Shown here: positions 1 to 64,000 of the stretch, piece by piece
Position numbering within the stretch: the stretch's first letter is position 1
How the letters are laid out: each line of letters opens with the position of its first letter
Assembly (NCBI GenBank): GCA_050186235.1
Contig: JBFWYQ010000001.1
Span: 422,678 to 486,677 of the forward strand
Direction: 5' to 3'
Source of the DNA: Hyphomonadaceae bacterium
Lineage (GTDB): Bacteria; Pseudomonadota; Alphaproteobacteria; Caulobacterales; Aquidulcibacteraceae
Length of the DNA stretch: 64,000 nt
Translations under genes and position numbers: made by a program
Notes under the pieces: generated by a model
Seen by the model: the letters and a program-made list of their open reading frames with translations, nothing else
What the model was told of the DNA's origin: nothing
The model's database searches: none

Positions 1-204
<204 letters not shown>

Positions 205-301
205 GCCGCACCCCAACGCGCACGCCAGATCGACTTGCAGTTCCTCCTCAGCGTGGACATAGCGTCCGCGTCGTCCCAAACTGGTTCGCGCGAGGGAACT
301 T

Positions 302-1906
302 ATGACGGCGGTGAGCGCGGAAAGGTCCGATACACCGATCTGGCTGCGCGCGGGCGAGCTCTTGCTCGCGGCGATCGTGTATTTCGCGCTCGCTCGCGCG
401 AGCCTCTATTTCGCGACGATCAACGCCAGCGCCACGCCGATCTGGCCGCCGACGGGGCTCGCCATCGCCATGCTGCTCGTGCGCGGCAACGTTCTGGCGC
501 CTGCGATCCTCGCCGGCGCACTCGCCGCCAACTACGCTGTCACGCCATCAATACTAACCGCCGGCGCAATCGCCGCCGGCAACACGCTCGAGGCTGTGGT
601 CGCTGCTTTCCTGCTCAATCGCTGGGCCCAGGGCGAGCGCGTTTTTCAATCGCCGACGGGCGTCGGCAAGTTCGCGCTCGTCATCACCGCCGTCGCGGCG
701 CCGCTCAGCGCGAGCATCGGCGTCACCGCGCTCGCCGCCACCGGCTACGCGCAGTGGAGCGAGTTTCTGCCCGTCTGGATCACCTGGTGGCTCGGCAATC
801 TCGCCGGTGGCATCCTCACGGCGCCTGCTGTCGTTTTGTGGGCGAGAACCTTCCGCGGCGAAGAGCCGGTTCACGTCACGCTCGACATTTTCACGGCGTT
901 CGCGATGGCGCTGATCGTTGCAGTGTTGGCGCTCAGCCCGATCTCCATCGTCCCCGCCGCGAGCCGCGGCGCCATCGCGTTTCTGGTCATTCTGCCGCTG
1001 CTCTGGTCTGCGCTGCGGCTGGGGTTGCGCGAAACGGCCACCATGGCGCTCCTCATCTCGTGCTTCGCCGTCTGGGGCGTAGTTGCCAACGCGAGCCCGT
1101 TCATCCAGCCGACGCTCAACGGCTCGCTGCTGTTGCTTGTGGCCTTCATCGTCGCCGCCACGCTGCCGAGTCTCGCGCTCGCAGCCGAACGGCGCGCGTC
1201 ACAAGCGCTGCTGGATGAAACACGCCAGGAACTCGTGCAGGCGCAAAAGCTCGAAGCCCTGGGCCAGCTCACCGGGGGCGTCGCGCATGATTTCAATAAC
1301 CTGCTCGCGGCCATCACCGCCGGCCTGCGAACGCTCGAACGTCAGAACGCGGAGCGCCAGAAGACCGTCGAACTCATGTCGCAAGCGCTCGATCGCGGCT
1401 CTGGGCTGACCAAGCAGCTGTTGGCGTTCGCGCGCCGCGAGCCGGTGCGGCTCGAACGCATCAGCACGGTGGAAGCGCTGCAAAGCGCCGAAGCGTTGAT
1501 TGCTCAGTCGATGAACGAGGGCGTCCGTTTCGAGATGTATGCAGCGCCTGGACTTTGGCCGGTCAAGGTCGATCGCAACCAGTTCGAGCTGGCGCTGCTC
1601 AATCTCGCCGTGAACGCCCGCGACGCCATGCCGGACGGCGGCACGCTGACCATCCAGGCCGAAAATGTCGTTGATGGCGATCAGAACAACGTCGTCATCA
1701 ACGTCATCGATACCGGGGTAGGGATGAACGAAGACGTTCTGGCGCGCGCCTTCGAACCGTTCTTTTCCACCAAGGCCGCAGGCGCAGGCACCGGCCTGGG
1801 ACTGGCGCAAGTCTACGGTTTCGTCACCCAATGCGGCGGTGCGATCGCCGTCGATTCCGCACCGGGGCGCGGCACGACCGTCACCATCACGCTGCCGCGC
1901 GCCTAA
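302..1906 (+). CDS. MASE1-type membrane sensor histidine kinase, no receiver domain
   Basis: Multi-TM N-terminus ([23 protein letters not shown]1-like motifs); H-box [11 protein letters not shown]; N-box [11 protein letters not shown]; G boxes DTGVGM and GTGLGL. Confidence 0.88.
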
Positions 1907-3150
1907 AGATCGAGTGCAGCGCGCGAGGCCGTGGTCAGCACGTCGTCGCGTACGAAGCCATTGCGGCCGTCATCCAGGCTGACCCGCAGCCACCAATGAC
2001 CGCCCGCGCGCACCTTGCCGGTTGCGTTCATCGCCGCGCCCGCCGGCAGGCGCACCAGCAGATTCGCACCACGCCGCGGCTGCGTGCGCAGATTGGCGCC
2101 GGCGCGGCCGGCCTCGATCTGAACCGCCGGCTCGATTGCTTGAATGTTGGAGGCGATAGTTGGCGTCGTCGTGCGCTCAGGCGAACTCCAGCGCACCACA
2201 TCTTCGCGCACAAAACCGACGCGCTCGTCCGGCATCACCACGCGAAACCACCAGCGTCCTTGCACATTGAGCCGCCCCGTGACGCGCAGGCGCGTGCCTT
2301 GCGGCACATTCGCAAGCAAATCGCCGCTCGTCAGCGGATAGTCGCGCACATTGGCGCCGCCGCGAACCGCGACGAGGTCGCGCTCGGGCGCGATTTCCTC
2401 CACCGCGACCTGCATCGGCGAATACGGTTCTTCCTCCGGCGCAATGCTGGAGACGACCGCGGACGCATCGCCCAGCATCGAGCGCACTTGCCCGGGCAAG
2501 CCCGGAACGAAAATCACCGCGAGCACGGCGGCGGCGAACAATCCGAGCAGCCCCGCGCGAAACGTCGGAAAACGCGGCCCTTGCCGCTGTGGAGGAAAAT
2601 ACGTCTGCACCTGCGCCTCTGCGAGCCGTTGCGCCAACTTGCGATCTTCCCGTTCGCGCCGCGCTTCGTCCTTACGTTGACGCTCCGCCGCGCGGCGCGC
2701 TTCGCGCCGCTCGCGCTCGGCTGCGTCGGATCGGGCTGTCGGACGCAGCGCCGCCAGAAGACGTTTCTGGCCGTCGAAAAAGCCCGAGTGCGGCACGGCG
2801 GGGTCGGAATAGAAATAGATGTAATCCACATCCGCCGAAGCAGGTGGCGGACTGGCGCCGGCGAGCGGCGCTGGAAGCACTGCAATGACGCGTTTTCCGA
2901 GCCGTTGCGCTTCCGCGACGTCCCATGCGCACGCATCCGTGTGCGCAGAACTCGGGGTCAGCACCACGACGACAGCATCGGCTTCGTGAATCAAGTCGCC
3001 CCGATCCGGGCCGATCTCGTTTCTGTCGCGGCTGGCGTACACGCCGTTGTCGTTGAGAAAGCCGCCCAATTGGTCGGCGAACGCCGCATCCGGGCGTGCG
3101 CAGGAGACGAACACTTTCGTCCGCGTTTTCGACGCAACGTCGTGGGCCAT
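1903..3150 (-). CDS. TIR-like domain - coiled coil - TM - two bacterial SH3-like domains
   Basis: N-term KVFVSCARPD...ADAVVVVLTPSS...CAWDV (TIR_2-like); TM GLLGLFAAAVLAVIFVPG; two repeats of A(N)(V/L)R..P......L...P.G......G.......W..V....GR.GFVR.DV. Confidence 0.75.
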   Translation of the reverse strand: MAHDVASKTRTKVFVSCARPDAAFADQLGGFLNDNGVYASRDRNEIGPDRGDLIHEADAVVVVLTPSSAHTDACAWDVAEAQRLGKRVIAVLPAPLAGASPPPASADVDYIYFYSDPAVPHSGFFDGQKRLLAALRPTARSDAAERERREARRAAERQRKDEARREREDRKLAQRLAEAQVQTYFPPQRQGPRFPTFRAGLLGLFAAAVLAVIFVPGLPGQVRSMLGDASAVVSSIAPEEEPYSPMQVAVEEIAPERDLVAVRGGANVRDYPLTSGDLLANVPQGTRLRVTGRLNVQGRWWFRVVMPDERVGFVREDVVRWSSPERTTTPTIASNIQAIEPAVQIEAGRAGANLRTQPRRGANLLVRLPAGAAMNATGKVRAGGHWWLRVSLDDGRNGFVRDDVLTTASRAALDL

Positions 3151-3222
3151 TCGAGAAACATAGTCCGGCGTCCGGCGAGGGAAAAGCGCCGGCGGCGGTG
3201 CGCCAGTGGCGCACGCTCCGGC

Positions 3223-5511
3223 TTAACGGCGGCTGAACGGGATGACCGCGATGTCGTAGCTGGACTCGATCGCCACGCCGAAGACAAAGTCGCCGCTGAC
3301 CGGATCAACGGTGAAAGAAGCGGCGAACGAACCGTCCGCGTCCAGGACGCGCCGCACGGGGCCGCCCGCGATGGCGCGCGAAAGCACGCGCACTCCGCCT
3401 TGCTGGGGATTGTCGATCACGTAAATGTTGCCGCCGCTGACGGCCCAGTCACGGTTCGAGTGCAGCAGCGCGTTGTCGCGGCCGGGCCTGAAATCGGGAA
3501 ACATGAGGGTCGGAGCGGCCCCTGGTTCCAGACGCCAAATGCCGTTCCGTTCGCGGTGGACCGCGAACACGCCCTCTGGTGTTTCGATCGCGGTGAACCA
3601 GCCATGATCCGAAATCGGCTGCGGCTGTGCGCCGGCGCGCAAATCTAGGCGGTAGAGGCGCGGTCCTTCTGGGTCGAGCTGGGCAAACACCACGCTCCGC
3701 CCATCTGGAGCAAACGTGGGATTGCCGATTTCCAAGTCACTTCCGACGTCGACAGGTCGGATGACGCCGCTGGTGACATCAATGAGGAACAACTGACTAC
3801 GTCCCTCATGGGCGCCCGTATACGCGAGCTGACGCCCATTGGGCGCCCAGCGCAGATCGTCGGGGGCGGAACCGACGATCTGAACCAGCCGGCGCGGCGC
3901 TTCACCCGGCGACTGAAGATAGAGCCATTCCCCCGCTTGGCCGCGCACGAACGCGAGCACGCCTTCCTTTGAGAAATCGGCGGCATGGTCGAACTGATTG
4001 CCTTCAGTGATCGCGCGAACGCGCCCGCCGCCAGCGCGCCAGAGATTTGTCGCCCTGTTCTCGACTTGCACCGCCAGCAATCCAGGCGCCACCTCCGGTC
4101 TGGAGAGATACGCAAGACTGGGCAAGAGTTGTCGGCCGGCGCTGCGCCCGTCGGCGCCGATGAGCCACAGCTCCGTGCCTGACTCGGCAGGCGACTTGAC
4201 GACAAACAGATTGTCCCGATCGGCCCAGGCTACCTGCGCCCACGCTTCGCCGTGCGTGATGCGCGTCAGTCGCTGCCGGCGCAGATTGTAGACATGCACG
4301 TCACCGATTTCAGTTGTGAGATAGCGTACAAACGCGATGCGATCTCCGTCCGGTGACACCTGCATGGCCATGTCGCCCATGCCTGTCGCGATCGGGGGCA
4401 CCAGATCGCGCACGCCTCCCGTCGCCAAGTCGAGCAGGCGAATGCGGGACGGCCCCCCCTCGCCTGTATCCGAAAAGACGATGCCGCGGCCATCGGCCAT
4501 CCACTCCAGACGGTTTGGGCCATTGCCTTCGCAACCGCCCACTTGGCGGTCCAAGCCGTTTGGAAACTCCCGAACCATGATCTGACAGTAAGTGTATCCG
4601 CCCTCCAGAAACTCCCGGCGGTTCCAGCGGGCGTAGGCCAGCCGGTCGCCGGTCGGCGAAAATGCGGGCAAGGCTTCGTTGTAATCTGGAGTGTCGGTGA
4701 GCCGCGTCTCCTCACCGCCGGAGACATTGCGCATGACCAGGTCGGAGCGATCCCAGAGCTGTTCGCCTTGCTCAAGTGCATAGACAATGAAACGGCCGTC
4801 CGGCGATAGCGCGGGAGAGACCTCCGGCCGGCTCGAATACGCCACCAGCTGCATTGGCGCGAGTTCGTATCTGGTCGATTGCGTCAGCGTCACTGCGGCA
4901 ACAACCACGACAAGCGCAGCCGCTGCTGCGCCGATCGCCAGCACACGCCAACGCCGCTTCGCAAGCGTCATTCCTCGTCGACGCCAGTCTGACTTGGCGG
5001 CGCCCGGGGTGAACGTGTGCGCGTGCACGGTTTCGCGCATCCTCGGCAGTTGTATCGGCCCCAGCGGCGTGAAGCGGGCGTCGATCTCGCCGCGCAGCTG
5101 CGATTTGAGCGCATCCGAGATCACCAGCGCATTCGGCGCGGCCTGCGCCACCAGCCGCGCCGCGACATTGACGCCGTGCCCCATCAGGTCGCCGCCGGTG
5201 ACCATCACCTCGCCCAGATGCGCGCCTGCGCGCACGCGGGGCAGGGCCGCAGCGGGCGCCGCCGTTTCTTCAAGCAGCGTCACCGCCGCCCGCACGGCGG
5301 AACTCGCCAGCGGGAAATCCAGCATGAAGCCATCGCCGGCGGTGTTGAAAACCCGCCCGCCATGCGCTTCCGCCAGTTCGTAGACCCGCGCGCGCAGAGC
5401 CGCGACCCGGCGGGCCGCGCCCACCTGGTCGCGTTCGGCCGCAGCCGAGTATCCCACCGCATCCACTGCGAGGATGGTGGTCAGCTTGCGCGTCTCATCC
5501 GCGGCCGTCAC
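3223..5511 (-). CDS. Class III nucleotide cyclase - TM - TolB/PD40-like beta-propeller
   Basis: RKLTTILAVDAVGYS, NTAGDGF and GDLMGHGVNVAARL cyclase motifs; TM VLAIGAAAAALVVVVAAVTL; repeated P..SPDG/FSPTG/WAPNG/FAPDG motifs; GTG start at 5511. Confidence 0.85.
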   Translation of the reverse strand: MTAADETRKLTTILAVDAVGYSAAAERDQVGAARRVAALRARVYELAEAHGGRVFNTAGDGFMLDFPLASSAVRAAVTLLEETAAPAAALPRVRAGAHLGEVMVTGGDLMGHGVNVAARLVAQAAPNALVISDALKSQLRGEIDARFTPLGPIQLPRMRETVHAHTFTPGAAKSDWRRRGMTLAKRRWRVLAIGAAAAALVVVVAAVTLTQSTRYELAPMQLVAYSSRPEVSPALSPDGRFIVYALEQGEQLWDRSDLVMRNVSGGEETRLTDTPDYNEALPAFSPTGDRLAYARWNRREFLEGGYTYCQIMVREFPNGLDRQVGGCEGNGPNRLEWMADGRGIVFSDTGEGGPSRIRLLDLATGGVRDLVPPIATGMGDMAMQVSPDGDRIAFVRYLTTEIGDVHVYNLRRQRLTRITHGEAWAQVAWADRDNLFVVKSPAESGTELWLIGADGRSAGRQLLPSLAYLSRPEVAPGLLAVQVENRATNLWRAGGGRVRAITEGNQFDHAADFSKEGVLAFVRGQAGEWLYLQSPGEAPRRLVQIVGSAPDDLRWAPNGRQLAYTGAHEGRSQLFLIDVTSGVIRPVDVGSDLEIGNPTFAPDGRSVVFAQLDPEGPRLYRLDLRAGAQPQPISDHGWFTAIETPEGVFAVHRERNGIWRLEPGAAPTLMFPDFRPGRDNALLHSNRDWAVSGGNIYVIDNPQQGGVRVLSRAIAGGPVRRVLDADGSFAASFTVDPVSGDFVFGVAIESSYDIAVIPFSRR

Positions 5512-5660
5512 GTCGCGCTCCCGTTCGACGCTTGCCCGAGTGCTCTCTTGTATCCGGTTACACGCGCGCCTGCGAGCCGGTGACGGCCGTCACATCCAAA
5601 TGGCTAATACGCCCCTAGCTTCACCTCACCGCTCACGCGGCGACGAAAGGAGCCCCGCCA

Positions 5661-5756
5661 ATGTTGATCCGGTTTGCCTGCATCATGCTCGCCCTCACGG
5701 CCTTCGTGCCGGGCGCCTTTGCGACGCTCACTCAAGCGGCGCACATCGTCGCCTGA
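5661..5756 (+). CDS. Small hydrophobic protein, 31 aa (MLIRFACIMLALTAFVPGAFATLTQAAHIVA); below the ORF-track cutoff
   Basis: AAGGAG RBS at 5647-5652, ATG 5661, TGA 5754-5756, followed by a terminator hairpin. Confidence 0.7.
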   Translation: MLIRFACIMLALTAFVPGAFATLTQAAHIVA

Positions 5757-5779
5757 GCGGCCTTCCTTCCTGAAAACTC

Positions 5780-5808
5780 CGGCCGCGGATGCTCTCCGCG
5801 GCCGTTTT
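5780..5808 (+). terminator. Rho-independent terminator
   Basis: CGGCCGCGGA-tgctc-TCCGCGGCCG perfect 10-bp stem followed by TTTT. Confidence 0.75.
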
Positions 5809-5834
5809 GTGCGCATCGCTGCGAAATTTTTTTC

Positions 5835-5989
5835 GTTAACAGGCAGGGACTCCATCTGGAGTCCGGTCGCCTTGGCAGCCACCACATCTTGCGCCATTTT
5901 TCTAAGTTGCTGATTCAACGAGATTCTTTGGACTCGTTTTGTTCCGCAAGTTCCTGATTCCGTAAAGATTTCATTAAGGATCGAGACTC
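5835..5989. promoter_or_regulatory. ftsB upstream region with 7 GANTC (CcrM-type) sites and a CtrA-like box
   Basis: GANTC at 5848, 5859, 5912, 5922, 5931, 5956 and 5985; TAAA-N7-TTAA at 5963-5977; GTTAAC at 5835-5840. Confidence 0.6.
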
Positions 5990-6017
5990 ATTTTGCCCGG
6001 CTCTTGGGGTCGGTACG

Positions 6018-6308
6018 ATGTCGAAACGTGGAGCCCCGCTTGTGAGCATCGGTCTCGGAGCGGCGATCCTTTATCTCGGCGCGCATGCCGTCACGGGCCG
6101 TCAGGGCCTCGTGGCGTATGTCGACCTGCAAGCTCAGCAACGCGTGCTCGAACAGCGCGTAACCGAACTTACGGCTGAAGAGGCCGCGCTCGAAGCACGC
6201 GCCGAGCGCCTGCGTCCGGGGCGCATCGACGCCGACTATCTCGAGGAGCGCGCGCGCATTACGCTGGCCGCCGGCGACAGCGAAGAGATCGTCTTCGCCC
6301 TCGACTAA
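6018..6308 (+). CDS. ftsB: Septum formation initiator FtsB/DivIC
   Basis: N-terminal TM, G..G motif, coiled coil and D.DYLEERAR motif; directly upstream of pdhA. Confidence 0.9.
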   Translation: MSKRGAPLVSIGLGAAILYLGAHAVTGRQGLVAYVDLQAQQRVLEQRVTELTAEEAALEARAERLRPGRIDADYLEERARITLAAGDSEEIVFALD

Positions 6309-6436
6309 TCCTGCTGCGTTGCAGCATCGCAAACCTTTCTGGCGAGCCAAGTCATTCCCGCATAAGAGGAACGCGCGCCGCACCGTGGACTTCGCGTCTG
6401 CGTGCGTCATGTCGTGGACGCGGAGGATGAGCACCG

Positions 6437-7432
6437 ATGGCCAAGGGCAACGGCAAGCAGACCGCGGAAGCGACCAAGGACGAACTGCTTCAGTACTACC
6501 GCGACATGCTGCTGATCCGCCGCTTCGAAGAGCGCGCCGGCCAGCTCTACGGCATGGGTCTCATTGGCGGTTTCTGCCATCTTTATATTGGCCAGGAAGC
6601 CGTCGTCGTCGGCATGCAGGCTGCGCTCAAGGACGGCGACCAGGTCATCACCGCCTATCGCGATCACGGCCACATGCTGGCCGCCGGCATGACGGCGAAC
6701 GGCGTCATGGCGGAACTCACTGGCCGCAGCGGCGGCTACTCCAAGGGCAAGGGCGGCTCGATGCATATGTTCAGCATCGAGAAGGCGTTCTACGGCGGCC
6801 ACGGCATCGTCGGCGCGCAAGTCTCGCTCGGCACGGGCCTCGCCTTCGCCAACAAGTATCGCAAGGACGGCAAAGTCTGCCTGACCTATTTCGGCGATGG
6901 CGCGGCAAACCAAGGCCAAGTCTACGAGAGCTTCAACATGGCCTCACTGTGGAAGCTGCCGGTCGTCTACATCATCGAAAACAATCAATACGCCATGGGC
7001 ACCAGCGTGCAACGCTCATCGGCCGAAACGAAACTGCACAAGCGCGGCATGGCCTTCGCCATTCCGGGCGAAGAAGTCGACGGCATGGATGTCGTCGCCG
7101 TCCGGGAAGCGGGCCTGCGCGCCGTCGAGCATGCACGCTCGGGCAAGGGGCCGTTCCTGCTCGAAATGAAAACCTACCGCTATCGCGGCCATTCGATGTC
7201 CGACCCAGCGAAATATCGCACCAAGGAAGAGGTCGACGAGTTCAAAGCCAAGCGCGACCCGATCGAGCACGTGAAGAAGCTCATCACCGACGCCGGTCAC
7301 GCTTCGGAGGACGAACTCAAAACCATCGACCGCGACATTCGCGCCATTGTCACCGAAAGCGCGACCTTCGCCCAAGAAAGCCCGGAGCCCGATCCGAGCG
7401 AACTGATGACGGACATCTACAACGAAGCCTAA
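6437..7432 (+). CDS. pdhA: Pyruvate dehydrogenase E1 alpha
   Basis: [25 protein letters not shown]-binding motif, [11 protein letters not shown]. Confidence 0.98.
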
Positions 7433-7452
7433 GCCTGCGGGGGCAAAGCAAC

Positions 7453-7851
7453 ATGACGCCAGAACTTACCTATCTCGCCTACACGATCCTTCTCTTCTTC
7501 GTGATCGTGTTCATCCAGGCCAGCGCCGGCATTCGCCAGCACGGCGGTCTGGTCATGGCCAACAACCGCGACAACCTTCCGGCCCCCAACGTCTTCTGCG
7601 CCCGCGCCAAGCGCGCCGTCGACAACATGCGCGAGAATCTCTGGTTTTTCGTACCCGCCGTGTTGATCGCGGCCATCGCCGGCATCTCCAACCAATGGAC
7701 CATCCTCGGCGCGCAAGTCTTCTTCTTCGCCCGCATCGCCCATTCCGTCACCTATCTCGCCGGCTGGCCGTTCATCCGTCCGCTCTTCTGGTTCGCGGGC
7801 ATTGTCGGCTGCGCGCTCATTTACCTTGCTCTCTTTGGGATCCTCGTCTGA
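7453..7851 (+). CDS. MAPEG-family membrane protein
   Basis: ATG 7453 ([11 protein letters not shown]); [14 protein letters not shown] and [23 protein letters not shown]-like motifs; TGA overlaps the pdhB ATG. Confidence 0.8.
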
Positions 7852-9248
7852 TGACGCAAATCCTCATGCCCGCTTTGTCGCCGACGATGGAGGAGGGCAA
7901 CCTCGCCAAGTGGCTGGTCAAAGTCGGCGACAAAATCGAACCGGGCCAGGTCATCGCCGAGATCGAAACCGACAAGGCGACGATGGAAGTCGAAGCCGTC
8001 GACGAAGGCACGGTGACGGCGCTGTTGATCGAGGAGGGCGCGCAGGGCGTAAAGGTCAACACGCCGATCGCGGTGCTGGATGGTGAAGTCGAAGCTGAAC
8101 CCCCGCCCCCTCGCGGGGCGGGGGCAGGAGTTGGGGGGCGTGCAGAACAGAGCACGCCATTGACGCCCGCGCCGTCTTCTGTTCGCCCCCCCGCCCCAAC
8201 CCCTCCCCCGCAAGGGGGGAGGGGCTCAATTGCGCAAGCCGATCCCGAACTGCCCGCCAACACGCAAATGCTGAAAATCACCGTACGCGATGCGCTGCGT
8301 GACGCGATGGCGGAAGAAATGCGCGCCGACGATCGCGTGTTCCTCATGGGCGAGGAGGTCGCCGAGTATCAAGGCGCCTACAAAGTCAGCCGCGAATTGC
8401 TGCAAGAGTTCGGTCCGATGCGTGTCGTCGATACGCCGATCACCGAACATGGCTTTGCGGGATTAGGCGTTGGCGCGGCGATGGCGGGGCTGAAGCCGAT
8501 CGTCGAATTCATGACCTGGAATTTCGCGATGCAAGCCATCGACCAGATCATCAACTCCGCCGCCAAGACGCTCTACATGTCCGGCGGCCAGATCAAATCC
8601 TCGATCGTTTTCCGTGGCCCCAACGGCGCGGCCTCACGTGTCGCCGCCCAGCACAGCCAGGACTATTCGTGCTGGTACAGCCACGTCCCCGGCCTGATCG
8701 TCATCGCGCCCTACGACGCCGCTGACGCGAAAGGTCTGCTCAAAGCCGCGATCCGCGACCCGAACCCCGTCGTCTTCCTCGAACACGAAATGCTCTATGG
8801 CGCGGAGTTCGAAATCCCCGACGTCAAGGATTGGGTCGTCCCGATCGGCAAAGCCAAAGTCCGACGCCAAGGCGTCGACGTCACCATCACCGCACACTCG
8901 CGCATGGTCGGCCTCGCGCTCAAAGCCGCCGACGAACTCTCGAAGCAAGGCATCGAAGCCGAGGTCATCGATCTCCGCACGCTGCGCCCGCTCGATGCCG
9001 ACACCATCCTTGAAAGCGTCCGCAAGACCAACCGCATCGTCACGGTCGAAGAGGGCTGGGGCCAATCCGGCGTCGGCGCCGAAATCTGCGCGCGCGTCAC
9101 GGCCGACGCCTTCGATTATCTCGACGCGCCGCCAACCCGCGTCCACCAAGTCGACGCGCCCTTGGCCTACGCCGCCAACCTCGAAGCGCTGGCGCTGCCA
9201 AGCGTCGACAAGATTATCGATGCCGTGAAAGCGGTGACGTACCGGTGA
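7851..9248 (+). CDS. pdhB: Pyruvate dehydrogenase E1 beta with N-terminal lipoyl domain
   Basis: [16 protein letters not shown]...ETDKATME lipoyl domain; [32 protein letters not shown]. Confidence 0.97.
8101..8224. repeat. Composite palindromic (REP/MITE-like) element in frame inside the pdhB linker
   Basis: Hairpins CCCCGCCCC-ctcgc-GGGGCGGGG (8101-8123) and CCCCTCCCCC-gcaag-GGGGGAGGGG (8200-8224), with inner complementary GGGGGGCG/CGCCCCCC arms. Confidence 0.7.
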
Positions 9249-9658
9249 TCTACCGCGGCGCATGCCATTGCGGCGTGGTCAGCGCCGAATACGAGACGAA
9301 CGCACCGGTACGTCTTCGCCAAGACGACTGCGGCTTCTGCTCCTCGCGCGGCGTGAAATCGGCGAGCGATTCCAAAGGACGCCTGGAACTCACCGCAACC
9401 AAGCCGCTCAGCCGTTATCGCTTCGGCCACAAGACCGCTGACTTCCTCATCTGCCCCGATTGCGGCACGTACGTCGCCACGCACATGGAAAGCGAACGCG
9501 GCCCCATCGGCGTCATCAACGTCGTCGGCCTCAATATCAAAGACCTGAAGCATTTGCCCGCGACCCTCACCAGTCTTGAAGGCGAGTCCGTCGAAGAGCG
9601 CCTCGCTCGCCGCATCGCGCGCTGGACGCCACTGACGCTCACCGAGGCCGCGCCATGA
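9245..9658 (+). CDS. GFA/CENP-V family protein
   Basis: [21 protein letters not shown]; the second CxC is Q-D-D-C (degenerate); GTG start overlaps the pdhB stop. Confidence 0.8.
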
Positions 9659-10110
9659 ACGAAGCCGAAGTCGTCGAGCAATTGGTGGAGTTCACCAACA
9701 TCCTGATGGTGGGCGTGTCGCTCATCTTCTCGGTGGTCTCGGCCTATGTCGTTGCACTCAACTACTTCATCGGTTCCTCGAACTTTCGCGCCCGGCTGGG
9801 TTCCTTTCTCTTTGTCACGCTCATCCTCGGCATGCTCATGGTGACGATGATGGGGGCGCAGGCCACGCAGGGCGGATTGATCGAACGTCTGCGCGAACTC
9901 GACGCAGAGAACCAGTTGACCGCCGCCGGCCGGGCCGTGCTCGCCAACGCACAATCCACCATCGCCGGCAATCTCAGCATCGATGCGGTTATCCGTCTGT
10001 GCGTATGGGTGGGCCTCGCCTTCGTCTACGTGGCGCTCGCCTATCTCACCTTCATCCATAAATGGACGCCGGACGCCATTCCGGTCACCATCGAAACCCG
10101 GTCTTCATGA
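9655..10110 (+). CDS. Hypothetical 3-TM membrane protein, paralog 1
   Basis: Three hydrophobic segments; aligns along its length with 10139-10582. Confidence 0.8.
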   Translation: MNEAEVVEQLVEFTNILMVGVSLIFSVVSAYVVALNYFIGSSNFRARLGSFLFVTLILGMLMVTMMGAQATQGGLIERLRELDAENQLTAAGRAVLANAQSTIAGNLSIDAVIRLCVWVGLAFVYVALAYLTFIHKWTPDAIPVTIETRSS

Positions 10111-10138
10111 AACCGCACTGTCCCACCCGGAGCGCGCC

Positions 10139-10582
10139 ATGACCGAAGGCGAAGTCGTTGAGCAGATGATCGGCTACATGAGCCTCTTGCTGCTGGGCGT
10201 GTCTTTGATTTTTACCGTGGTCTCGGCCTACATCGTCGCGCTCAACTACTTCGTCGGGGAGGCGCTGTTCCTGGCTCGCCTCGGCGCGTTCGCCTTCATC
10301 TCGCTCATTCTGGTCTTGCTGCTGGTGGTGATGATCGGCGCCGAAGGGGTACATTCCGGATTGATCGATCGCCTGCGCAGTCTGGAGGCTGCGGGCGATC
10401 TCACCGAAGCTGGCCGCGGCGTGCTCGCCAACGCCAGCAATGGCGTTGATGACATTGTTCGCGCGCTGCTCTGGCTCGGCATGATCTCCGTCTTCGCCGC
10501 GCTCGCCTATATGACCTTCATTCATCGCTGGAAGCCCGACGTCGTCAACGTCGCGCTCACATCGCGGAAAGCTCCTTCATGA
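10139..10582 (+). CDS. Hypothetical 3-TM membrane protein, paralog 2
   Basis: ATG 10139 ([10 protein letters not shown]) aligns with [10 protein letters not shown] of the upstream gene; stop overlaps the pdhC ATG. Confidence 0.8.
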
Positions 10583-11982
10583 CCACGCAGATCACCATGC
10601 CCGCGCTGTCGCCGACGATGGAGGAGGGCAATCTCGCCAAGTGGCATGTCAAAGCCGGCGATAAGATCGAACCCGGCCAGGTCATCGCCGAGATCGAGAC
10701 CGACAAGGCGACGATGGAAGTCGAAGCCGTCGACGAAGGCGTGATCGCCGAAATTCTGGTGCCGGAAGGGAGCCAAGGCGTGAAGGTGAACACGCCCATC
10801 GCCACGCTCGCCGGCGAAGGCGAAGCCCCGCGTGCTGCGAAGCAGGAAGAGCCGCTGAGAGCCGAGCGCAAAGAACCCTCTCCCCCCTTGCGGGGGAGAG
10901 GGCAGGGTGAGGGGGGGCGCGCCGACGCGCTTTCGCCGCAGGCACAACCTCAACCCTCCCCCCTTGCGGGGCGGGGCAGGGAGGGGGGTGCGGGCGGTGA
11001 TCTCTCCGGAAAAGGCGCCGCCGTTACCCCCATCCCCGGCCCCGCCCCGCAAGGGGGCGGGGAGAGAGTCTTTGCTTCTCCGCTTGCGAAGCGATTAGCC
11101 GAACAGGGCAACATCGATCTTTCCGGCATGCGCGGCTCAGGCCCCAACGGCCGCATCGTCAAAGCCGACATCGAAGCCGCTGCAAAGTCCCCACGCGCCG
11201 CACAAGCCCCGCAGCAATCGCGCGAAGTCTCCAAGCCCGCGCCGGCGCAAGCGCCAGCGCCCGCATCGCTCGAAAGCTACGGCATCCGCCAGGGCAGTTA
11301 CGATCTCGTCCCGCTCGATCTCATGCGCAAAACCATCGCCAAGCGCATGACCGCCTCCTTCCGCGACGTGCCGCACTTCCCGCTCACCATCGATCTCGAA
11401 ATCGACGCGTTGCTGAAAGCCCGCGGCGAGATCAACAAGCGCTTCGCCGACAATGGCGTGAAAATTTCCGTCAACGACATGTGCATCAAGGCCGCGGCTC
11501 TCGCGCTGAAGCTCGTGCCTGAAGCCAACGCCAGCTACACGCCTGACGGTATCGCCATTCACCACCATGCCGACATCGGCGTCGCCGTCGCCATCCCGCA
11601 CGGCCTCATCACGCCGATCATCTGGGCCGCCGAAACCAAAGGCCTGGCGCAAATCAGCGCCGAAATGTCCGATCTCGCCCAGCGCGCGCGCGAGCGCAAA
11701 CTGAAGCCGGAAGAATTCCAGGGCGGCACCTTCACGATCTCGAACATGGGCATGCTCGGCATCAAGAGCTTCGCTTCGATCATCAACGAACCGCACGGCA
11801 TGATCATGTCGATCGGCGCCGGCGAGAAGCGCCCCATCGTCAAGAACGACGCGCTCGCCATCGCCACCATGATGACCGTCACCGTCACCTGCGATCACCG
11901 CGTCGTCGACGGCGCGCTGGGCGCAGCGTTCCTGAAGGCATTCAAGAGCTTCCTCGAAGACCCGATGGCGATGTTGCTCTAG
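10579..11982 (+). CDS. pdhC: Pyruvate dehydrogenase E2 dihydrolipoamide acetyltransferase
   Basis: Lipoyl ETDKATME; E3-binding ASPLAKRLA...[13 protein letters not shown]; catalytic CDHRVVDG. Confidence 0.97.
10876..11063. repeat. Three palindromic repeat units in frame inside the pdhC linker
   Basis: CCCTCTCCCC..cttgc..GGGGAGAGGG (10876-10902), CCCTCCCCCCTTGCGGGGCGGGG (from 10954) and the inverted CCCCGCCCCGCAAGGGGGCGGGG (about 11040-11062). Confidence 0.75.
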
Positions 11983-12740
11983 CGCCGCATCTCCGCCTCC
12001 ACCGCCGCCAGCAGCTGCGTGGCCCGCGCTTCGCGGTCGCGGCCGATCTGAGCGGCGACGAACATGGTCGACATCCAGAAGCGCAGCTCCGCCATTAGCG
12101 TGCGGTCGCTGCGGATTGCATTCACGATTGAGCCCGCCCGCGCTTCGCTCACCGGCGAGGCGCAATCCAGCAGCTCCTGGCGCTGCGTTGCGTCCGACCG
12201 ATAGCAGTTCGCCCAAACGTAGTCTTGAACGTCGAGGGGAATGACGCCGCGGATGTGCTCGCGATAGGGCGGGCGCTCGGTCAGCACCGGATTGGCCGCG
12301 TTGGTGTAATAGCCGGCGAGCGCATTCCTGAGGCCCACGTCGCCGATCAGGTGCAACTCACCTGCGCTCGTAAGTTCGTCGTAGGTGACGCTGGTGGTGT
12401 AGTATTCGGCGAGTTGGCTGGCCTGAAAGTAGGAGAGCAGCAACGTCCACTGGCTCGCGCCGCGCGCATCACCGGATTCGGCATAGGCGAGCGCGGAGCG
12501 GCCGTAATCCGACACCTTACGCCAGAAGCTCATGCGGTCGCGGTAATTCTCCAGATCGCTCTCGATATCGGCATGGATGCGTTCGAGATACGAATGTGCG
12601 CGCTGCCGATCGACGCGCGCCTCGTTCCAATTCGCCGCCTGCAGGCCGACGAACACACCCACCACGACGATGACGAAATCGATCGCGATTGCCGTCCATT
12701 CCTGCTTGCGCAAATGCTCGATCACGCGCCGTAGTAGCAT
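11979..12740 (-). CDS. Hypothetical protein with N-terminal TM anchor (DUF6090-like)
   Basis: [42 protein letters not shown]-terminus typical of this family. Confidence 0.75.
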
Positions 12741-12777
12741 CTAGCCTCCCGTTCGCCTGCCTAGCTCGACATCGCCT

Positions 12778-13752
12778 TCAAGCCATCGTGACGATGACTT
12801 TTCCTTTGTGGCGCCCACTGCCGAAGCGACGGAAAGCCTCGGCTGCTTGGGCCAGTGGGTAAATCGAGTCGATAACGGCTTTGATCTTGCCTGTTTCGAC
12901 CAGTCCGCCAAGGAAGACCAAATCCTTGTTCGGCTTGAGCATGACGAAGCGCATCCTCTTAGGTCTCCACAACGGGGCGAAGGCAAGCAACATCAATCCA
13001 ATGAGCAGGTTTCCGCCCATCGTGGCATAGAGTCCCCCTGGTGCGAGCGCACGCATATAAGCCCAGGGCGAGCGCTTCGTCATCGCATCGACGATGAGAT
13101 CGTATCGCGCCGGCCGCTTCGCGAAATCCTCGCGCTGGTAATCGATCACTTCATCGGCGCCGAGTTCGCGCAACATTGCCAGTTTCTCGCCCTTGTCGAG
13201 CGCCGTCACGTGTGCGCCCCGTAACTTGGCCAGCTGCACCGCGAAGGTGCCCGCGCCGCCCCCGGCAGCATGCACCAGAATCCGTTGGCCCGCTTGGATC
13301 TGACCAACGTCAATCAGCCCTTGCACGGCAAGCATGCCCGCCTGCGGGATCGCCGCCGCTTCTTCGTAGCTTAGGCCTCCGGGTTTACGTGCAAAACTAT
13401 GTTCGGACGCGCACACGTACTCGGCCAACGCGCCAAACCCGCTCTCGCAGAGATCGCCGAACACGTCGTCGCCGGCTTTGAACGCCGTGACGCTTGAGCC
13501 GACAGCTTCGACGCGCCCGGCGACATCGCACCCCAGCACGCGGCCCTTGGGACGGAAGAGGCCCTCCATCAGGCGATTGACAATTGTCCCTTGCAGCATT
13601 TGCCAATCCCAGTCGTTGATCGACGCCGCACGGACGCGCACGAGCACTTGGTCGTCTCGTGGCTCGGGTTTTCTAACGTCGAGGATACGCAGCACATCCG
13701 GCGAACCGTATCTCTCACGCACCACCGCCTTCATAAGCTCAGGCTCGCTCAT
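12778..13752 (-). CDS. NAD(P)-dependent medium-chain dehydrogenase/reductase (quinone oxidoreductase-like)
   Basis: MKAVV..RYGSPDVL, GCDVAGRVEAVG, AAGGGAGTFAVQLAK, GRHKGKVIV; start taken at MSEPEL (13752). Confidence 0.9.
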   Translation of the reverse strand: MSEPELMKAVVRERYGSPDVLRILDVRKPEPRDDQVLVRVRAASINDWDWQMLQGTIVNRLMEGLFRPKGRVLGCDVAGRVEAVGSSVTAFKAGDDVFGDLCESGFGALAEYVCASEHSFARKPGGLSYEEAAAIPQAGMLAVQGLIDVGQIQAGQRILVHAAGGGAGTFAVQLAKLRGAHVTALDKGEKLAMLRELGADEVIDYQREDFAKRPARYDLIVDAMTKRSPWAYMRALAPGGLYATMGGNLLIGLMLLAFAPLWRPKRMRFVMLKPNKDLVFLGGLVETGKIKAVIDSIYPLAQAAEAFRRFGSGRHKGKVIVTMA

Positions 13753-13792
13753 GGCGGCCATTCTGCTACCATGGCGCCCAGGAGCAAGTGCA

Positions 13793-14017
13793 ATGCCCGA
13801 AGTCCGCATGTCCGTCGGCAAGGCGCTGATCGGCCGCGAGGAAGTGGCGCCGAATTTCGAAGTCCGCGCCGATGGCGCGAGTGGCGGCGCGCTGATCGGC
13901 GAGGTCACCATCTCGACCGGCGGCGTGCGCTGGCGCGCGGCGCGCACGCAATCGGCCCACTTCGTCGACTGGGAGCGCTTCGCTGCGCTGATGGAGCAGC
14001 AGCCGCGCGAGAGCTGA
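13793..14017 (+). CDS. Hypothetical 74-aa protein
   Basis: CAGGAG RBS at 13779-13784, ATG 13793; globular-looking sequence ending WERFAALME. Confidence 0.6.
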   Translation: MPEVRMSVGKALIGREEVAPNFEVRADGASGGALIGEVTISTGGVRWRAARTQSAHFVDWERFAALMEQQPRES

Positions 14018-14211
14018 GACGCCGCCGTGAAACGCCGATAGGGCCACTCTATCCGGAGGATAGATTCCAGTCTTTCCAGGTTGGACCGCGCGCTTCAGCG
14101 CGCATTTTCTCAATGATCTCAGGATGGAGATGACAAGGCGAGCTGAAGCTCGCGCTCCAATTTAGGTTGGATTTGCGCCCGCCAATCCGACCGACTTGAA
14201 ACGGCGTTACA

Positions 14212-14883
14212 ATGCTCGCGATCATGTCGACAGCATCCGCCCCCATCACCTTCGCTCCGCCCGCGCTTTGGGCTATGGCGCGCACCTTCCTGGTCACCTT
14301 CTTCGCTCTGTTCGGCTCGCCCCAACAGCTCGCCGAAAAACACACGCTGACCGGCAAAGCCTACAAACTAACGCTCGACTGGCTGCGCGCGGGCGAAGCG
14401 TTGCTGCGCCGGCTGCTGCTGATCGAGGCTGCGCACTACGACAAACCCAACCTCCGCCCGTTGCTCCACGAGCGCCGCGCACGCGTACGCCGAGCGATAA
14501 CATTCTATCCTGACCAGCCCGAAGCCTGGCGTGTGAGCTTCCGCATGTTCGTCACATCGCGCCGCGCGCCACGCCCGCCGCTCGCAAAGCGGCCGGAAAA
14601 GCCGCGCTTGTCACGCGAAGAACGCTGGTGCTCTGAGCACTGGCCGCGGCCGACCTTTCATTCCGCATGGTCGCTCGCCGAACGCGTCGAAGCCATGCTG
14701 CGCGTCTTCAACAATCCCGAACCCTACGCCAAGCGGCTCGCACGCCGGCTGCACGCCACGCCGCACCGCGCCCGCGCGCTGCTACGGCACCCCGCGAACG
14801 CGCCCGGCCTCATCGGCTCCGAAAGCTTCGCTGCAACCGCCGCGCCGTGCGATGAAGCGCGCCGGCGCTTCGAACCGGGATAG
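14212..14883 (+). CDS. Hypothetical basic protein, 223 aa
   Basis: Only plausible ORF filling the interval; GC3-rich codons; no recognised motif. Confidence 0.6.
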   Translation: MLAIMSTASAPITFAPPALWAMARTFLVTFFALFGSPQQLAEKHTLTGKAYKLTLDWLRAGEALLRRLLLIEAAHYDKPNLRPLLHERRARVRRAITFYPDQPEAWRVSFRMFVTSRRAPRPPLAKRPEKPRLSREERWCSEHWPRPTFHSAWSLAERVEAMLRVFNNPEPYAKRLARRLHATPHRARALLRHPANAPGLIGSESFAATAAPCDEARRRFEPG

Positions 14884-15007
14884 GGGCCATGTCGCGCCAC
14901 GCTTCACTACCACCCGGCGCCATCCGTCGCACGGGCTGCGGTCGGCTGTGCAAATCGGCTCGCACCGGCGGCGGCGCGCCGATAGACTCGCCGACTCGGA
15001 GAACAGA

Positions 15008-15451
15008 ATGTTCGCAACCCTCATCCAAACGGCCGGACTCTGGTTTCTGATCGCGTGTGCGGTCGAAGCCGTCGCGGTTTTCGCCGAACAGGCCGGCGCC
15101 GCGCGATCTCCCGAAGACGATGCCCCACGCAATGGCGCCGTCGCGCTCGTCGCATTTCTGCTGACGCTGATCACGCCCGGCCTGCTGCTCGCACACGGCT
15201 TTCTCAGCACCCGGGGGCACGACGAAACGCTACGCGTAATGGCGATCGGCGCGCCAATCGCCGCGGTGCTTGCAGGCGCGCTGCTCGGCGCGATTTTTGG
15301 CGCCGCCGCCAAGGCTGCTGCGCCCGCCATGCGCAAGCTTGCCTTGCCGCTCGATCTCGCCGCGCTCGCGCTCACGGTCTACGCAACGCTGCCGAGCATC
15401 CGCATTTTGATAGAGGCCGCGCAAAACGGCGGCGTCATTGTCACGAATTAG
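15008..15451 (+). CDS. Hypothetical 4-TM membrane protein
   Basis: ATG 15008 (MFATLIQTAG); four hydrophobic segments. Confidence 0.7.
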   Translation: MFATLIQTAGLWFLIACAVEAVAVFAEQAGAARSPEDDAPRNGAVALVAFLLTLITPGLLLAHGFLSTRGHDETLRVMAIGAPIAAVLAGALLGAIFGAAAKAAAPAMRKLALPLDLAALALTVYATLPSIRILIEAAQNGGVIVTN

Positions 15452-16344
15452 GCGGCTTGGCCGGCCTGGCGCAACTTCTTGGTCACCATCACCGAGAGCT
15501 GCTGCGTCACTGTCTGGCGCAGCTCGACCTGCGAGTTCGGCAATTCAGCCAACTGCACGATCGCATCGAGATGAGCTTGCACCACGTCCGTATTCAACGC
15601 CGCCTCGGCGCCCACGCCTTTGATGTAGTTGAACAGGGAAGAGGAGGCCGACATCAGCAGCCGATCCTTCATGTCGCCCGCCAGCGCACTAAGCTGGCCG
15701 CAGGCCAGCCCCAGATCGCGCAGCGCATCGGCGTCGCCGGGCTTCAGCGCCGTCAGCAAAGCGCCGATGCGCTCGCAATACATCCGCGCCAGCCCCTTGC
15801 GGATTTGCACTTCCGGCGCATCCGCCTGTTTGTCGTTGCTGTCGAACATGCGCCGCCGCGGCCCGTCATATTCCCCATGGCCCGGACGCCGCCGGCGGCA
15901 GGGGCCGACATATCTGCCGCTCTCGACGAAGTCGCGCTTGCGCCGCTGCGTCTCGCGCACGCGGCGGAGCAGGGTTGTAGCGGAAAAAGGAATCTGCACG
16001 AACTCATCGACGCCGGCGCGGCGCGCACGATCGATATCGCTGGCGCGCCCGCGCTCGGTGACCAGCACGATCGGCATACGGCGATAGGCCTCGCCCGCCG
16101 CGCCGGCGCGGATGCGCTGTGTCATCGCCACGCCGTCGGAGCCATCCATATCCCAGGCGGTGACGACGACATCGGGTTGGAAGAACGGCAACAGCTCGAT
16201 GCAATGATCGCCATTGTCGGCATGCTCGACCACGACGTTGCGCATCGTACGCAACGTTTCCGTCGTCAGGCGCCGTTGAAACGGCCTGGCCTCGACGACC
16301 AGAAACCTCAGCGCTTTCTGTTTTTCCGCCCGCCTGTCCGCCAT
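15448..16344 (-). CDS. Cle-like pseudo-receiver protein with two YxGPxRR motifs and a degenerate Hpt-like C-terminus
   Basis: REC fold with VEAR, VVTAWDM and VQIP replacing the acidic pocket, phospho-Asp and Lys; YVGPCRRRR and YDGPRRR; C-terminal ACGQLSALA...VVQAHLDAI. Confidence 0.75.
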   Translation of the reverse strand: MADRRAEKQKALRFLVVEARPFQRRLTTETLRTMRNVVVEHADNGDHCIELLPFFQPDVVVTAWDMDGSDGVAMTQRIRAGAAGEAYRRMPIVLVTERGRASDIDRARRAGVDEFVQIPFSATTLLRRVRETQRRKRDFVESGRYVGPCRRRRPGHGEYDGPRRRMFDSNDKQADAPEVQIRKGLARMYCERIGALLTALKPGDADALRDLGLACGQLSALAGDMKDRLLMSASSSLFNYIKGVGAEAALNTDVVQAHLDAIVQLAELPNSQVELRQTVTQQLSVMVTKKLRQAGQAA

Positions 16345-16438
16345 AGCGCATCAAGCCATACCCGAGGGGCGTTAAGATTTGTGGTAGCAAGCTTCAGCAT
16401 TCAGCGTAAACACGCCGTGAATCGGTTAAACGGCTTCA

Positions 16439-17083
16439 ATGCTCTCGTTGCTGCTTGCGTCCTTCGTGACCTTCTTCGTCGCCATCGATCCTGTGGCGAT
16501 GGCGCCGATGTTCACGACCATGACCAGCGGCATGACGCCGGAATGGCGGCGGATGATGGCGTGGAAATCCGTCGCAATCGCCACGGGCATTCTGCTCGCC
16601 TTCGCGTTCGGGGGCGCCTGGCTGTTGGAACAAATTCACGTCTCGATCGACGCGTTCCGCATCGCCGGCGGTTTGCTGCTCTTCCTGATCGCCGTCGACA
16701 TGCTGTTCGAAAAGAGGTCGGAGCGGCGCGAAGAGCGCGCCGAACAAGTGGCCGCCGAGCAGGCCAAGCATCCGGGAACTCAAGACGACATTTCCGTTTT
16801 TCCGCTCGCCATTCCGCTCATCTCCGGCCCGGGCGCGATCGCTTCAATCATGCTCTTCTTCGCCGAGCACGAAGACCTCGCCAGTCGTGGCGTCATCCTC
16901 CTGGGCGTCGGCGCCAATCTCGCCCTCTGCCTGATCGCCTTCCTGGCGGCGGGCCCGCTCTCGCGCATCATGGGCGAGACCGTCGCCTCTATGCTCACCC
17001 GCATCTTCGGCATCCTGCTCGCCGCGCTCGCCGCGCAGTTCGTGGTCGATGGGATCAGGAACGTGTTCGCGATAGGGCAATAG
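16439..17083 (+). CDS. marC: MarC family inner-membrane protein
   Basis: FFVAIDP, FRIAGGLLLFLIAVDML, VFPLAIPLISGPGAI, TRIFGILLAALAAQF. Confidence 0.92.
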   Translation: MLSLLLASFVTFFVAIDPVAMAPMFTTMTSGMTPEWRRMMAWKSVAIATGILLAFAFGGAWLLEQIHVSIDAFRIAGGLLLFLIAVDMLFEKRSERREERAEQVAAEQAKHPGTQDDISVFPLAIPLISGPGAIASIMLFFAEHEDLASRGVILLGVGANLALCLIAFLAAGPLSRIMGETVASMLTRIFGILLAALAAQFVVDGIRNVFAIGQ

Positions 17084-17172
17084 GGCAATACGGCAATAAG
17101 GCGGTAGGGAAATCCAACGCGAACCTACTGCCCTATTGCCCTATTGCCCTATTGCCTTACTGCCCTATTGCC
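17073..17172. repeat. Inverted arrays of an 8-bp tandem repeat (TAGGGCAA)n ... (CTATTGCC)n
   Basis: About 4.5 units at 17073-17109 and 6 complementary units at 17125-17172, around a 15-nt spacer. Confidence 0.9.
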
Positions 17173-17179
17173 TTCCTCC

Positions 17180-18589
17180 ATGAACACATCCTTCGACGTC
17201 ATCATCATCGGTTCCGGTCCCGGCGGCTACGTCACTGCGATCCGCGCTTCGCAGCTTGGTCTGAAGACGGCAATCGTCGAGCGCGATCGCTTGGGCGGCA
17301 TCTGTCTCAACTGGGGCTGCATCCCGACCAAGGCGCTGCTGCGGAGCGCCGAAGTCTATCGCAACGCGCAACACGCGAAGGACTTCGGGCTTTCGATCGA
17401 TGGCCTGAAGTTCGATCCCGAAGCCGTGGTGAAACGCTCGCGCGGCGTGGCTGGCCGCATGGAAAAGGGCGTCCAGTTCTTGATGAAGAAAAACAAGATC
17501 ACAGTGATCGAGGGTGAAGCGCGGCTGGAGAAGGGCAGCGCCGCACCGAAAGTGATCGTCAAGGGCAAGGACGGCAAAGATGCAACTTACGAGACCAAAC
17601 ACGTCATCCTCGCCACCGGCGCACGCGCGCGCGAAATTCCCGCGGCGGGCTTGAAGGCCGACGGCAAACGCATTTGGACCTATCGCGATGCGATGACGCC
17701 GCCCTCATGGCCGGAATCGCTCTTGGTGTTCGGTTCGGGCGCCATTGGCATCGAGTTCGCCAGCTTCTATGCCGCGTTCGGCGTGAAGACGACCGTGGTG
17801 GAATTGCTCGACCGCGTGCTGCCGGTCGAGGACGAGGAAATTTCCGCCTTCGCCAAGAAGCGCTTCGAGAAGGAGGGGCTGAAGATCCTCACCTCCACCG
17901 AAGCGAAGTCAGTGAAAGCGACAGCCAAGGGCGTCGAAGCGATCGTCTCCAACAAAGGCAAGGAAGAGACGCTGACCGCCTCACACGCCATCGTCGCCGT
18001 CGGCATTGTCGGCAACACCGAAGGCCTGGGTCTCGAACCGCTCGGCGTGAAGACCGAGAAGGGCCATATCGTCACCGACGGCTACGGCAAGACCAACGTC
18101 GCTGGCCTCTACGCCATCGGCGACGTCACCGGCGCGCCCTGGCTGGCGCACAAAGCGAGCCACGAAGGCATCATCTGCATCGAAGCCATCGCCGGCCAAA
18201 AACCGCATCCGATGATCAAGGAGCGCATTCCGGGCTGTACGTATTCGCACCCGCAAGTCGCCAGCGTCGGTCTCACCGAGGCGAAAGCGAAAGAAGCGGG
18301 CAGGGAGGTTCGCGTCGGCCGCTTTCCGTTCGTCGGCAACGGCAAGGCCATCGCGCTCGGCGAAGATCAGGGCATGGTTAAAGTGATCTTCGACGCCAAA
18401 ACCGGCGAACTTCTCGGCGCCCACATGATCGGCGCCGAAGTCACCGAACTGATCCAGGGTTATGCCGTCGCCATGTCCTGCGAAACCACCGAACACGAAC
18501 TCATGGAAACGATCTTCCCCCACCCAACGCTCTCAGAAATAATGCACGAAGCCGTGTTGGATGCGTACGGTCGCGTGCTGCACGTTTGA
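17180..18589 (+). CDS. lpdA: Dihydrolipoamide dehydrogenase E3
   Basis: GSGPGGY, GGICLNWGCIPTK redox disulfide, HPTLSE; ATG 17180. Confidence 0.98.
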   Translation: MNTSFDVIIIGSGPGGYVTAIRASQLGLKTAIVERDRLGGICLNWGCIPTKALLRSAEVYRNAQHAKDFGLSIDGLKFDPEAVVKRSRGVAGRMEKGVQFLMKKNKITVIEGEARLEKGSAAPKVIVKGKDGKDATYETKHVILATGARAREIPAAGLKADGKRIWTYRDAMTPPSWPESLLVFGSGAIGIEFASFYAAFGVKTTVVELLDRVLPVEDEEISAFAKKRFEKEGLKILTSTEAKSVKATAKGVEAIVSNKGKEETLTASHAIVAVGIVGNTEGLGLEPLGVKTEKGHIVTDGYGKTNVAGLYAIGDVTGAPWLAHKASHEGIICIEAIAGQKPHPMIKERIPGCTYSHPQVASVGLTEAKAKEAGREVRVGRFPFVGNGKAIALGEDQGMVKVIFDAKTGELLGAHMIGAEVTELIQGYAVAMSCETTEHELMETIFPHPTLSEIMHEAVLDAYGRVLHV

Positions 18590-19167
18590 TGGACTGGCAA
18601 CACTACCTCCATTTCATGCAAGCACTTCGCGCAAACATGCTGCGCGCCGAAAGTAGCCTCGCGGAACGAGGCTATCGGTTCAACGAAATTGCGGTGACGG
18701 AGCCGACGGTTGAGCGAGCCGAGACTATTGCGCTGATCGAAAGCAGTGGGCTGCGCATGCCTGCAGCACTGAAAGCATTTTACGAAGTCTTCGGCAGCAT
18801 TGATTTTGAAGGAGCACCGCCGGCAGACTGGGAAGGATGCGACTATCCCGATCCGTTGTCGGTTGTTCCTCTCGATTTGAAGTTCTGGCGCGGCGAACTC
18901 GAACGCTGGACCGAGGAGAACGAGCCGCGCTTCACTCCTCAATTCGCCGGAGACCAAATCCACAAAGCCGGTTTCAGCGGCGGTGGATATTATTTCGACT
19001 TTGACGGCGCTGACGATCCGTTGCTGATCGCCGAGGATCTGCCAGAACGCTTCACCGCGTACTTAGCTCTCTGCAACGAATGGGCTGGGTTTCCGGGACT
19101 GCGTCATTGTCCCGAGCACACTTGGCCGATTGCCAAAATTAAGCGCGGTTTCGTCGACTTGCCCTAA
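18586..19167 (+). CDS. Hypothetical protein, SMI1/KNR4 (SUKH)-like
   Basis: E...GLRMPAALKAFYEVFG helix motif resembles the SMI1/KNR4 core; two 60-nt lines counted at 55% GC versus 67% in an lpdA line. Confidence 0.55.
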   Translation: MMDWQHYLHFMQALRANMLRAESSLAERGYRFNEIAVTEPTVERAETIALIESSGLRMPAALKAFYEVFGSIDFEGAPPADWEGCDYPDPLSVVPLDLKFWRGELERWTEENEPRFTPQFAGDQIHKAGFSGGGYYFDFDGADDPLLIAEDLPERFTAYLALCNEWAGFPGLRHCPEHTWPIAKIKRGFVDLP

Positions 19168-19292
19168 GCCCTTCGTCCTCAGCGAAGCGCTCCGCCGCCA
19201 TGCGGTGGGAGTCGCGAGCCAAGCCCAGCAGCGTTTCCCATCCTTCCTTGTTGTTCGGGAGGAGTCGTTTAAGCCCCCATTGTGGAGTGACG

Positions 19293-19673
19293 ATGATGCA
19301 GATTCAATCCTTCAACGCGCCGAGTGCCCCGCAGGGCTTTCACGCTCAAGTGTGCGCCGTGGAGGGCGCGACGCGGCTTGCGTTCGTGAGCGGCCAGGTG
19401 CCGGCGACGGCGGAGGGCGCCGTTCCCGAGAGCTTAGCCGAGCAAAGCCGGCTCATCTGGCGCAATATCGAGGCGCAGCTCGCTGAAGTGGGCATGAGCC
19501 TGGACAATGTGGTGAAGGCGACGACGTTTCTCTCAGACCGCAAGTACGCGATCGAAAACCGCGCCATCCGCAAAGAGATCATGGGCGCGCGCAAACCCGC
19601 GATCACGGTGATCATCTGCGGACTTTTCGATGAGAAATGGCTGCTGGAGATCGAGGTCGTCGCTGCGGCTTAA
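19293..19673 (+). CDS. RidA/YjgF/YER057c/UK114 family protein
   Basis: LAFVSGQV, QSRLIWRNIEAQL..VGMSLDNVVK, PAITVI, LLEIEVVAA; GGAG RBS before ATG 19293. Confidence 0.9.
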   Translation: MMQIQSFNAPSAPQGFHAQVCAVEGATRLAFVSGQVPATAEGAVPESLAEQSRLIWRNIEAQLAEVGMSLDNVVKATTFLSDRKYAIENRAIRKEIMGARKPAITVIICGLFDEKWLLEIEVVAAA

Positions 19674-19682
19674 ACTACAAGC

Positions 19683-19719
19683 CGTCATTCCGGCCGAGCG
19701 AAGCGAGAAGCCGGAACCC
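19683..19719. repeat. CGTC-tagged REP-like palindrome
   Basis: CGTCATTCCGG-ccgagcgaagcgagaag-CCGGAACCC. Confidence 0.7.
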
Positions 19720-19721
19720 AG

Positions 19722-20008
19722 CGCCAAGTGAAAGTCGGCCGCTTTCCGTTCGTCGGCAACGGCAAGGCCATCGCGCTCGGCGAAGACCAAGGCATGGTCA
19801 AAGTCGTGTTCGACACCAAGACCGGCGAACTCCTCGGCGCGCACATGATCGGCGCCGAAGTCACCGAACCGTCCAAGGCTACGCCGTGGCGATGTCCTGG
19901 GAGACCACCGAACACGAACTCATGGAAACCGTCTTCCCGCATCCCACGCTTTCAAAAATGATGCACGAAGCGGTGCTGGATGCGTACGGAAGGGTGCTGC
20001 ACGTTTGA
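19722..20008 (+). pseudogene. lpdA: Duplicated, frameshifted 3' end of lpdA
   Basis: Direct repeat of 18301-18589 (VGRFPFVGNGKAIALGEDQG...DAYGRVLHV*), with many synonymous differences and a 1-nt loss at gaactgatcc -> gaaccgtcc (about 19869-19871); no 5' part. Confidence 0.9.
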
Positions 20009-20030
20009 CTTTGGGTTGCCGGCGATATTG

Positions 20031-21599
20031 CTAAGCCGCCTTCTGCTCAGCAAACCGCTCCGCCGCCATGCGCTGCAGCACGACGTAGTCGGTTTTGCCG
20101 GAGCCCAGCACGGGGATTTCGTCGATCACGACGATGCGCTTGGGCACGGCAAGTTCGCTTGCGCCATTGGCCTTGCACCAGGCTTGCAGCTGTTCGGAAG
20201 TGGCCGCTTCATGGTCGGTAAAGAGGATAATGCGTTCGCCCTTGCGCGAATCGGGCAGCGCAACCGCCGCATGCAAATGATCCGGCCACACGGTCTGCGC
20301 ATAAGCTTCAACCGCGTTCAGCGACACCATCTCGCCGCCGACTTTGGCGAACCGCTTCACGCGGCCGAGGATGCGAATGAAGCCGTCTTCATCGACGTCA
20401 ACGACATCGCCGGTGTCGTGCCAACCTTGCGGCAACAGATCGATGCCGAAGGGCTTGGTCGGATCGAGATAGCCGCGCATCACATTTGGCCCGCGCACGT
20501 AAAGCCGCTGCCCGCCCTCGATGCCCGGCACTGGTTCGAGCCGCCACTCGATGCCGGGGATGAATTGACCGACCGTGCCGTGCTTGTTAGCGCCGGGAAT
20601 ATTCACCGAGATCACCGGCGAGGCTTCGGTCGCGCCATAGCCTTCGAGCAGTTCGACGCCGAAGCGCTGCAGGTAAAGCTCGCGCGTTTCCGGCTTCACC
20701 CGTTCGGCGCCGCAGACCATGAGTTGGATGCAGCTCAAATCGCCGTCAGCGGCGTTGCGCGCATATTGTTGCGCGAAGGTGTCGGTGGCGAAGAAGACGT
20801 TCGAGCCGGTGTCCTTGATGAGCTTTGGAATTTCCTTCACCTGCAGCGGCGAGGGAAACAGGAACGTCTTGTGGCCAGTGAACAGCGGCAACATCACGCC
20901 GCCGGTCAGCCCGAAGCAATGGAACATAGGCAGCGGGCAGAAGAACGACCAGTTCGGATCGAACGGAATATGCGCGTGCGCCTGTTCGACGTTGGCGACG
21001 ATATTCGCATGCGAAAGCACCGCGCCCTTGGGCGTGCCATAGGAGCCGGAGGTGAACAGGATGACGCCGGTGTCGTCGGGGCTGCCCTTTGCCGCGAACA
21101 TGCGCGGGAACGAACCTTTGACCAACGCGATGATCTTGTCGCCCATGTCGATCGTCTTGCGGACGTCTTCGAGATAGATGAGCGTGGCGAACTTCGAGAG
21201 TTCTCGTTCGAGGTCCTCGAGCCCCGCCTTCTTGATGAAGACGCGCGAGGTCAGAATCTTTTTCACATTCGCCGCTTCGCAGGCCGAGCGCAGATTCATC
21301 GCGCCCGCCGTGAAGTTCAGCATGGCCGGCGTGCGCCCGATCGCATGCAGCGCAAAGAACGTCACCGTGCAGCCGACGCCCGTCGGCAGCATGATGCCTG
21401 CGGTTTCGCGGCGCCTGATCAGTGTGTCGAGCTTGCCGCCCAGCGCGAAGGCTGCTCGGACGATATCATCGTAACTGAGCACGCGCCGCTCGTGATCTTC
21501 GAGAATCTTGTGCTTGCCGCCTCGTGCGTCGCGCGCCCGGAGCAGGGCTTCGAACAAGGTGACGCGCGTGCGCGCCAGCTCGAACGGACGTTGCGCCAT
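20031..21599 (-). CDS. AMP-binding acyl-[ACP]/CoA synthetase (stand-alone Aas-like adenylation domain)
   Basis: ILFTSGSYGTPKG, PLPMFHCFGL, EGYGATEASP, WHDTGD, GRVKRFAKVGGEMVSL; start MAQRPF at 21599. Confidence 0.9.
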   Translation of the reverse strand: MAQRPFELARTRVTLFEALLRARDARGGKHKILEDHERRVLSYDDIVRAAFALGGKLDTLIRRRETAGIMLPTGVGCTVTFFALHAIGRTPAMLNFTAGAMNLRSACEAANVKKILTSRVFIKKAGLEDLERELSKFATLIYLEDVRKTIDMGDKIIALVKGSFPRMFAAKGSPDDTGVILFTSGSYGTPKGAVLSHANIVANVEQAHAHIPFDPNWSFFCPLPMFHCFGLTGGVMLPLFTGHKTFLFPSPLQVKEIPKLIKDTGSNVFFATDTFAQQYARNAADGDLSCIQLMVCGAERVKPETRELYLQRFGVELLEGYGATEASPVISVNIPGANKHGTVGQFIPGIEWRLEPVPGIEGGQRLYVRGPNVMRGYLDPTKPFGIDLLPQGWHDTGDVVDVDEDGFIRILGRVKRFAKVGGEMVSLNAVEAYAQTVWPDHLHAAVALPDSRKGERIILFTDHEAATSEQLQAWCKANGASELAVPKRIVVIDEIPVLGSGKTDYVVLQRMAAERFAEQKAA

Positions 21600-21805
21600 G
21601 GACGTTTGCCTCCGAACCGTTTCTTTCCGCCTGAGCGTCCTGGAGAAAGACGCCGACCCCGTGATTATTGTTTCATGGTTGTAACAGACCCTAGCGGCGT
21701 GAATAAGGCTGGGCAAGTGACAGGCGATGTAACCCTTTGGCGGCGCAGGGGAGGTTTGCCCCTGAGGCGTTGCGGGCAGAGGCCGGGAGGGTCATGTTGA
21801 GGTCC

Positions 21806-22768
21806 GTGACGACGCTGATCGATTTGCGCCAGGGAGGCGAGCCGAGCCGCCCCCGCCATCCTGAAAAGGAGGGCCGGCCGGACAATGCTTCACCACGAAA
21901 GCCCGACTGGATACGGGTCAAAGCCCCCACAAGCCTCGGCTACCACCAGACCAAGGAACTGGTGCGCGCGCTGAAACTTCACACCGTCTGTGAAGAAGCT
22001 GGCTGCCCCAACATCGGCGAATGCTGGAGCGTCAAGCACGCCACTTTCATGATCCTCGGGGGCATCTGCACGCGCGCCTGTTCGTTCTGCAACGTGGCGA
22101 CAGGCAGACCGCTGCCGCTGGATCCGAACGAACCGGAGAACGTCGCCTTCGCTACCGCGCAGATGGGGCTGCGCCACGTCGTTGTGACCTCAGTTGACCG
22201 CGACGATCTCGATGACGGCGGCGCCGATCATTTCGTGCAGACCATCGCCGCGATCCGGCGCGCCGCGCCTGAGACGACCGTCGAAATTCTGACGCCGGAC
22301 TTCCTCCGCAAACCGGGCGCGGCCGAGCGCGTGATCGACGCCAAGCCAGACGTGTTCAACCACAATCTCGAAACCGTGCCGCGCCTCTATCACTCGATCC
22401 GCCCGGGCGCGCGCTATTACCAGTCGCTACGACTGCTCGACTCGGTGAAACAGCGTGATCCGCAGCAGTTCACGAAGTCGGGGCTCATGGTGGGGCTGGG
22501 TGAAGCCAAGGACGAAGTGCTCCAAGTGATGGACGATCTTCGCATCGCCGGCGTCGATTTTCTCACCATCGGCCAATACCTGCAGCCGACCAAGAAGCAC
22601 GCGGCAATCGACCGGTTCTGGACACCGGATGAGTTCAAAGCGCTCGAAACCATAGCTTACGCCAAAGGCTTCCTGATGGTCTCCGCCTCGCCATTGACGC
22701 GCTCGTCGCATCACGCCGGCGAAGATTTCGCACGCTTGAAGGCTGCGCGCTCGGCGCAGGGGGCGTGA
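21806..22768 (+). CDS. lipA: Lipoyl synthase
   Basis: [14 protein letters not shown] and CTRACSFC motifs, PLTRSSHHA; GTG 21806 preferred (ATG 21794 is an alternative). Confidence 0.97.
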
Positions 22769-22795
22769 CGACCGCGCCGATGTTCGATTCCTGAC

Positions 22796-23248
22796 ATGGC
22801 GCGCACGATCATCGAAGCCCAACGTGTTCTGCCCTACGCGCCGGAAGATCTGTGCCGGCTCGTCGGCGACGTCCGCGTCTATCCGCACTTCGTGCCGTTC
22901 CTGCAGCACATGCGTGTGACGACAGAAGAACCATTGCCGGCTGGTGGCTGGAAAGGGATCGCGGAAGCCGACGTCGGCTGGCAGGCCATCAAGGTGCGTT
23001 TCTCGACAGCGGTGCGCTGCGAGCCGGAGAAAGGGGAAGTGGAGGTCGGCCTCGTCAAAGGGCCGCTGCATTCGTTGGCCAACCGCTGGTGGTTCAAAGC
23101 GCACGAGAACGGCGCGCATGTGCGCTATTGGATCGCTTACGAGTTCAAGAACCCCGTGCTGCAGGCGGCGATTTCGGTCAACAAGGACAAGCTCTCATCG
23201 CGCATCATGGCCGCGTTCGAACGCGAAGCGAAGCGCCGGTTGGGCTAG
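22796..23248 (+). CDS. ratA: RatA/Coq10 (START/SRPBCC) family protein
   Basis: LVGDV..YP.FVP, LVKGPL.SL.NRW.F, YEFKNP.L, AFEREA; usual position after lipA. Confidence 0.9.
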   Translation: MARTIIEAQRVLPYAPEDLCRLVGDVRVYPHFVPFLQHMRVTTEEPLPAGGWKGIAEADVGWQAIKVRFSTAVRCEPEKGEVEVGLVKGPLHSLANRWWFKAHENGAHVRYWIAYEFKNPVLQAAISVNKDKLSSRIMAAFEREAKRRLG

Positions 23249-23733
23249 ATCAACTGCTTCATCAGGTCGAGCGCTGCAGCAACGGTTTCAGCCTGGATTT
23301 CGTGGCGGCCGATGTCGCCGAAGCGCTTCTCTTCATGCAGCCTCTTGCCGCCACGGCGCGCTGCCGCGATGTGGACAAGTCCCACGGGCTTCTCCGCCGT
23401 TCCGCCGTCCGGCCCGGCGATTCCGGTCACCGCAACGGCGATGTCCGCTGGGCTATGCGCTAGCGCGCCTTCCACCATCGCCAAGGCCACCGGCTTGCTG
23501 ACCGCTCCATGCTGCTTCAGCAGATCGGCGGGCACGCCGAGCAGCTCCATCTTCGCCTCGTTCGAATAAGTGATGAAGCCGCGTTCGAGCGCGGCGGAAG
23601 CGCCGGGCACCGCGGCGAGTGATGCGGCGATCAATCCGCCTGTGCAACTCTCGGCCGTGGCGATCTTCAGGCCCTCGGACTTCGCAGCATCGAGCAGCCC
23701 GCTCGCGCTCTCATTACTCTTGTTCGCAACCAT
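23245..23733 (-). CDS. cinA: CinA C-terminal domain protein / NMN deamidase PncC
   Basis: IATAESCTGGLIAA, GFITYSNEAK, HGAVS..VA.AM, TGIAGPDGG..EKPVGLV. Confidence 0.93.
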   Translation of the reverse strand: MVANKSNESASGLLDAAKSEGLKIATAESCTGGLIAASLAAVPGASAALERGFITYSNEAKMELLGVPADLLKQHGAVSKPVALAMVEGALAHSPADIAVAVTGIAGPDGGTAEKPVGLVHIAAARRGGKRLHEEKRFGDIGRHEIQAETVAAALDLMKQLI

Positions 23734-23817
23734 ATGCCGATACTGCCGGGCGTGCGGCGAATGTCCATTCCATAACGCGCTCCGTGATGGCAGAAGCGCG
23801 CCGAAGCGGGAGGAAAC

Positions 23818-26508
23818 ATGCAAGCGATAGCGCGGAAGGCAGCGGCGCCGGTGTTTGCGCTGGCGCTGTTTTCGAGCGCTGCGCTGATCTTTGTGCTGCA
23901 GCCTCTGTTTGCGCGCATGGTGACGCCGCTTCTGGGCGGGTCGCCTCAGGTCTGGAACACGTCGATGGCCTTCTTCCAGGCCGCTTTGCTTGCAGGCTAT
24001 CTCTACGCGCACCTGCTCGCACGCGTGAAGGATTTACGCATCCAGGCCGCCGTGCATGGCGGCGTGTTGCTGGCGGCGTGGTTCGTGCTGCCGATTCATG
24101 TGACGGCTGCGCTCGGTGAACCCAGTTCCGAGCATCCGGTCTGGTGGCTGATCGGCGTGCTTGCGCTCTCGGTCGGCGCGCCGTTCGCTGCCGCGTCTGC
24201 GACCGCGCCATTGCTGCAAGCCTGGTACGCGCGCACGGGCCGGAGCGACGCGAGCGACCCGTACTATCTCTACGCCGCCAGCAATCTCGGCAGCTTCGGC
24301 GGCCTCTTGGCCTATCCAGTAGTGATTGAACCATTGCTCGGCGCGCAGGCGCAGAGTCTCGCTTGGTCGATGGGCTACGTCAGTGTCGGCGCGCTCATCG
24401 CGCTGGCGGCGGCTATGGCGATTGCGGCGCATGGCGAGACGCCGAAGCCGCTCGAACACATTGGCCTCGCGCCGAGCTGGCGTGAGCGCGGCTACTGGAT
24501 CGCGGCGGCGGCGGTGCCGTCTGCGCTTTCGCTCGGCGTAACGCTGCATATTTCGACCGACGTGGCGTCAGCGCCAATGCTCTGGGTAGTGCCGCTGGCG
24601 CTCTATTTGCTGACCTTCGTGCTCGCCTTCGCGCGCGGTAGCGAAAAGATGGAAGCCGGAACGCTCTTCATCCACCCGATCGCGCTCGCGCTGATGCTCA
24701 TGTCCTATTACGCGTCGGGCAATTGGGTAGGCTCGGTGTCCGGCATTCTGGCCGGCTTCTTCTTCAGCGCGCTGATCTGCCATTTGGCCCTCGCGCGCTC
24801 GCGCCCCAGCGCAGACCGGCTCACCGAGTTCTATCTGTTCGTCTCGCTCGGCGGGGTTCTCGGCGGCGCATTTGCGGCGCTGTTTGCACCGCTCGTTTTC
24901 AACAACGTCTACGAATATCCGCTGGCGCTTGCGGCGGCGTGCCTCTTCCGCCCGCGCGAAGACAGCGACATGCCGCGCCTTGTCGACGCTTCGCTCGCAG
25001 CGGCAGTGATGGCAGGCCTGCTGGCGGTGCTGTTGTTACGCTGGGCGGCGCTCGATGCGACGATCATCCTCGGCGCAATTGGCGCGGCGGCAGCGATGAT
25101 GGCGGCCGGCTGGAGCGACGAAAGCCGGCCCGCGGCCTATCGTTATGCCTTCCTCGCGGTCGCCGCGGCGCACGCCGTTCTCGTCATCTACATCGCGTTC
25201 AATCTGCCGAGCGTGTTCGTCGAAGCGACCGTAGGCGAGGAAACGCGCACGGTTGCGCGCCAGCCGTGGGGCTCAATCCTGATGGGGACGAGCTTCTTCG
25301 TGCTCGCTTTCGCCGTCCACGGCACCATCCTGCCGCGCAAGGACAACAAGCGAATCGCCGATCTCGGGCTCGGCGCCGCACTTACTTCGGTTGTGCTGCT
25401 GCTTATCCTGCTGGTGCGTGCGGGCGGGGTCGATGCTAACCTGCTCACGGTGACGGGCATCCTGTTCTGTGGCGTCGCGGTGTTCTTCAATCGCGGGCGG
25501 CCCTGGGCGCTCGCAGCCATTGTCCTCATTGCGTTCGTCATCATCTTCATCGACGAGAACCGCGGCTCGCGGATCCTCACTCAAGAGCGCAGCTTTTTCG
25601 GCGTGCTGCGGACGCGCGAGTTCGCCGATCGCGCCAATCCCAATACGCCGCCGTTGCGCATCCTCATGCACGGTACGACCATCCACGGCGCCCAGATCGC
25701 CCATCCCGATTTCGAACGAGAAGCGCTGACTTATTACAATCCCCGCACTGCGCTGGGCGAAGCGATCCTCGCCGGCTTGAGCACCGGAGCGGCCTCGCAT
25801 CTGGCGCTGATCGGTCTCGGCACCGGTTCAACCGCATGCCTGATGCGGCCCGATGACGAACTCACCATTTTCGAGATTGATCCTGCGGTGGTGCGTTTGT
25901 CGGCGGCGCCCGGCGGCGATTTCACCTACGTGCCGCTGTGCCAGCCCCAAGCGCGGATCGAACTGGGAGACGCGCGGCTCCAGATTGCGGAAGAACCGGA
26001 CGGCGAGTTCGATGTCATCGTCGTCGATGCGTTCTCGTCGGACGCGATTCCAGCGCACCTGCTGACGCGCGAGGCGATCCAGCTCTACCTGTCGAAGCTC
26101 AGCGACCGCGGCATCGTCATTCTGCACTTGTCGAACCGAAATTTGGCGCTGGTGTCGGAAGCGGCGCGCGTGGCGCGCGATCTCAACGTCCCGTATCTCT
26201 ATCGGATCAGCGACAAGTTCGAGCAGCCGCTGGTCTCGTACTATGGCGGGCTGGCGGCGAGCGTGATGATCATCGCCAAGTCGCCTGAAGTCATGGGCGC
26301 GCTCGCGCTCAATCCGGACTGGCGCCAGATCGAAGCGCCGCCCGGGCGGCCCTGGACCGACGATTACATCAATGTCCCGCGCGCGTTGTGGGATGGACTC
26401 ACCGGCGCCGAGACCTGCCGCATCTACACTTATCTCGAAGAGTGCCAGCCAGAAGCGGCGAACGCGCCGACCGACGAACCTAACGCGGCAGCTCAACCGA
26501 CGCCGTAG
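23818..26508 (+). CDS. Fused multi-TM membrane domain / spermidine synthase-like SAM-binding domain protein
   Basis: LIFVLQPLFARMVTPLLGGSPQVWNTSMAFFQ, DPYYLYAASNLGS, SFFGVLR, HGTTIHGAQ, LIGLGTGS, VDAFSSDAIPAHLLT. Confidence 0.9.
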   Translation: MQAIARKAAAPVFALALFSSAALIFVLQPLFARMVTPLLGGSPQVWNTSMAFFQAALLAGYLYAHLLARVKDLRIQAAVHGGVLLAAWFVLPIHVTAALGEPSSEHPVWWLIGVLALSVGAPFAAASATAPLLQAWYARTGRSDASDPYYLYAASNLGSFGGLLAYPVVIEPLLGAQAQSLAWSMGYVSVGALIALAAAMAIAAHGETPKPLEHIGLAPSWRERGYWIAAAAVPSALSLGVTLHISTDVASAPMLWVVPLALYLLTFVLAFARGSEKMEAGTLFIHPIALALMLMSYYASGNWVGSVSGILAGFFFSALICHLALARSRPSADRLTEFYLFVSLGGVLGGAFAALFAPLVFNNVYEYPLALAAACLFRPREDSDMPRLVDASLAAAVMAGLLAVLLLRWAALDATIILGAIGAAAAMMAAGWSDESRPAAYRYAFLAVAAAHAVLVIYIAFNLPSVFVEATVGEETRTVARQPWGSILMGTSFFVLAFAVHGTILPRKDNKRIADLGLGAALTSVVLLLILLVRAGGVDANLLTVTGILFCGVAVFFNRGRPWALAAIVLIAFVIIFIDENRGSRILTQERSFFGVLRTREFADRANPNTPPLRILMHGTTIHGAQIAHPDFEREALTYYNPRTALGEAILAGLSTGAASHLALIGLGTGSTACLMRPDDELTIFEIDPAVVRLSAAPGGDFTYVPLCQPQARIELGDARLQIAEEPDGEFDVIVVDAFSSDAIPAHLLTREAIQLYLSKLSDRGIVILHLSNRNLALVSEAARVARDLNVPYLYRISDKFEQPLVSYYGGLAASVMIIAKSPEVMGALALNPDWRQIEAPPGRPWTDDYINVPRALWDGLTGAETCRIYTYLEECQPEAANAPTDEPNAAAQPTP

Positions 26509-27628
26509 CCTGAGCCGCCAAGCCTTCTTCGCGGCCGAGGAACCCCATGCGCTCCGTCGTCGTGGCCTTTACGCTGACGCGCTGGATCGGCAGCCCCAGC
26601 ACCTCCGCTGTCCGCGCTCGCATGGTTTCACGATGAGGGCCGATTTTCGGGCGCTCACAGAGAAGCGTGATATCAGCATGTACGATCTGGCCTCCAGCTG
26701 ATCTTGCGAGTTCGACTGCGTGGCGGAGGAACATTTTAGAATTCGCGCCCTTCCACTTTGGATCGCTGGGCGGGAAATGGGCGCCGATATCGCCTTCTCC
26801 GATGGCGCCTAGGATCGCGTCGACCAGGGCATGCCACCCCGCATCTGCGTCCGAATGTCCGACAAGACCTTTCGTGTGCGGAATGCGCACCCCGCAGAGC
26901 GTGACGAAATCACCGTCGCCGAAGCGATGCGCATCGACGCCATGACCGACGCACGTGACGCTTCGGCTCCGCATCAGCCGCTCGGCCATGTCCATATCCT
27001 CAGCATAAGTGATCTTCCTAAGCCTTGGGTCGCCCGGAATGAGCACGGCATCGATGCCGTAAGCCCGCACGACGGCAAGATCGTCAGCCATGACGGCGTC
27101 GACGGACAGCGCGGCGTAGGCGGCGCGAATGACGTCGGCGCGAAACGCTTGCGGCGTCTGCACGCGCTGCACGTTCGCGCGATCGACGTCGGCAAGGATT
27201 CGGCCGCTTCCATCGGTGCGGGCCAGCGCATCCGGAATCGCGATCGCCGGCGCTGCCGCCGGGAGGCCTTCAGCCAGTCTCGCTTTGAGCGCCCGCACTA
27301 CGCTCTGGCTCAGACCTGGCCGCGCCGCATCGTGGACGAGGATCGCGTCGGCCGGACCGACCGCCGCGAGGCCGGCGCGAACCGATGCCGTTCGGGTTGG
27401 ACCGCCATGAACGATAGAGACGGCGGGCTCGTAGCCGCCGAGTGCGCTGCGGCAGAGGTCTTCGTGCTCGGGCGCGCATACGACCACGATCTGCTCGACT
27501 TCGCCGGATAGGCCGGCGACCGACCATCGGATCACCGGAACACCCATCAACGGCCTGTATTGCTTGGGCAATTCTCCGCCGGCGCGTTCACCCCGGCCTC
27601 CCGCCACGATGATGGCGGCGGTCCTCAT
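26480..27628 (-). CDS. ispDF: Bifunctional MEP cytidylyltransferase / MECDP synthase
   Basis: VAGGRGERAG..PKQY, ILVHDAARP, QTPQAF; GVDAHRF, GHSDAD...HALVDA, VSVKATTTE. Confidence 0.96.
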   Translation of the reverse strand: MRTAAIIVAGGRGERAGGELPKQYRPLMGVPVIRWSVAGLSGEVEQIVVVCAPEHEDLCRSALGGYEPAVSIVHGGPTRTASVRAGLAAVGPADAILVHDAARPGLSQSVVRALKARLAEGLPAAAPAIAIPDALARTDGSGRILADVDRANVQRVQTPQAFRADVIRAAYAALSVDAVMADDLAVVRAYGIDAVLIPGDPRLRKITYAEDMDMAERLMRSRSVTCVGHGVDAHRFGDGDFVTLCGVRIPHTKGLVGHSDADAGWHALVDAILGAIGEGDIGAHFPPSDPKWKGANSKMFLRHAVELARSAGGQIVHADITLLCERPKIGPHRETMRARTAEVLGLPIQRVSVKATTTERMGFLGREEGLAAQATASVELPR

Positions 27629-27677
27629 GCTGGGAGAATTCCGTCAGCCGAATGTTGCATCGCAGCATAAAACCCTT

Positions 27678-27698
27678 GGCGCCTGCTTTTTAGGCGCC
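27678..27698. promoter_or_regulatory. Palindromic operator upstream of dusB-ntrBC (candidate NtrC autoregulatory site)
   Basis: GGCGCCT-gcttttt-AGGCGCC perfect inverted repeat; contains CGCC-N9-GGC. Confidence 0.55.
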
Positions 27699-27726
27699 TT
27701 AAGCTCCCCACGAAACGGGGTGATGA

Positions 27727-28710
27727 GTGTTCGCTTTGAACGAAAAACCGCCTCTTGTCTCGCTCGCACCAATGGCTGGTGTGACGGACATCCCGTTTCG
27801 CCGTCAGGTCAAAGCGTTCGGCGGCCAATACTGCGTTTCCGAAATGGTGGCGTCCGACCAATTGGCGCGGGCGCGGATCGACATGATCCGCCGCGCAGCC
27901 GGTGCTGACGTGATCTCACCGTTGGTGATCCAACTCGCGGGACGGGACGCCCACTGGATGGCTGAGGCCGCCAGGCTCGCCGAGGCGGCGGGTGCGGATG
28001 TCATCGACATCAACATGGGGTGTCCGTCTAAGAGCGTGACGAGCGGGCTCTGCGGTTCGGCGCTGATGCGCGAGCCCGATCACGCAATACGCCTGGTGGA
28101 AGCGACGATGAACGCGACCAAGCTGCCGGTAACGCTGAAAATGCGTTTGGGGTGGGACGAGAAATCTTTGAATGCGCCGGAACTGGCCAGGCGCGCCGAA
28201 GCCGCCGGTGTGCGCATGCTCACGATACACGGCCGAACACGCAGCCAGTTCTTTGGCGGCGCAGCTGATTGGGCGGCGATCGCGCCGGTGGTTCAGGCCG
28301 TGCGTATCCCCGTGATCGCAAACGGAGACATCGGCACGGCGGCGGATGCACGGCGCGCGCTTGAGCTTTCCGACGCCGCCGGCGTGATGATTGGGCGGGC
28401 GGCGCAGGGCAAGCCGTGGCTGCCGGCAGCGATCGAGCGCGCGTTGAAAGCCGGCGGGGAGGTTTCGCCCCCACCCCGGGCGCGGCTGCTACAGAGTTTG
28501 CTCGCGCTCTACGACGACACGCTAGCATTCTATGACGGCGGGCTGGGCGTTCGCATTGCGCGTAAACACATCGCCTGGATGATTGATGCGGAGTTTGGCC
28601 CGGAGGCGCGCGAAGTCCGGAAAGAGATTTGCATGCTCGTGGACCCGCGCCGCGTGCGAGAGGAGTTGGTTCGGCTGTTCGATGGCGGCGTGGACCGGGT
28701 GGCGGCATGA
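27727..28710 (+). CDS. dusB: tRNA-dihydrouridine synthase (NifR3 family)
   Basis: LAPMAGVTD, IDINMGCP, VTLKMRLGW, TIHGRTR, IANGDI, MIGRAA. Confidence 0.96.
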   Translation: MFALNEKPPLVSLAPMAGVTDIPFRRQVKAFGGQYCVSEMVASDQLARARIDMIRRAAGADVISPLVIQLAGRDAHWMAEAARLAEAAGADVIDINMGCPSKSVTSGLCGSALMREPDHAIRLVEATMNATKLPVTLKMRLGWDEKSLNAPELARRAEAAGVRMLTIHGRTRSQFFGGAADWAAIAPVVQAVRIPVIANGDIGTAADARRALELSDAAGVMIGRAAQGKPWLPAAIERALKAGGEVSPPPRARLLQSLLALYDDTLAFYDGGLGVRIARKHIAWMIDAEFGPEAREVRKEICMLVDPRRVREELVRLFDGGVDRVAA

Positions 28711-29789
28711 ACGATCCGGTCCTCCGTCCGATGCAGCAGCGCGCACTGGCGCCGGACGCGGAACGCTGGCTCGAAGCATTGCCCGCGCCGGTGCTCGGGA
28801 TTGATGCGGGTGAGCGCATTCGCTTCGTGAATGCGGCGGCCGCTGAATTGTTGGCCGGTGTCGGGCGCGGCCTGCTCGGACGTCGTCTCGACGAAATATT
28901 TGGCAACGACGCGCCGATCATCGCGCTGGCGCGGCGCACTCTGACCGGCTCGAGCGGTGTGGCGGAAGCGGATGTCGCACTCGTCGGGCCGGGCTTCGCG
29001 TTGGGCCGCGCTACAGTAGCCGCCGCCCCGGTAGGGGAGAACGGCTACATCGCGCTGGTGATGACGCGACCGCCGCGGGCGCGCGCTGCGCCGCCCGCCG
29101 CGGCCAGTTCAGCGGCGCGCACCTTGGCGCACGAGGTGCGCAATCCGCTCGCCGGCATCCGGGCGGCCGCGCAACTCATTGCGCGGGTGGAGGATCCGGA
29201 ATCATCGGCGCTGGCGAAGCTGATTGTAGATGAGGTGGATCGCGTCCGCCGGCTGACTGACCGCATCGATCCGCTGGGCGCAGTCGAGCCACCGCGTTTT
29301 GAGCGCTTCAACATCCACGAAGCTCTAGATCGGGTGCGCAAATTGATCGGCTCGAGCGCGCCGCAGGTGATGATCCGCGAACGCTACGATCCGAGCCTGC
29401 CGCAGGTGCGCGGCGACCTCGATCAGCTTATCCAAGCCTTCCTCAACGTCGCGAAGAACGCCGCTGAAGCGGTGGCCGATCAGCCGGACGGCGAGATCGC
29501 AATTTCGACGTCCTATCGATCGGGCGTGAAATTCCGCTCGGCGGCGAGTGGGGCGGCGCGAGCGCAGCTCGAAGTGCAGATCGTCGACAATGGCCCGGGC
29601 CTGCATCCTGACGTCGCCGATCGTCTGTTCGAAGCGTTCGCGACGACCAAGAGCGGCGGAATGGGGCTTGGGCTCACGGTCGCTGCCGACATTATCGCCC
29701 GCCACGACGGGCGGATCGAAGTCGAGAGCGCGCCTGGCCGAACCGCTTTCAAGATTCTCCTGCCCATCGACCCGGACGAAACCCCATGA
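28707..29789 (+). CDS. ntrB: Nitrogen regulation sensor kinase (PAS + HK)
   Basis: PAS-like N-terminus; LAHEVRNPLAGIRAAAQL; DNGPG, GMGLGL; between dusB and ntrC; ATG 28707. Confidence 0.93.
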   Translation: MNDPVLRPMQQRALAPDAERWLEALPAPVLGIDAGERIRFVNAAAAELLAGVGRGLLGRRLDEIFGNDAPIIALARRTLTGSSGVAEADVALVGPGFALGRATVAAAPVGENGYIALVMTRPPRARAAPPAAASSAARTLAHEVRNPLAGIRAAAQLIARVEDPESSALAKLIVDEVDRVRRLTDRIDPLGAVEPPRFERFNIHEALDRVRKLIGSSAPQVMIRERYDPSLPQVRGDLDQLIQAFLNVAKNAAEAVADQPDGEIAISTSYRSGVKFRSAASGAARAQLEVQIVDNGPGLHPDVADRLFEAFATTKSGGMGLGLTVAADIIARHDGRIEVESAPGRTAFKILLPIDPDETP

Positions 29790-31165
29790 GCGCACGCATC
29801 CTCCTCGCCGAAGACGACAACTCGCTGCGGCTCGTTCTGTCGCAGGCGCTCGGCAAGGAAGGCTACGATGTTCGCGCCACCGGGAACGTTGCAACGCTGG
29901 CGAAGTGGGTGCGCGACGGCGAAGGCGATCTGGTGCTGAGCGATGTGTATATGGGCGACGATTGCGTGTTCGACGCGCTGCCGGCGATGCGCATGGCGCG
30001 ACCGCATCTGCCCGTGATCGTGATGAGCGCGCAGAGCACGGTGAGCACCGCGATGGGCGCCGCAGGAGCGGGCGCTTTCGACTATATGCCGAAACCGTTC
30101 GATCTGGACGATCTGATGACGGCGGTTAGGCGCGCGCTCACCGGCGGCCCCGACGCGAAGACGCGTGCGCAGGCTTCAAAGGCGGAGAAAGAGGAACGTC
30201 TGCCGCTGATCGGGCGCTCGGCGCCGATGCAAGACGTCTACCGCGTGATGGCGCGCGTGGCCGGCACCGATCTCACCGTGCTCATCGAAGGGGAGAGCGG
30301 CACCGGCAAAGAGCGTGTGGCGCGCGCCATACACGATCACGGACGGCGTGCGAGCGGGCCGTTCGTCGCCATGAGCCTTGCCGGCGCGCAATCGACGCAG
30401 CTCGAACGCGAGCTTTTCGGCCCGCAGGGCAAGTTCGCGCATGCGCAAGGCGGCACGCTGTTTCTTGAAGATATCGACGAACTGCCCTCGGACTCGCAGA
30501 CACGTCTCGCAGGCCTGCTGCACGCGGAAGAGCCCGGCGATCGCCCCGATGCGCGGCTCATCGTTTCATCGCAGCGCAATTTGGCTCAGCTGACGCGGCA
30601 GGGCGCGTTCCGGCAGGATTTGTTCTATCGCTTGAACGTCGTCGTCATCCGCATGCCGCCGCTGCGCGAGCGGCTGGAGGACATTGGCGATCTCGCGCGT
30701 GCATTTCTTGTGCGCGCCAAGCGCGAGGGGCTGCCGGACAAGTCGATCGACAACGCCGCGATCGAACGGCTCAAGGCGCATAGTTTTCCGGGCAATCTTC
30801 GTGAACTCGAAAATCTGCTTCGTCGTGCCACCGCGCTCAGCCCCGCGAGCGTCATCACCGCGCGTGAAATTGGCCGTGAACTAGGGCACGCCGACAATAA
30901 CCTCTCGCCGGAGGAAGCGGCGGAAGGGTTCGAAGCCGCGGTCACGCGTCGTCTCGAAGGCGAATTCGCTGCTGCCAGCCCTGGCCTACCGTCGCCGGGG
31001 CTGTATGATCGGCTCCTAGCCGAGATGGAGCGGCCGCTGATCAACCAGGCGCTCCAAGCCACGCGCGGCAATCAGATTAAGGCCGCGGCGATCCTTGGGA
31101 TTAACCGCAATACCTTGCGGAAGAAGATCCAAACCCTGGGTCTGCCTACTGGGCGAGGCGATTGA
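29786..31165 (+). CDS. ntrC: Nitrogen regulation response regulator, lacking the GAFTGA loop
   Basis: REC (LSDVYM), Walker A GESGTGKE, RQDLFYRLNV, Fis-type HTH GNQIKAAAILGINRNTLRKK. Confidence 0.95.
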   Translation: MSARILLAEDDNSLRLVLSQALGKEGYDVRATGNVATLAKWVRDGEGDLVLSDVYMGDDCVFDALPAMRMARPHLPVIVMSAQSTVSTAMGAAGAGAFDYMPKPFDLDDLMTAVRRALTGGPDAKTRAQASKAEKEERLPLIGRSAPMQDVYRVMARVAGTDLTVLIEGESGTGKERVARAIHDHGRRASGPFVAMSLAGAQSTQLERELFGPQGKFAHAQGGTLFLEDIDELPSDSQTRLAGLLHAEEPGDRPDARLIVSSQRNLAQLTRQGAFRQDLFYRLNVVVIRMPPLRERLEDIGDLARAFLVRAKREGLPDKSIDNAAIERLKAHSFPGNLRELENLLRRATALSPASVITAREIGRELGHADNNLSPEEAAEGFEAAVTRRLEGEFAAASPGLPSPGLYDRLLAEMERPLINQALQATRGNQIKAAAILGINRNTLRKKIQTLGLPTGRGD

Positions 31166-31225
31166 CCTGAGCGTGATATTGGTTCAACACCATGTGGCTT
31201 CTCAGCAACATGGTGACCCCCGGCC

Positions 31226-33466
31226 ATGGCAGAAATCACGGCAAACGAGCCGGCGGACGCCGCCGTTCTCAGCGACCAACCGCAAAGCCGCAGCGCGTTG
31301 ACGTTTCTCGTGGGCTTCGGCGTCGCCGGCGCGATGACGGCTGTCGCCACGGTTACCTTGTTGATGGGAGACGGGCTCGCCGGCGAAAACAACGGCCTCA
31401 TCCGCGCGCTGTTGATCGCAAGCCTTGTGATCTCAGCCGGGCTGGCCGGCATTCTCGTCCATCGCATCTTGCGCGTCGCGCGCGCGTGGCGCGCGGCGGC
31501 GACAGGCGCGCGTTTGCATTTGCGCTTCGTCACACTGTTCAGTCTTGCTGCACTCGCGCCGGCCATCATCGTCGCGGCGTTTCTGGGCTTCACGTTCACG
31601 CAGGGCGTCGAACGGTGGTTCAGTCAGCGGGTCGAGAGCACGATCGAGAACGCCGCTGATGTCGGGCGCGCCTATGTCGAACTCGCCTCCGGCGGTCTCG
31701 GCGGCGAAGTACAAGCGATGGCGGAGGACTTGAACAACGCCCGTCGCGGTTTGACGGACGATCCCGAACGTTATGCTGCGTTCTTGCAGCTGCAGGGTGA
31801 ACGCCGCGAGCTCTCTTCGGTCTACGTCATCGACAGTGGCGGCGGCGTGCTGGCGGGGGGCGCTGTTATGAACGACGCGGCGCCGTATCGGGCGCCGTCC
31901 GCGGAAGCGTACGCAACAGCAAATCTAGGCCAAGTTTCGGTTCGCTTCGACCAGGACAACGATCGCTTACGCGCGCTCTACCGGCTCTCCGCCTACAATG
32001 ACGCTTACGTGCTGGTGTCCAAGAACTTGGAGCCGGGGCTGGTGGCGCAGCTGCGGCAGTTCGAAGAATCCGTGAATGAATATCGCGCAGCGCGATTGCA
32101 GCAGAACTCGCTGCGCGGCCTGTTCGGCATGGCGTATTTCTCGACGGCAGTCCTGCTGCTGTTGGCCGCCGGTTGGGTTGGGCTCACCAGTGCGACGCGC
32201 GTGGCGGCGCCGATTGGCCGCCTGGTTGGCGCAGCGCGTCGTGTGGCGTCGGGCGATCTGAAGGCGCGCGTGTCAGTGGGGGAAGAGCGCGACGAAGTGG
32301 ATGCGCTCGCGAGCGCGTTCAACCGCATGACCGCACAGCTTGAAACGCAGCGGCGCGAGCTAGTGACGGCGCAGGAGGATTCGGAGAATCGCCGCTCGTT
32401 CATCGAAGCGGTGCTGGGCGGCGTGAGCGCCGGCGTGATGGGTCTCGACAATAATGGGCGCATCAGCGCAGCGAACCGCTCGGCCGTGCAGTTGCTGGGG
32501 CTCGAGAACACCGACATCATCGGCCGGCGCCTGATCGATCTCGCGCCAGAGTTCACCGATCTGCTCAACCAACCGCCCCCCGCTGCGGAAATGCCGCCGC
32601 AGCGCGTCGATCTGATGCGCGAAGGGGGTTCGGTGAATCTGAGCGTCCGCATGAGCCCGGAGGCCGATGGCGGCCTCGTGCTCACCTTCGACGACATGAC
32701 GAAACTGATTTCGGCTCAGCGCCAGGAAGCCTGGAAAGACGTGGCGCGCCGGATCGCCCACGAGATCAAGAACCCGCTTACCCCGATTCAGCTTTCGGCA
32801 GAGCGGCTGCGCAAGAAGTACAGCGCCGAGATCACTTCGGATCCCGACACTTTCGCCAAATGCACCGACACGATTCTGCGGCAGGTCGCCGATATCGGGC
32901 GCATGGTCGATGAGTTTTCCTCGTTTGCGCGCATGCCGACGCCCGTTCTGGCCTTCGCCGACATCAGCGAGGTTGCCCGTTCGACTGCCTTTGCGCAGCG
33001 GCTCGTATTCCCGGACGTGCGGATCGAGGTTGAAGGCGTCGATCGGCCGATCGGGCTCGTGAGCGACGAGCGTTTGATCGGCCAAGCGCTGCTGAACTTG
33101 ATCAAGAACGCGAGCGAGAGCGTGCAGGCGCGGCGTGAACGCGACGGCGAACCCAAGGATGGTTTCGTCATCTTGCGCCTGCGCGATCTGGATTTCGGCG
33201 TGCAGTTCGAGGTGATCGACAACGGGTTGGGCTTCCCGGAAAAGGATCGTCACCGGTTGATCGAACCATATGTCACCACGCGCACCAGAGGCGCGGGCCT
33301 CGGCCTCGCCATCGTCGCGCGCATCATCGAAGACCACGGGGGGCTAATAGAGTTGGACGACGCGCCGGGCGGAGGGCCCGGCGCAGTCGTTCGTTTTGTT
33401 CTCCCTAAACGCGGCGAAGACGCCATCGAGTCCGCTGCAGAACATGGCGCAGGAGCCCCCCGATGA
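31226..33466 (+). CDS. ntrY: Sensor histidine kinase NtrY
   Basis: TMs, HAMP (AFNRMT.QL), PAS, AWKDVARRIAHEIKNPLTPIQLSAERL. Confidence 0.95.
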   Translation: MAEITANEPADAAVLSDQPQSRSALTFLVGFGVAGAMTAVATVTLLMGDGLAGENNGLIRALLIASLVISAGLAGILVHRILRVARAWRAAATGARLHLRFVTLFSLAALAPAIIVAAFLGFTFTQGVERWFSQRVESTIENAADVGRAYVELASGGLGGEVQAMAEDLNNARRGLTDDPERYAAFLQLQGERRELSSVYVIDSGGGVLAGGAVMNDAAPYRAPSAEAYATANLGQVSVRFDQDNDRLRALYRLSAYNDAYVLVSKNLEPGLVAQLRQFEESVNEYRAARLQQNSLRGLFGMAYFSTAVLLLLAAGWVGLTSATRVAAPIGRLVGAARRVASGDLKARVSVGEERDEVDALASAFNRMTAQLETQRRELVTAQEDSENRRSFIEAVLGGVSAGVMGLDNNGRISAANRSAVQLLGLENTDIIGRRLIDLAPEFTDLLNQPPPAAEMPPQRVDLMREGGSVNLSVRMSPEADGGLVLTFDDMTKLISAQRQEAWKDVARRIAHEIKNPLTPIQLSAERLRKKYSAEITSDPDTFAKCTDTILRQVADIGRMVDEFSSFARMPTPVLAFADISEVARSTAFAQRLVFPDVRIEVEGVDRPIGLVSDERLIGQALLNLIKNASESVQARRERDGEPKDGFVILRLRDLDFGVQFEVIDNGLGFPEKDRHRLIEPYVTTRTRGAGLGLAIVARIIEDHGGLIELDDAPGGGPGAVVRFVLPKRGEDAIESAAEHGAGAPR

Positions 33467-34857
33467 CCCAAGACATTCTCGTCGTCGACGACGAAGCTGA
33501 CATCCGCGATCTCATCTCCGGCATCCTCGAAGACGACGGCCACCAGGTGCGCACCGCTCGCGACAGCGACGAGGCGCTGAATGCGTTCGGCAAGCGCAAG
33601 CCCTCTCTGATCGTGCTCGACATCTGGCTGCAAGGCAGCCGGATGGACGGACTCGACCTGCTGGCGAATTTCAAGGAGATCGATCCCGAAATGCCTGTCG
33701 TGGTGATCTCCGGTCACGGCACGATCGAGACAGCGGTCGCCGCGATCCGCAAGGGCGCATACGACTTCGTAGAGAAGCCGTTCACCGCCGATCGGCTGCT
33801 GCACGTCGTCTCACGCGCGCTGGAAGCGACGCGGCTGAAGCGCGAGAACGCCGAACTTAAGGCGCGGTCGGCAGCGAGCGACAACCTGGTTGGTTCATCG
33901 CCGGTCATGGCGGCGTTGCGCGCGGCCATCGACAGAGTGGCGCAGACCAATTCGCGCGTGCTCATCGCCGGGCCAGCGGGCGCCGGCAAGGAGCTTGTAG
34001 CGCGCCTGGTGCACGAGCGCAGCCCGCGCGCGCAGGGCGCCTTCGTGGCGATCAACGCGGCTTCGATCGCGCCTGAGCGGATGGAAAGCGAAATTTTTGG
34101 CGAAGAGGGCGCGGACGGGCGGCCCAAGAAGATCGGCGTGTTCGAACAGGCGCACATGGGCACGCTCTTTCTCGACGAAGTCGGCGACATGCCGCTCGAG
34201 ACACAATCGAAAATCCTACGTGTGCTCATCGATCAACGCTTCAAGCGCCTGCATGGCGCCAACGACGTGCAGGTGAATGTGCGCGTGGTGTCCTCGACAT
34301 CACGCGATCTGAGCGGCGACATCGCCGCCGGGCGTTTCCGTGAGGACCTCTATCATCGCCTGAACGTCGTGCCGCTGAGGGCGCCGAGCTTGGCCGAGCG
34401 TCGTGAAGACATTCCCGAATTGGCGGGTTATTTCGTTGGCCGGCTCGCAGGCATGTCCGGCGTCCCGGCGCGCCAGATCGGCGAGGACGCGCTTGCGGCG
34501 CTGCAGGCGGCCGACTGGCCGGGCAACGTGCGCCAGTTGCGCAACGTCATCGAGCGCATTCTCATCCTGGCGACGGGAGATCCCAACACGCCGGTCACGG
34601 TCGATGCGCTGCCCGAGGATGCTTGGCCGCAAGCTGGATTCTCGAAGCGCGATGGGCTGCAACAAGTGATCGGCCTGCCGCTGCGCGATGCGCGTGAACG
34701 GTTCGAGCGCGAATATCTCAACGTTCAGATTACGCGCTTCGGCGGCAATATCTCGCGCACCGCTGCGTTCATCGGCATGGAGCGTTCGGCGCTGCATCGC
34801 AAGCTCAAGTCGCTGGGCGTCGATCCGCCCGGGCGCAACGGCACCGAGGCCGAATGA
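33463..34857 (+). CDS. ntrX: Response regulator NtrX
   Basis: LDIWLQGS.MDG, GPAGAGKE, LFLDEVGDM, FGGNISRTA.FIGMERSALHRKLK. Confidence 0.96.
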   Translation: MTQDILVVDDEADIRDLISGILEDDGHQVRTARDSDEALNAFGKRKPSLIVLDIWLQGSRMDGLDLLANFKEIDPEMPVVVISGHGTIETAVAAIRKGAYDFVEKPFTADRLLHVVSRALEATRLKRENAELKARSAASDNLVGSSPVMAALRAAIDRVAQTNSRVLIAGPAGAGKELVARLVHERSPRAQGAFVAINAASIAPERMESEIFGEEGADGRPKKIGVFEQAHMGTLFLDEVGDMPLETQSKILRVLIDQRFKRLHGANDVQVNVRVVSSTSRDLSGDIAAGRFREDLYHRLNVVPLRAPSLAERREDIPELAGYFVGRLAGMSGVPARQIGEDALAALQAADWPGNVRQLRNVIERILILATGDPNTPVTVDALPEDAWPQAGFSKRDGLQQVIGLPLRDARERFEREYLNVQITRFGGNISRTAAFIGMERSALHRKLKSLGVDPPGRNGTEAE

Positions 34858-35699
34858 GCCGCGTCGCCTATGTGAACGGCGTCTACCTGCCTCTGCGCAA
34901 CGCCAGGATTTCGATTATGGACCGCGGCTTTCAGTTTGCGGATTCGATCTACGAGGTTTGGGCGGTGCGCGGCGGGCGCATGTTCGATGTCGACGAGCAC
35001 ATGGCGCGGCTACAGCGTTCGCTCGCTGAGTTGCGCATCACGCCGCCGATGAACGAAGCGTCGCTGATGGCGGTGATGCGCGAGACCATGCGGCGCAACC
35101 GAGTGCGCGAAGGGATCGTCTATGTGCAGGTGAGCCGAGGCGCGGCTAACCGCGACCACGTGTTTCCGGCGGCGCACACCAGGCCCACGCTTGTGGTGAC
35201 CGCGAAGAACCTCGATCGTCACGCCATCGCCAGACGCGCGGCGGCGGGCGTCAGGATCATAAGCGCGCCGGAGACGCGCTGGCGGCGGCGCGACATCAAA
35301 TCAGTGAACCTCCTCCCCAACGTGCTGGCGCGCCAGGGAGCGAAGGAGAAGGGCGCGTTCGAAGCGTGGTTCGTCGACGAGAACGGCATCGTCACTGAAG
35401 GCACTTCCTCCACCGCATGGATTGTCGACGCCGAGGGGGTTTTGCGCACGCGAGAGTTGTCGCACGAGATCCTCCACGGCGTCACACGCGCTGCAGTGCT
35501 GAAGCTGGCGCAAGAGCGGCAGATGAAGGTGGAGGAACGCCCGTTCTCGATCGAAGAAGCGAAAGCGGCGCGCGAAGCTTTCATCACGGCGGCATCGAAT
35601 GCGGCCACAGCCGTCGTTGCCATCGATGACGTACAAATCGGCGATGGCCGGCCGGGTCCTGTCACACAAGCGTTACGCGCCGCTTATTTGGGCGCCTGA
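34854..35699 (+). CDS. dat: D-amino-acid transaminase (class IV PLP)
   Basis: AYVNG, DRGFQFADSIYEV, RRDIKSVNLLPNVLA, TEGTSST, ILHGVTR. Confidence 0.9.
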   Translation: MSRVAYVNGVYLPLRNARISIMDRGFQFADSIYEVWAVRGGRMFDVDEHMARLQRSLAELRITPPMNEASLMAVMRETMRRNRVREGIVYVQVSRGAANRDHVFPAAHTRPTLVVTAKNLDRHAIARRAAAGVRIISAPETRWRRRDIKSVNLLPNVLARQGAKEKGAFEAWFVDENGIVTEGTSSTAWIVDAEGVLRTRELSHEILHGVTRAAVLKLAQERQMKVEERPFSIEEAKAAREAFITAASNAATAVVAIDDVQIGDGRPGPVTQALRAAYLGA

Positions 35700-35813
35700 G
35701 CGATAATCGCCTCCGTTCCGGTTGGCGAACGCCGCGGCGCACCCTATAGCTGCTATCGCAGCCTCGCGTTCGACGGGGCGCCATAAAACTCAAGGAACAT
35801 GGGGGCTAACACC

Positions 35814-36065
35814 ATGGATAAGAAACAAAACCTCCAGGACACGTTTCTGAACGCGGTCCGCAAGGCCAAGACGCCGCTCACGATCTTTCTGGTCAACGGC
35901 GTGAAGTTGCAGGGCGTCGTCACCTGGTTCGACAATTTCTGTGTGCTGTTGCGCCGCGACGGCCAGGTGCAGCTCGTCTACAAACACGCGATCTCGACCA
36001 TCATGCCGGGCGCTCCCGTCCAGCTCTTCGAAATCGACAAGGCCGCTGATGAAGCTGACGGCTGA
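35814..36065 (+). CDS. hfq: RNA chaperone Hfq
   Basis: [30 protein letters not shown]; ATG 35814 preferred (35799 is an alternative). Confidence 0.98.
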
Positions 36066-37401
36066 GACGCCGATCAAAGATTTGAACAAGGCCATCGTCC
36101 TGCGCCCGCTCGCGAGCGCGGAGGAAAGCGTGCGCGACGGCGAAGCGCGGCTGCTGGAAGCTGTCGGTCTCGCACAGGCGCTCGGGCTTGAGGTGACGAG
36201 CGCTGAGGCTGCGCCGCTGCGTCAGATCAGTCCGCGAACGTATTTTGGTTCGGGGCGTGTTGAGCGGTTGAAAGATCAATCGGAAGAACTCAGCGCCGGC
36301 GTGATCGTCGTCGACGCCGCGCTCTCGCCGGTGCAACAACGCAACCTCGAGACGGATATCGGCTCGAAGGTGATCGACCGCACGGGGCTGATCCTCGAAA
36401 TCTTCGGCCTTCGCGCGCGCACGAAAGAGGGCAAGCTCCAGGTCGAACTGGCGCGCCAGGGTTACGAACGCTCCCGCCTCGTGCGCACATGGACGCACTT
36501 GGAACGCCAGCGCGGCGGCCTGGGAAAAACCGGCGGCCCTGGCGAAACGCAGATCGAACTCGATCGCCGCATTATCGCCGACCGCATCATCAAGCTGAAG
36601 AAGGAGCTGGAGGACGTGCGGCGGACGCGCGGGCTGCAACGCCGCGCCCGTGCGCGCGCGGGCCTGCCTGCCGTGGTGCTGGTCGGATACACGAACGCCG
36701 GCAAATCGACGCTGTTCAATCGCCTCACGCAAGCGGGCGTGCTGGCGCGAGACATGCTGTTCGCAACGCTCGATCCGACGGCGCGGCAAGTGAAGCTGCC
36801 GACCGGGCGCGCGGTGATCATGAGCGATACGGTCGGCTTCATTTCCGATTTGCCGCACGAACTGGTCGAGAGTTTTCGTGCGACGCTCGAAGCGGTGACT
36901 GAGGCGGATTTGCTCGTGCACGTGCGCGATATCGCCCATCCGCAGAGCGAGGATCAGAAGGCCGACGTGCTCGCGGTGCTGGGCCAGCTCGAGAGCGACG
37001 CGGGGCGAAAGATGCCGCCGGTGCTCGAAGCCTGGAACAAGATCGACTTACTCGATGACGCGACGCGCATTGGCCGCATGCGCCGCGCAGAGGCGGCGGC
37101 GGAGGGGCAGGGCGCCCTGCCCCCCGTCGCGCTCTCGGCGGAGACGGGGGAGGGCTTGGACGCCCTGCTCGCGGCGATCGACCGCGCCGCCTTCTCCGCC
37201 ACGCGTGTCATCACCCTCACCTTGCCTCCGAACGATGCCGGGCGCGTGCGCGCCCAGATCGCGGCGGCTGGCAAGATTCTCGAAGAAAGCACCGACGAAC
37301 ACGGCCATCACACTTTGCGCGCGGAACTGCTGGTGGCAGACGCTGCGCGCTTTGCGCCGCTCGAGCCCCTGCCCGAAGAACTGCGCCCAGCGGCGGAGTA
37401 G
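36049..37401 (+). CDS. hflX: GTPase HflX
   Basis: [51 protein letters not shown]; ATG 36049 overlaps hfq. Confidence 0.97.
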
Positions 37402-37407
37402 GGGCGC

Positions 37408-37453
37408 ACTCGTCATCCTGGGGCGCACGTAGTGCGAACCCAGGATGACGAGT
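37408..37453. repeat. CGTC-tagged REP-like palindrome between convergent genes (likely bidirectional terminator)
   Basis: ACTCGTCATCCTGGG-gcgcacgtagtgcgaa-CCCAGGATGACGAGT, 15-bp perfect stem with an inner hairpin. Confidence 0.85.
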
Positions 37454-38860
37454 TCAATCGGCGCGATTCAGGCGCTCCACCAGCTCCGCCGCGAACGTGC
37501 TCAGCGTGTCGTCCCTTGCGCCCATGATGACGATGCGGTCGCCGGGTTCGGCGAGTTCGATCAGCTTGTCGCCGCAGGCGTTGCGTTCGGCGAAAGCAAG
37601 CGCTTGCAGATGGCGGGCGCGCACGCCGGCGACGATGTGTTCGCTGGTGACGCTGCGGTCGACGGTGCCGCCGAAATAGACTGGGTCCGGCATAATCAGC
37701 ACGTCGTCGTCGGCCATGCGACCGGCGAAGACGTCGATGAATTCCTGGCGCATCAGCTTCAGCGGGCCGAAGCCATGCGGCTGGAACATGATCAGCAAGC
37801 GGCCTGGAAAGGCATGAAGCGTGTCGAGCGTGGCGGTGATCTTGTCGGGGTTATGCGCAAAATCGTCGATCACGGTGACGCCGCCGGCTTTGCCGACGAT
37901 TTCGAGCCGGCGTTTTGTGCCTAAGAAGCCTCTGAGCGCCTCAGCCGCATCTTTAAGCGAAAGTCCGTAAGCGCGTGCCGCGGAGAGCGCGGCGAGGGCG
38001 TTGGCGACATTGTGCTCGCCAGGGACGGCGAGGTCCACCGTCGCCGTGTGTCGCGTGTCCTTCTCCAGCACATCGAACGAAACGCCGTCGGGCGCTAGCC
38101 GGATCTCGCTGCAATGGAGATCGGCGAGGCCGCTGCGCAGCGAGAACGTGCGCATGCGCGTGCGCGTCTTCATCAGCAGCGCCGCGGTTTCTTCGTTGTC
38201 GAGGCTCAGGACCGCGATCTCGGCCTTGTTGACGAAGGCAGCGAACAGCGCGCGCAGCTCGTCCATGCTCTTGTGGTCGAGAGCGATGTTGTTGACGACG
38301 GCGATCGTAGGCTCGTAGCGGGCGATGGAGCCGTCGCTCTCGTCGACTTCGCTGACGAAGGCGTCGCCACGGCCGACGAGCGCACTGGCAAAGAGGGCAT
38401 CGGGCGTGACGAAGTTCTTCATCACGGCGCCATTCATGACGGTAGGATCGCGGCCGGCGCGGTGGAGCATCCAGGCGATCATCGCCGTGGTGGTGGATTT
38501 GCCGCTGGTGCCGGCGACGCCGATGCGCACGGGCGCGGAATTGAACAGCTCGGCTAGCAGCTCCGGCCGCTTCATGTCGCGCGCGCCGATGCGCTTGGCG
38601 GCGACGACATCGCCGACAGTGTCTTCCACCGCCGCCGAGCGCACGAGAATCTGATCAGCGCTGGTGACGCCAGAGCCGTCTTGCGGGAAGAGGGCTATGC
38701 CTTGGGCTTTGAGGTATTCGAATTTCGCGCCGAGGCGGCCCTGGTCGAGCGAACGGTCGGAGCCGGCCACCTGATGCCCGCGCGCGCGCAGAATGAGCGC
38801 CAGGGGCAGCATGCCCGAACCGCCGACGCCGCTCATGAAATAGGATTTGGCCTGACTCAT
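37454..38860 (-). CDS. Stand-alone MurC/Mpl-like Mur ligase
   Basis: [20 protein letters not shown]-loop, EVDESDG, PGEHN..NA, DDFAHNP, FQPHG. Confidence 0.88.
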
Positions 38861-38902
38861 CGGCCCCGGTTATGACGAGAAACGCCGCTCACCGGCAAGG
38901 AT

Positions 38903-39760
38903 GTGAACACAGCAGTTATGGCGCCCTCGATCCGCATTGGCGTTGTCGCGCCGGCCAACCGCATCGATGAGGATATCGCCGCGCGCCTCAAGGCGTTCGC
39001 AACAGACAGTTTCCTCGATCGCGCGCCGGAAATCGTTGTCCATCCGCAATGTTTCCTGAGCGCCGGGCATTTCGCCGGCGACGATGACGTGCGCCTGAGA
39101 GCGTTCGTGGATTTCGCCAACGACCCCTCGCTCGACGCGATCTGGTTTGCCCGCGGCGGCTATGGCGCGTGCCGAATTGCCGAGGCAGCGCTGGCGCAAT
39201 TGAACGGCGCGTCGCGGGTGAAGACCTATCTCGGCTATAGCGACGCCGGCGTGCTCCTGGCCGGGCTCTACAAGAACGGCTACGCCAATCTTGCGCACGG
39301 ACCGATGCCGACAGACCTGATCCGGGCAGGCGGCGAGGGCGCGGTGAAGAGGGCGCTTGCCTGGCTCATCGACCGCTCCCCTGAGAGCCTTGAGCTGAGC
39401 GTCATCTACGAAGGCAAAACGGCTGCGTTCAACATCGAAGTTCTGGCTACGATCGTCGGCACTTCGCTCGAGCCCGACTTGAGCGATCACGTGCTGATGC
39501 TGGAAGAGGTGGGGGAGTACCTTTATCGCATCGACCGCGCCCTCTTCCACATCACCTCTTCCGCCAACGTGCGCCGCGTAAAGGGGATCAAGCTCGGGCG
39601 CGTGAGCGATATCATCGAGAACGACAAACCCTTCGGCGCCAACGAAGAAGAGATCGTACGCTACTGGTGCGCGAAGACCGACATTCCCTATCTCGGCCGC
39701 GCCGACATAGGTCACGACGTTGAGAACAAGGTGGTGCCGTTTGGGGCGTTGAAGCGTTAG
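38903..39760 (+). CDS. ldcA: LD-carboxypeptidase (S66)
   Basis: ARGGYGA, GYSD (Ser), LEEVGE (Glu), IGH (His) triad motifs. Confidence 0.9.
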   Translation: MNTAVMAPSIRIGVVAPANRIDEDIAARLKAFATDSFLDRAPEIVVHPQCFLSAGHFAGDDDVRLRAFVDFANDPSLDAIWFARGGYGACRIAEAALAQLNGASRVKTYLGYSDAGVLLAGLYKNGYANLAHGPMPTDLIRAGGEGAVKRALAWLIDRSPESLELSVIYEGKTAAFNIEVLATIVGTSLEPDLSDHVLMLEEVGEYLYRIDRALFHITSSANVRRVKGIKLGRVSDIIENDKPFGANEEEIVRYWCAKTDIPYLGRADIGHDVENKVVPFGALKR

Positions 39761-39948
39761 TCGAAGGAGTAGCGCTGCAGCCGCAGTCTGTGCCACAACC
39801 AAATCAACAGTACCACCGCCCCAGCAAATACAGCGAGCTCAACCCAGCCGTCCGTGCCCGCACGAATGAGCATGAGCACCGTGCTTACCAGTAACATCAG
39901 GCCGATCAGTTGAGCCGTCAGCGCCAGCGTACGCGGTAGTAGCCTCAC
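39757..39948 (-). CDS. Small 2-TM hypothetical protein, 63 aa
   Basis: GTG at 39948 overlaps the mazG stop (GTGA); two hydrophobic segments. Confidence 0.55.
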   Translation of the reverse strand: MRLLPRTLALTAQLIGLMLLVSTVLMLIRAGTDGWVELAVFAGAVVLLIWLWHRLRLQRYSFD

Positions 39949-40781
39949 GTCTTTTCCGCCCGCTTGGCCTCCAGCCATAGCGCTTCCATCTTGTCGAGCG
40001 GCTGCGGGCCTGTGCGGCCAGCTTCCGCCAGCGCACGTTCGATGTACTGAAAGCGGCGCGTGAACTTGGCGTTGGCGCGCCGGAGCGCTTCTTCAGGATC
40101 GACTTTCAGCTTGCGCGCCAGGTTGGCCATCACGAAGAGGATGTCGCCCATCTCTTCGGTGAGCGCTTCGTGGTCTTCCCTCGAGCGCGCGTCGTGCAGC
40201 TCGGCCAGCTCTTCTTCCAACTTCTCCAACACCTCGTCCGGCGTCGGCCAATCGAAATTGATGCGCGCGGCGCGCTTGGTGAGCTTGTCGGCGCGCATCA
40301 AAGCGGGAAGGGCCATGGGCACATCCGCCAGCAGCGAGGTGCCGCTGGCGGCGCGCTTCTCGGCTTTCAGCGCCTCCCAGGCCTGGGTCTGCTCTTCAGC
40401 GCTGCGTTCGATCTTGTCGTCGAACACGTGCGGATGGCGTTCGATCATCTTGTCAGCGAGCGCCTGGGCGACATCAGCGAAGTCGAACGCGCCTTGCTCC
40501 TCGGCCATGCGTGCGTGGAAGGCGACTTGAAACAGAAGATCGCCAAGCTCTTCCTTCAGCGCCGGCAGATCCTGACGCTCGATTGCATCGGCGACCTCGT
40601 AGGCTTCCTCGATCGTGTACGGCGCGATGGTCGCGAAGTTCTGCTCGATATCCCACGGGCAGCCGTGCTCAGGATCGCGAAGCCGCGCCATCACATCGAG
40701 CACGGCCTGCGTCGCGGCGGCATTGCGGGCGAGGGTTCGCAAGCTACTTTCTCTCACCTTTTCAGTGCTTTGCGTCGCCAT
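39945..40781 (-). CDS. mazG: Nucleoside triphosphate pyrophosphohydrolase
   Basis: LRDPEHGCPWD.EQ, EEAYEV, EELGDLL.Q..FH, RHPHVF, EEMGD.LF, NAKF.RRF. Confidence 0.97.
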   Translation of the reverse strand: MATQSTEKVRESSLRTLARNAAATQAVLDVMARLRDPEHGCPWDIEQNFATIAPYTIEEAYEVADAIERQDLPALKEELGDLLFQVAFHARMAEEQGAFDFADVAQALADKMIERHPHVFDDKIERSAEEQTQAWEALKAEKRAASGTSLLADVPMALPALMRADKLTKRAARINFDWPTPDEVLEKLEEELAELHDARSREDHEALTEEMGDILFVMANLARKLKVDPEEALRRANAKFTRRFQYIERALAEAGRTGPQPLDKMEALWLEAKRAEKT

Positions 40782-40822
40782 TCTATTCTCGCATAAGATA
40801 GATTATGAGAATCGATACCGAC

Positions 40823-41638
40823 TCAGATCGGATAATCGCCAGCCCAGCCATCGTACGCGGGTTCGACGCCGGCTGGCAGCCTCGCCTTCAGCGCCTGGTA
40901 GTCGAGATCGATGTGCATGTTGGTCAGCAGCGCCTGTGCCGGCTTCAGGCGCGTGATCCATTCGAGTGCGCGCTCGACATGAGCGTGCGTCGGATGCGGC
41001 GTGTCGCGCAGCGCATCGACGATCCAGAGCTTCAGGCCGTCGAGCTGAGCGAACGTCGTCTCAGGCATCGCCACGAGATCGTTCGAGTACGCGATCGATC
41101 CGATGCGGAAGCCGAGCGACTTCGAGAAGCCGTGATCCTGTTCGAGCGGCAGGACCTCGAGCGGCCCGCCCGGGCCATCTACGGTCACAGGCACGAGCGG
41201 CGTCATCTGGCCGGCGTCACGCGCGATTGCAGGATAGCCGCCCTCGCTGACGAACGCATAGCCGAAGCGCTGCATGAAGCTCGCGCGCGTCGCGGCGTCG
41301 ATCAAGGCCGGGATCTGGCGGCGCTGCTTGATGAAGAACGCCCGGATGTCGTCGAAGCCATGAATCTGGTCGGCGTGATCGTGGCTGATGAGGACGGCGT
41401 CGAGATGCGACGGTCCTGCCGCCGCCAGCTGCTGACGGAGTTCAGGCGGCGTGTCGATCAACACGGTGGTCGCCTCTTCCGGCCTGTCCGCCTCGCCCGA
41501 CCATTTCTGCAGCAACAGCCCACAGCGTGTGCGCCGGTTCTTGGGTTCGTTTGGATCGCACGCGCCCCAGTCGCCGGTGGCGCGCGGGACGCCGCCGGAC
41601 GAGCCGCAGCCCAGGATTGTGACGCGCAATGTGCCCAT
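40823..41638 (-). CDS. MBL-fold metallohydrolase (PhnP/YycJ-like)
   Basis: LGCGSSGGVP, LIDT, SHDHADQIHG, HPTHAH, TNMHIDLDY, PAYDG. Confidence 0.92.
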   Translation of the reverse strand: MGTLRVTILGCGSSGGVPRATGDWGACDPNEPKNRRTRCGLLLQKWSGEADRPEEATTVLIDTPPELRQQLAAAGPSHLDAVLISHDHADQIHGFDDIRAFFIKQRRQIPALIDAATRASFMQRFGYAFVSEGGYPAIARDAGQMTPLVPVTVDGPGGPLEVLPLEQDHGFSKSLGFRIGSIAYSNDLVAMPETTFAQLDGLKLWIVDALRDTPHPTHAHVERALEWITRLKPAQALLTNMHIDLDYQALKARLPAGVEPAYDGWAGDYPI

Positions 41639-41681
41639 TAGCGGAGGCCTCGCGGTCCGAGCTGGTGATGACTGCGCTCCC

Positions 41682-42473
41682 TCATGGCGTCACGCGCGGG
41701 ATGGTTGGGAAGAGGCGGTGGAAGTTATCGGCGAGCAGGGCGCTTGCCGCCTCTTCGCTCAAACCTCTGAGCTTCGCGAACGCGGTTTGCACCTCGGCGA
41801 CGTGCTTGGGCTCACAGCGTTGGCCGCGGTGCGGGACAGGGGCCAGGTAGGGGCAATCGGTCTCGACGATGACGCGGTTCAAGGGCACCTCCCTCGCGAT
41901 GGCGCGCACGTCGTCGGCGTTCTTGAAGGTCACGATGCCGGAGAACGAAAAGTACGCGCCGATGGCGAGCGCCCGGCGCGCGAGCTCAGGCCCGCTTGTG
42001 TAGCAGTGCATGAGGATGCGGAGAGGGCCCTTCCCCGCCTCCTCTTCCAGCAGTTCCGCCATGGCCGCATCCGCCTCGCGCGTATGGATGATCAGCGTCT
42101 TGCCGAGCGCATGCGCGGCCTTCGCGTGGACGCGGAAAACGGCGACCTGGTCTTCGAAGGGGCTGAACTTGTAGTGCTGATCGAGACCGGTTTCCCCTAC
42201 CCCTACCACCTTCTCGTGGCCCCCTAGTTCAATCAACCGCTCGGCGGTCAGATCGAGGTGATCCTTGGCATAATGCGGATGTGCGCCGACGCTGGCGTAG
42301 ATATCTTGGTGCCGTTCGGCGATGGCGATGACTTCGGGAAAGTTCTCGATCTTGTCGCAGATGGTGATCATGCGGGCGACGCCAGCTTGGCGTGCACGCG
42401 TTATGACATCGACTCGATCGGCGTCGAAGGCGTGATGGTGCAGGTTCACGTGACTATCTATCAGGAGCGTCAC
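41682..42473 (-). CDS. tatD: TatD family DNase/hydrolase
   Basis: IDSHVNLH, VGAHPH, GETGLD, IHTREA, MHCY, ETDCPYLAP; GTG 42473 overlaps the holB stop. Confidence 0.95.
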   Translation of the reverse strand: MTLLIDSHVNLHHHAFDADRVDVITRARQAGVARMITICDKIENFPEVIAIAERHQDIYASVGAHPHYAKDHLDLTAERLIELGGHEKVVGVGETGLDQHYKFSPFEDQVAVFRVHAKAAHALGKTLIIHTREADAAMAELLEEEAGKGPLRILMHCYTSGPELARRALAIGAYFSFSGIVTFKNADDVRAIAREVPLNRVIVETDCPYLAPVPHRGQRCEPKHVAEVQTAFAKLRGLSEEAASALLADNFHRLFPTIPRVTP

Positions 42474-43468
42474 CGGCGCGTGGCTCCCGCGCGATCGAGC
42501 ACGCCGGCGGCGCGCGCTAGCGCGTGCCGGGGATCCATGTCGAGGCCTTCGGCTTCGTCGCGCAGCGTCTCCAGGGCCGACCAGGCTTCGGCCCAGTGTT
42601 CGCCGCCCTGCTCCACGCCGGCAGCGCGCGTCCATTCGCCGGCCAGTTCGAGAACGCCCGCGAGCTTCTCGAACGGCTCGCCGCTCATTTTGTCATAGAG
42701 CCCGCCTAGCAACAGCGCCGATTCACCGCGTGCGATCTGGGCCCGCGCTCGCTTGGGGTCAGCGCCCGCCGGATCGACGCCTTGCGCTTTGAGAGCGATC
42801 GCGCGACCGGGACGGCCCTTTGCCAACGCAACGATGCCGGTGTCGGCGCCGCTGGCGTTGCGTACCTGCTCGTCACTTAGCGGCCTGAGCGCCAAGCGGC
42901 GGCAGCGCGAACGGATCGTCGGCAGAATGGCGCCCGGCGCGTGACACACCAGCAGCAGGATGGAACGCGCGGGCGGCTCTTCGAGCGTTTTCAGGATCGC
43001 GTTGGCGGCATTGCGGTTGAGGTCATCGACCGCATCGACGATCGCGACGCGCATGCCGCCTTCTGAGGGCGCCAAAGAAAAGAAATGCCCGAGGTCGCGC
43101 GCATCGTCGACGGCGATCTCGCGGCGCGGCTTGCCGCGTTCGTTCAAGCCCCGGCGCAGCACGAAGAGATCGGGGTGTGAGAGTGCAGTCACGCGCCGCG
43201 CGATAGTATCTTCGGGATCGACGTCCAGCGGCCGCGGACCGGTGCGCTTGGCGCCGAGCGCGGCGCGCGCGACGCGATAAGCCAATGTGGCTTTGCCCAC
43301 GCCTTTGGGCCCAGCGAGCAGCCAGGCGTGATGCATGCGTCCCCCGCGCAGGCCCTCGGCGAACGCCTCTTCCTCGGCCTCGTGACCGGTGAAAGAGAAG
43401 GTCTCGCGCGGGTGCGGCGCGCCTGGTTCCTTGTCCAGTTCGGGGGCAGGCTTTTCCGCCTTCATCAC
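42470..43468 (-). CDS. holB: DNA polymerase III delta' subunit
   Basis: HHAWLLAGPKGVGKATLA, HPDL, VAIVDAVDDLNRNAANAILKTLEEPP, LPTIRSRC. Confidence 0.93.
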   Translation of the reverse strand: MMKAEKPAPELDKEPGAPHPRETFSFTGHEAEEEAFAEGLRGGRMHHAWLLAGPKGVGKATLAYRVARAALGAKRTGPRPLDVDPEDTIARRVTALSHPDLFVLRRGLNERGKPRREIAVDDARDLGHFFSLAPSEGGMRVAIVDAVDDLNRNAANAILKTLEEPPARSILLLVCHAPGAILPTIRSRCRRLALRPLSDEQVRNASGADTGIVALAKGRPGRAIALKAQGVDPAGADPKRARAQIARGESALLLGGLYDKMSGEPFEKLAGVLELAGEWTRAAGVEQGGEHWAEAWSALETLRDEAEGLDMDPRHALARAAGVLDRAGATRR

Positions 43469-43472
43469 GGCC

Positions 43473-44666
43473 TTATGAAGGGCCGAAGAGGGTCAAGCGC
43501 AAGCCTTCCCAGGCGCGGACGAACCAGTTGGCGCGGCCGATGCTGCGCCCTGCCGCGAGCGGAAATTCTTGCGTCTGAAAATTGGGGCCGGCAATGACGA
43601 GGCGCGCCACGACATCGCCATCGGCGATTGGCGCCCGCAGCGGTCCGTCATAGACGATCTTCGCAGTCAATCCTTCCTGCACGCCGCGCGGGCCGCCTAT
43701 AATGATGTTTTGCTGCGCCACCAGCGGCACAGTTCCGCGCGAGCCCAAGCGCACGCGCGCTGCGCCCACTTCCTCGCCAGCGGCCGCCACCTGTGAGATC
43801 GAGAAATCGTTGAACGCCGCGCTCATCAGGCGTTGGGCCTCGGAGTTGCGCGACGCCATCGTCGGCAAGCCGTTGAAGACGACGATGCGGCGCTGCCCGT
43901 TGAGCACCGCCGATCCGATCAAGCCGTAGCCCGACTCATCGGTGTGGCCGGTCTTCACGCCATCGGCGCCGGCGAAGGCGCCGAGCAGCGGATTGCGGTT
44001 CTGCTGGGTGCGGTTGTTGAACGTGAACTGGCGGCGGGAATACACCGGATAGAATTCCGGATAGGTGGCGATCAAATAGCGTGCGAGCCGCGCCAAATCA
44101 GCCGAACTGATGCGCTGTTCTGCGTCGTCGACGCCGGTGACATTCCTGAAACGGGCCGACCGCAAGCCGAGTTCTTCCGCCCGCCGGTTCATCAACGCCA
44201 CGAACGCCTCCTCCGAACCGGCGATGCCCTCGGCCAGCACCACGCACGCATCGTTGGCCGACACGATGACGGCGCCTTGCAGCAGATCGCTCACCGCGAC
44301 TTCGGCGTCGATCGGCAGGAACATGTGCGAGCCGGTCGACATTGCGCCGTGCTCGCGCCAGGCATACTCGCTCACGCGGAAGCGGGTGCTCATCGTGATC
44401 TCGCGCGCGCGGAGCTTCTCCAGCACGATCAGCACGGTCATGAGCTTCGACATCGACGCCGGCGGGATCGGCGCGTCGCAATCCTGGCAGAGCAGGATCG
44501 CACCCGATGCGCCGTCCATGATGGTCACGTGCTGCGCCACAGCCGGCGGCGGAGGCGGCGCCGGCGGGCGGCGCAAACGGCGACGCTGTGCATCGGCGTC
44601 GGGCGCGAGCGCCAGCACCAGGAGCGCGATCAAAGCAAACGCGCCAAGCTTGCGCTGTGGAGACAT
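43473..44666 (-). CDS. dacA: D-alanyl-D-alanine carboxypeptidase (PBP5/6 family)
   Basis: PASMSK (SxxK), SAND (SxN), DGVKTGHT (KTG); signal peptide. Confidence 0.93.
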   Translation of the reverse strand: MSPQRKLGAFALIALLVLALAPDADAQRRRLRRPPAPPPPPAVAQHVTIMDGASGAILLCQDCDAPIPPASMSKLMTVLIVLEKLRAREITMSTRFRVSEYAWREHGAMSTGSHMFLPIDAEVAVSDLLQGAVIVSANDACVVLAEGIAGSEEAFVALMNRRAEELGLRSARFRNVTGVDDAEQRISSADLARLARYLIATYPEFYPVYSRRQFTFNNRTQQNRNPLLGAFAGADGVKTGHTDESGYGLIGSAVLNGQRRIVVFNGLPTMASRNSEAQRLMSAAFNDFSISQVAAAGEEVGAARVRLGSRGTVPLVAQQNIIIGGPRGVQEGLTAKIVYDGPLRAPIADGDVVARLVIAGPNFQTQEFPLAAGRSIGRANWFVRAWEGLRLTLFGPS

Positions 44667-44750
44667 CCGTTCCGCCGAATCGTTAGCGCGTTACGCGCAG
44701 GCCCAATGAAGCAGACCGGCGGAGCGCTTTCACGTCAACAAACTGGGGCG

Positions 44751-45914
44751 TCAGCGCGCTGCGACAACGGTGTCCGCGTAACCGAGGGAACTCAGTGTTC
44801 GACGGGCCGCGTCGGCCTCCTCGCGGCTCGCCCAGGGACCAAGCCGGACGCGAAACAATTCTACCCCGGACGGTGTCGATCGGACATCGATCGTCACGGG
44901 TCCGGCCGCAGCGATCTCAGCGCGGACGCGTTGGGCGTTCGCCGGATCCGAATACGCGCCCACCTGAACGAAGTAGCCGCCCACCGGCGGGGGTGGCGCG
45001 GCTTCCACAGGCGCGTCCGCGAGCTCGACGTTGTCCACAGGCGGCGGGAGCAGGGAGCGTGGCCCCTCTTCCGTCACCGCCGGTGAGGGGGCGGCGGGGA
45101 CTTGTGTGGAAGCGGGGGCAGGCGTGCCGTCCGCATTAACGCGGCGCGGCGCGGGGCCTAGATAACGAACGTGAACGCGAGCGTGGCCGTTCTGCTCGAA
45201 GTCCAAAGCTTGCGCGGCGCCAAGCGAGAGATCGATCAAGCGATTGCCGACAAACGGCCCGCGATCGTTGACGCGAACGATGACTTCGCGGCCGTTCTCG
45301 AGGTTGGTGACTTGCACGAGGCTGGGGATCGGCAAGGTCGGATGCGCGGCGGTGAGCGCGTTTTGATCGAACGGCTCCCCGCTCGCCGTCGGCCTGCCGT
45401 GGAATTGCTGACCATACCAAGAGGCCGTGCCGGTTTGCTCGTAACCAGGTTCCGGCGTCGGCACGTACCAGCGACCGCTGGCCTCGTAGGGAGGGCCGAC
45501 ACGCTCGCGTTCGAGCCAGGGCTGGGCGCCTTGCTCTGAAACTGGCGCGCTCTGCACCGGCCCAATTGGTTCTTGCTGCGTGTGCACTGGCGCGGGCGCT
45601 TCCGCCGGATCCGCTTCCTCGGTCTCGGCATCGATCGCCGGTTGCTGGATGATCACGGGCTGCGCGCGCCGCGCATCGGGCCGGCGCAAGTCGATGACGG
45701 CGCCGCGCGATCGGCGTTGCGAACCGCCGTAACCGTAGGAATTAGGGTCACCCCCCGAAAGGCCGACCGCGCCGAGCGATGCTGTCTCTGTCGCCGCCGC
45801 GTTCGCAGCGCTCCCCTGCCCGGCAAATGTTATGGGTGCGCGCTGGGCCGCAGCGCTCGTGGCGAACGCCATGAAGCCGAGGCACGTGACCAGAAGTGCG
45901 CGCGGACGAAGCAT
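44751..45914 (-). CDS. rlpA: RlpA-family lytic transglycosylase with SPOR domain
   Basis: G.ASWYG..FHGR.TASGE, TAAHPTLP.PS, VRVNDRGPF...R.IDLS; C-terminal VQVGAY...RVRLGP; ATG 45914 (TTG 45926 is an alternative). Confidence 0.93.
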   Translation of the reverse strand: MLRPRALLVTCLGFMAFATSAAAQRAPITFAGQGSAANAAATETASLGAVGLSGGDPNSYGYGGSQRRSRGAVIDLRRPDARRAQPVIIQQPAIDAETEEADPAEAPAPVHTQQEPIGPVQSAPVSEQGAQPWLERERVGPPYEASGRWYVPTPEPGYEQTGTASWYGQQFHGRPTASGEPFDQNALTAAHPTLPIPSLVQVTNLENGREVIVRVNDRGPFVGNRLIDLSLGAAQALDFEQNGHARVHVRYLGPAPRRVNADGTPAPASTQVPAAPSPAVTEEGPRSLLPPPVDNVELADAPVEAAPPPPVGGYFVQVGAYSDPANAQRVRAEIAAAGPVTIDVRSTPSGVELFRVRLGPWASREEADAARRTLSSLGYADTVVAAR

Positions 45915-46034
45915 CAAGGACCCCAACGCAACGAATTGCGACGCGACGTTATAAGGGCGCGGGCCTTTAGGCGGCGTAAGGTTTTATCGTTATTTCAACT
46001 TCATCACTAACTGGTGTTCACCAACCCGACGCGC

Positions 46035-47618
46035 TCAGCCTGCATCCACTGAAACATTCAGCCAGGCGAAGAAGGTCGCCAAGCAGTCCCTCTGTTGCGG
46101 CGGCATATATTCGAAGTTCCGACCGCGATCGATGATTTCCCAGAAGTCTTTGTTCTCGACGCTTTCGAGCTGGCGCTGAATGTTGCGCATCCTTTCGACC
46201 GGTTCGTCGCGCATGTCGCGCGCGATCGTGCGCGCACGTTCTTCTTGGCCGCTTGCGATATAGTAGGCGGCGAGCTTGACCTGGGCCTTGCGCACGCCCA
46301 TCAGCGCACGCTCCTGGCCGCGCACGAAGGGCGGGCGATCGAGTTCAAGGAAATCGTCGAGGATGTCTTTCTCGGCGGGCGACCCCAGTTCGTTTGCGTG
46401 CTGCGCCAGCGCCGAAAGATCGTAAGCTACCGTCTCGGTGACGAAGCTCAGATCCATCTCGAAGCTCACCAGGCCGTAGTACTTCATGTGTTTGACGCCA
46501 TCGCTTGCGGCGCGGTGCTGACCCTGGGCCAGCATGGATTCAATCAGCTTCCGGTACTGGTTCAGCACGTTATAGGCAGTGCGCACGTCGCGCGCGTTGA
46601 GTGTCGAGCGTAGATACGAATTGAGGAAGCGGAACACGAGATTGATCAGCGCGACGTCATTGGTCCGGCCCGCGGCTTCGCCAATGTAACGCGTATCGAT
46701 GGCGATGACGTAGTTGATGTCGCGCATCGAGCTCAGCGCTTCGTTGTAGATACTCAGATACTGGCGCATCACTTTCCACTCGACCCAGGTGCGCCGTGTT
46801 TCCAAATCGCCAAGCGACTCCGAGTCCATCGCCACGAAGTCCGGATTGGTGCGGATCTCGGGCCCGATCGAAAACCACGCTTCGCTCGCCTGTGGCTTCA
46901 CCTTGAGGTACTCGATGGCGAAGTCCTTCAACGCATCGGCCGCAGAACTGGCGATGATTTTGTCCTTTCCTGAGATCGAGTTGTTGGCGATGTCGGTCAA
47001 TTCTTCGAGCGAAAACAGCATTTGCGCCTGTGCCTCGAAGCAATTGTCGTGGTCCGACTTCAGGGCGCCGCTGCTGGCCCGCGCGATGGCGTCGCTGCGG
47101 ATGTGCCGGATCAGATTTTGCGGCTCCAGGAACCAGAACACGTATCCGAAATACGGCATCATGATCACAAGGCCGCCCATCGTCATGCAGAGCATCGCGA
47201 TCAGAGTCAGGCGCGGCACATAGTTGGATTGAACCGCCGAGCTCAGCCATGCGCCAACAACGCAGGTGACGACGTAATAAGCGGCGACGCGGATATTAAC
47301 GCGGTCACGCAGGAACATCCGCGCCACGCCGGTGTAGCGATCGGCGGACAATTGCACGATGATGCTGACGATGGTGATGACGATGCCGAAGACGGCCACG
47401 CTGATGCCGGCGAGCGCCGCGACCTGGTCAGAATCCGGATCAAAGGAAAAATAGCGCGTAAACGGGCCGTTGAATTCCACAACGCCGCGGAGCGCTTGCG
47501 CGAAATAGTGATCTGTTGAATAGAAAAGCCAGAAGACGATCAGCGCTGCCCAAGCGAGCACCGCCGTTTGCAGCGCGAACTTCCGGAACGTCTCCCTGCG
47601 GTCGTTGACCGCGCTCAT
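46035..47618 (-). CDS. Predicted membrane protein (DUF2254-like)
   Basis: N-terminal TMs with TIVSIIVQLSADRYT motif, then a soluble helical domain. Confidence 0.7.
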   Translation of the reverse strand: MSAVNDRRETFRKFALQTAVLAWAALIVFWLFYSTDHYFAQALRGVVEFNGPFTRYFSFDPDSDQVAALAGISVAVFGIVITIVSIIVQLSADRYTGVARMFLRDRVNIRVAAYYVVTCVVGAWLSSAVQSNYVPRLTLIAMLCMTMGGLVIMMPYFGYVFWFLEPQNLIRHIRSDAIARASSGALKSDHDNCFEAQAQMLFSLEELTDIANNSISGKDKIIASSAADALKDFAIEYLKVKPQASEAWFSIGPEIRTNPDFVAMDSESLGDLETRRTWVEWKVMRQYLSIYNEALSSMRDINYVIAIDTRYIGEAAGRTNDVALINLVFRFLNSYLRSTLNARDVRTAYNVLNQYRKLIESMLAQGQHRAASDGVKHMKYYGLVSFEMDLSFVTETVAYDLSALAQHANELGSPAEKDILDDFLELDRPPFVRGQERALMGVRKAQVKLAAYYIASGQEERARTIARDMRDEPVERMRNIQRQLESVENKDFWEIIDRGRNFEYMPPQQRDCLATFFAWLNVSVDAG

Positions 47619-47693
47619 GGCGCCGACGTGCCGGCTATGCGCGCCGGGAGGCCGCCTGCATCACTGAGCGCGATCGATGGCACTTTTGTCCCG

Positions 47694-48071
47694 TTAGATG
47701 CTTTCCAACCGCGAACTGACAATACCGGCGATGATCACCGCTGCATAGCAGGCGAACATGAGCGCGGCGAACTCGGCGCCGAGCGAGGCGTCGAGATTCG
47801 GAAACAGATTTCTGAAGCTGTTGATCTCGTAGATGCCGACGAGAAGACCCGGCACCGCCATGATCGAGGCGGCTTCGGCGCGGTCTGTGGGCGCAACGCG
47901 CAGAATTTTCAGGAAGAGATAGGTGATCACGAGCAGCGCCACCGGCAACGTCATGAAGAGCCAAGACACGCCGCCCGGACCGGTGGTGAATACCGTTTCT
48001 CCGACAAAGCGAAACGCGAGCGCGATACCGATCCAAAGCACAAAGCCGACGGCCATCCAGCGAACGATCAT
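47694..48071 (-). CDS. Small 4-TM membrane protein (DUF5367-like)
   Basis: GFVLWIG...FRFVG, PGLLV, FPNLD, FAALM...YA. Confidence 0.65.
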   Translation of the reverse strand: MIVRWMAVGFVLWIGIALAFRFVGETVFTTGPGGVSWLFMTLPVALLVITYLFLKILRVAPTDRAEAASIMAVPGLLVGIYEINSFRNLFPNLDASLGAEFAALMFACYAAVIIAGIVSSRLESI

Positions 48072-48266
48072 GACTTACCCCTCTATTGGCGCAGCGGCGC
48101 GCACGTTACGAATTCCCAATGGACCCCGCAATGGCTGCCGAAGTTGCCGCGGCCCGCAAAAGCCCAACCAATTCAAAGAAGAGGGTGCGCACGCCTGGCT
48201 CCTTCGCAGGCGCACACAAACGCCTCCCTTTCGAGATTTTCATTGACCTAGTCCGAATATTGGCGG

Positions 48267-48293
48267 CAATTCAAGGTGCGCGGTTTTGAATTG
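48267..48293. promoter_or_regulatory. Palindromic operator candidate in the divergent promoter
   Basis: CAATTCAA-N11-TTGAATTG perfect 8-bp inverted repeat just upstream of the AGGA RBS of 48308; TTGACC at 48243. Confidence 0.5.
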
Positions 48294-48307
48294 AGTAGGA
48301 AAGCGAC

Positions 48308-50032
48308 ATGTCAACTGCACTGTCGAACAATGCAAAACTGGGCATAGCTGCAACCAGTCTGGTTGCTCTTCTGGCCGTTGGCGCGGTCTCAATCGGCATT
48401 CTCTATCCGCCACAAGGCGGATCAATCTTCGGCACGATCGCGCCGGTGGAGCGTTATCGCTCATCGCAAGTCAGCGATACTGACGTGACGCTCGGCGATC
48501 AGTCCGTCCCGCAACTGATGCAGACCGATGCGTTTCATCTGATGGTGAACGATCCATCGTTCCGCGCATTGGCGCGCGATCCGGGATTTGCGGCCCTCGC
48601 CCAGAACCCGGCCGCGCTGGCGGCGATGGCTCGGGACGCGCAGGCCTTTGCGGCGCTTGCTCGCGATCCACAAGCTTTCGCGGCGCTTGCCCGCGCTGCA
48701 CAAGCCGGTGAAGCCCAATCAATGGACGCTCAAGCGCGCAATGCCGAAGCGTTCACGGCGCTGGCGCAAAATGCACAGGCCTTCGAGATCATGGCGCGTC
48801 AGCCGCAAGCGTTTGCGGTCATGGCCCGCCATCCGCAAGCGTTCGAGGCGCTCGCCCGCCACCCGCAGGCTTTTGCGGCGATGGCGCGTGAACCGCAGGC
48901 GTTTGCTGCTTTCGCCCGCAACGCCGATTTCGCGGCGGCTGCACGCAATCCGGCGGCCAACGTCGCCATGGCGCGTGACGCCGCAGCGTTCGAAGCGTTG
49001 GCTCGCGACGCCCAGGCGATGAGCGCTTTGGCGGCTGACGCGCAAGCGTTCGACGCCTTGGCGCGCGACGCCCAGGCGTTCCAGGCGCTGGCACGCGACG
49101 CGCAGGCATTCAACGCCATGGCGCGTCAAGCTCAAGCCTTCCAGGCGATGGCCCGCAACGCCGAGGCTTTCCGCGCATTGGCGCGTGACGCCCAAGGCCT
49201 CGCCGCCATGGCCCGCAACGCGCAAGCGTTCCAGGCGCAAGGGGCCGCAGCCCGCGGACTCGACGCCCAAGCGACCGCGGCGCTCGCCGCCAATGCGCAG
49301 GCGTTCTCGATCATGGCGCGTGAGCCGCAAGCGTTCGCGGCGATGGCGCGTTATCCGAATGCGTTTGAAGCCCTGGCCCGCCACCCGCAGGCTTTTGCCG
49401 CCATGGCGCGCAACCCGCAGGCGTTCGAGGCCTTCGGCCGCAACGCCAATTTCGCGGCCGCGGCGCGCGACGCGCAAGCCAATGTGGCAATGGCGCGCGA
49501 CGCCCAGGCGTTCCAAGCGCTTGCCCGCGACGCGCAGGCCATGAACGCGTTGGCCCGTGAGGCGCAGGCGTTCGAAGCGATGGCGCGCGACGCGCAGGCA
49601 TTCCAGGCCCTGGCCCGCGACGCGCAGGCATTCGAGGCGATGGCCCGCAACGCGCAAGCGTTCCAAGCCATGGCTCGCAACGCCCAAGCGTTCAACGCGC
49701 TGGCGCGTGACGCCCAAGGTCTCGCCGCCATGGCGCGTAATGCTCAGGCCTTCCAGGCTCAAGCCTCGATCGCCCGCAACGCTCAGGGCCTCAACGCCCA
49801 AGCGATGCAGGCGATGGCGCGTTATCCGCAAGCCTTCGAAGCAATGGCGCAGAACCCGCAGGCGTTCGAAGCGCTGGCGCGTAATGCTCAGGCGCTCGAG
49901 GCGCTGGCCCGTAACGCCGAGGCTTTCACGGCTCTGGCGCGGCAGCCGGCGTTTGCGGCGTTGGCGCGTGAGCCGGCCTTCGCGGCGTTGGCGCGCGACG
50001 CCAACTTTGCGGCAGCCGTTCGGGCGAACTGA
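48308..50032 (+). CDS. Membrane-anchored Ala-rich decapeptide-repeat protein, function unknown
   Basis: AGGA RBS; N-terminal hydrophobic segment aa 11-32; about 45 units of (L/M)AR(D/N/H)(A/P)QAFxA. Confidence 0.9.
   Translation: MSTALSNNAKLGIAATSLVALLAVGAVSIGILYPPQGGSIFGTIAPVERYRSSQVSDTDVTLGDQSVPQLMQTDAFHLMVNDPSFRALARDPGFAALAQNPAALAAMARDAQAFAALARDPQAFAALARAAQAGEAQSMDAQARNAEAFTALAQNAQAFEIMARQPQAFAVMARHPQAFEALARHPQAFAAMAREPQAFAAFARNADFAAAARNPAANVAMARDAAAFEALARDAQAMSALAADAQAFDALARDAQAFQALARDAQAFNAMARQAQAFQAMARNAEAFRALARDAQGLAAMARNAQAFQAQGAAARGLDAQATAALAANAQAFSIMAREPQAFAAMARYPNAFEALARHPQAFAAMARNPQAFEAFGRNANFAAAARDAQANVAMARDAQAFQALARDAQAMNALAREAQAFEAMARDAQAFQALARDAQAFEAMARNAQAFQAMARNAQAFNALARDAQGLAAMARNAQAFQAQASIARNAQGLNAQAMQAMARYPQAFEAMAQNPQAFEALARNAQALEALARNAEAFTALARQPAFAALAREPAFAALARDANFAAAVRAN
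48761..49762 (+). repeat. Two colinear 480-bp super-repeats (aa 152-311 and 326-485) of 30-bp units
   Basis: LAQNAQAFEIMAR...GLAAMARNAQAFQAQ aligns unit for unit with LAANAQAFSIMAR...GLAAMARNAQAFQAQ at a 522-bp offset. Confidence 0.9.
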
Positions 50033-50042
50033 CGTGACGTGG

Positions 50043-50070
50043 CACGCCGCGTCGAGCGAGGCGCGGCGTG
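50043..50070 (+). other. Intergenic GC stem-loop without U tract (possible mRNA stabiliser)
   Basis: CACGCCGCG-N10-CGCGGCGTG. Confidence 0.45.
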
Positions 50071-50097
50071 GCCGTCTGTAAAGCGTGCTAGGTGGGG

Positions 50098-53000
50098 ATG
50101 GTGGGGGTCCGCACGCTCTTATATGCCGCTGCTCTGTCGCTTGCGCCGGTCCTCTCAGCGCAGGCGCAGACGGGCGCCACCACGCCCTCGCCGCCGACCG
50201 GCGCCCAGACGCCAGACGCGCCCGCCCCTGGCGACATAGCGGCGCCACCAACCAGCGACGAGCCGCCGGCCCCAGAACCGCCGCCACCCAGCCGCGCGCC
50301 GGACGACATCCCGCTGATCGATCTTTCGGTGCTCGAAACCGAAAACCTGCGCCTGCTCTATTTCGATCCGTCCGAGACTTACCTGACGCCCTATGTCGGC
50401 CGAAGCTTCGAAAACGCGCTTGCGTTCGAGCGGCGTATTTTCGACTGGGAGCCTTGGGATCAGGTTACGCTGCTCTTGAAGGACTTCGGTGACTACGGCA
50501 ACGCCGCCGCGCGCTCCTCGCCTAACAATGCGCTTCTGATCGACATCGCCCCGCTCAGCCTCGCCTATGAGACATTCAGTCCGGGCGAGCGCTTCTACAC
50601 GCTGACCAATCATGAAGTGACTCACGTCGCGCTCATGGATGTCTGGAACGAGCGCGACGCGATGTGGCGGCGCATTTTCTTCGGCAAGCCGATGCCGGTC
50701 GAGGAGCATCCTGAGACCATTCTCTACAATTACCTCGCCACACCGCGCGTTAACGTCCCGCGTTGGTTTCTCGAAGGCAGCGCCGTGTTCATGGAGACAT
50801 GGATGGCGGGCGGCTTCGGCCGCGCCCAGGGCGCCTATGATGAGATGGTGTTCCGTTCGATGGTGCGCGACGACGCGCACTTCTATTCGCCGGTCGGTCT
50901 AGAATCCGAAGGCATCTTCGTCGACTTCCAAGTCGGCGTGAACGACTATCTCTACGGCACGCGCTTCTTCAGCTATTTGGCGATGCGCTATACGCCGGAG
51001 CAAGTCGTCGCGTGGCTGCGCCGCGACGAAGGCAGCGCGGCCTATTACCAAACGCAGTTCCGGCGCGTGTTCGATCTACCGCTCAATCAGGCCTGGCGCG
51101 ATTGGATCGCCTGGGAACACGAGTTCCAGAATGCGAACCTGACGGCGCTGCGCGCCCATCCGCTGACCGATGGCGCAGCACTTTCGCCGCGCGCGCTCGG
51201 CTCGGTCTCACGCACCTTCGTCGATCCTCGCACCGGCGACTTGATCGGCGCCTTCCGCTATCCAGGCGTCATCGGCCATGTCGGCGTGCTCACTCCCGGG
51301 AGCGGCGACATTCGCCGCCTCACCGACATCAAGGGCGCGATGCTCTATCGCGTCACGTCTCTTGCTTATGACCCAGCGACGAACACGGCGTGGTACACGA
51401 CCGACAATTACGCGTATCGCGACATCATGCAGATCGACGTCGCATCCGGCGACCAACACATGGTGCTGCGCGATGCGCGCATCGGCGACATCGTGTTCAA
51501 TCCGGCCGACCGATCGCTCTGGGGCCTCAGACACCTGAACGGATTCGTCACGCTGGTGCGGATTCCCGAGCCCTATACGAGCTGGAATCAGGTTCACACG
51601 TTTCCGTTCGGGCGCGTGCCATTCGACCTCGATGTTTCGCCGGACGGCTCGATGCTGTCGATGTCCGTCGGTGAGATCAACGGCGACCAAGCGGTGCACG
51701 TCTTTCGTATCGCCGACTTGGATATCGGTGCAACGCCAACGCCGGTCGCGAGTTTCAGCCTCGGCCAGGCAACACCTGAAGGTTTCGTGTTCTCGCCCGA
51801 CGGCCGCTATCTCTATGGCAGCGCCTACTACACCGGCGTGTCGAACATCTATCGCTTTGAGATCGCGACACAGGAGGTCGAAGCAGTTTCTAATGCCGAA
51901 ACCGGCTTCTTTCGTCCGATCCCGCAAGCCGATGGCTCGCTCATCGTTTATGAGTACACTGGCCAGGGTTTCCAGCCTGTCACTATCCGCCCCGCGCCGC
52001 TCGAAGATCTCGGTACGATCCGATTCCTCGGCACGGAAATCGCGCGTACCCATCCGGTGGTTACGACCTGGACGGCAGGCTCTCCATCTCGGGTCGATCT
52101 CGACAGCTTGATTACCCAACGCGGCCATTACCTGCCGCGCGATGAGATGCAATTGGGCGCCGCCTATCCGATCGTTGAGGGCTACCGCGGGCGCGTCGCG
52201 GTTGGCTATCACGCGGTGTTCGAGGATCCGCTGCAGTTCAACCAATTGCACGCCACGCTATCTTACCTGCCGAACTCGCCGTTCGACGATCAGGACTGGC
52301 ATTTCGACATCGAATACAAAACGCTGCGCTGGCGTTTCCGATATTGGCACAACGACGCCGATTTCTACGATCTGTTTGGCCCGACAGAGCGCGCCCGCGC
52401 TGGCGACGCCTTCATCGTCGGCTATCACAACTCTCTGATCTACGATCCGCCGCGCCAGCTCGATTTCAGCGTTGACGCCGCTTACTACACCGGCCTCGAC
52501 ACGCTTCCTGCGGCGCAGGAAGTCTCAACGACATTCGACGAGCTCGGGTCTCTCAACGCCGAACTTACCTACACGAACACGACGCGTTCGCTTGGCGCCG
52601 TCGATCATGAACGCGGTTGGCGCTGGAATGTGGCCGCCGGCGCCGATCATGCTAACGGCGAGTCCTATCCGAGCCTGCGCGCCGGCGTCGATTTCGGCGT
52701 GCCGCTGCCGATGAATAATTCGTCCGCTTGGCTCTACGCGGCGGCCGGCACGATCGGGGGAGACGACGCCAGTCCGCTCAGCGCCTGGTACATGGGTGCG
52801 TTCGGCAACAATTACGTCGATGATCGCGAGATCAAACGGTATCGCGAATTCGATAGTTTCCCGGGTTTCGAGATCAATGCGATCGAAGCGCAGACGTTTG
52901 TCCGCGCCATCGGCGAACTGAATCTGCCGCCGGTGCGGTTCGAGGACATTGGCGTGGCCAGTCTCTTCCTGAGTTCGGTGCGCCCCGCCCTCTTCGCCGG

Positions 53001-53184
53001 AGCGCTCGAGGCCGAGCCGCGCACCGGGGAACGGCGCTCGCTGCAAACGCTCGGTGTCCAGACCGATTGGAATTTCACAGTGGCGCACCGCTTGCCGATG
53101 GTGCTCTCGTTGGGCTACGCGAGAGGCTTCGAAGACGGCGAAGCCGAGAGTGACGAAGTGCTTGTGTCGCTGAAGATCATGTGA
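50098..53184 (+). CDS. Predicted outer-membrane protein: signal peptide, Pro-rich linker, HExxH zinc-peptidase domain, beta-propeller, C-terminal beta-barrel
   Basis: LAPVLSAQA signal; TNHEVTH plus PRWFLEG; VFNPADR, VSPDGS and FSPDGRYL propeller motifs; alternating aromatic beta-strand pattern over the last ~350 aa. Confidence 0.8.
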   Translation: MVGVRTLLYAAALSLAPVLSAQAQTGATTPSPPTGAQTPDAPAPGDIAAPPTSDEPPAPEPPPPSRAPDDIPLIDLSVLETENLRLLYFDPSETYLTPYVGRSFENALAFERRIFDWEPWDQVTLLLKDFGDYGNAAARSSPNNALLIDIAPLSLAYETFSPGERFYTLTNHEVTHVALMDVWNERDAMWRRIFFGKPMPVEEHPETILYNYLATPRVNVPRWFLEGSAVFMETWMAGGFGRAQGAYDEMVFRSMVRDDAHFYSPVGLESEGIFVDFQVGVNDYLYGTRFFSYLAMRYTPEQVVAWLRRDEGSAAYYQTQFRRVFDLPLNQAWRDWIAWEHEFQNANLTALRAHPLTDGAALSPRALGSVSRTFVDPRTGDLIGAFRYPGVIGHVGVLTPGSGDIRRLTDIKGAMLYRVTSLAYDPATNTAWYTTDNYAYRDIMQIDVASGDQHMVLRDARIGDIVFNPADRSLWGLRHLNGFVTLVRIPEPYTSWNQVHTFPFGRVPFDLDVSPDGSMLSMSVGEINGDQAVHVFRIADLDIGATPTPVASFSLGQATPEGFVFSPDGRYLYGSAYYTGVSNIYRFEIATQEVEAVSNAETGFFRPIPQADGSLIVYEYTGQGFQPVTIRPAPLEDLGTIRFLGTEIARTHPVVTTWTAGSPSRVDLDSLITQRGHYLPRDEMQLGAAYPIVEGYRGRVAVGYHAVFEDPLQFNQLHATLSYLPNSPFDDQDWHFDIEYKTLRWRFRYWHNDADFYDLFGPTERARAGDAFIVGYHNSLIYDPPRQLDFSVDAAYYTGLDTLPAAQEVSTTFDELGSLNAELTYTNTTRSLGAVDHERGWRWNVAAGADHANGESYPSLRAGVDFGVPLPMNNSSAWLYAAAGTIGGDDASPLSAWYMGAFGNNYVDDREIKRYREFDSFPGFEINAIEAQTFVRAIGELNLPPVRFEDIGVASLFLSSVRPALFAGALEAEPRTGERRSLQTLGVQTDWNFTVAHRLPMVLSLGYARGFEDGEAESDEVLVSLKIM

Positions 53185-54236
53185 TGGACGCAGACCTGCT
53201 GATAAAGGCGTTCATCGCGCTTGCGCCGGTCGTCGTGCTGCTGTTCGTTTTCGACCGCCTGGACGCCTTCAATCTGATTAACTTCTGGGAGATCGCCGTC
53301 CTGCTGATTGCAGGCGGCGCGCTCGCGGCGCTGAGTTTTCTCGCCAATTTGCGCGTGATGGACGGCTTTCCGATCGGCTTCAGCGCGTACAGCCGTTACG
53401 TCGCGCCCATTGTCGAAGAGAGTATGAAGGCGGCGCCGATCATCTACCTGTTTGCGCGCAATCGGCTGGGATTTAAAGTGGACGCGGCCATAGCCGGTTT
53501 CGCCGTCGGCGCCGGATTTTCCGCCGTCGAGAACATCTGGTACTTGTTCCTGATTACAGACGCCAATGTAACGGCTTGGCTCGTCCGCGGCTTCGGCACG
53601 GCCATCATGCACGGCGGGGCCACGGCCATCTTCGCGATCATCTCGCACGAAATGACCGAGCGCCAAGCCGAAAGTGCGGCTGCGCATTACCGTTTCGATC
53701 CGCTGCTTTTCATTCCCGGCCTGCTGATCGCGATGGCGATCCACTCGGCGTTCAATCATTTTCCACACCAGCCGCTGGTGGTGATGGCGATGACGCTGCT
53801 GCTGGCGCCGGCGACGATCTTTCTGGCCCTCATTCGCAGCGATCGCGCAACCCAACAATGGCTCAAGACCGACAAAACCGCGCACGAAAAGATGCTCGCC
53901 GAGATTCGCGCCGGACACTTCGCGGAAAGCCCGCGTGGACAGGCGGTCAAGGAGGCAGCCGTCCGGCTCGGTTCAAAGTCGGCGTCCGACGCACTTGCTT
54001 ATGCGGAGCTGAAAACAGAACTTATTCTCCGCGCCGAGGAGCTGATTTTCGCGGCCCAAGCCGGCACGCCTTCCGAAGTGGGCGCTGCCGACCGAGAGAA
54101 GTTCGCGAACTTGCATGCGCTGGAACGCAAGCTCGGCCGCTCGGTCGTGGCGGCAATCGAGACGCAACTCGCCTTCACCCGTAACGACCTCTGGGAACTC
54201 GACCGCTTGCGCAAACGGGCAAGAAACGCCGTTTGA
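53184..54236 (+). CDS. PrsW-family intramembrane metalloprotease with C-terminal soluble extension
   Basis: APIVEESMK (EExxK), GAGFSAVEN, AIMHG and IHSAFN motifs; TGATG coupling with the upstream gene. Confidence 0.9.
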   Translation: MDADLLIKAFIALAPVVVLLFVFDRLDAFNLINFWEIAVLLIAGGALAALSFLANLRVMDGFPIGFSAYSRYVAPIVEESMKAAPIIYLFARNRLGFKVDAAIAGFAVGAGFSAVENIWYLFLITDANVTAWLVRGFGTAIMHGGATAIFAIISHEMTERQAESAAAHYRFDPLLFIPGLLIAMAIHSAFNHFPHQPLVVMAMTLLLAPATIFLALIRSDRATQQWLKTDKTAHEKMLAEIRAGHFAESPRGQAVKEAAVRLGSKSASDALAYAELKTELILRAEELIFAAQAGTPSEVGAADREKFANLHALERKLGRSVVAAIETQLAFTRNDLWELDRLRKRARNAV

Positions 54237-54251
54237 CCGGGATCAGAACCG

Positions 54252-54275
54252 GACGCCAGCGGCTGCGATGGCGTC
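54252..54275. terminator. Stem-loop between convergent prsW-like gene and tRNA
   Basis: GACGCCA-N10-TGGCGTC. Confidence 0.45.
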
Positions 54276-54279
54276 TCGG

Positions 54280-54366
54280 CGGAGGGAGTGGGATTCGAAC
54301 CCACGGTGGGCTTGCACCCACGCCGGTTTTCAAGACCGGTGCCTTAAACCACTCGGCCATCCCTCC
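54280..54366 (-). tRNA. tRNA-Ser(TGA), CCA not encoded
   Basis: Reverse complement GGAGGGATGGCCGAGTGGTTTAAGGCACCGGTCTTGAAAACCGGCGTGGGTGCAAGCCCACCGTGGGTTCGAATCCCACTCCCTCCG: acceptor stem, anticodon TGA, long variable arm, TTCGAA loop. Confidence 0.97.
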
Positions 54367-54433
54367 GGACCGGTGGCGGGTATCAGCGCCGGCGCGGCTT
54401 CGCAAGGCGCTGAACGTGCCGCCGCCCAGGCTC

Positions 54434-55831
54434 TTACCAGCGGAACGGCGTGCGCAGCGAAACCCGGACGTCGGGCGCATCCTCGGTGACGCCGAAATCG
54501 ACGCCGGTAGAGATCGTCAGCCTCTCAGTGGCGCGGAACGAGAGGCCGAGCTGCATCGTCCCAACCTGCAATTCCGGCGATTCCTGATTGATCATGACTC
54601 CATTGGCGTCGCTGATCTCCGTCTCGGTCGGGAGCACGTAGGCGTGCGAGTAGCCGATCGAATAGGAGAAGCGCGGGTTAATGGCGAAGCCGAACCCAAA
54701 GCCGAAGCTGATCGAATCACCCGGATCGACGTGGCCGACGGTCGCCTGGCCGATCGTACGGTCGATGTCGTCGCCGATGTTGTGCAGATAGGCCGCGTTG
54801 GCGAACAGCACGGCGGGATCGGTTGCATAGAGCGCCGAAACGCCGCCCTGCACGCCCCAGAAGCCCGAGCCGGTCGCCAGCTCGGTGGCCACGCCTTGGG
54901 CGTCGCGCTGGACGTCAAAAGGCCCCAGCCCCGTGTCGGACTTCACTCGTGCGCTCGCTACGAAGATGGGCGCGCCGTTGCGGCCGCGGTTGAGCTGGTA
55001 GCGGGCCGAAGCCTCCACGTCGCCGATCTGGGCGCCATCGAGTTCGTAAGTGCGCATCGTGGTCGTGCTACCGTTGGCGAGCGTCGTCACGCGATCGTGG
55101 CGATACAAGAACGGTACGCGCGCTTCGACCTCAAGCCGGTCGGTGATAGCGTAGCGGACGGCGGTGGAGGCGGCGACGGTGTCACGCGCCGTGTCGTTGG
55201 CTTCGATCAGCCCGATATTGATGCCGGTCGTGACGGCGACGCCGCGGAAAATGAAGCGGTCGCCGGAGCTGCGGGAGTATTCGACCGACGGCTCGATCAC
55301 GAGCCGGCCGCGGCCCAGAAGGGCGTTCTGCCCTTCCGGAAGCGCTTCCACCGTCGAGACATGCGTCTCTTCGGGCGGCGCTTCGCCGACCGGACCTTGG
55401 GGCGCGGCGGCTGGCGTTGCTTCAGGCGATGTACTGCCGCCTTGTTCTGCTTGGATGAGATTGCGCGACCGCTGCCGATTGAGCGGGATGGGCTCATCAG
55501 CGGCGAAATCGCGGTAGCTCGGGCCTGCATTGGGCGCGCCGGCGCCTCGATTGTCGTCGAGATCAGCCGCGTCCCCCCGCGACATTTCGTTAAGTTCGCG
55601 GCGCTGCCGCTCGAGGATTTCCTGTTGCTCCAGCAGCTGTTGCTGTTGCGCGCGCAAGAGGCGCTCTTGTTCGTCCAGCCGCTGCTCCTGGCGCTGCAGC
55701 AACTCAAGAACACGTGAAAGGTCGGGACCTTGCACCGCATCGGCATGCGCGCTTCCCGTCCAGAAGAAAGCGCAAGCGGCAATCGCGCACGCGGCCAACT
55801 TGGCCGCGCGACGATTCACCGTCCGCTTCAT
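54434..55831 (-). CDS. FapF-like outer-membrane beta-barrel (signal peptide, coiled coil, linker, barrel)
   Basis: Signal ending GSAHA; Q/E-rich coiled coil; LVIEPSVEYSRSS, IGDVEASARYQL, LATGSGFW, DPAVLFAN, GDSISFGFGFGFAIN; C-terminal Phe-Arg-Trp; ATG 55846 is an alternative start. Confidence 0.75.
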   Translation of the reverse strand: MKRTVNRRAAKLAACAIAACAFFWTGSAHADAVQGPDLSRVLELLQRQEQRLDEQERLLRAQQQQLLEQQEILERQRRELNEMSRGDAADLDDNRGAGAPNAGPSYRDFAADEPIPLNRQRSRNLIQAEQGGSTSPEATPAAAPQGPVGEAPPEETHVSTVEALPEGQNALLGRGRLVIEPSVEYSRSSGDRFIFRGVAVTTGINIGLIEANDTARDTVAASTAVRYAITDRLEVEARVPFLYRHDRVTTLANGSTTTMRTYELDGAQIGDVEASARYQLNRGRNGAPIFVASARVKSDTGLGPFDVQRDAQGVATELATGSGFWGVQGGVSALYATDPAVLFANAAYLHNIGDDIDRTIGQATVGHVDPGDSISFGFGFGFAINPRFSYSIGYSHAYVLPTETEISDANGVMINQESPELQVGTMQLGLSFRATERLTISTGVDFGVTEDAPDVRVSLRTPFRW

Positions 55832-56058
55832 TCCGGCACGAAGCATCACCAGACCCACGTTGGAGAGCTGCCCATGGCGCCCCCTCTGCACGAATTATTC
55901 CGGTGAGCTTACCTGTGAGGTGATTAGGAACGGTGAACGCGCGAGAAAATCTGCGTTACGACGATTTCGTCTTCGATTCACACCTGTGAATACTTGCGAA
56001 CCCCGCGCCTCTCCCCTCTTGTACATCTTGTGTGTGGAGGAGCGGCGGAGGCGCTTGG

Positions 56059-56706
56059 TCATCGTAAAGCGTTTACGAAGCTTGCTTCGGTTTTGACCGT
56101 GATTTCGTCGAGTGAGACGCCGTCGGCTAGTTCGAGCAGCTTCATCGGTTGTGAACCATGTTTGTCGATCTCGAACACGCCGAGATCGGTTATCACCAGA
56201 TCAACCACGTTCACGCCCGTCAGCGGCAGCGTGCACTTCTTCAAGAGCTTAGGCGCGCCATCCTTCGACGTGTGCTCCATCACCACGACGACGCGCTTGA
56301 CGCCCGCGACCAAGTCCATCGCTCCGCCCATGCCCTTCACCATCTTGCCGGGCACCATCCAATTGGCGAGGTCGCCGCGATCGGTGACTTCCATGGCGCC
56401 GAGGATGGAAAGGTCGATATGGCCGCCGCGTATCATGGCAAAGGAATCGGAGGACGAGAAATATGAGGTCTTCTTCAGCGCCGTTATGGTTTGCTTACCG
56501 GCGTTAATCAGATCGGCATCGACTTCGTCGTCGTATGGGAAAGGGCCCATGCCTAGCATTCCGTTCTCCGACTGCAGCGTCACTTCCATCCCCTGCGGGA
56601 TGTAGTTCGCCACAAGCGTCGGGATGCCGATGCCGAGGTTCACATAGAAGCCGTCGCGCAATTCCTTGGCGGCGCGTTGAGCAAGTTGATCGCGGGTCCA
56701 CGGCAT
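56059..56706 (-). CDS. scoB: 3-oxoacid CoA-transferase subunit B
   Basis: YVNLGIGIPTLVAN, LQSENG (catalytic Glu), MIRGGHID, GMGGAMDLV. Confidence 0.96.
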   Translation of the reverse strand: MPWTRDQLAQRAAKELRDGFYVNLGIGIPTLVANYIPQGMEVTLQSENGMLGMGPFPYDDEVDADLINAGKQTITALKKTSYFSSSDSFAMIRGGHIDLSILGAMEVTDRGDLANWMVPGKMVKGMGGAMDLVAGVKRVVVVMEHTSKDGAPKLLKKCTLPLTGVNVVDLVITDLGVFEIDKHGSQPMKLLELADGVSLDEITVKTEASFVNALR

Positions 56707-57413
56707 TAGGCATTCTCCCGCTGACGCACCGTGCGCTGTTCGATGCGTTTCTCGAAACTGCCCTTAACGATTCGATCAACATAAATGCCCGGCGTGTGGA
56801 TCGCGTCGGGATCAAGTTCGCCGGTTTCGACCAGGATCTCGACTTCGGCGACGCACTTCTTGCCGGCCGTCGCCATCATCGGATTAAAGTTGCGCGCAGT
56901 CTTGCGGAAGATCAGGTTGCCTTCCTTGTCGCCTTTCCAGGCCTTGACGATGGAAAGGTCCGCGACGAGGCCGGTTTCGAGCACGTACGCTTCGCCGTTA
57001 AACACTTTGGTCTCTTTGCCTTCGGCCACCAGCGTGCCGACACCGGTCTTCGTATAGAACCCCGCGATGCCTGCCCCCCCGGCCCGGCAGCGTTCTGCCA
57101 GAGTGCCTTGAGGGTTGAATTCGAGTTCCAACTCGCCGCTCAGATACTGGCGGGCGAACTCCTTGTTTTCGCCGACATAACTCGAAACCATTTTCTTGAT
57201 TTGCTTGGTTTCAAGTAGCAGCCCGAGGCCCCAGCCGTCGACTCCTGCATTGTTGGAAATCACCGTGATGTTCTTAACGCCGGTGTTGCGGAGCGCGATG
57301 ATCAGGTTTTCGGGGATGCCGCAGAGGCCGAAGCCGCCGCTCATAACCGTCATGCCGTCGAAGGTCATGCCCTCGAGCGCGGACTTCGCGTCCGGGTAAA
57401 CTTTGTTGGCCAT
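56706..57413 (-). CDS. scoA: 3-oxoacid CoA-transferase subunit A
   Basis: [49 protein letters not shown]. Confidence 0.96.
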
Positions 57414-57485
57414 GGAAGCCGTTTACGTAGCGGCGCGTTGCGGCGCAACATGCCGCGACGGATATGCAAGTTTCACAAACGAATT

Positions 57486-57514
57486 GCGCCGGCGGCTGAG
57501 CCGGCCGCCGGCGC
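57486..57514. terminator. Strong GC hairpin, possibly bidirectional
   Basis: GCGCCGGCGGC-tgagccg-GCCGCCGGCGC 11-bp stem; TTTC follows on the plus strand and AATTCGTTT on the minus strand. Confidence 0.6.
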
Positions 57515-57521
57515 TTTCGCT

Positions 57522-57606
57522 TCATCCCTAAGGTGGGATGAGAACCTGGCCCCGGTACGAGCGAGGGACGAAAATCGTCCGGAACCGGGGATGATAAAAC
57601 ACCACC
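57522..57606. ncRNA. Candidate structured RNA of unassigned family
   Basis: Nested stems GGTGG/CCACC, CCCCGGT/ACCGGGG and GGACG/CGTCC, plus a competing TCATCCC/GGGATGA hairpin. Confidence 0.3.
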
Positions 57607-57634
57607 CCGGCTGAACCCGTGCTGAAGCGGAAAA

Positions 57635-58741
57635 TCAGCTTGGGCGGGCCGAAATTCCCCACCGATCCAGGATTTTCGCGGCGTCCTCCCCGGCGCCGCC
57701 CGGCGGTCCCTGAACGGCGGAGGGGGTGCGCGAAAATCTGGGGGCGGGGGCAGGCTGAATCAGTCCGGCGACGTCCACGAATGTCTCCCGGGCGGCGTTG
57801 TGAGGATGGCTAGGCGCTTCCGCCATGGAAAGCACTGGGGCGAAACAGACGTCCGTGCCTTCCATCAGCGCCGTCCATTCGTCGCGCGTCTTGGTTGCCA
57901 TGACCTCGGCCACCTTCTGAGAGAGGGCTGGCCAATCCGCCTTGTTCATCTGCGCGGCGAACGCGGGATCGTCCTTGAGGCCGGTCTTCTCCAGGAGCAG
58001 CGCATAGAATTGGGGTTCGAGCGATCCGATCGACACGAACTTCCCGTCCTTGGTCTTGTAGACGTCGTAAAACGGCGCGCCGCCGTCGAGCAAGTTCGCA
58101 TCGCGCTCGTCGTTCCAAATTCCGGACGCGCGCAAACCGTAAATGACGCTCATGAGCGAGGCCGCGCCATCCGAGATCGCAGCGTCGATCACCTGCCCTT
58201 TGCCGGACTGCTGCGCTTCATAGAGCGCCGCACACACCCCCATCGCCAGATAGAGCGAACCGCCGCCATAATCGCCGACGAGGTTGAGCGGCGGCGACGG
58301 CGCGTCGTCCTTTCTACCCATGGCATGGAGCGCGCCTGAGATCGCAATGTAGTTGAGATCATGACCGGCCGCTTCCGCGAGCGGGCCAGTCTGCCCCCAT
58401 CCCGTCATGCGCCCATAGATCAGCTTCGGATTGCGTTGCAGCGCTTCATCGGGGCCGAGACCCAAGCGTTCCATCACGCCCGGTCGGAAGCCTTCGATCA
58501 GCACGTCCGCCTTCTCGATCATCGCCAGCGCAACGCCGACGTCATTGGCGTCCTTGAGATCGAGCACGATATGGCGCCGCCCGCGCGCGGGAATGTCGTT
58601 TTTGAATGTGGGCCGCCCGCCCTTGCGGTCGATGCGCACGACATCGGCGCCCATGTCCGAGAGCAGCATGCAACAGAACGGGCCCGGGCCAATGCCGGCG
58701 AACTCGACAACCTTGACGCCTGAGAGCGGACCCTGACCCAT
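57635..58741 (-). CDS. CaiB/BaiF family III CoA-transferase (alpha-methylacyl-CoA racemase-like)
   Basis: [62 protein letters not shown]. Confidence 0.93.
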
Positions 58742-58833
58742 CGCGCATTTACCCTCGCGGTTTCGACCTGTGCTATCTCGCTGTACTTATACTTGTTCAA
58801 GCCGCGCCGTCGCGGGGCGCCGGAGCGTTAACT

Positions 58834-60132
58834 TTGCGGATTGTGGTGAGAGCCGCTGACGCGCGCATGGCGCGTGACGCCCAAGCGTTGCTCGCCAGCG
58901 CCGCCATCGAAGCGGCGGCGATCACGGGCCCTTACCGCCCCGCTCCGGATGGCGAAGACATTTGCATCATCCCTGCCGCGAGCGAAAACGCCGGCGAGCT
59001 TGCACGCGCCGCCGCCACCTCCGAACGCCCGCCGATCGCCTGCCTGGCGGGCCACAGCAACGCCGCGCCGCCGCCTCTTGGACTGGGAGACACGACCTCA
59101 TTGTCCGGGGCGATCACATTGGACGCGCCGCCCAAGCTGTTGCGGGGACAAGTCGATGCGTGGATACGTGTCGCCATCGCCGAAGAAGAACGCGCTCGTC
59201 GCGGCCGGACTGCCGCGAAGATAGGCGTCACGTCGCCGCAAGCGCCTGAGCCGCGCAAGCTGAAAGCGCTCTATATCGGCGCGCCGAGCTCGATGTTTCT
59301 GGCGCTCGAGCGCGTGCTGGCCGAACAAGGCGGTCTCGTCGCGGCGGCCTTCACGTCGTACGCCGGGTTCGACCACCTGCATGATGAGCCGTTTGACGCC
59401 GTCGTCCTCAATGGCGCGCACGATCCCAGCACGGCTGTATCGCTCTGCGCCGCGCTTCGGCGCAACGCCACGCTCTATCACTTGCCGACACTTATGTTGA
59501 CCAAACCCGGCGACACCGCGACCGCCGCCGCTGCTATCGATCGCGGCGCCTCGGCGATCTGTGCGCAGACGATGCCGTGCTCGGCGAGCCTCGGCTGGTT
59601 GTTTGAAGCGGTGCGTCGCGAACGTCGCAGACGCGCCGCCGAACACGAGATGCGCGCGTTCCGGGATGTGATGGGCGATGCGCGCACTGGCCTGTGGCAG
59701 CGCGCGCCATTTGACGCCCATCTGGCGCGCCTTGCCGCCGATCATCACGCCAACGGCCGCCCGCTCAGCATGGTGGTGCTGCGCGTGACGCCAGCAATAG
59801 GCGCGCGAGAACCGGCGGAAGACGTCTGGCGGAAGGGCTTCATGGAGATCGCATCACTAGCTGCCCGCCTTATGCGAGACGCCGACAGCGGCACGACTCT
59901 CGGCGGCGATCTCATAGCGCTTGCCCTGCCCGCCTCGTCGCTGCGCAGCGCCCGTCGCACGGCCGAGCGCATTGCGTCGGTTGCCGAATGCACCGCGTTC
60001 GCGTCGGGCGATGGCGGCGCCGGCCCGCTCGTGTTCGAGCAGAGCGTCGTCGAGCTTCAGCCGGGGGAAAGCGGCGCCGGCATGCTGGCGCGTGCGCTAC
60101 ACGCCATCGAAGTCGAGAGCATACCGGCTTAG
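58834..60132 (+). CDS. popA: PopA-like degenerate PleD paralog (two receiver-like domains plus inactive GGDEF with I-site)
   Basis: AAFTSYAGFDHLHDEPFDAVVL, LRRNATLYHLP, FDAHLARLA, RPLS..VLRV, I-site RDAD, GGDLI replacing GGDEF, AERIASV..CTAF; next to mfd; TTG start. Confidence 0.8.
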   Translation: MRIVVRAADARMARDAQALLASAAIEAAAITGPYRPAPDGEDICIIPAASENAGELARAAATSERPPIACLAGHSNAAPPPLGLGDTTSLSGAITLDAPPKLLRGQVDAWIRVAIAEEERARRGRTAAKIGVTSPQAPEPRKLKALYIGAPSSMFLALERVLAEQGGLVAAAFTSYAGFDHLHDEPFDAVVLNGAHDPSTAVSLCAALRRNATLYHLPTLMLTKPGDTATAAAAIDRGASAICAQTMPCSASLGWLFEAVRRERRRRAAEHEMRAFRDVMGDARTGLWQRAPFDAHLARLAADHHANGRPLSMVVLRVTPAIGAREPAEDVWRKGFMEIASLAARLMRDADSGTTLGGDLIALALPASSLRSARRTAERIASVAECTAFASGDGGAGPLVFEQSVVELQPGESGAGMLARALHAIEVESIPA

Positions 60133-63100
60133 GCGGCTTTGCGCGCCGCCAGTCGTGACAAGGATTCCAGCACGCCGCGGAGCGCTTTGAGCCGTTGCGT
60201 CGCTTCCGGCCACCCCCCCTGCACCACGAGCTTTCCGTCCGGGCGCATTTTGTAGTCGTCAGGCCGCTCGGTGATGAAGCGCACGAGCGCCAAAGGATCA
60301 GGAAAACCGATCTCCCGGAACGTCAACACCGCGCCTTTCGGTCCGGCATCGAGTTTCGAGATCTGGCAGCGCCGGCAAAGCGCTTTCAGCGCCGCCACCG
60401 CAATCAGCTGATCCGCTTCCGGCGGCAATGGGCCGAAACGGTCGATGAGTTCGGCGGCAAATGCCTCGCGCTCCTGATCTGAATCGAGGTCTGCAAGCCG
60501 GCGATAAAGCGCCAGGCGCACCGTCAGATCGGCGACATAGTCCTCCGGTATCAGCACCGAGGCGCCGACATTGATCTGCGGCGACCAGGATTTTTCGCTG
60601 GCGGCTTCATCCGTGCCGTCTCGCAAGGACGCAACCGCTTCCTCCAGCATCGATTGATAGAGTTCGACGCCGACTTCGCGGATGTGTCCAGATTGTTCTT
60701 CGCCGAGTAAATTGCCGCCGCCACGCATGTCGAGATCGTGGCTCGCCAGCGTGAAGCCGGCGCCAAGATTGTCGAGCGAGGACAATATTTTGAGCCGCTT
60801 TTCCGCGCTCATGGTCAGCGCCTGCTCAGCGGCGGTAGTGAGGTAGGCGTATGCACGGAGCTTTGAACGGCCGACGCGGCCGCGCAACTGATAGAGTTGC
60901 GCCAAGCCGAACATGTCGGCGCGGAAAACGACCAAAGTGTTGGCGCGGGGGATGTCCAACCCGGACTCGACGATGCTCGTCGACAAGAGCACGTCGAAAC
61001 CGCCATCGTAGAAATTGGTCATAATCTCGTCGAGCGCACCCGCCGCCATCTGGCCGTGGGCGACGGCGAACGTCACCTCGGGCACATTGCGACGCAGGAA
61101 CTCCGCCGCCTCGTCGAGGTCGGCGATACGCGGCGTTACAAAGAAGCTTTGTCCGCCCCGGTATTTCTCGCGCAACAGCGCTTCGCGGGTTGTCACTGCG
61201 TCGAAGGCCGTGACGTAGGTCCGCACCGCCATGCGGTCGATCGGCGGTGTGGTGATCAGGCTCATCTCACGGACGCCGGCGAGCGCCAGCTGCAGCGTGC
61301 GCGGAATTGGCGTTGCCGAAAGCGTCAGCGCATGCACCTCGGCGCGAAGATCCTTCAGGCGCTCCTTGTGCTTGACGCCGAAGTGCTGCTCTTCGTCGAT
61401 GATCATCAGCCCCAGGTCGCGGAACTTGATTGTCTTCGACAGCAGCGCGTGCGTGCCGACAACGATCTCGACTGTGCCGTCGGCAAGGGTTGCCTTGGTT
61501 TCCGCCGCTTCCTTCGCGCTCACCAGACGGGAGAGCTGACGCACGCGCACCGGCAAGCCGCGGAAGCGCTCGGAGAACGTCCTGTGGTGCTGACGGCACA
61601 GCAACGTCGTCGGTGTGACCACGGCGACCTGTTTGCCGGTCATCGCCATTAGGAACGCTGCGCGAAGTGCGACTTCGGTTTTTCCAAAACCGACATCCCC
61701 GCAAATGAGCCGATCCATCGGCCGTCCGGCCGCTAGATCGCTCACCACATCGTCGATGGCGGCGAGTTGATCGTCCGTCTCTTCATACGGGAAGCGGGCG
61801 CAGAATTCGTCCCAGAGCCCTTCCGGCGGCGCGACTGGCTCGGCCACGCGCGTTGCACGCAGTGCTGCGATGCGCAGCAATTCCTCGGCCATGTCTCGCA
61901 GACGCTGCTTCGCGCGCGCTTTGCGGCTCTGCCAGGCGACGCCGCCCAGCTTATCGAGCTGCGCCTCCGCATCTTCGGCGCCATAGCGGCTGACCAGTTC
62001 AATATTCTCAACGGGCAAATAGAGTTTGTCGCCGCCCGCGTAGGTCAGATCCAGGCAATCATGCGGCGCGCCCGCGACATCAAGGGTCTTTAGGCCTTCG
62101 TAACGACCGACGCCGTGATCCTGGTGGACGATGAGGTCGCCCTGGTTCATCGCCGCGGCTTCGGCAATGACGCTCGCGGCCTTGCGCCGTTTGCGCGGCC
62201 GCGCCAGACGATCGCCGAGAATGTCCTGCTCGGCGATAAGCGCGAGCTGATCTGTTTCGAAGCCATGCTCGATCGGAAGCACTGCGAGCGCATGCGCAGC
62301 CTTCGGCAAGGCCGAAGTCTGCCGCCACGATTCGCTGCGCACGACCGCTTCAACGCCGTGATCGCTCAAGACGCCGGCCAAGCGCTCGGCCGAACCCTCG
62401 GACCAAGCCGCGATGACGACCCTCTTCTTGGCTTTTGTCAGCGCTTCGATGTGCCGGGCGGCGGCTTCAAAGACGTTGACGTCAGCGGTCTGCCGTTCCG
62501 GTGCGAAATCTCGGCCAGGGCGCGCGCCGAGATCCAACTGTTTCTTGGCGTCACTGTCGAAGTGGGTGAAGCGACGGACGGCGCGCGAGGCAAGCGCAGC
62601 GGCCATGGCGTCGTTGTCGAGATACAGCAAATCTGGCTCAGGCGCCCTAAACGGCGCGCCGCCGCGCGGAGTGGGGGCGGACTTGCGGGAGTCGTAGTGG
62701 TCTCTGGCGGTCTCGACGCGCTCCTTGATGGCGTCCTCCGCAAGGGGATCGAACGCGACAAGCGCTGTATCGCCGGCATAATCGAAGACGGTCTCGAGCC
62801 GCTCGTAGAAGAACGGCAGAAACTGCTCAACGCCTTGACGCCTGATGCGTGCGCTTACGCTGTCGTAGAGCGGATCGCTGACGGCGCCGAAGGTCTGCGT
62901 AAAACGGCGACGGAATTGAAGCACAGTGAGGTCATCGAGCAGCACCTCGCTGACCGGCGTCAGCAGCGCGCTCTTGAACTTAGCCTTCGAGATTTGCGTT
63001 TCCGGATCGAAGCCGCGGATCGTCTCGAGCGTGTCGCCGAAGAAATCGAACCGGAACGGCTCCGGCGCGGCTGGTGGAAAGACATCGATCAACCCCCCGC

Positions 63101-63623
63101 GCACGGCGAACTCACCAGGCGCCCGGACGGTCGATGCACGCGAGTAGCCGTTGACGACGAGGTACGCCTCGAGCTGCTCCATCGAGGCATCGGCGCCGGC
63201 TTGGGCCGCGAATGCGCCCTCCGCCAACCGCCGACGAGGCGGCACGCGCTGCGCAACAGCAGACGCTGTCGCCACCACCAGGAGGGGCGCATCCTTCTCG
63301 CCACGACGCGCGAGGGCCGTGAGCGCGGCGCAGCGTTGGGCCGCCACCGCCGCAGCCGGTGAGATGCGGTCGTACGGAAGCGTGTCCCATGCGGGCAGAC
63401 GCAGCGTTTCCATCTCGGGCGCAAAGAATTTCGCGGCGGCCTCAAATTGCGCAGCGCGCGCTTCGTCACGCGCCACGAACACCGTGACGCCGCCCCGCTG
63501 CCTCGCCGCTTCCGCCAACCCCGCCGCATCCACACCCTCGGGCGCGCCCGAAACCACCAGCGCGTCCTTCGACCTCGCCAGCGTCTCGATCAGCTTCTGT
63601 GGAAGGGCTGGGTCTTTCATCAA
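60129..63623 (-). CDS. mfd: Transcription-repair coupling factor
   Basis: PAWDTLPYDR, RGGLIDVF, VH.DHGVGRY, CGDVGFGKTEVA, DEEQHFGV, TLSATPIPRTL, QLYQLRGRVGRS, DLDMRGGGNLLGEEQSG. Confidence 0.98.
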   Translation of the reverse strand: MMKDPALPQKLIETLARSKDALVVSGAPEGVDAAGLAEAARQRGGVTVFVARDEARAAQFEAAAKFFAPEMETLRLPAWDTLPYDRISPAAAVAAQRCAALTALARRGEKDAPLLVVATASAVAQRVPPRRRLAEGAFAAQAGADASMEQLEAYLVVNGYSRASTVRAPGEFAVRGGLIDVFPPAAPEPFRFDFFGDTLETIRGFDPETQISKAKFKSALLTPVSEVLLDDLTVLQFRRRFTQTFGAVSDPLYDSVSARIRRQGVEQFLPFFYERLETVFDYAGDTALVAFDPLAEDAIKERVETARDHYDSRKSAPTPRGGAPFRAPEPDLLYLDNDAMAAALASRAVRRFTHFDSDAKKQLDLGARPGRDFAPERQTADVNVFEAAARHIEALTKAKKRVVIAAWSEGSAERLAGVLSDHGVEAVVRSESWRQTSALPKAAHALAVLPIEHGFETDQLALIAEQDILGDRLARPRKRRKAASVIAEAAAMNQGDLIVHQDHGVGRYEGLKTLDVAGAPHDCLDLTYAGGDKLYLPVENIELVSRYGAEDAEAQLDKLGGVAWQSRKARAKQRLRDMAEELLRIAALRATRVAEPVAPPEGLWDEFCARFPYEETDDQLAAIDDVVSDLAAGRPMDRLICGDVGFGKTEVALRAAFLMAMTGKQVAVVTPTTLLCRQHHRTFSERFRGLPVRVRQLSRLVSAKEAAETKATLADGTVEIVVGTHALLSKTIKFRDLGLMIIDEEQHFGVKHKERLKDLRAEVHALTLSATPIPRTLQLALAGVREMSLITTPPIDRMAVRTYVTAFDAVTTREALLREKYRGGQSFFVTPRIADLDEAAEFLRRNVPEVTFAVAHGQMAAGALDEIMTNFYDGGFDVLLSTSIVESGLDIPRANTLVVFRADMFGLAQLYQLRGRVGRSKLRAYAYLTTAAEQALTMSAEKRLKILSSLDNLGAGFTLASHDLDMRGGGNLLGEEQSGHIREVGVELYQSMLEEAVASLRDGTDEAASEKSWSPQINVGASVLIPEDYVADLTVRLALYRRLADLDSDQEREAFAAELIDRFGPLPPEADQLIAVAALKALCRRCQISKLDAGPKGAVLTFREIGFPDPLALVRFITERPDDYKMRPDGKLVVQGGWPEATQRLKALRGVLESLSRLAARKAA

Positions 63624-63886
63624 TCCGGTTTGGCGCCCATCTCGAAACGAAACGCACGAATCGCGGCCAACACCAGCGTGTCGTGTTCACGCGGTGCGGG
63701 CGCCTGTTCTGTCACCCACTCGTAGACCTCTTGGTCCGGCGCATCGAGCAAGCGTTCAAACGCGTCCAACCCGGTTTCATCGAGATCGGCAAGGCGCCGG
63801 TCCGCGAAACCGCCCAGAATCAAGTCAATCTCCCTAAATCCCCGGCGCCACGCGCGGAATTTGAGTTTCTTGCGGCGGTCGTCCAT
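63620..63886 (-). CDS. sdhE: Succinate dehydrogenase flavinylation factor (SdhE/SDHAF2)
   Basis: MDDRRKKLKFRAWRRGFREIDLILG, LLDAPDQ; stop overlaps the mfd start. Confidence 0.93.
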   Translation of the reverse strand: MDDRRKKLKFRAWRRGFREIDLILGGFADRRLADLDETGLDAFERLLDAPDQEVYEWVTEQAPAPREHDTLVLAAIRAFRFEMGAKPD

Positions 63887-64000
63887 GGGCCTTGTGGAGT
63901 AGGCAAAACGCGAGGGGGCCGCGCTATAACCCATATGGGGCGTGGAGTCAGCGCCTCCTGAGCCGAGATGAACGACGCCGCCCTTTCCCCTGCGAGAGCC

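What the first reader, a model, noticed from the sequence alone, without database searches (positions are those of the whole stretch)
48308..50032. 574-aa protein of ~45 decapeptide repeats with hierarchical duplication and STI1/DP-like character
After a TM/signal segment and a short unique domain (GTIAPVERYR...LGDQSVPQLMQTDAF), the chain is almost entirely (L/M)AR(D/N/H)(A/P)QAFxA. The repeat region has no Cys, Trp or Lys. Phe recurs every 10 residues. Pro-containing units alternate in blocks with Pro-free units, and a 16-unit block is duplicated colinearly (aa 152-311 and 326-485). A 10-residue period is not a standard heptad coiled coil. The D/N-P-capped, Met/Phe-rich short helices resemble eukaryotic STI1/DP repeats that cradle hydrophobic segments. 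Candidate roles are a periplasmic chaperone solenoid, a spacer or ruler, or a fibre subunit.
Basis: partly seen in the sequence, partly recalled or inferred. Interest (0 to 1): 0.8.

Follow-up and report, generated by a model that had tools for sequence, protein, structure and literature searches.

The report
Membrane-anchored periplasmic short-helix repeat protein
This gene encodes a membrane-anchored periplasmic protein built from about 47 ten-residue mini-helices, and it is a version, without the sigma-factor-binding part, of an undescribed family of stress-signalling (anti-sigma) proteins that always sits next to two envelope proteases.

Summary
ORF 48308-50032 (+) encodes a 574-aa protein with one N-terminal TM helix, a short unique segment, and then about 39 canonical (L/M)AR(D/N)(A/P)QAFxA units. 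The repeat region has no Cys, Trp or Lys. Two 160-aa half-arrays are 85% identical.

It is not an orphan. About 300 species genomes and 314 metagenome stretches encode relatives. Wherever the contig is long enough, the order is repeat protein, then a ~1000-aa secreted protein (HExxH domain, TolB-like propeller, beta-barrel), then a PrsW-family membrane protease.

In soil metagenomes the repeat protein carries an RsiW-like anti-sigma domain, and an ECF sigma gene lies directly upstream (51 of 58 loci). The window belongs to an alphaproteobacterial clade with no sigma gene and no anti-sigma domain.

The STI1/DP resemblance is real at motif level (Sti1 DP2, PDB 2LLW, E 8e-5 to 9e-3), but no full domain matches. 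The core repeats match the alpha-helical superhelix of phage CDHS-1 Gp22 (PDB 7QLR).

Best reading: this is the periplasmic stalk or sensor arm of a trans-envelope proteolysis module. Its function is inferred, not shown. I found no paper describing the family.

The parts
48243..48248 (+). TTGACC, a -35-like hexamer 65 nt upstream of the ATG (candidate promoter element)
   Evidence: ATTGAC(C/G) stands at a similar distance before the ATG in the upstream regions of close relatives L003, L004, L005, L007, L008, L009, L010 and L017. The generic sigma-70 scan did not call a promoter here. This is a candidate only.
48308..50032 (+). Gene for the 574-aa repeat protein (P0001)
   Evidence: ORF. There are 52 colinear orthologues. 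It is single-copy in its own genome.
48308..48406 (+). Short cytoplasmic tail (aa 1-11, one Lys) and a single TM helix (about aa 12-33). Probably a signal anchor with N-in, C-out topology.
   Evidence: Hydropathy maximum at aa 13-31 and AlphaFold2 helix at aa 7-32. In relatives fused to an anti-sigma domain the same segment is an internal TM helix. Whether signal peptidase cleaves it was not tested.
48431..48535 (+). Juxtamembrane family signature, aa 42-76: GTIAPxERY..Q....DVxLGDxSVxxLMQTDxF
   Evidence: G42 T43 P46 R49 Y50 Q54 D59 G63 L70 M71 Q72 F76 are invariant in 52 orthologues. This is the most conserved part of the whole family. It retrieves 415 cluster representatives. Most of it (aa 33-64) is modelled without regular structure, with pLDDT below 50 over aa 33-56 and 60-64.
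48527..48712 (+). First repeats, D/N-P-capped (aa 74-135). This is the stretch that resembles the Sti1 DP2 domain.
   Evidence: Profile hits to 2LLW_A: E 8.3e-5 and 0.0087.
48761..49240 (+). Half-array A, aa 152-311 (16 units)
   Evidence: 85% identical to aa 326-485. pLDDT is 85-94 over most of it.
49283..49762 (+). Half-array A', aa 326-485 (16 units)
   Evidence: The two halves evolve in concert across the clade. This stretch aligns with Gp22 (7QLR) residues 390-495.
49796..50029 (+). C-terminal repeats, aa 497-574, including 9-residue units (LARQPAFAA) and a conserved tail
   Evidence: pLDDT is 51-62.
50092..53184 (+). Gene 2: 1030-aa secreted protein. It has a signal peptide, a Pro-rich linker, an HExxH (gluzincin-like) domain, a TolB-like beta-propeller and a C-terminal beta-barrel.
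   Evidence: H174 E175 H178 E228 are invariant in 43 orthologues. AlphaFold2 pLDDT 82.9, pTM 0.80. Foldseek matches TolB at 1e-8. It is present downstream of the repeat gene in every locus with enough DNA.
53181..54236 (+). Gene 3: PrsW-family intramembrane protease (351 aa) with a conserved C-terminal extension of about 140 aa. Its start overlaps the stop of gene 2 by 4 nt.
   Evidence: Pfam PF13367, E 1e-17. E79 E80 K83 F113 E117 N118 H144 H188 N192 are conserved in at least 95% of 80 homologues. It always follows gene 2.

Best explanation
P0001 is anchored in the inner membrane by one N-terminal helix. The rest of the chain lies in the periplasm.

After the membrane comes an invariant, probably unstructured stretch of about 35 residues. 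After that come roughly 47 short amphipathic helices of 6-9 residues, each started by an Asp/Asn(-Pro) cap. Each helix presents Phe, Leu/Met and Ala on one face and Arg, Gln and Asp/Asn/Glu on the other. Together they most likely pack into an elongated alpha-solenoid (stalk) made of two near-identical halves.

The protein is the sigma-less form of a widespread, undescribed family. The full form is an ECF anti-sigma factor with an RsiW-like cytoplasmic domain, a TM helix, the same juxtamembrane signature and the same kind of helix array.

In both forms the protein is co-transcribed with an outer-membrane-type protein carrying a zinc-protease domain and a TolB-like propeller, and with a PrsW-family membrane protease.

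Proposed mechanism (inferred): the helix array reaches from the inner membrane towards the outer-membrane partner. It shields or presents the juxtamembrane signature. An envelope signal leads to removal of the array by the zinc protease and/or PrsW. In sigma-linked relatives this starts regulated proteolysis of the anti-sigma factor, as PrsW does for RsiW in Bacillus subtilis.

In this alphaproteobacterial clade the output through a sigma factor is absent, so the three proteins must act as an autonomous envelope module whose readout is unknown.

Shown here: the anatomy, the family, the gene linkage, intact catalytic motifs, and the clade structure. Inferred: topology, stalk shape, who cleaves whom, and the signal.
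For: Gene linkage in genomes: the order repeat gene, ~1000-aa gene, PrsW gene is found in every one of the 80 genome loci that has enough downstream DNA.

Gene linkage in metagenomes: the ~1000-aa gene is present in 27 of 27 loci and PrsW in 19 of 19 loci with enough downstream DNA. In the window the genes are tightly packed: a 59-nt gap with no terminator called, then a 4-nt overlap.

Sigma linkage in relatives: an ECF sigma gene abuts the repeat gene in 51 of 58 metagenome loci with enough upstream DNA. There the repeat protein carries an N-terminal LMHAVLDGEA-type domain. That domain matches the RsiW anti-sigma domain, 5WUQ, at E 0.012.

Separate anti-sigma gene: in L053 a separate anti-sigma gene lies between the sigma gene and the repeat gene.

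Clade structure: a tree of 85 gene-2 proteins puts all alphaproteobacterial sigma-less loci on one side of a branch with 100% SH-like support. Only 3 state changes are needed in all.

Catalytic residues are conserved in both proteases.

Structure: AlphaFold2 gives 47 short helices separated by breaks of 1-2 residues in most cases. pLDDT is mostly 85-96 in the two half-arrays and below 50 for most of the invariant juxtamembrane signature.

Solved-structure matches: Gp22 superhelix 7QLR at E 3.7e-11 with the orthologue profile, 6e-8 with the anti-sigma-type profile, and 9.8e-5 with the single sequence. Gp22 has 42 helices of 5-14 residues, loops of 1-3 residues and three helices per turn (bioRxiv 10.1101/2021.07.05.451159). 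Sti1 DP2 (2LLW) also matches.

Length: in the sigma-less clade the part after the signature is 345-555 aa, median 493, sd 37, n = 53.
Against: There are no experimental data on any member, and I found no paper.

The window's protein has only 11 residues on the cytoplasmic side. No ECF sigma gene lies within 8 kb. The best of the genome's 11 ECF sigma genes is only 30% identical to the cassette sigma. The signalling output proposed for relatives therefore cannot be transferred directly.

Foldseek found no significant structural neighbour for the model in the PDB or in BFVD. hhalign gave only 5% probability for the Gp22 match. The solenoid geometry is therefore unverified, and model coordinates could not be inspected.

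The module is accessory. It is present in 16 of 36 species of the genus and in 1 of 300 sampled genomes of the class.

Confidence: 0.55

Rival explanations
1. Periplasmic holdase or chaperone. The array is a chain of STI1-like 'helical hands' whose Met/Phe-rich grooves are exposed and bind hydrophobic segments. Clients would be unfolded outer-membrane proteins, lipoprotein tails, or the barrel of gene 2 on its way to the outer membrane. Client load would be what the module senses.
For: Motif-level similarity to Sti1 DP2 (2LLW). Whole-sequence Pfam hits to STI1-HOP_DP, XPC-binding and UBQLN1 in many orthologues. Phe plus Met make up about 13% of the repeat region. The partner gene encodes a large barrel protein that must cross the periplasm.
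Against: No domain-level STI1 match exists in any orthologue, and the window's protein has none at all. On a helical wheel the F, L/M and A positions fall on a single face of each 9-residue helix. That fits a buried solenoid core as well as it fits a groove (inference). The half-arrays are modelled with pLDDT 85-96 as regular packed helices, whereas STI1 domains are described as flexible (general knowledge). Relatives use very different polar residues in their units.
Confidence: 0.2
2. Pure spacer or tether. The stalk has no signalling role and simply holds the PrsW-containing inner-membrane complex at a fixed distance from the outer-membrane protein. It would be a molecular ruler for periplasmic width, as TolA or Lpp length is.
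For: Length is narrowly conserved in the sigma-less clade (sd 37 aa around 493, n = 53), even though the sequence has diverged to 35-60% identity. The two-half architecture is kept in all orthologues.
Against: Sigma-linked relatives vary from 154 to 565 aa after the signature, so a fixed length is not a family property. The most conserved part is the juxtamembrane signature, not the array. The module is absent from more than half of the congeneric species, so it cannot set a basic envelope dimension.
Confidence: 0.15
3. Secreted fibre or functional-amyloid subunit, exported through the neighbouring FapF-like barrel (54434-55891, minus strand).
For: Ala/Gln/Asn-rich imperfect repeats. A barrel gene lies 200 nt beyond the operon.
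Against: That barrel gene is convergent and has no counterpart in any of the 80 related genome loci, not even in L005, whose gene-2 protein is 89% identical to the window's. The protein has a long hydrophobic anchor, which is an internal TM helix in its fused relatives. It is predicted to be all-helical with high confidence. No fap genes are nearby.
Confidence: 0.03

Closest known systems
Bacillus subtilis sigma-W / RsiW / PrsW regulated intramembrane proteolysis
   Same: A PrsW-family protease with intact motifs is co-encoded. Relatives of P0001 carry an N-terminal domain matching the RsiW anti-sigma domain (5WUQ, E 0.012) and sit directly after an ECF sigma gene. They are single-pass proteins with N-in, C-out topology.
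   Different: The window's protein has no anti-sigma domain and no sigma gene nearby. The extracytoplasmic part is a helix array of about 500 aa, unrelated to that of RsiW. A third, outer-membrane-type zinc-protease/propeller/barrel protein is an obligatory partner. The hosts are diderm bacteria. The PrsW homologue has an extra C-terminal domain of about 140 aa.
STI1/HOP DP domains (Pfam PF17830; Sti1 DP2, PDB 2LLW) and the related XPC-binding and ubiquilin STI1 regions
   Same: Short helices started by D/N-P, with the pattern xDPxΦxxΦxxDPxΦ..NPxAL. Profile matches to 2LLW. Whole-sequence Pfam hits in 22-25 of 52 orthologues.
   Different: There is no domain-level match. Here about 47 units run on without a five-helix module boundary. 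The protein is periplasmic, bacterial and membrane-anchored. Most units in the window's protein lack Pro (26 of 39 have Ala at position 5).
N-terminal alpha-helical superhelix of the Clostridioides difficile phage CDHS-1 receptor-binding protein Gp22 (PDB 7QLR)
   Same: A ten-residue period with an (A)NNxxA(M/F)xxI unit. HMMER matches at E 3.7e-11, 6e-8 and 9.8e-5. The solved structure has helices of 5-14 residues with loops of 1-3 residues and three helices per turn. This resembles the secondary-structure string of the P0001 model.
   Different: hhalign probability is only 5%, and Foldseek found no match. Homology is therefore not established. Gp22 is a soluble phage tail protein with a beta-sandwich tip and a dimerising hairpin. 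It has no TM helix and no juxtamembrane signature, and it has no Pfam family either.
Cell-surface signalling (FecA-FecR-FecI type: an outer-membrane barrel talking to a periplasm-spanning anti-sigma factor)
   Same: The logic: an outer-membrane barrel protein, an inner-membrane anti-sigma factor with a long periplasmic part, an ECF sigma factor, and proteolytic activation (general knowledge; PMC11637429 listed).
   Different: No TonB-dependent transducer and no FecR domain is present. The barrel protein carries its own protease and propeller, and the protease set is different. Nothing here has been shown experimentally.

Membership tests
STI1/HOP DP domain (PF17830) and STI1 clan | A domain-level match to the Pfam model above its gathering score | tested here: not met
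   P0001 has no STI1 hit even at E <= 10. Orthologues reach whole-sequence scores near or above the cut-off (L046: 31.4 against 29.1 bits; XPC-binding: 35 against 26.4). However, none has a stretch that passes on its own, and the best stretches cover 20-25 residues.
STI1/HOP DP domain (PF17830) and STI1 clan | Sequence similarity to a solved DP domain | tested here: met
   2LLW_A (Sti1 DP2): E 8.3e-5 at 25.2 bits with profile A5, and E 0.0087 with profile A1. Bias is low. The match covers the first repeats after the juxtamembrane signature.
STI1/HOP DP domain (PF17830) and STI1 clan | A five-helix module with an exposed hydrophobic client-binding groove | not testable with these tools
Only the secondary structure and pLDDT are available.
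Class I (RsiW-like) ECF anti-sigma factor | An N-terminal cytoplasmic anti-sigma domain | tested here: not met
   Only 11 residues precede the TM helix, and the upstream 236 nt are intergenic. The domain is present in relatives.
Class I (RsiW-like) ECF anti-sigma factor | A cognate ECF sigma gene adjacent | tested here: not met
   No ECF sigma lies within the searched part of the window or within 8 kb in any alphaproteobacterial locus. The own genome has 11 ECF sigma genes, the best only 30% identical to the cassette sigma.
Class I (RsiW-like) ECF anti-sigma factor | Single-pass membrane protein with an extracytoplasmic C-terminal part | tested here: met
   There is one hydrophobic segment, at aa 12-33, with Lys on the N-terminal side and a model helix at aa 7-32. 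The topology itself is inferred.
The undescribed cassette family (juxtamembrane GTIxPxxRY signature + short-helix array + HExxH/propeller/barrel protein + PrsW) | The juxtamembrane signature directly after the TM helix | tested here: met
   Residues are invariant in 52 orthologues. The signature is shared with anti-sigma-type members. There are 415 representatives at E <= 1e-3.
The undescribed cassette family (juxtamembrane GTIxPxxRY signature + short-helix array + HExxH/propeller/barrel protein + PrsW) | The ~1000-aa HExxH protein and PrsW encoded directly downstream | tested here: met
   Window genes 50092-53184 and 53181-54236. The same order is found in all loci with enough DNA.
Gp22-type alpha-helical superhelix (PDB 7QLR) | Significant sequence or profile similarity to the superhelix region | tested here: inconclusive
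   HMMER gives E 3.7e-11 (bias 21 bits), 6e-8 and 9.8e-5. hhalign gives 5% probability.
Gp22-type alpha-helical superhelix (PDB 7QLR) | Structural superposition, with three short helices per turn | tested here: inconclusive
   Foldseek finds no significant hit in the PDB or BFVD. Helix and loop lengths in the model agree with the published description. Helices per turn could not be measured.
Fap-type functional amyloid | Co-conserved FapF exporter and fap genes | tested here: not met
   The neighbouring barrel gene is on the opposite strand and is absent from all 80 related genome loci.

The most novel reading that the evidence does not exclude
The array is a natural alpha-solenoid class with a single short helix per ten-residue unit, the bacterial, tandemly expanded counterpart of the STI1 'DP' motif. 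It forms a periplasm-spanning stalk. Together with an outer-membrane zinc-protease/TolB-propeller/barrel protein and a PrsW protease, it makes a previously unrecognised trans-envelope proteolytic device. In most lineages the device drives an ECF sigma factor. In one alphaproteobacterial clade, including this genome, it has worked without any sigma factor since before the Caulobacterales and Sphingomonadales copies diverged.
Probability: 0.3. Interest if true: 0.8.

Novelty: new variant of a known kind. Interest (0 to 1): 0.62.

Why it matters
If the reading is right, PrsW-type regulated proteolysis is not confined to Firmicutes. PrsW is so far understood mainly from Bacillus RsiW (general knowledge).

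It would also operate in diderm bacteria as part of a three-protein cassette that spans the envelope, using a sensor arm of an unusual architecture (one mini-helix per ten residues).

The sigma-less clade found here is a natural experiment. It shows that the repeat protein and the two proteases are kept together for their own sake, so the module has a function beyond sigma-factor control.

The family has no Pfam or NCBIfam model. Cultured carriers exist (Sphingomonas hankyongi SE220, S. agri LMG 29563, S. alba SE158), so the question can be tested directly.

Tried and rejected
- Pfam and NCBIfam on P0001 gave nothing above threshold. YlbE, at 23.6 against 27 bits, is a two-unit repeat match.
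- Foldseek of the P0001 model against the PDB and BFVD gave no hit with E below 0.8. This is uninformative for long helical repeats.
- tblastn of half-array A' against phage genomes gave no match, because the low-complexity filter is on.
- hhalign of the orthologue alignment against Gp22 gave 5% probability. I therefore do not claim homology.
- Exact-sequence look-up of orthologues for source names found none in the collection.
- Supplements of the ECF reclassification paper are not held. Literature searches for PrsW with ECF in Proteobacteria, or for STI1 with anti-sigma factors, found nothing on this family.
- A 494-aa ORF at 54233-55717 (+) would have made a fourth operon gene. I rejected it. 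Its codon-position GC is atypical (0.78/0.51/0.69), whereas the overlapping minus-strand barrel gene is typical (0.69/0.49/0.78). It also has no counterpart in any related locus.
- I looked for an ECF-type promoter upstream and found only a conserved TTGAC -35-like box, with no consistent AAC...CGT pattern.
- I considered a pentapeptide beta-helix reading because of the lag-5 signal. I rejected it because the lag-5 signal comes from Ala at unit positions 2, 5, 7 and 10, and the model is confidently helical.
Full report
**1. The observation**

The ORF at 48308-50032 (+) exists and translates to the 574-aa protein described.

- Residue-identity autocorrelation in aa 76-574 peaks at lags 10, 20 and 30 (0.52, 0.49, 0.43).
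- Tandem Repeats Finder reports 30-, 60- and 90-nt arrays.
- Thirty-nine units fit a strict decamer (L/M)-A-R-(N/D)-(A/P)-Q-A-F-x-A.
- The repeat region has no Cys, Trp or Lys.
- Pro-containing units come in blocks.
- aa 152-311 and aa 326-485 are 85% identical at protein level and 80% at DNA level. They differ at 54 synonymous and 24 non-synonymous codons. The duplication is therefore old and the + frame is under purifying selection.

Codon-position GC cannot separate the + frame from the long antisense ORF 48719-50287. However, 52 orthologues conserve the + frame protein end to end.

**2. Anatomy**

There are eleven cytoplasmic residues with the protein's only Lys, then one hydrophobic segment at aa 12-33 (model helix aa 7-32).

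Next comes the family signature, GTIAPxERY..Q....DVxLGDxSVxxLMQTDxF (aa 42-76). Twelve of its residues are invariant in 52 orthologues. It is also conserved in much more distant members. AlphaFold2 leaves aa 33-64, which covers most of this signature, without regular structure, with pLDDT below 50 over aa 33-56 and 60-64. That is typical of a linear motif that needs a partner.

After the signature the model has 47 helices of 6-9 residues, mostly with breaks of 1-2 residues. pLDDT is mostly 85-96 in the two half-arrays and lower in the linkers and the C-terminal part. The mean is 73.5 and pTM is 0.54.

On a helical wheel, the unit places A7, F8, L/M1 and A2 on one face and Q6, x9 and R3 on the other, with D/N4 as the N-cap (my inference). 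Net charge is near neutral: 45 Arg against 39 Asp plus Glu.

**3. Family and context**

No Pfam or NCBIfam model fits. A word-based search found 15 relatives. Several have an N-terminal extension beginning LMHAxLDGEA. phmmer with aa 35-111 against 1.84 billion cluster representatives found 415 at E <= 1e-3. The signature starts either at about residue 30-45, as here, or at about residue 110-180.

A scan of one genome per species found 302 loci. The 80 best are mostly Caulobacterales (Hyphomonadaceae, Terricaulis, Caulobacteraceae), Sphingomonadales (Sphingomicrobium, and three cultured Sphingomonas species) and Micropepsaceae, plus two gammaproteobacterial MAGs.

In every one of these loci with enough downstream DNA, the repeat gene is followed by two genes:
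- a homologue of window gene 50092-53184 (52-89% identity);
- a homologue of the PrsW-family gene 53181-54236 (36-89% identity).

The 494-aa ORF after PrsW is a shadow of a convergent barrel gene. Neither is conserved in relatives. The module therefore has three genes.

**4. The partners**

Gene 2 (1030 aa) has a signal peptide and a Pro-rich linker. Next is an alpha/beta domain with invariant H174-E175-x-x-H178 and E228 in a WFLEGSA context, which is gluzincin-like. Then come a beta-propeller and a C-terminal beta-barrel with long strands. The AlphaFold2 model has pLDDT 82.9 and pTM 0.80. The propeller matches TolB by fold (E 1e-8) and weakly by sequence.

Gene 3 matches Pfam PrsW-protease at E 1e-17. 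It keeps E79 E80 K83, F113 E117 N118, H144, H188 and N192 in at least 95% of 80 homologues. It also has a conserved C-terminal extension of about 140 residues.

**5. Link to ECF sigma factors**

On metagenome contig L001 the order is GAF-SpoIIE-kinase, STAS, ECF sigma, anti-sigma::repeat fusion (P0005), gene-2 homologue (52% identical over 957 residues), PrsW homologue (37%).

A metagenome scan seeded with the fused type returned 80 loci:
- an ECF sigma gene lies directly upstream in 51 of 58 loci with enough upstream DNA;
- gene 2 follows in 27 of 27 loci with enough downstream DNA;
- PrsW follows in 19 of 19.

A profile of the fused type matches the cytoplasmic domain of RsiW (5WUQ) at E 0.012. 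RsiW is the known PrsW substrate in Bacillus subtilis (general knowledge). In gammaproteobacterial locus L053 the anti-sigma factor is a separate gene between the sigma gene and the repeat gene.

None of the alphaproteobacterial loci has an ECF sigma gene within 8 kb. The window genome's 11 ECF sigma genes are at most 30% identical to the cassette sigma.

A tree of 85 gene-2 proteins places all 58 alphaproteobacterial sigma-less rows on one side of a branch with 100% SH-like support. Sigma-linked rows lie on the other side, and the whole tree needs three state changes. The window therefore carries a long-lived sigma-less lineage of the cassette, not a recent truncation.

**6. Evolution of the array**

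In the sigma-less clade the part after the signature is 345-555 aa, median 493, sd 37, n = 53. Orthologues align colinearly.

The two-half architecture is universal. Within each protein the halves are 44-96% identical. Halves from distant species are 35-60% identical, and A resembles the other species' A' as much as its A, except in the closest relative, L005. The halves therefore evolve in concert.

Sigma-linked members are more varied. They have 154-565 aa after the signature (median 338) and units of 8, 9 or 10 residues with quite different polar residues.

**7. Comparison with known structures and families**

STI1:
- A family profile hits Sti1 DP2 (2LLW) at E 8.3e-5 and 0.0087, over the first repeats.
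- Among 52 orthologues, 25, 22, 17 and 4 give whole-sequence Pfam hits to XPC-binding, STI1-HOP_DP, YlbE and UBQLN1 respectively.
- None has a domain-level stretch. The matches are sums of two-unit fragments.

Gp22:
- The orthologue profile hits the alpha-helical superhelix of phage CDHS-1 Gp22 (7QLR) at E 3.7e-11. The anti-sigma-type profile gives 6e-8, and P0001 alone gives 9.8e-5.
- The preprint describes 42 helices of 5-14 residues, loops of 1-3 residues and three helices per turn of a right-handed superhelix.
- hhalign gives only 5% probability. Foldseek finds nothing significant in the PDB or BFVD.
- I treat Gp22 as the best structural analogue, not as a homologue. Gp22 itself has no Pfam family.

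**8. Mechanism**

The best-supported reading is that P0001 is the periplasmic arm of a trans-envelope proteolysis module. The supporting points are:
- strict linkage with two proteases whose catalytic residues are intact;
- an invariant, unstructured juxtamembrane signature, which is a natural recognition or cleavage site;
- relatives that are anti-sigma factors placed directly after ECF sigma genes.

For sigma-linked members, the PrsW/RsiW precedent gives a concrete model. Removal of the extracytoplasmic array by the zinc protease and/or PrsW opens the way to intramembrane cleavage and sigma release.

For this genome the output is unknown. The conservation of the triad without a sigma factor argues for an autonomous envelope function.

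It remains open whether the array is a rigid stalk reaching the outer-membrane partner, a client-binding STI1-like holdase, or only a spacer. I rank the readings 0.55, 0.20 and 0.15. A fibre or amyloid role is unlikely (0.03).

**9. Distribution and limits**

The gene is single-copy in a 3.52-Mb genome that is 99.98% complete. It is present in 16 of 36 congeneric species, in 0 of 24 genomes from other genera of the order, and in 1 of 300 sampled genomes of the class. It is therefore an accessory module.

**10. Earlier notes of this scan**

After reaching the above, I found AI notes on the same cassette in four other genomes. All four describe sigma-linked forms, three with the array on the anti-sigma factor itself. 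They draw the same comparisons with RsiW/PrsW and STI1 DP. There are also first-reader notes on this window's module, gene 2 and the neighbouring barrel. They agree with my reading but are not independent evidence.

What this window adds:
- the sigma-less clade, shown as one side of a well-supported branch;
- its constrained length;
- the concerted evolution of its two halves;
- the Gp22 analogue.

**Verdict**

This is a real and well-conserved gene. The protein belongs to an uncharacterised anti-sigma-type cassette family, of which this is a sigma-less variant. I found no description of the family in the searchable literature.

Noticed in passing
window 54434-55891 (-) and 54233-55717 (+): Two long overlapping ORFs lie after the PrsW gene. 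The plus-strand 494-aa ORF looks like its shadow. Neither has a counterpart in any of the 80 related genome loci.
   Followed up: partly
window 46035-48071 (-): A DUF5367 membrane protein (125 aa) and a 527-aa membrane protein with no Pfam match lie divergently upstream. The pair recurs next to the module only in the closest relatives (L003, L005, L007, L008, L010, L011, L017, L018, L036, L058). In L009 only the 527-aa gene was found, downstream of the module.
   Followed up: partly
window 48243-48248: TTGACC lies 65 nt before the ATG. ATTGAC(C/G) stands at a similar distance before the ATG in the upstream regions of eight close relatives, suggesting a housekeeping-type -35 box rather than an ECF-type promoter.
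   Followed up: partly
window 48719-50287 (-): A 522-aa Arg-rich antisense ORF runs through the repeat gene. Several same-strand, out-of-frame ORFs of 100-170 aa also occur. They are products of the GC-rich 30-nt repeat, not genes.
   Followed up: partly
L001 4548-7144 and L053 4443-7038: In two distant sigma-linked loci the ECF sigma gene is preceded by a SpoIIE-phosphatase/HATPase_c_2 protein (with GAF domains in L001) and a STAS protein. A partner-switching module is therefore attached to the cassette there.
   Followed up: no
P0012, P0003, P0009: Three odd fusions occur on short metagenome contigs. One is an ECF sigma plus partial SnoaL domain followed by the decapeptide repeats with no TM helix. 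One is the repeat protein's N-terminal half fused to a GT2 glycosyltransferase. One is an HExxH fragment running into repeats. They may be real fusions or assembly or frameshift artefacts.
   Followed up: no
L078, L021, L028: Contigs labelled Bacillota or Flavobacteriaceae MAGs carry modules that nest inside Sphingomicrobium or next to Micropepsaceae sequences in the gene-2 tree (L028 was not in the tree). These are probably mis-binned contigs.
   Followed up: partly
L002, P0004, P0008, P0015, P0016: Several metagenome homologues switch between the Ala-rich and Arg-rich frames inside the repeats. This looks like frameshift errors of long-read assemblies in the 30-nt array.
   Followed up: no
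L053 7881-9761: A gammaproteobacterial member has about 58 nearly perfect AQHPQAFAAL units (lag-10 identity 0.71). It is far more homogenised than the alphaproteobacterial arrays.
   Followed up: no
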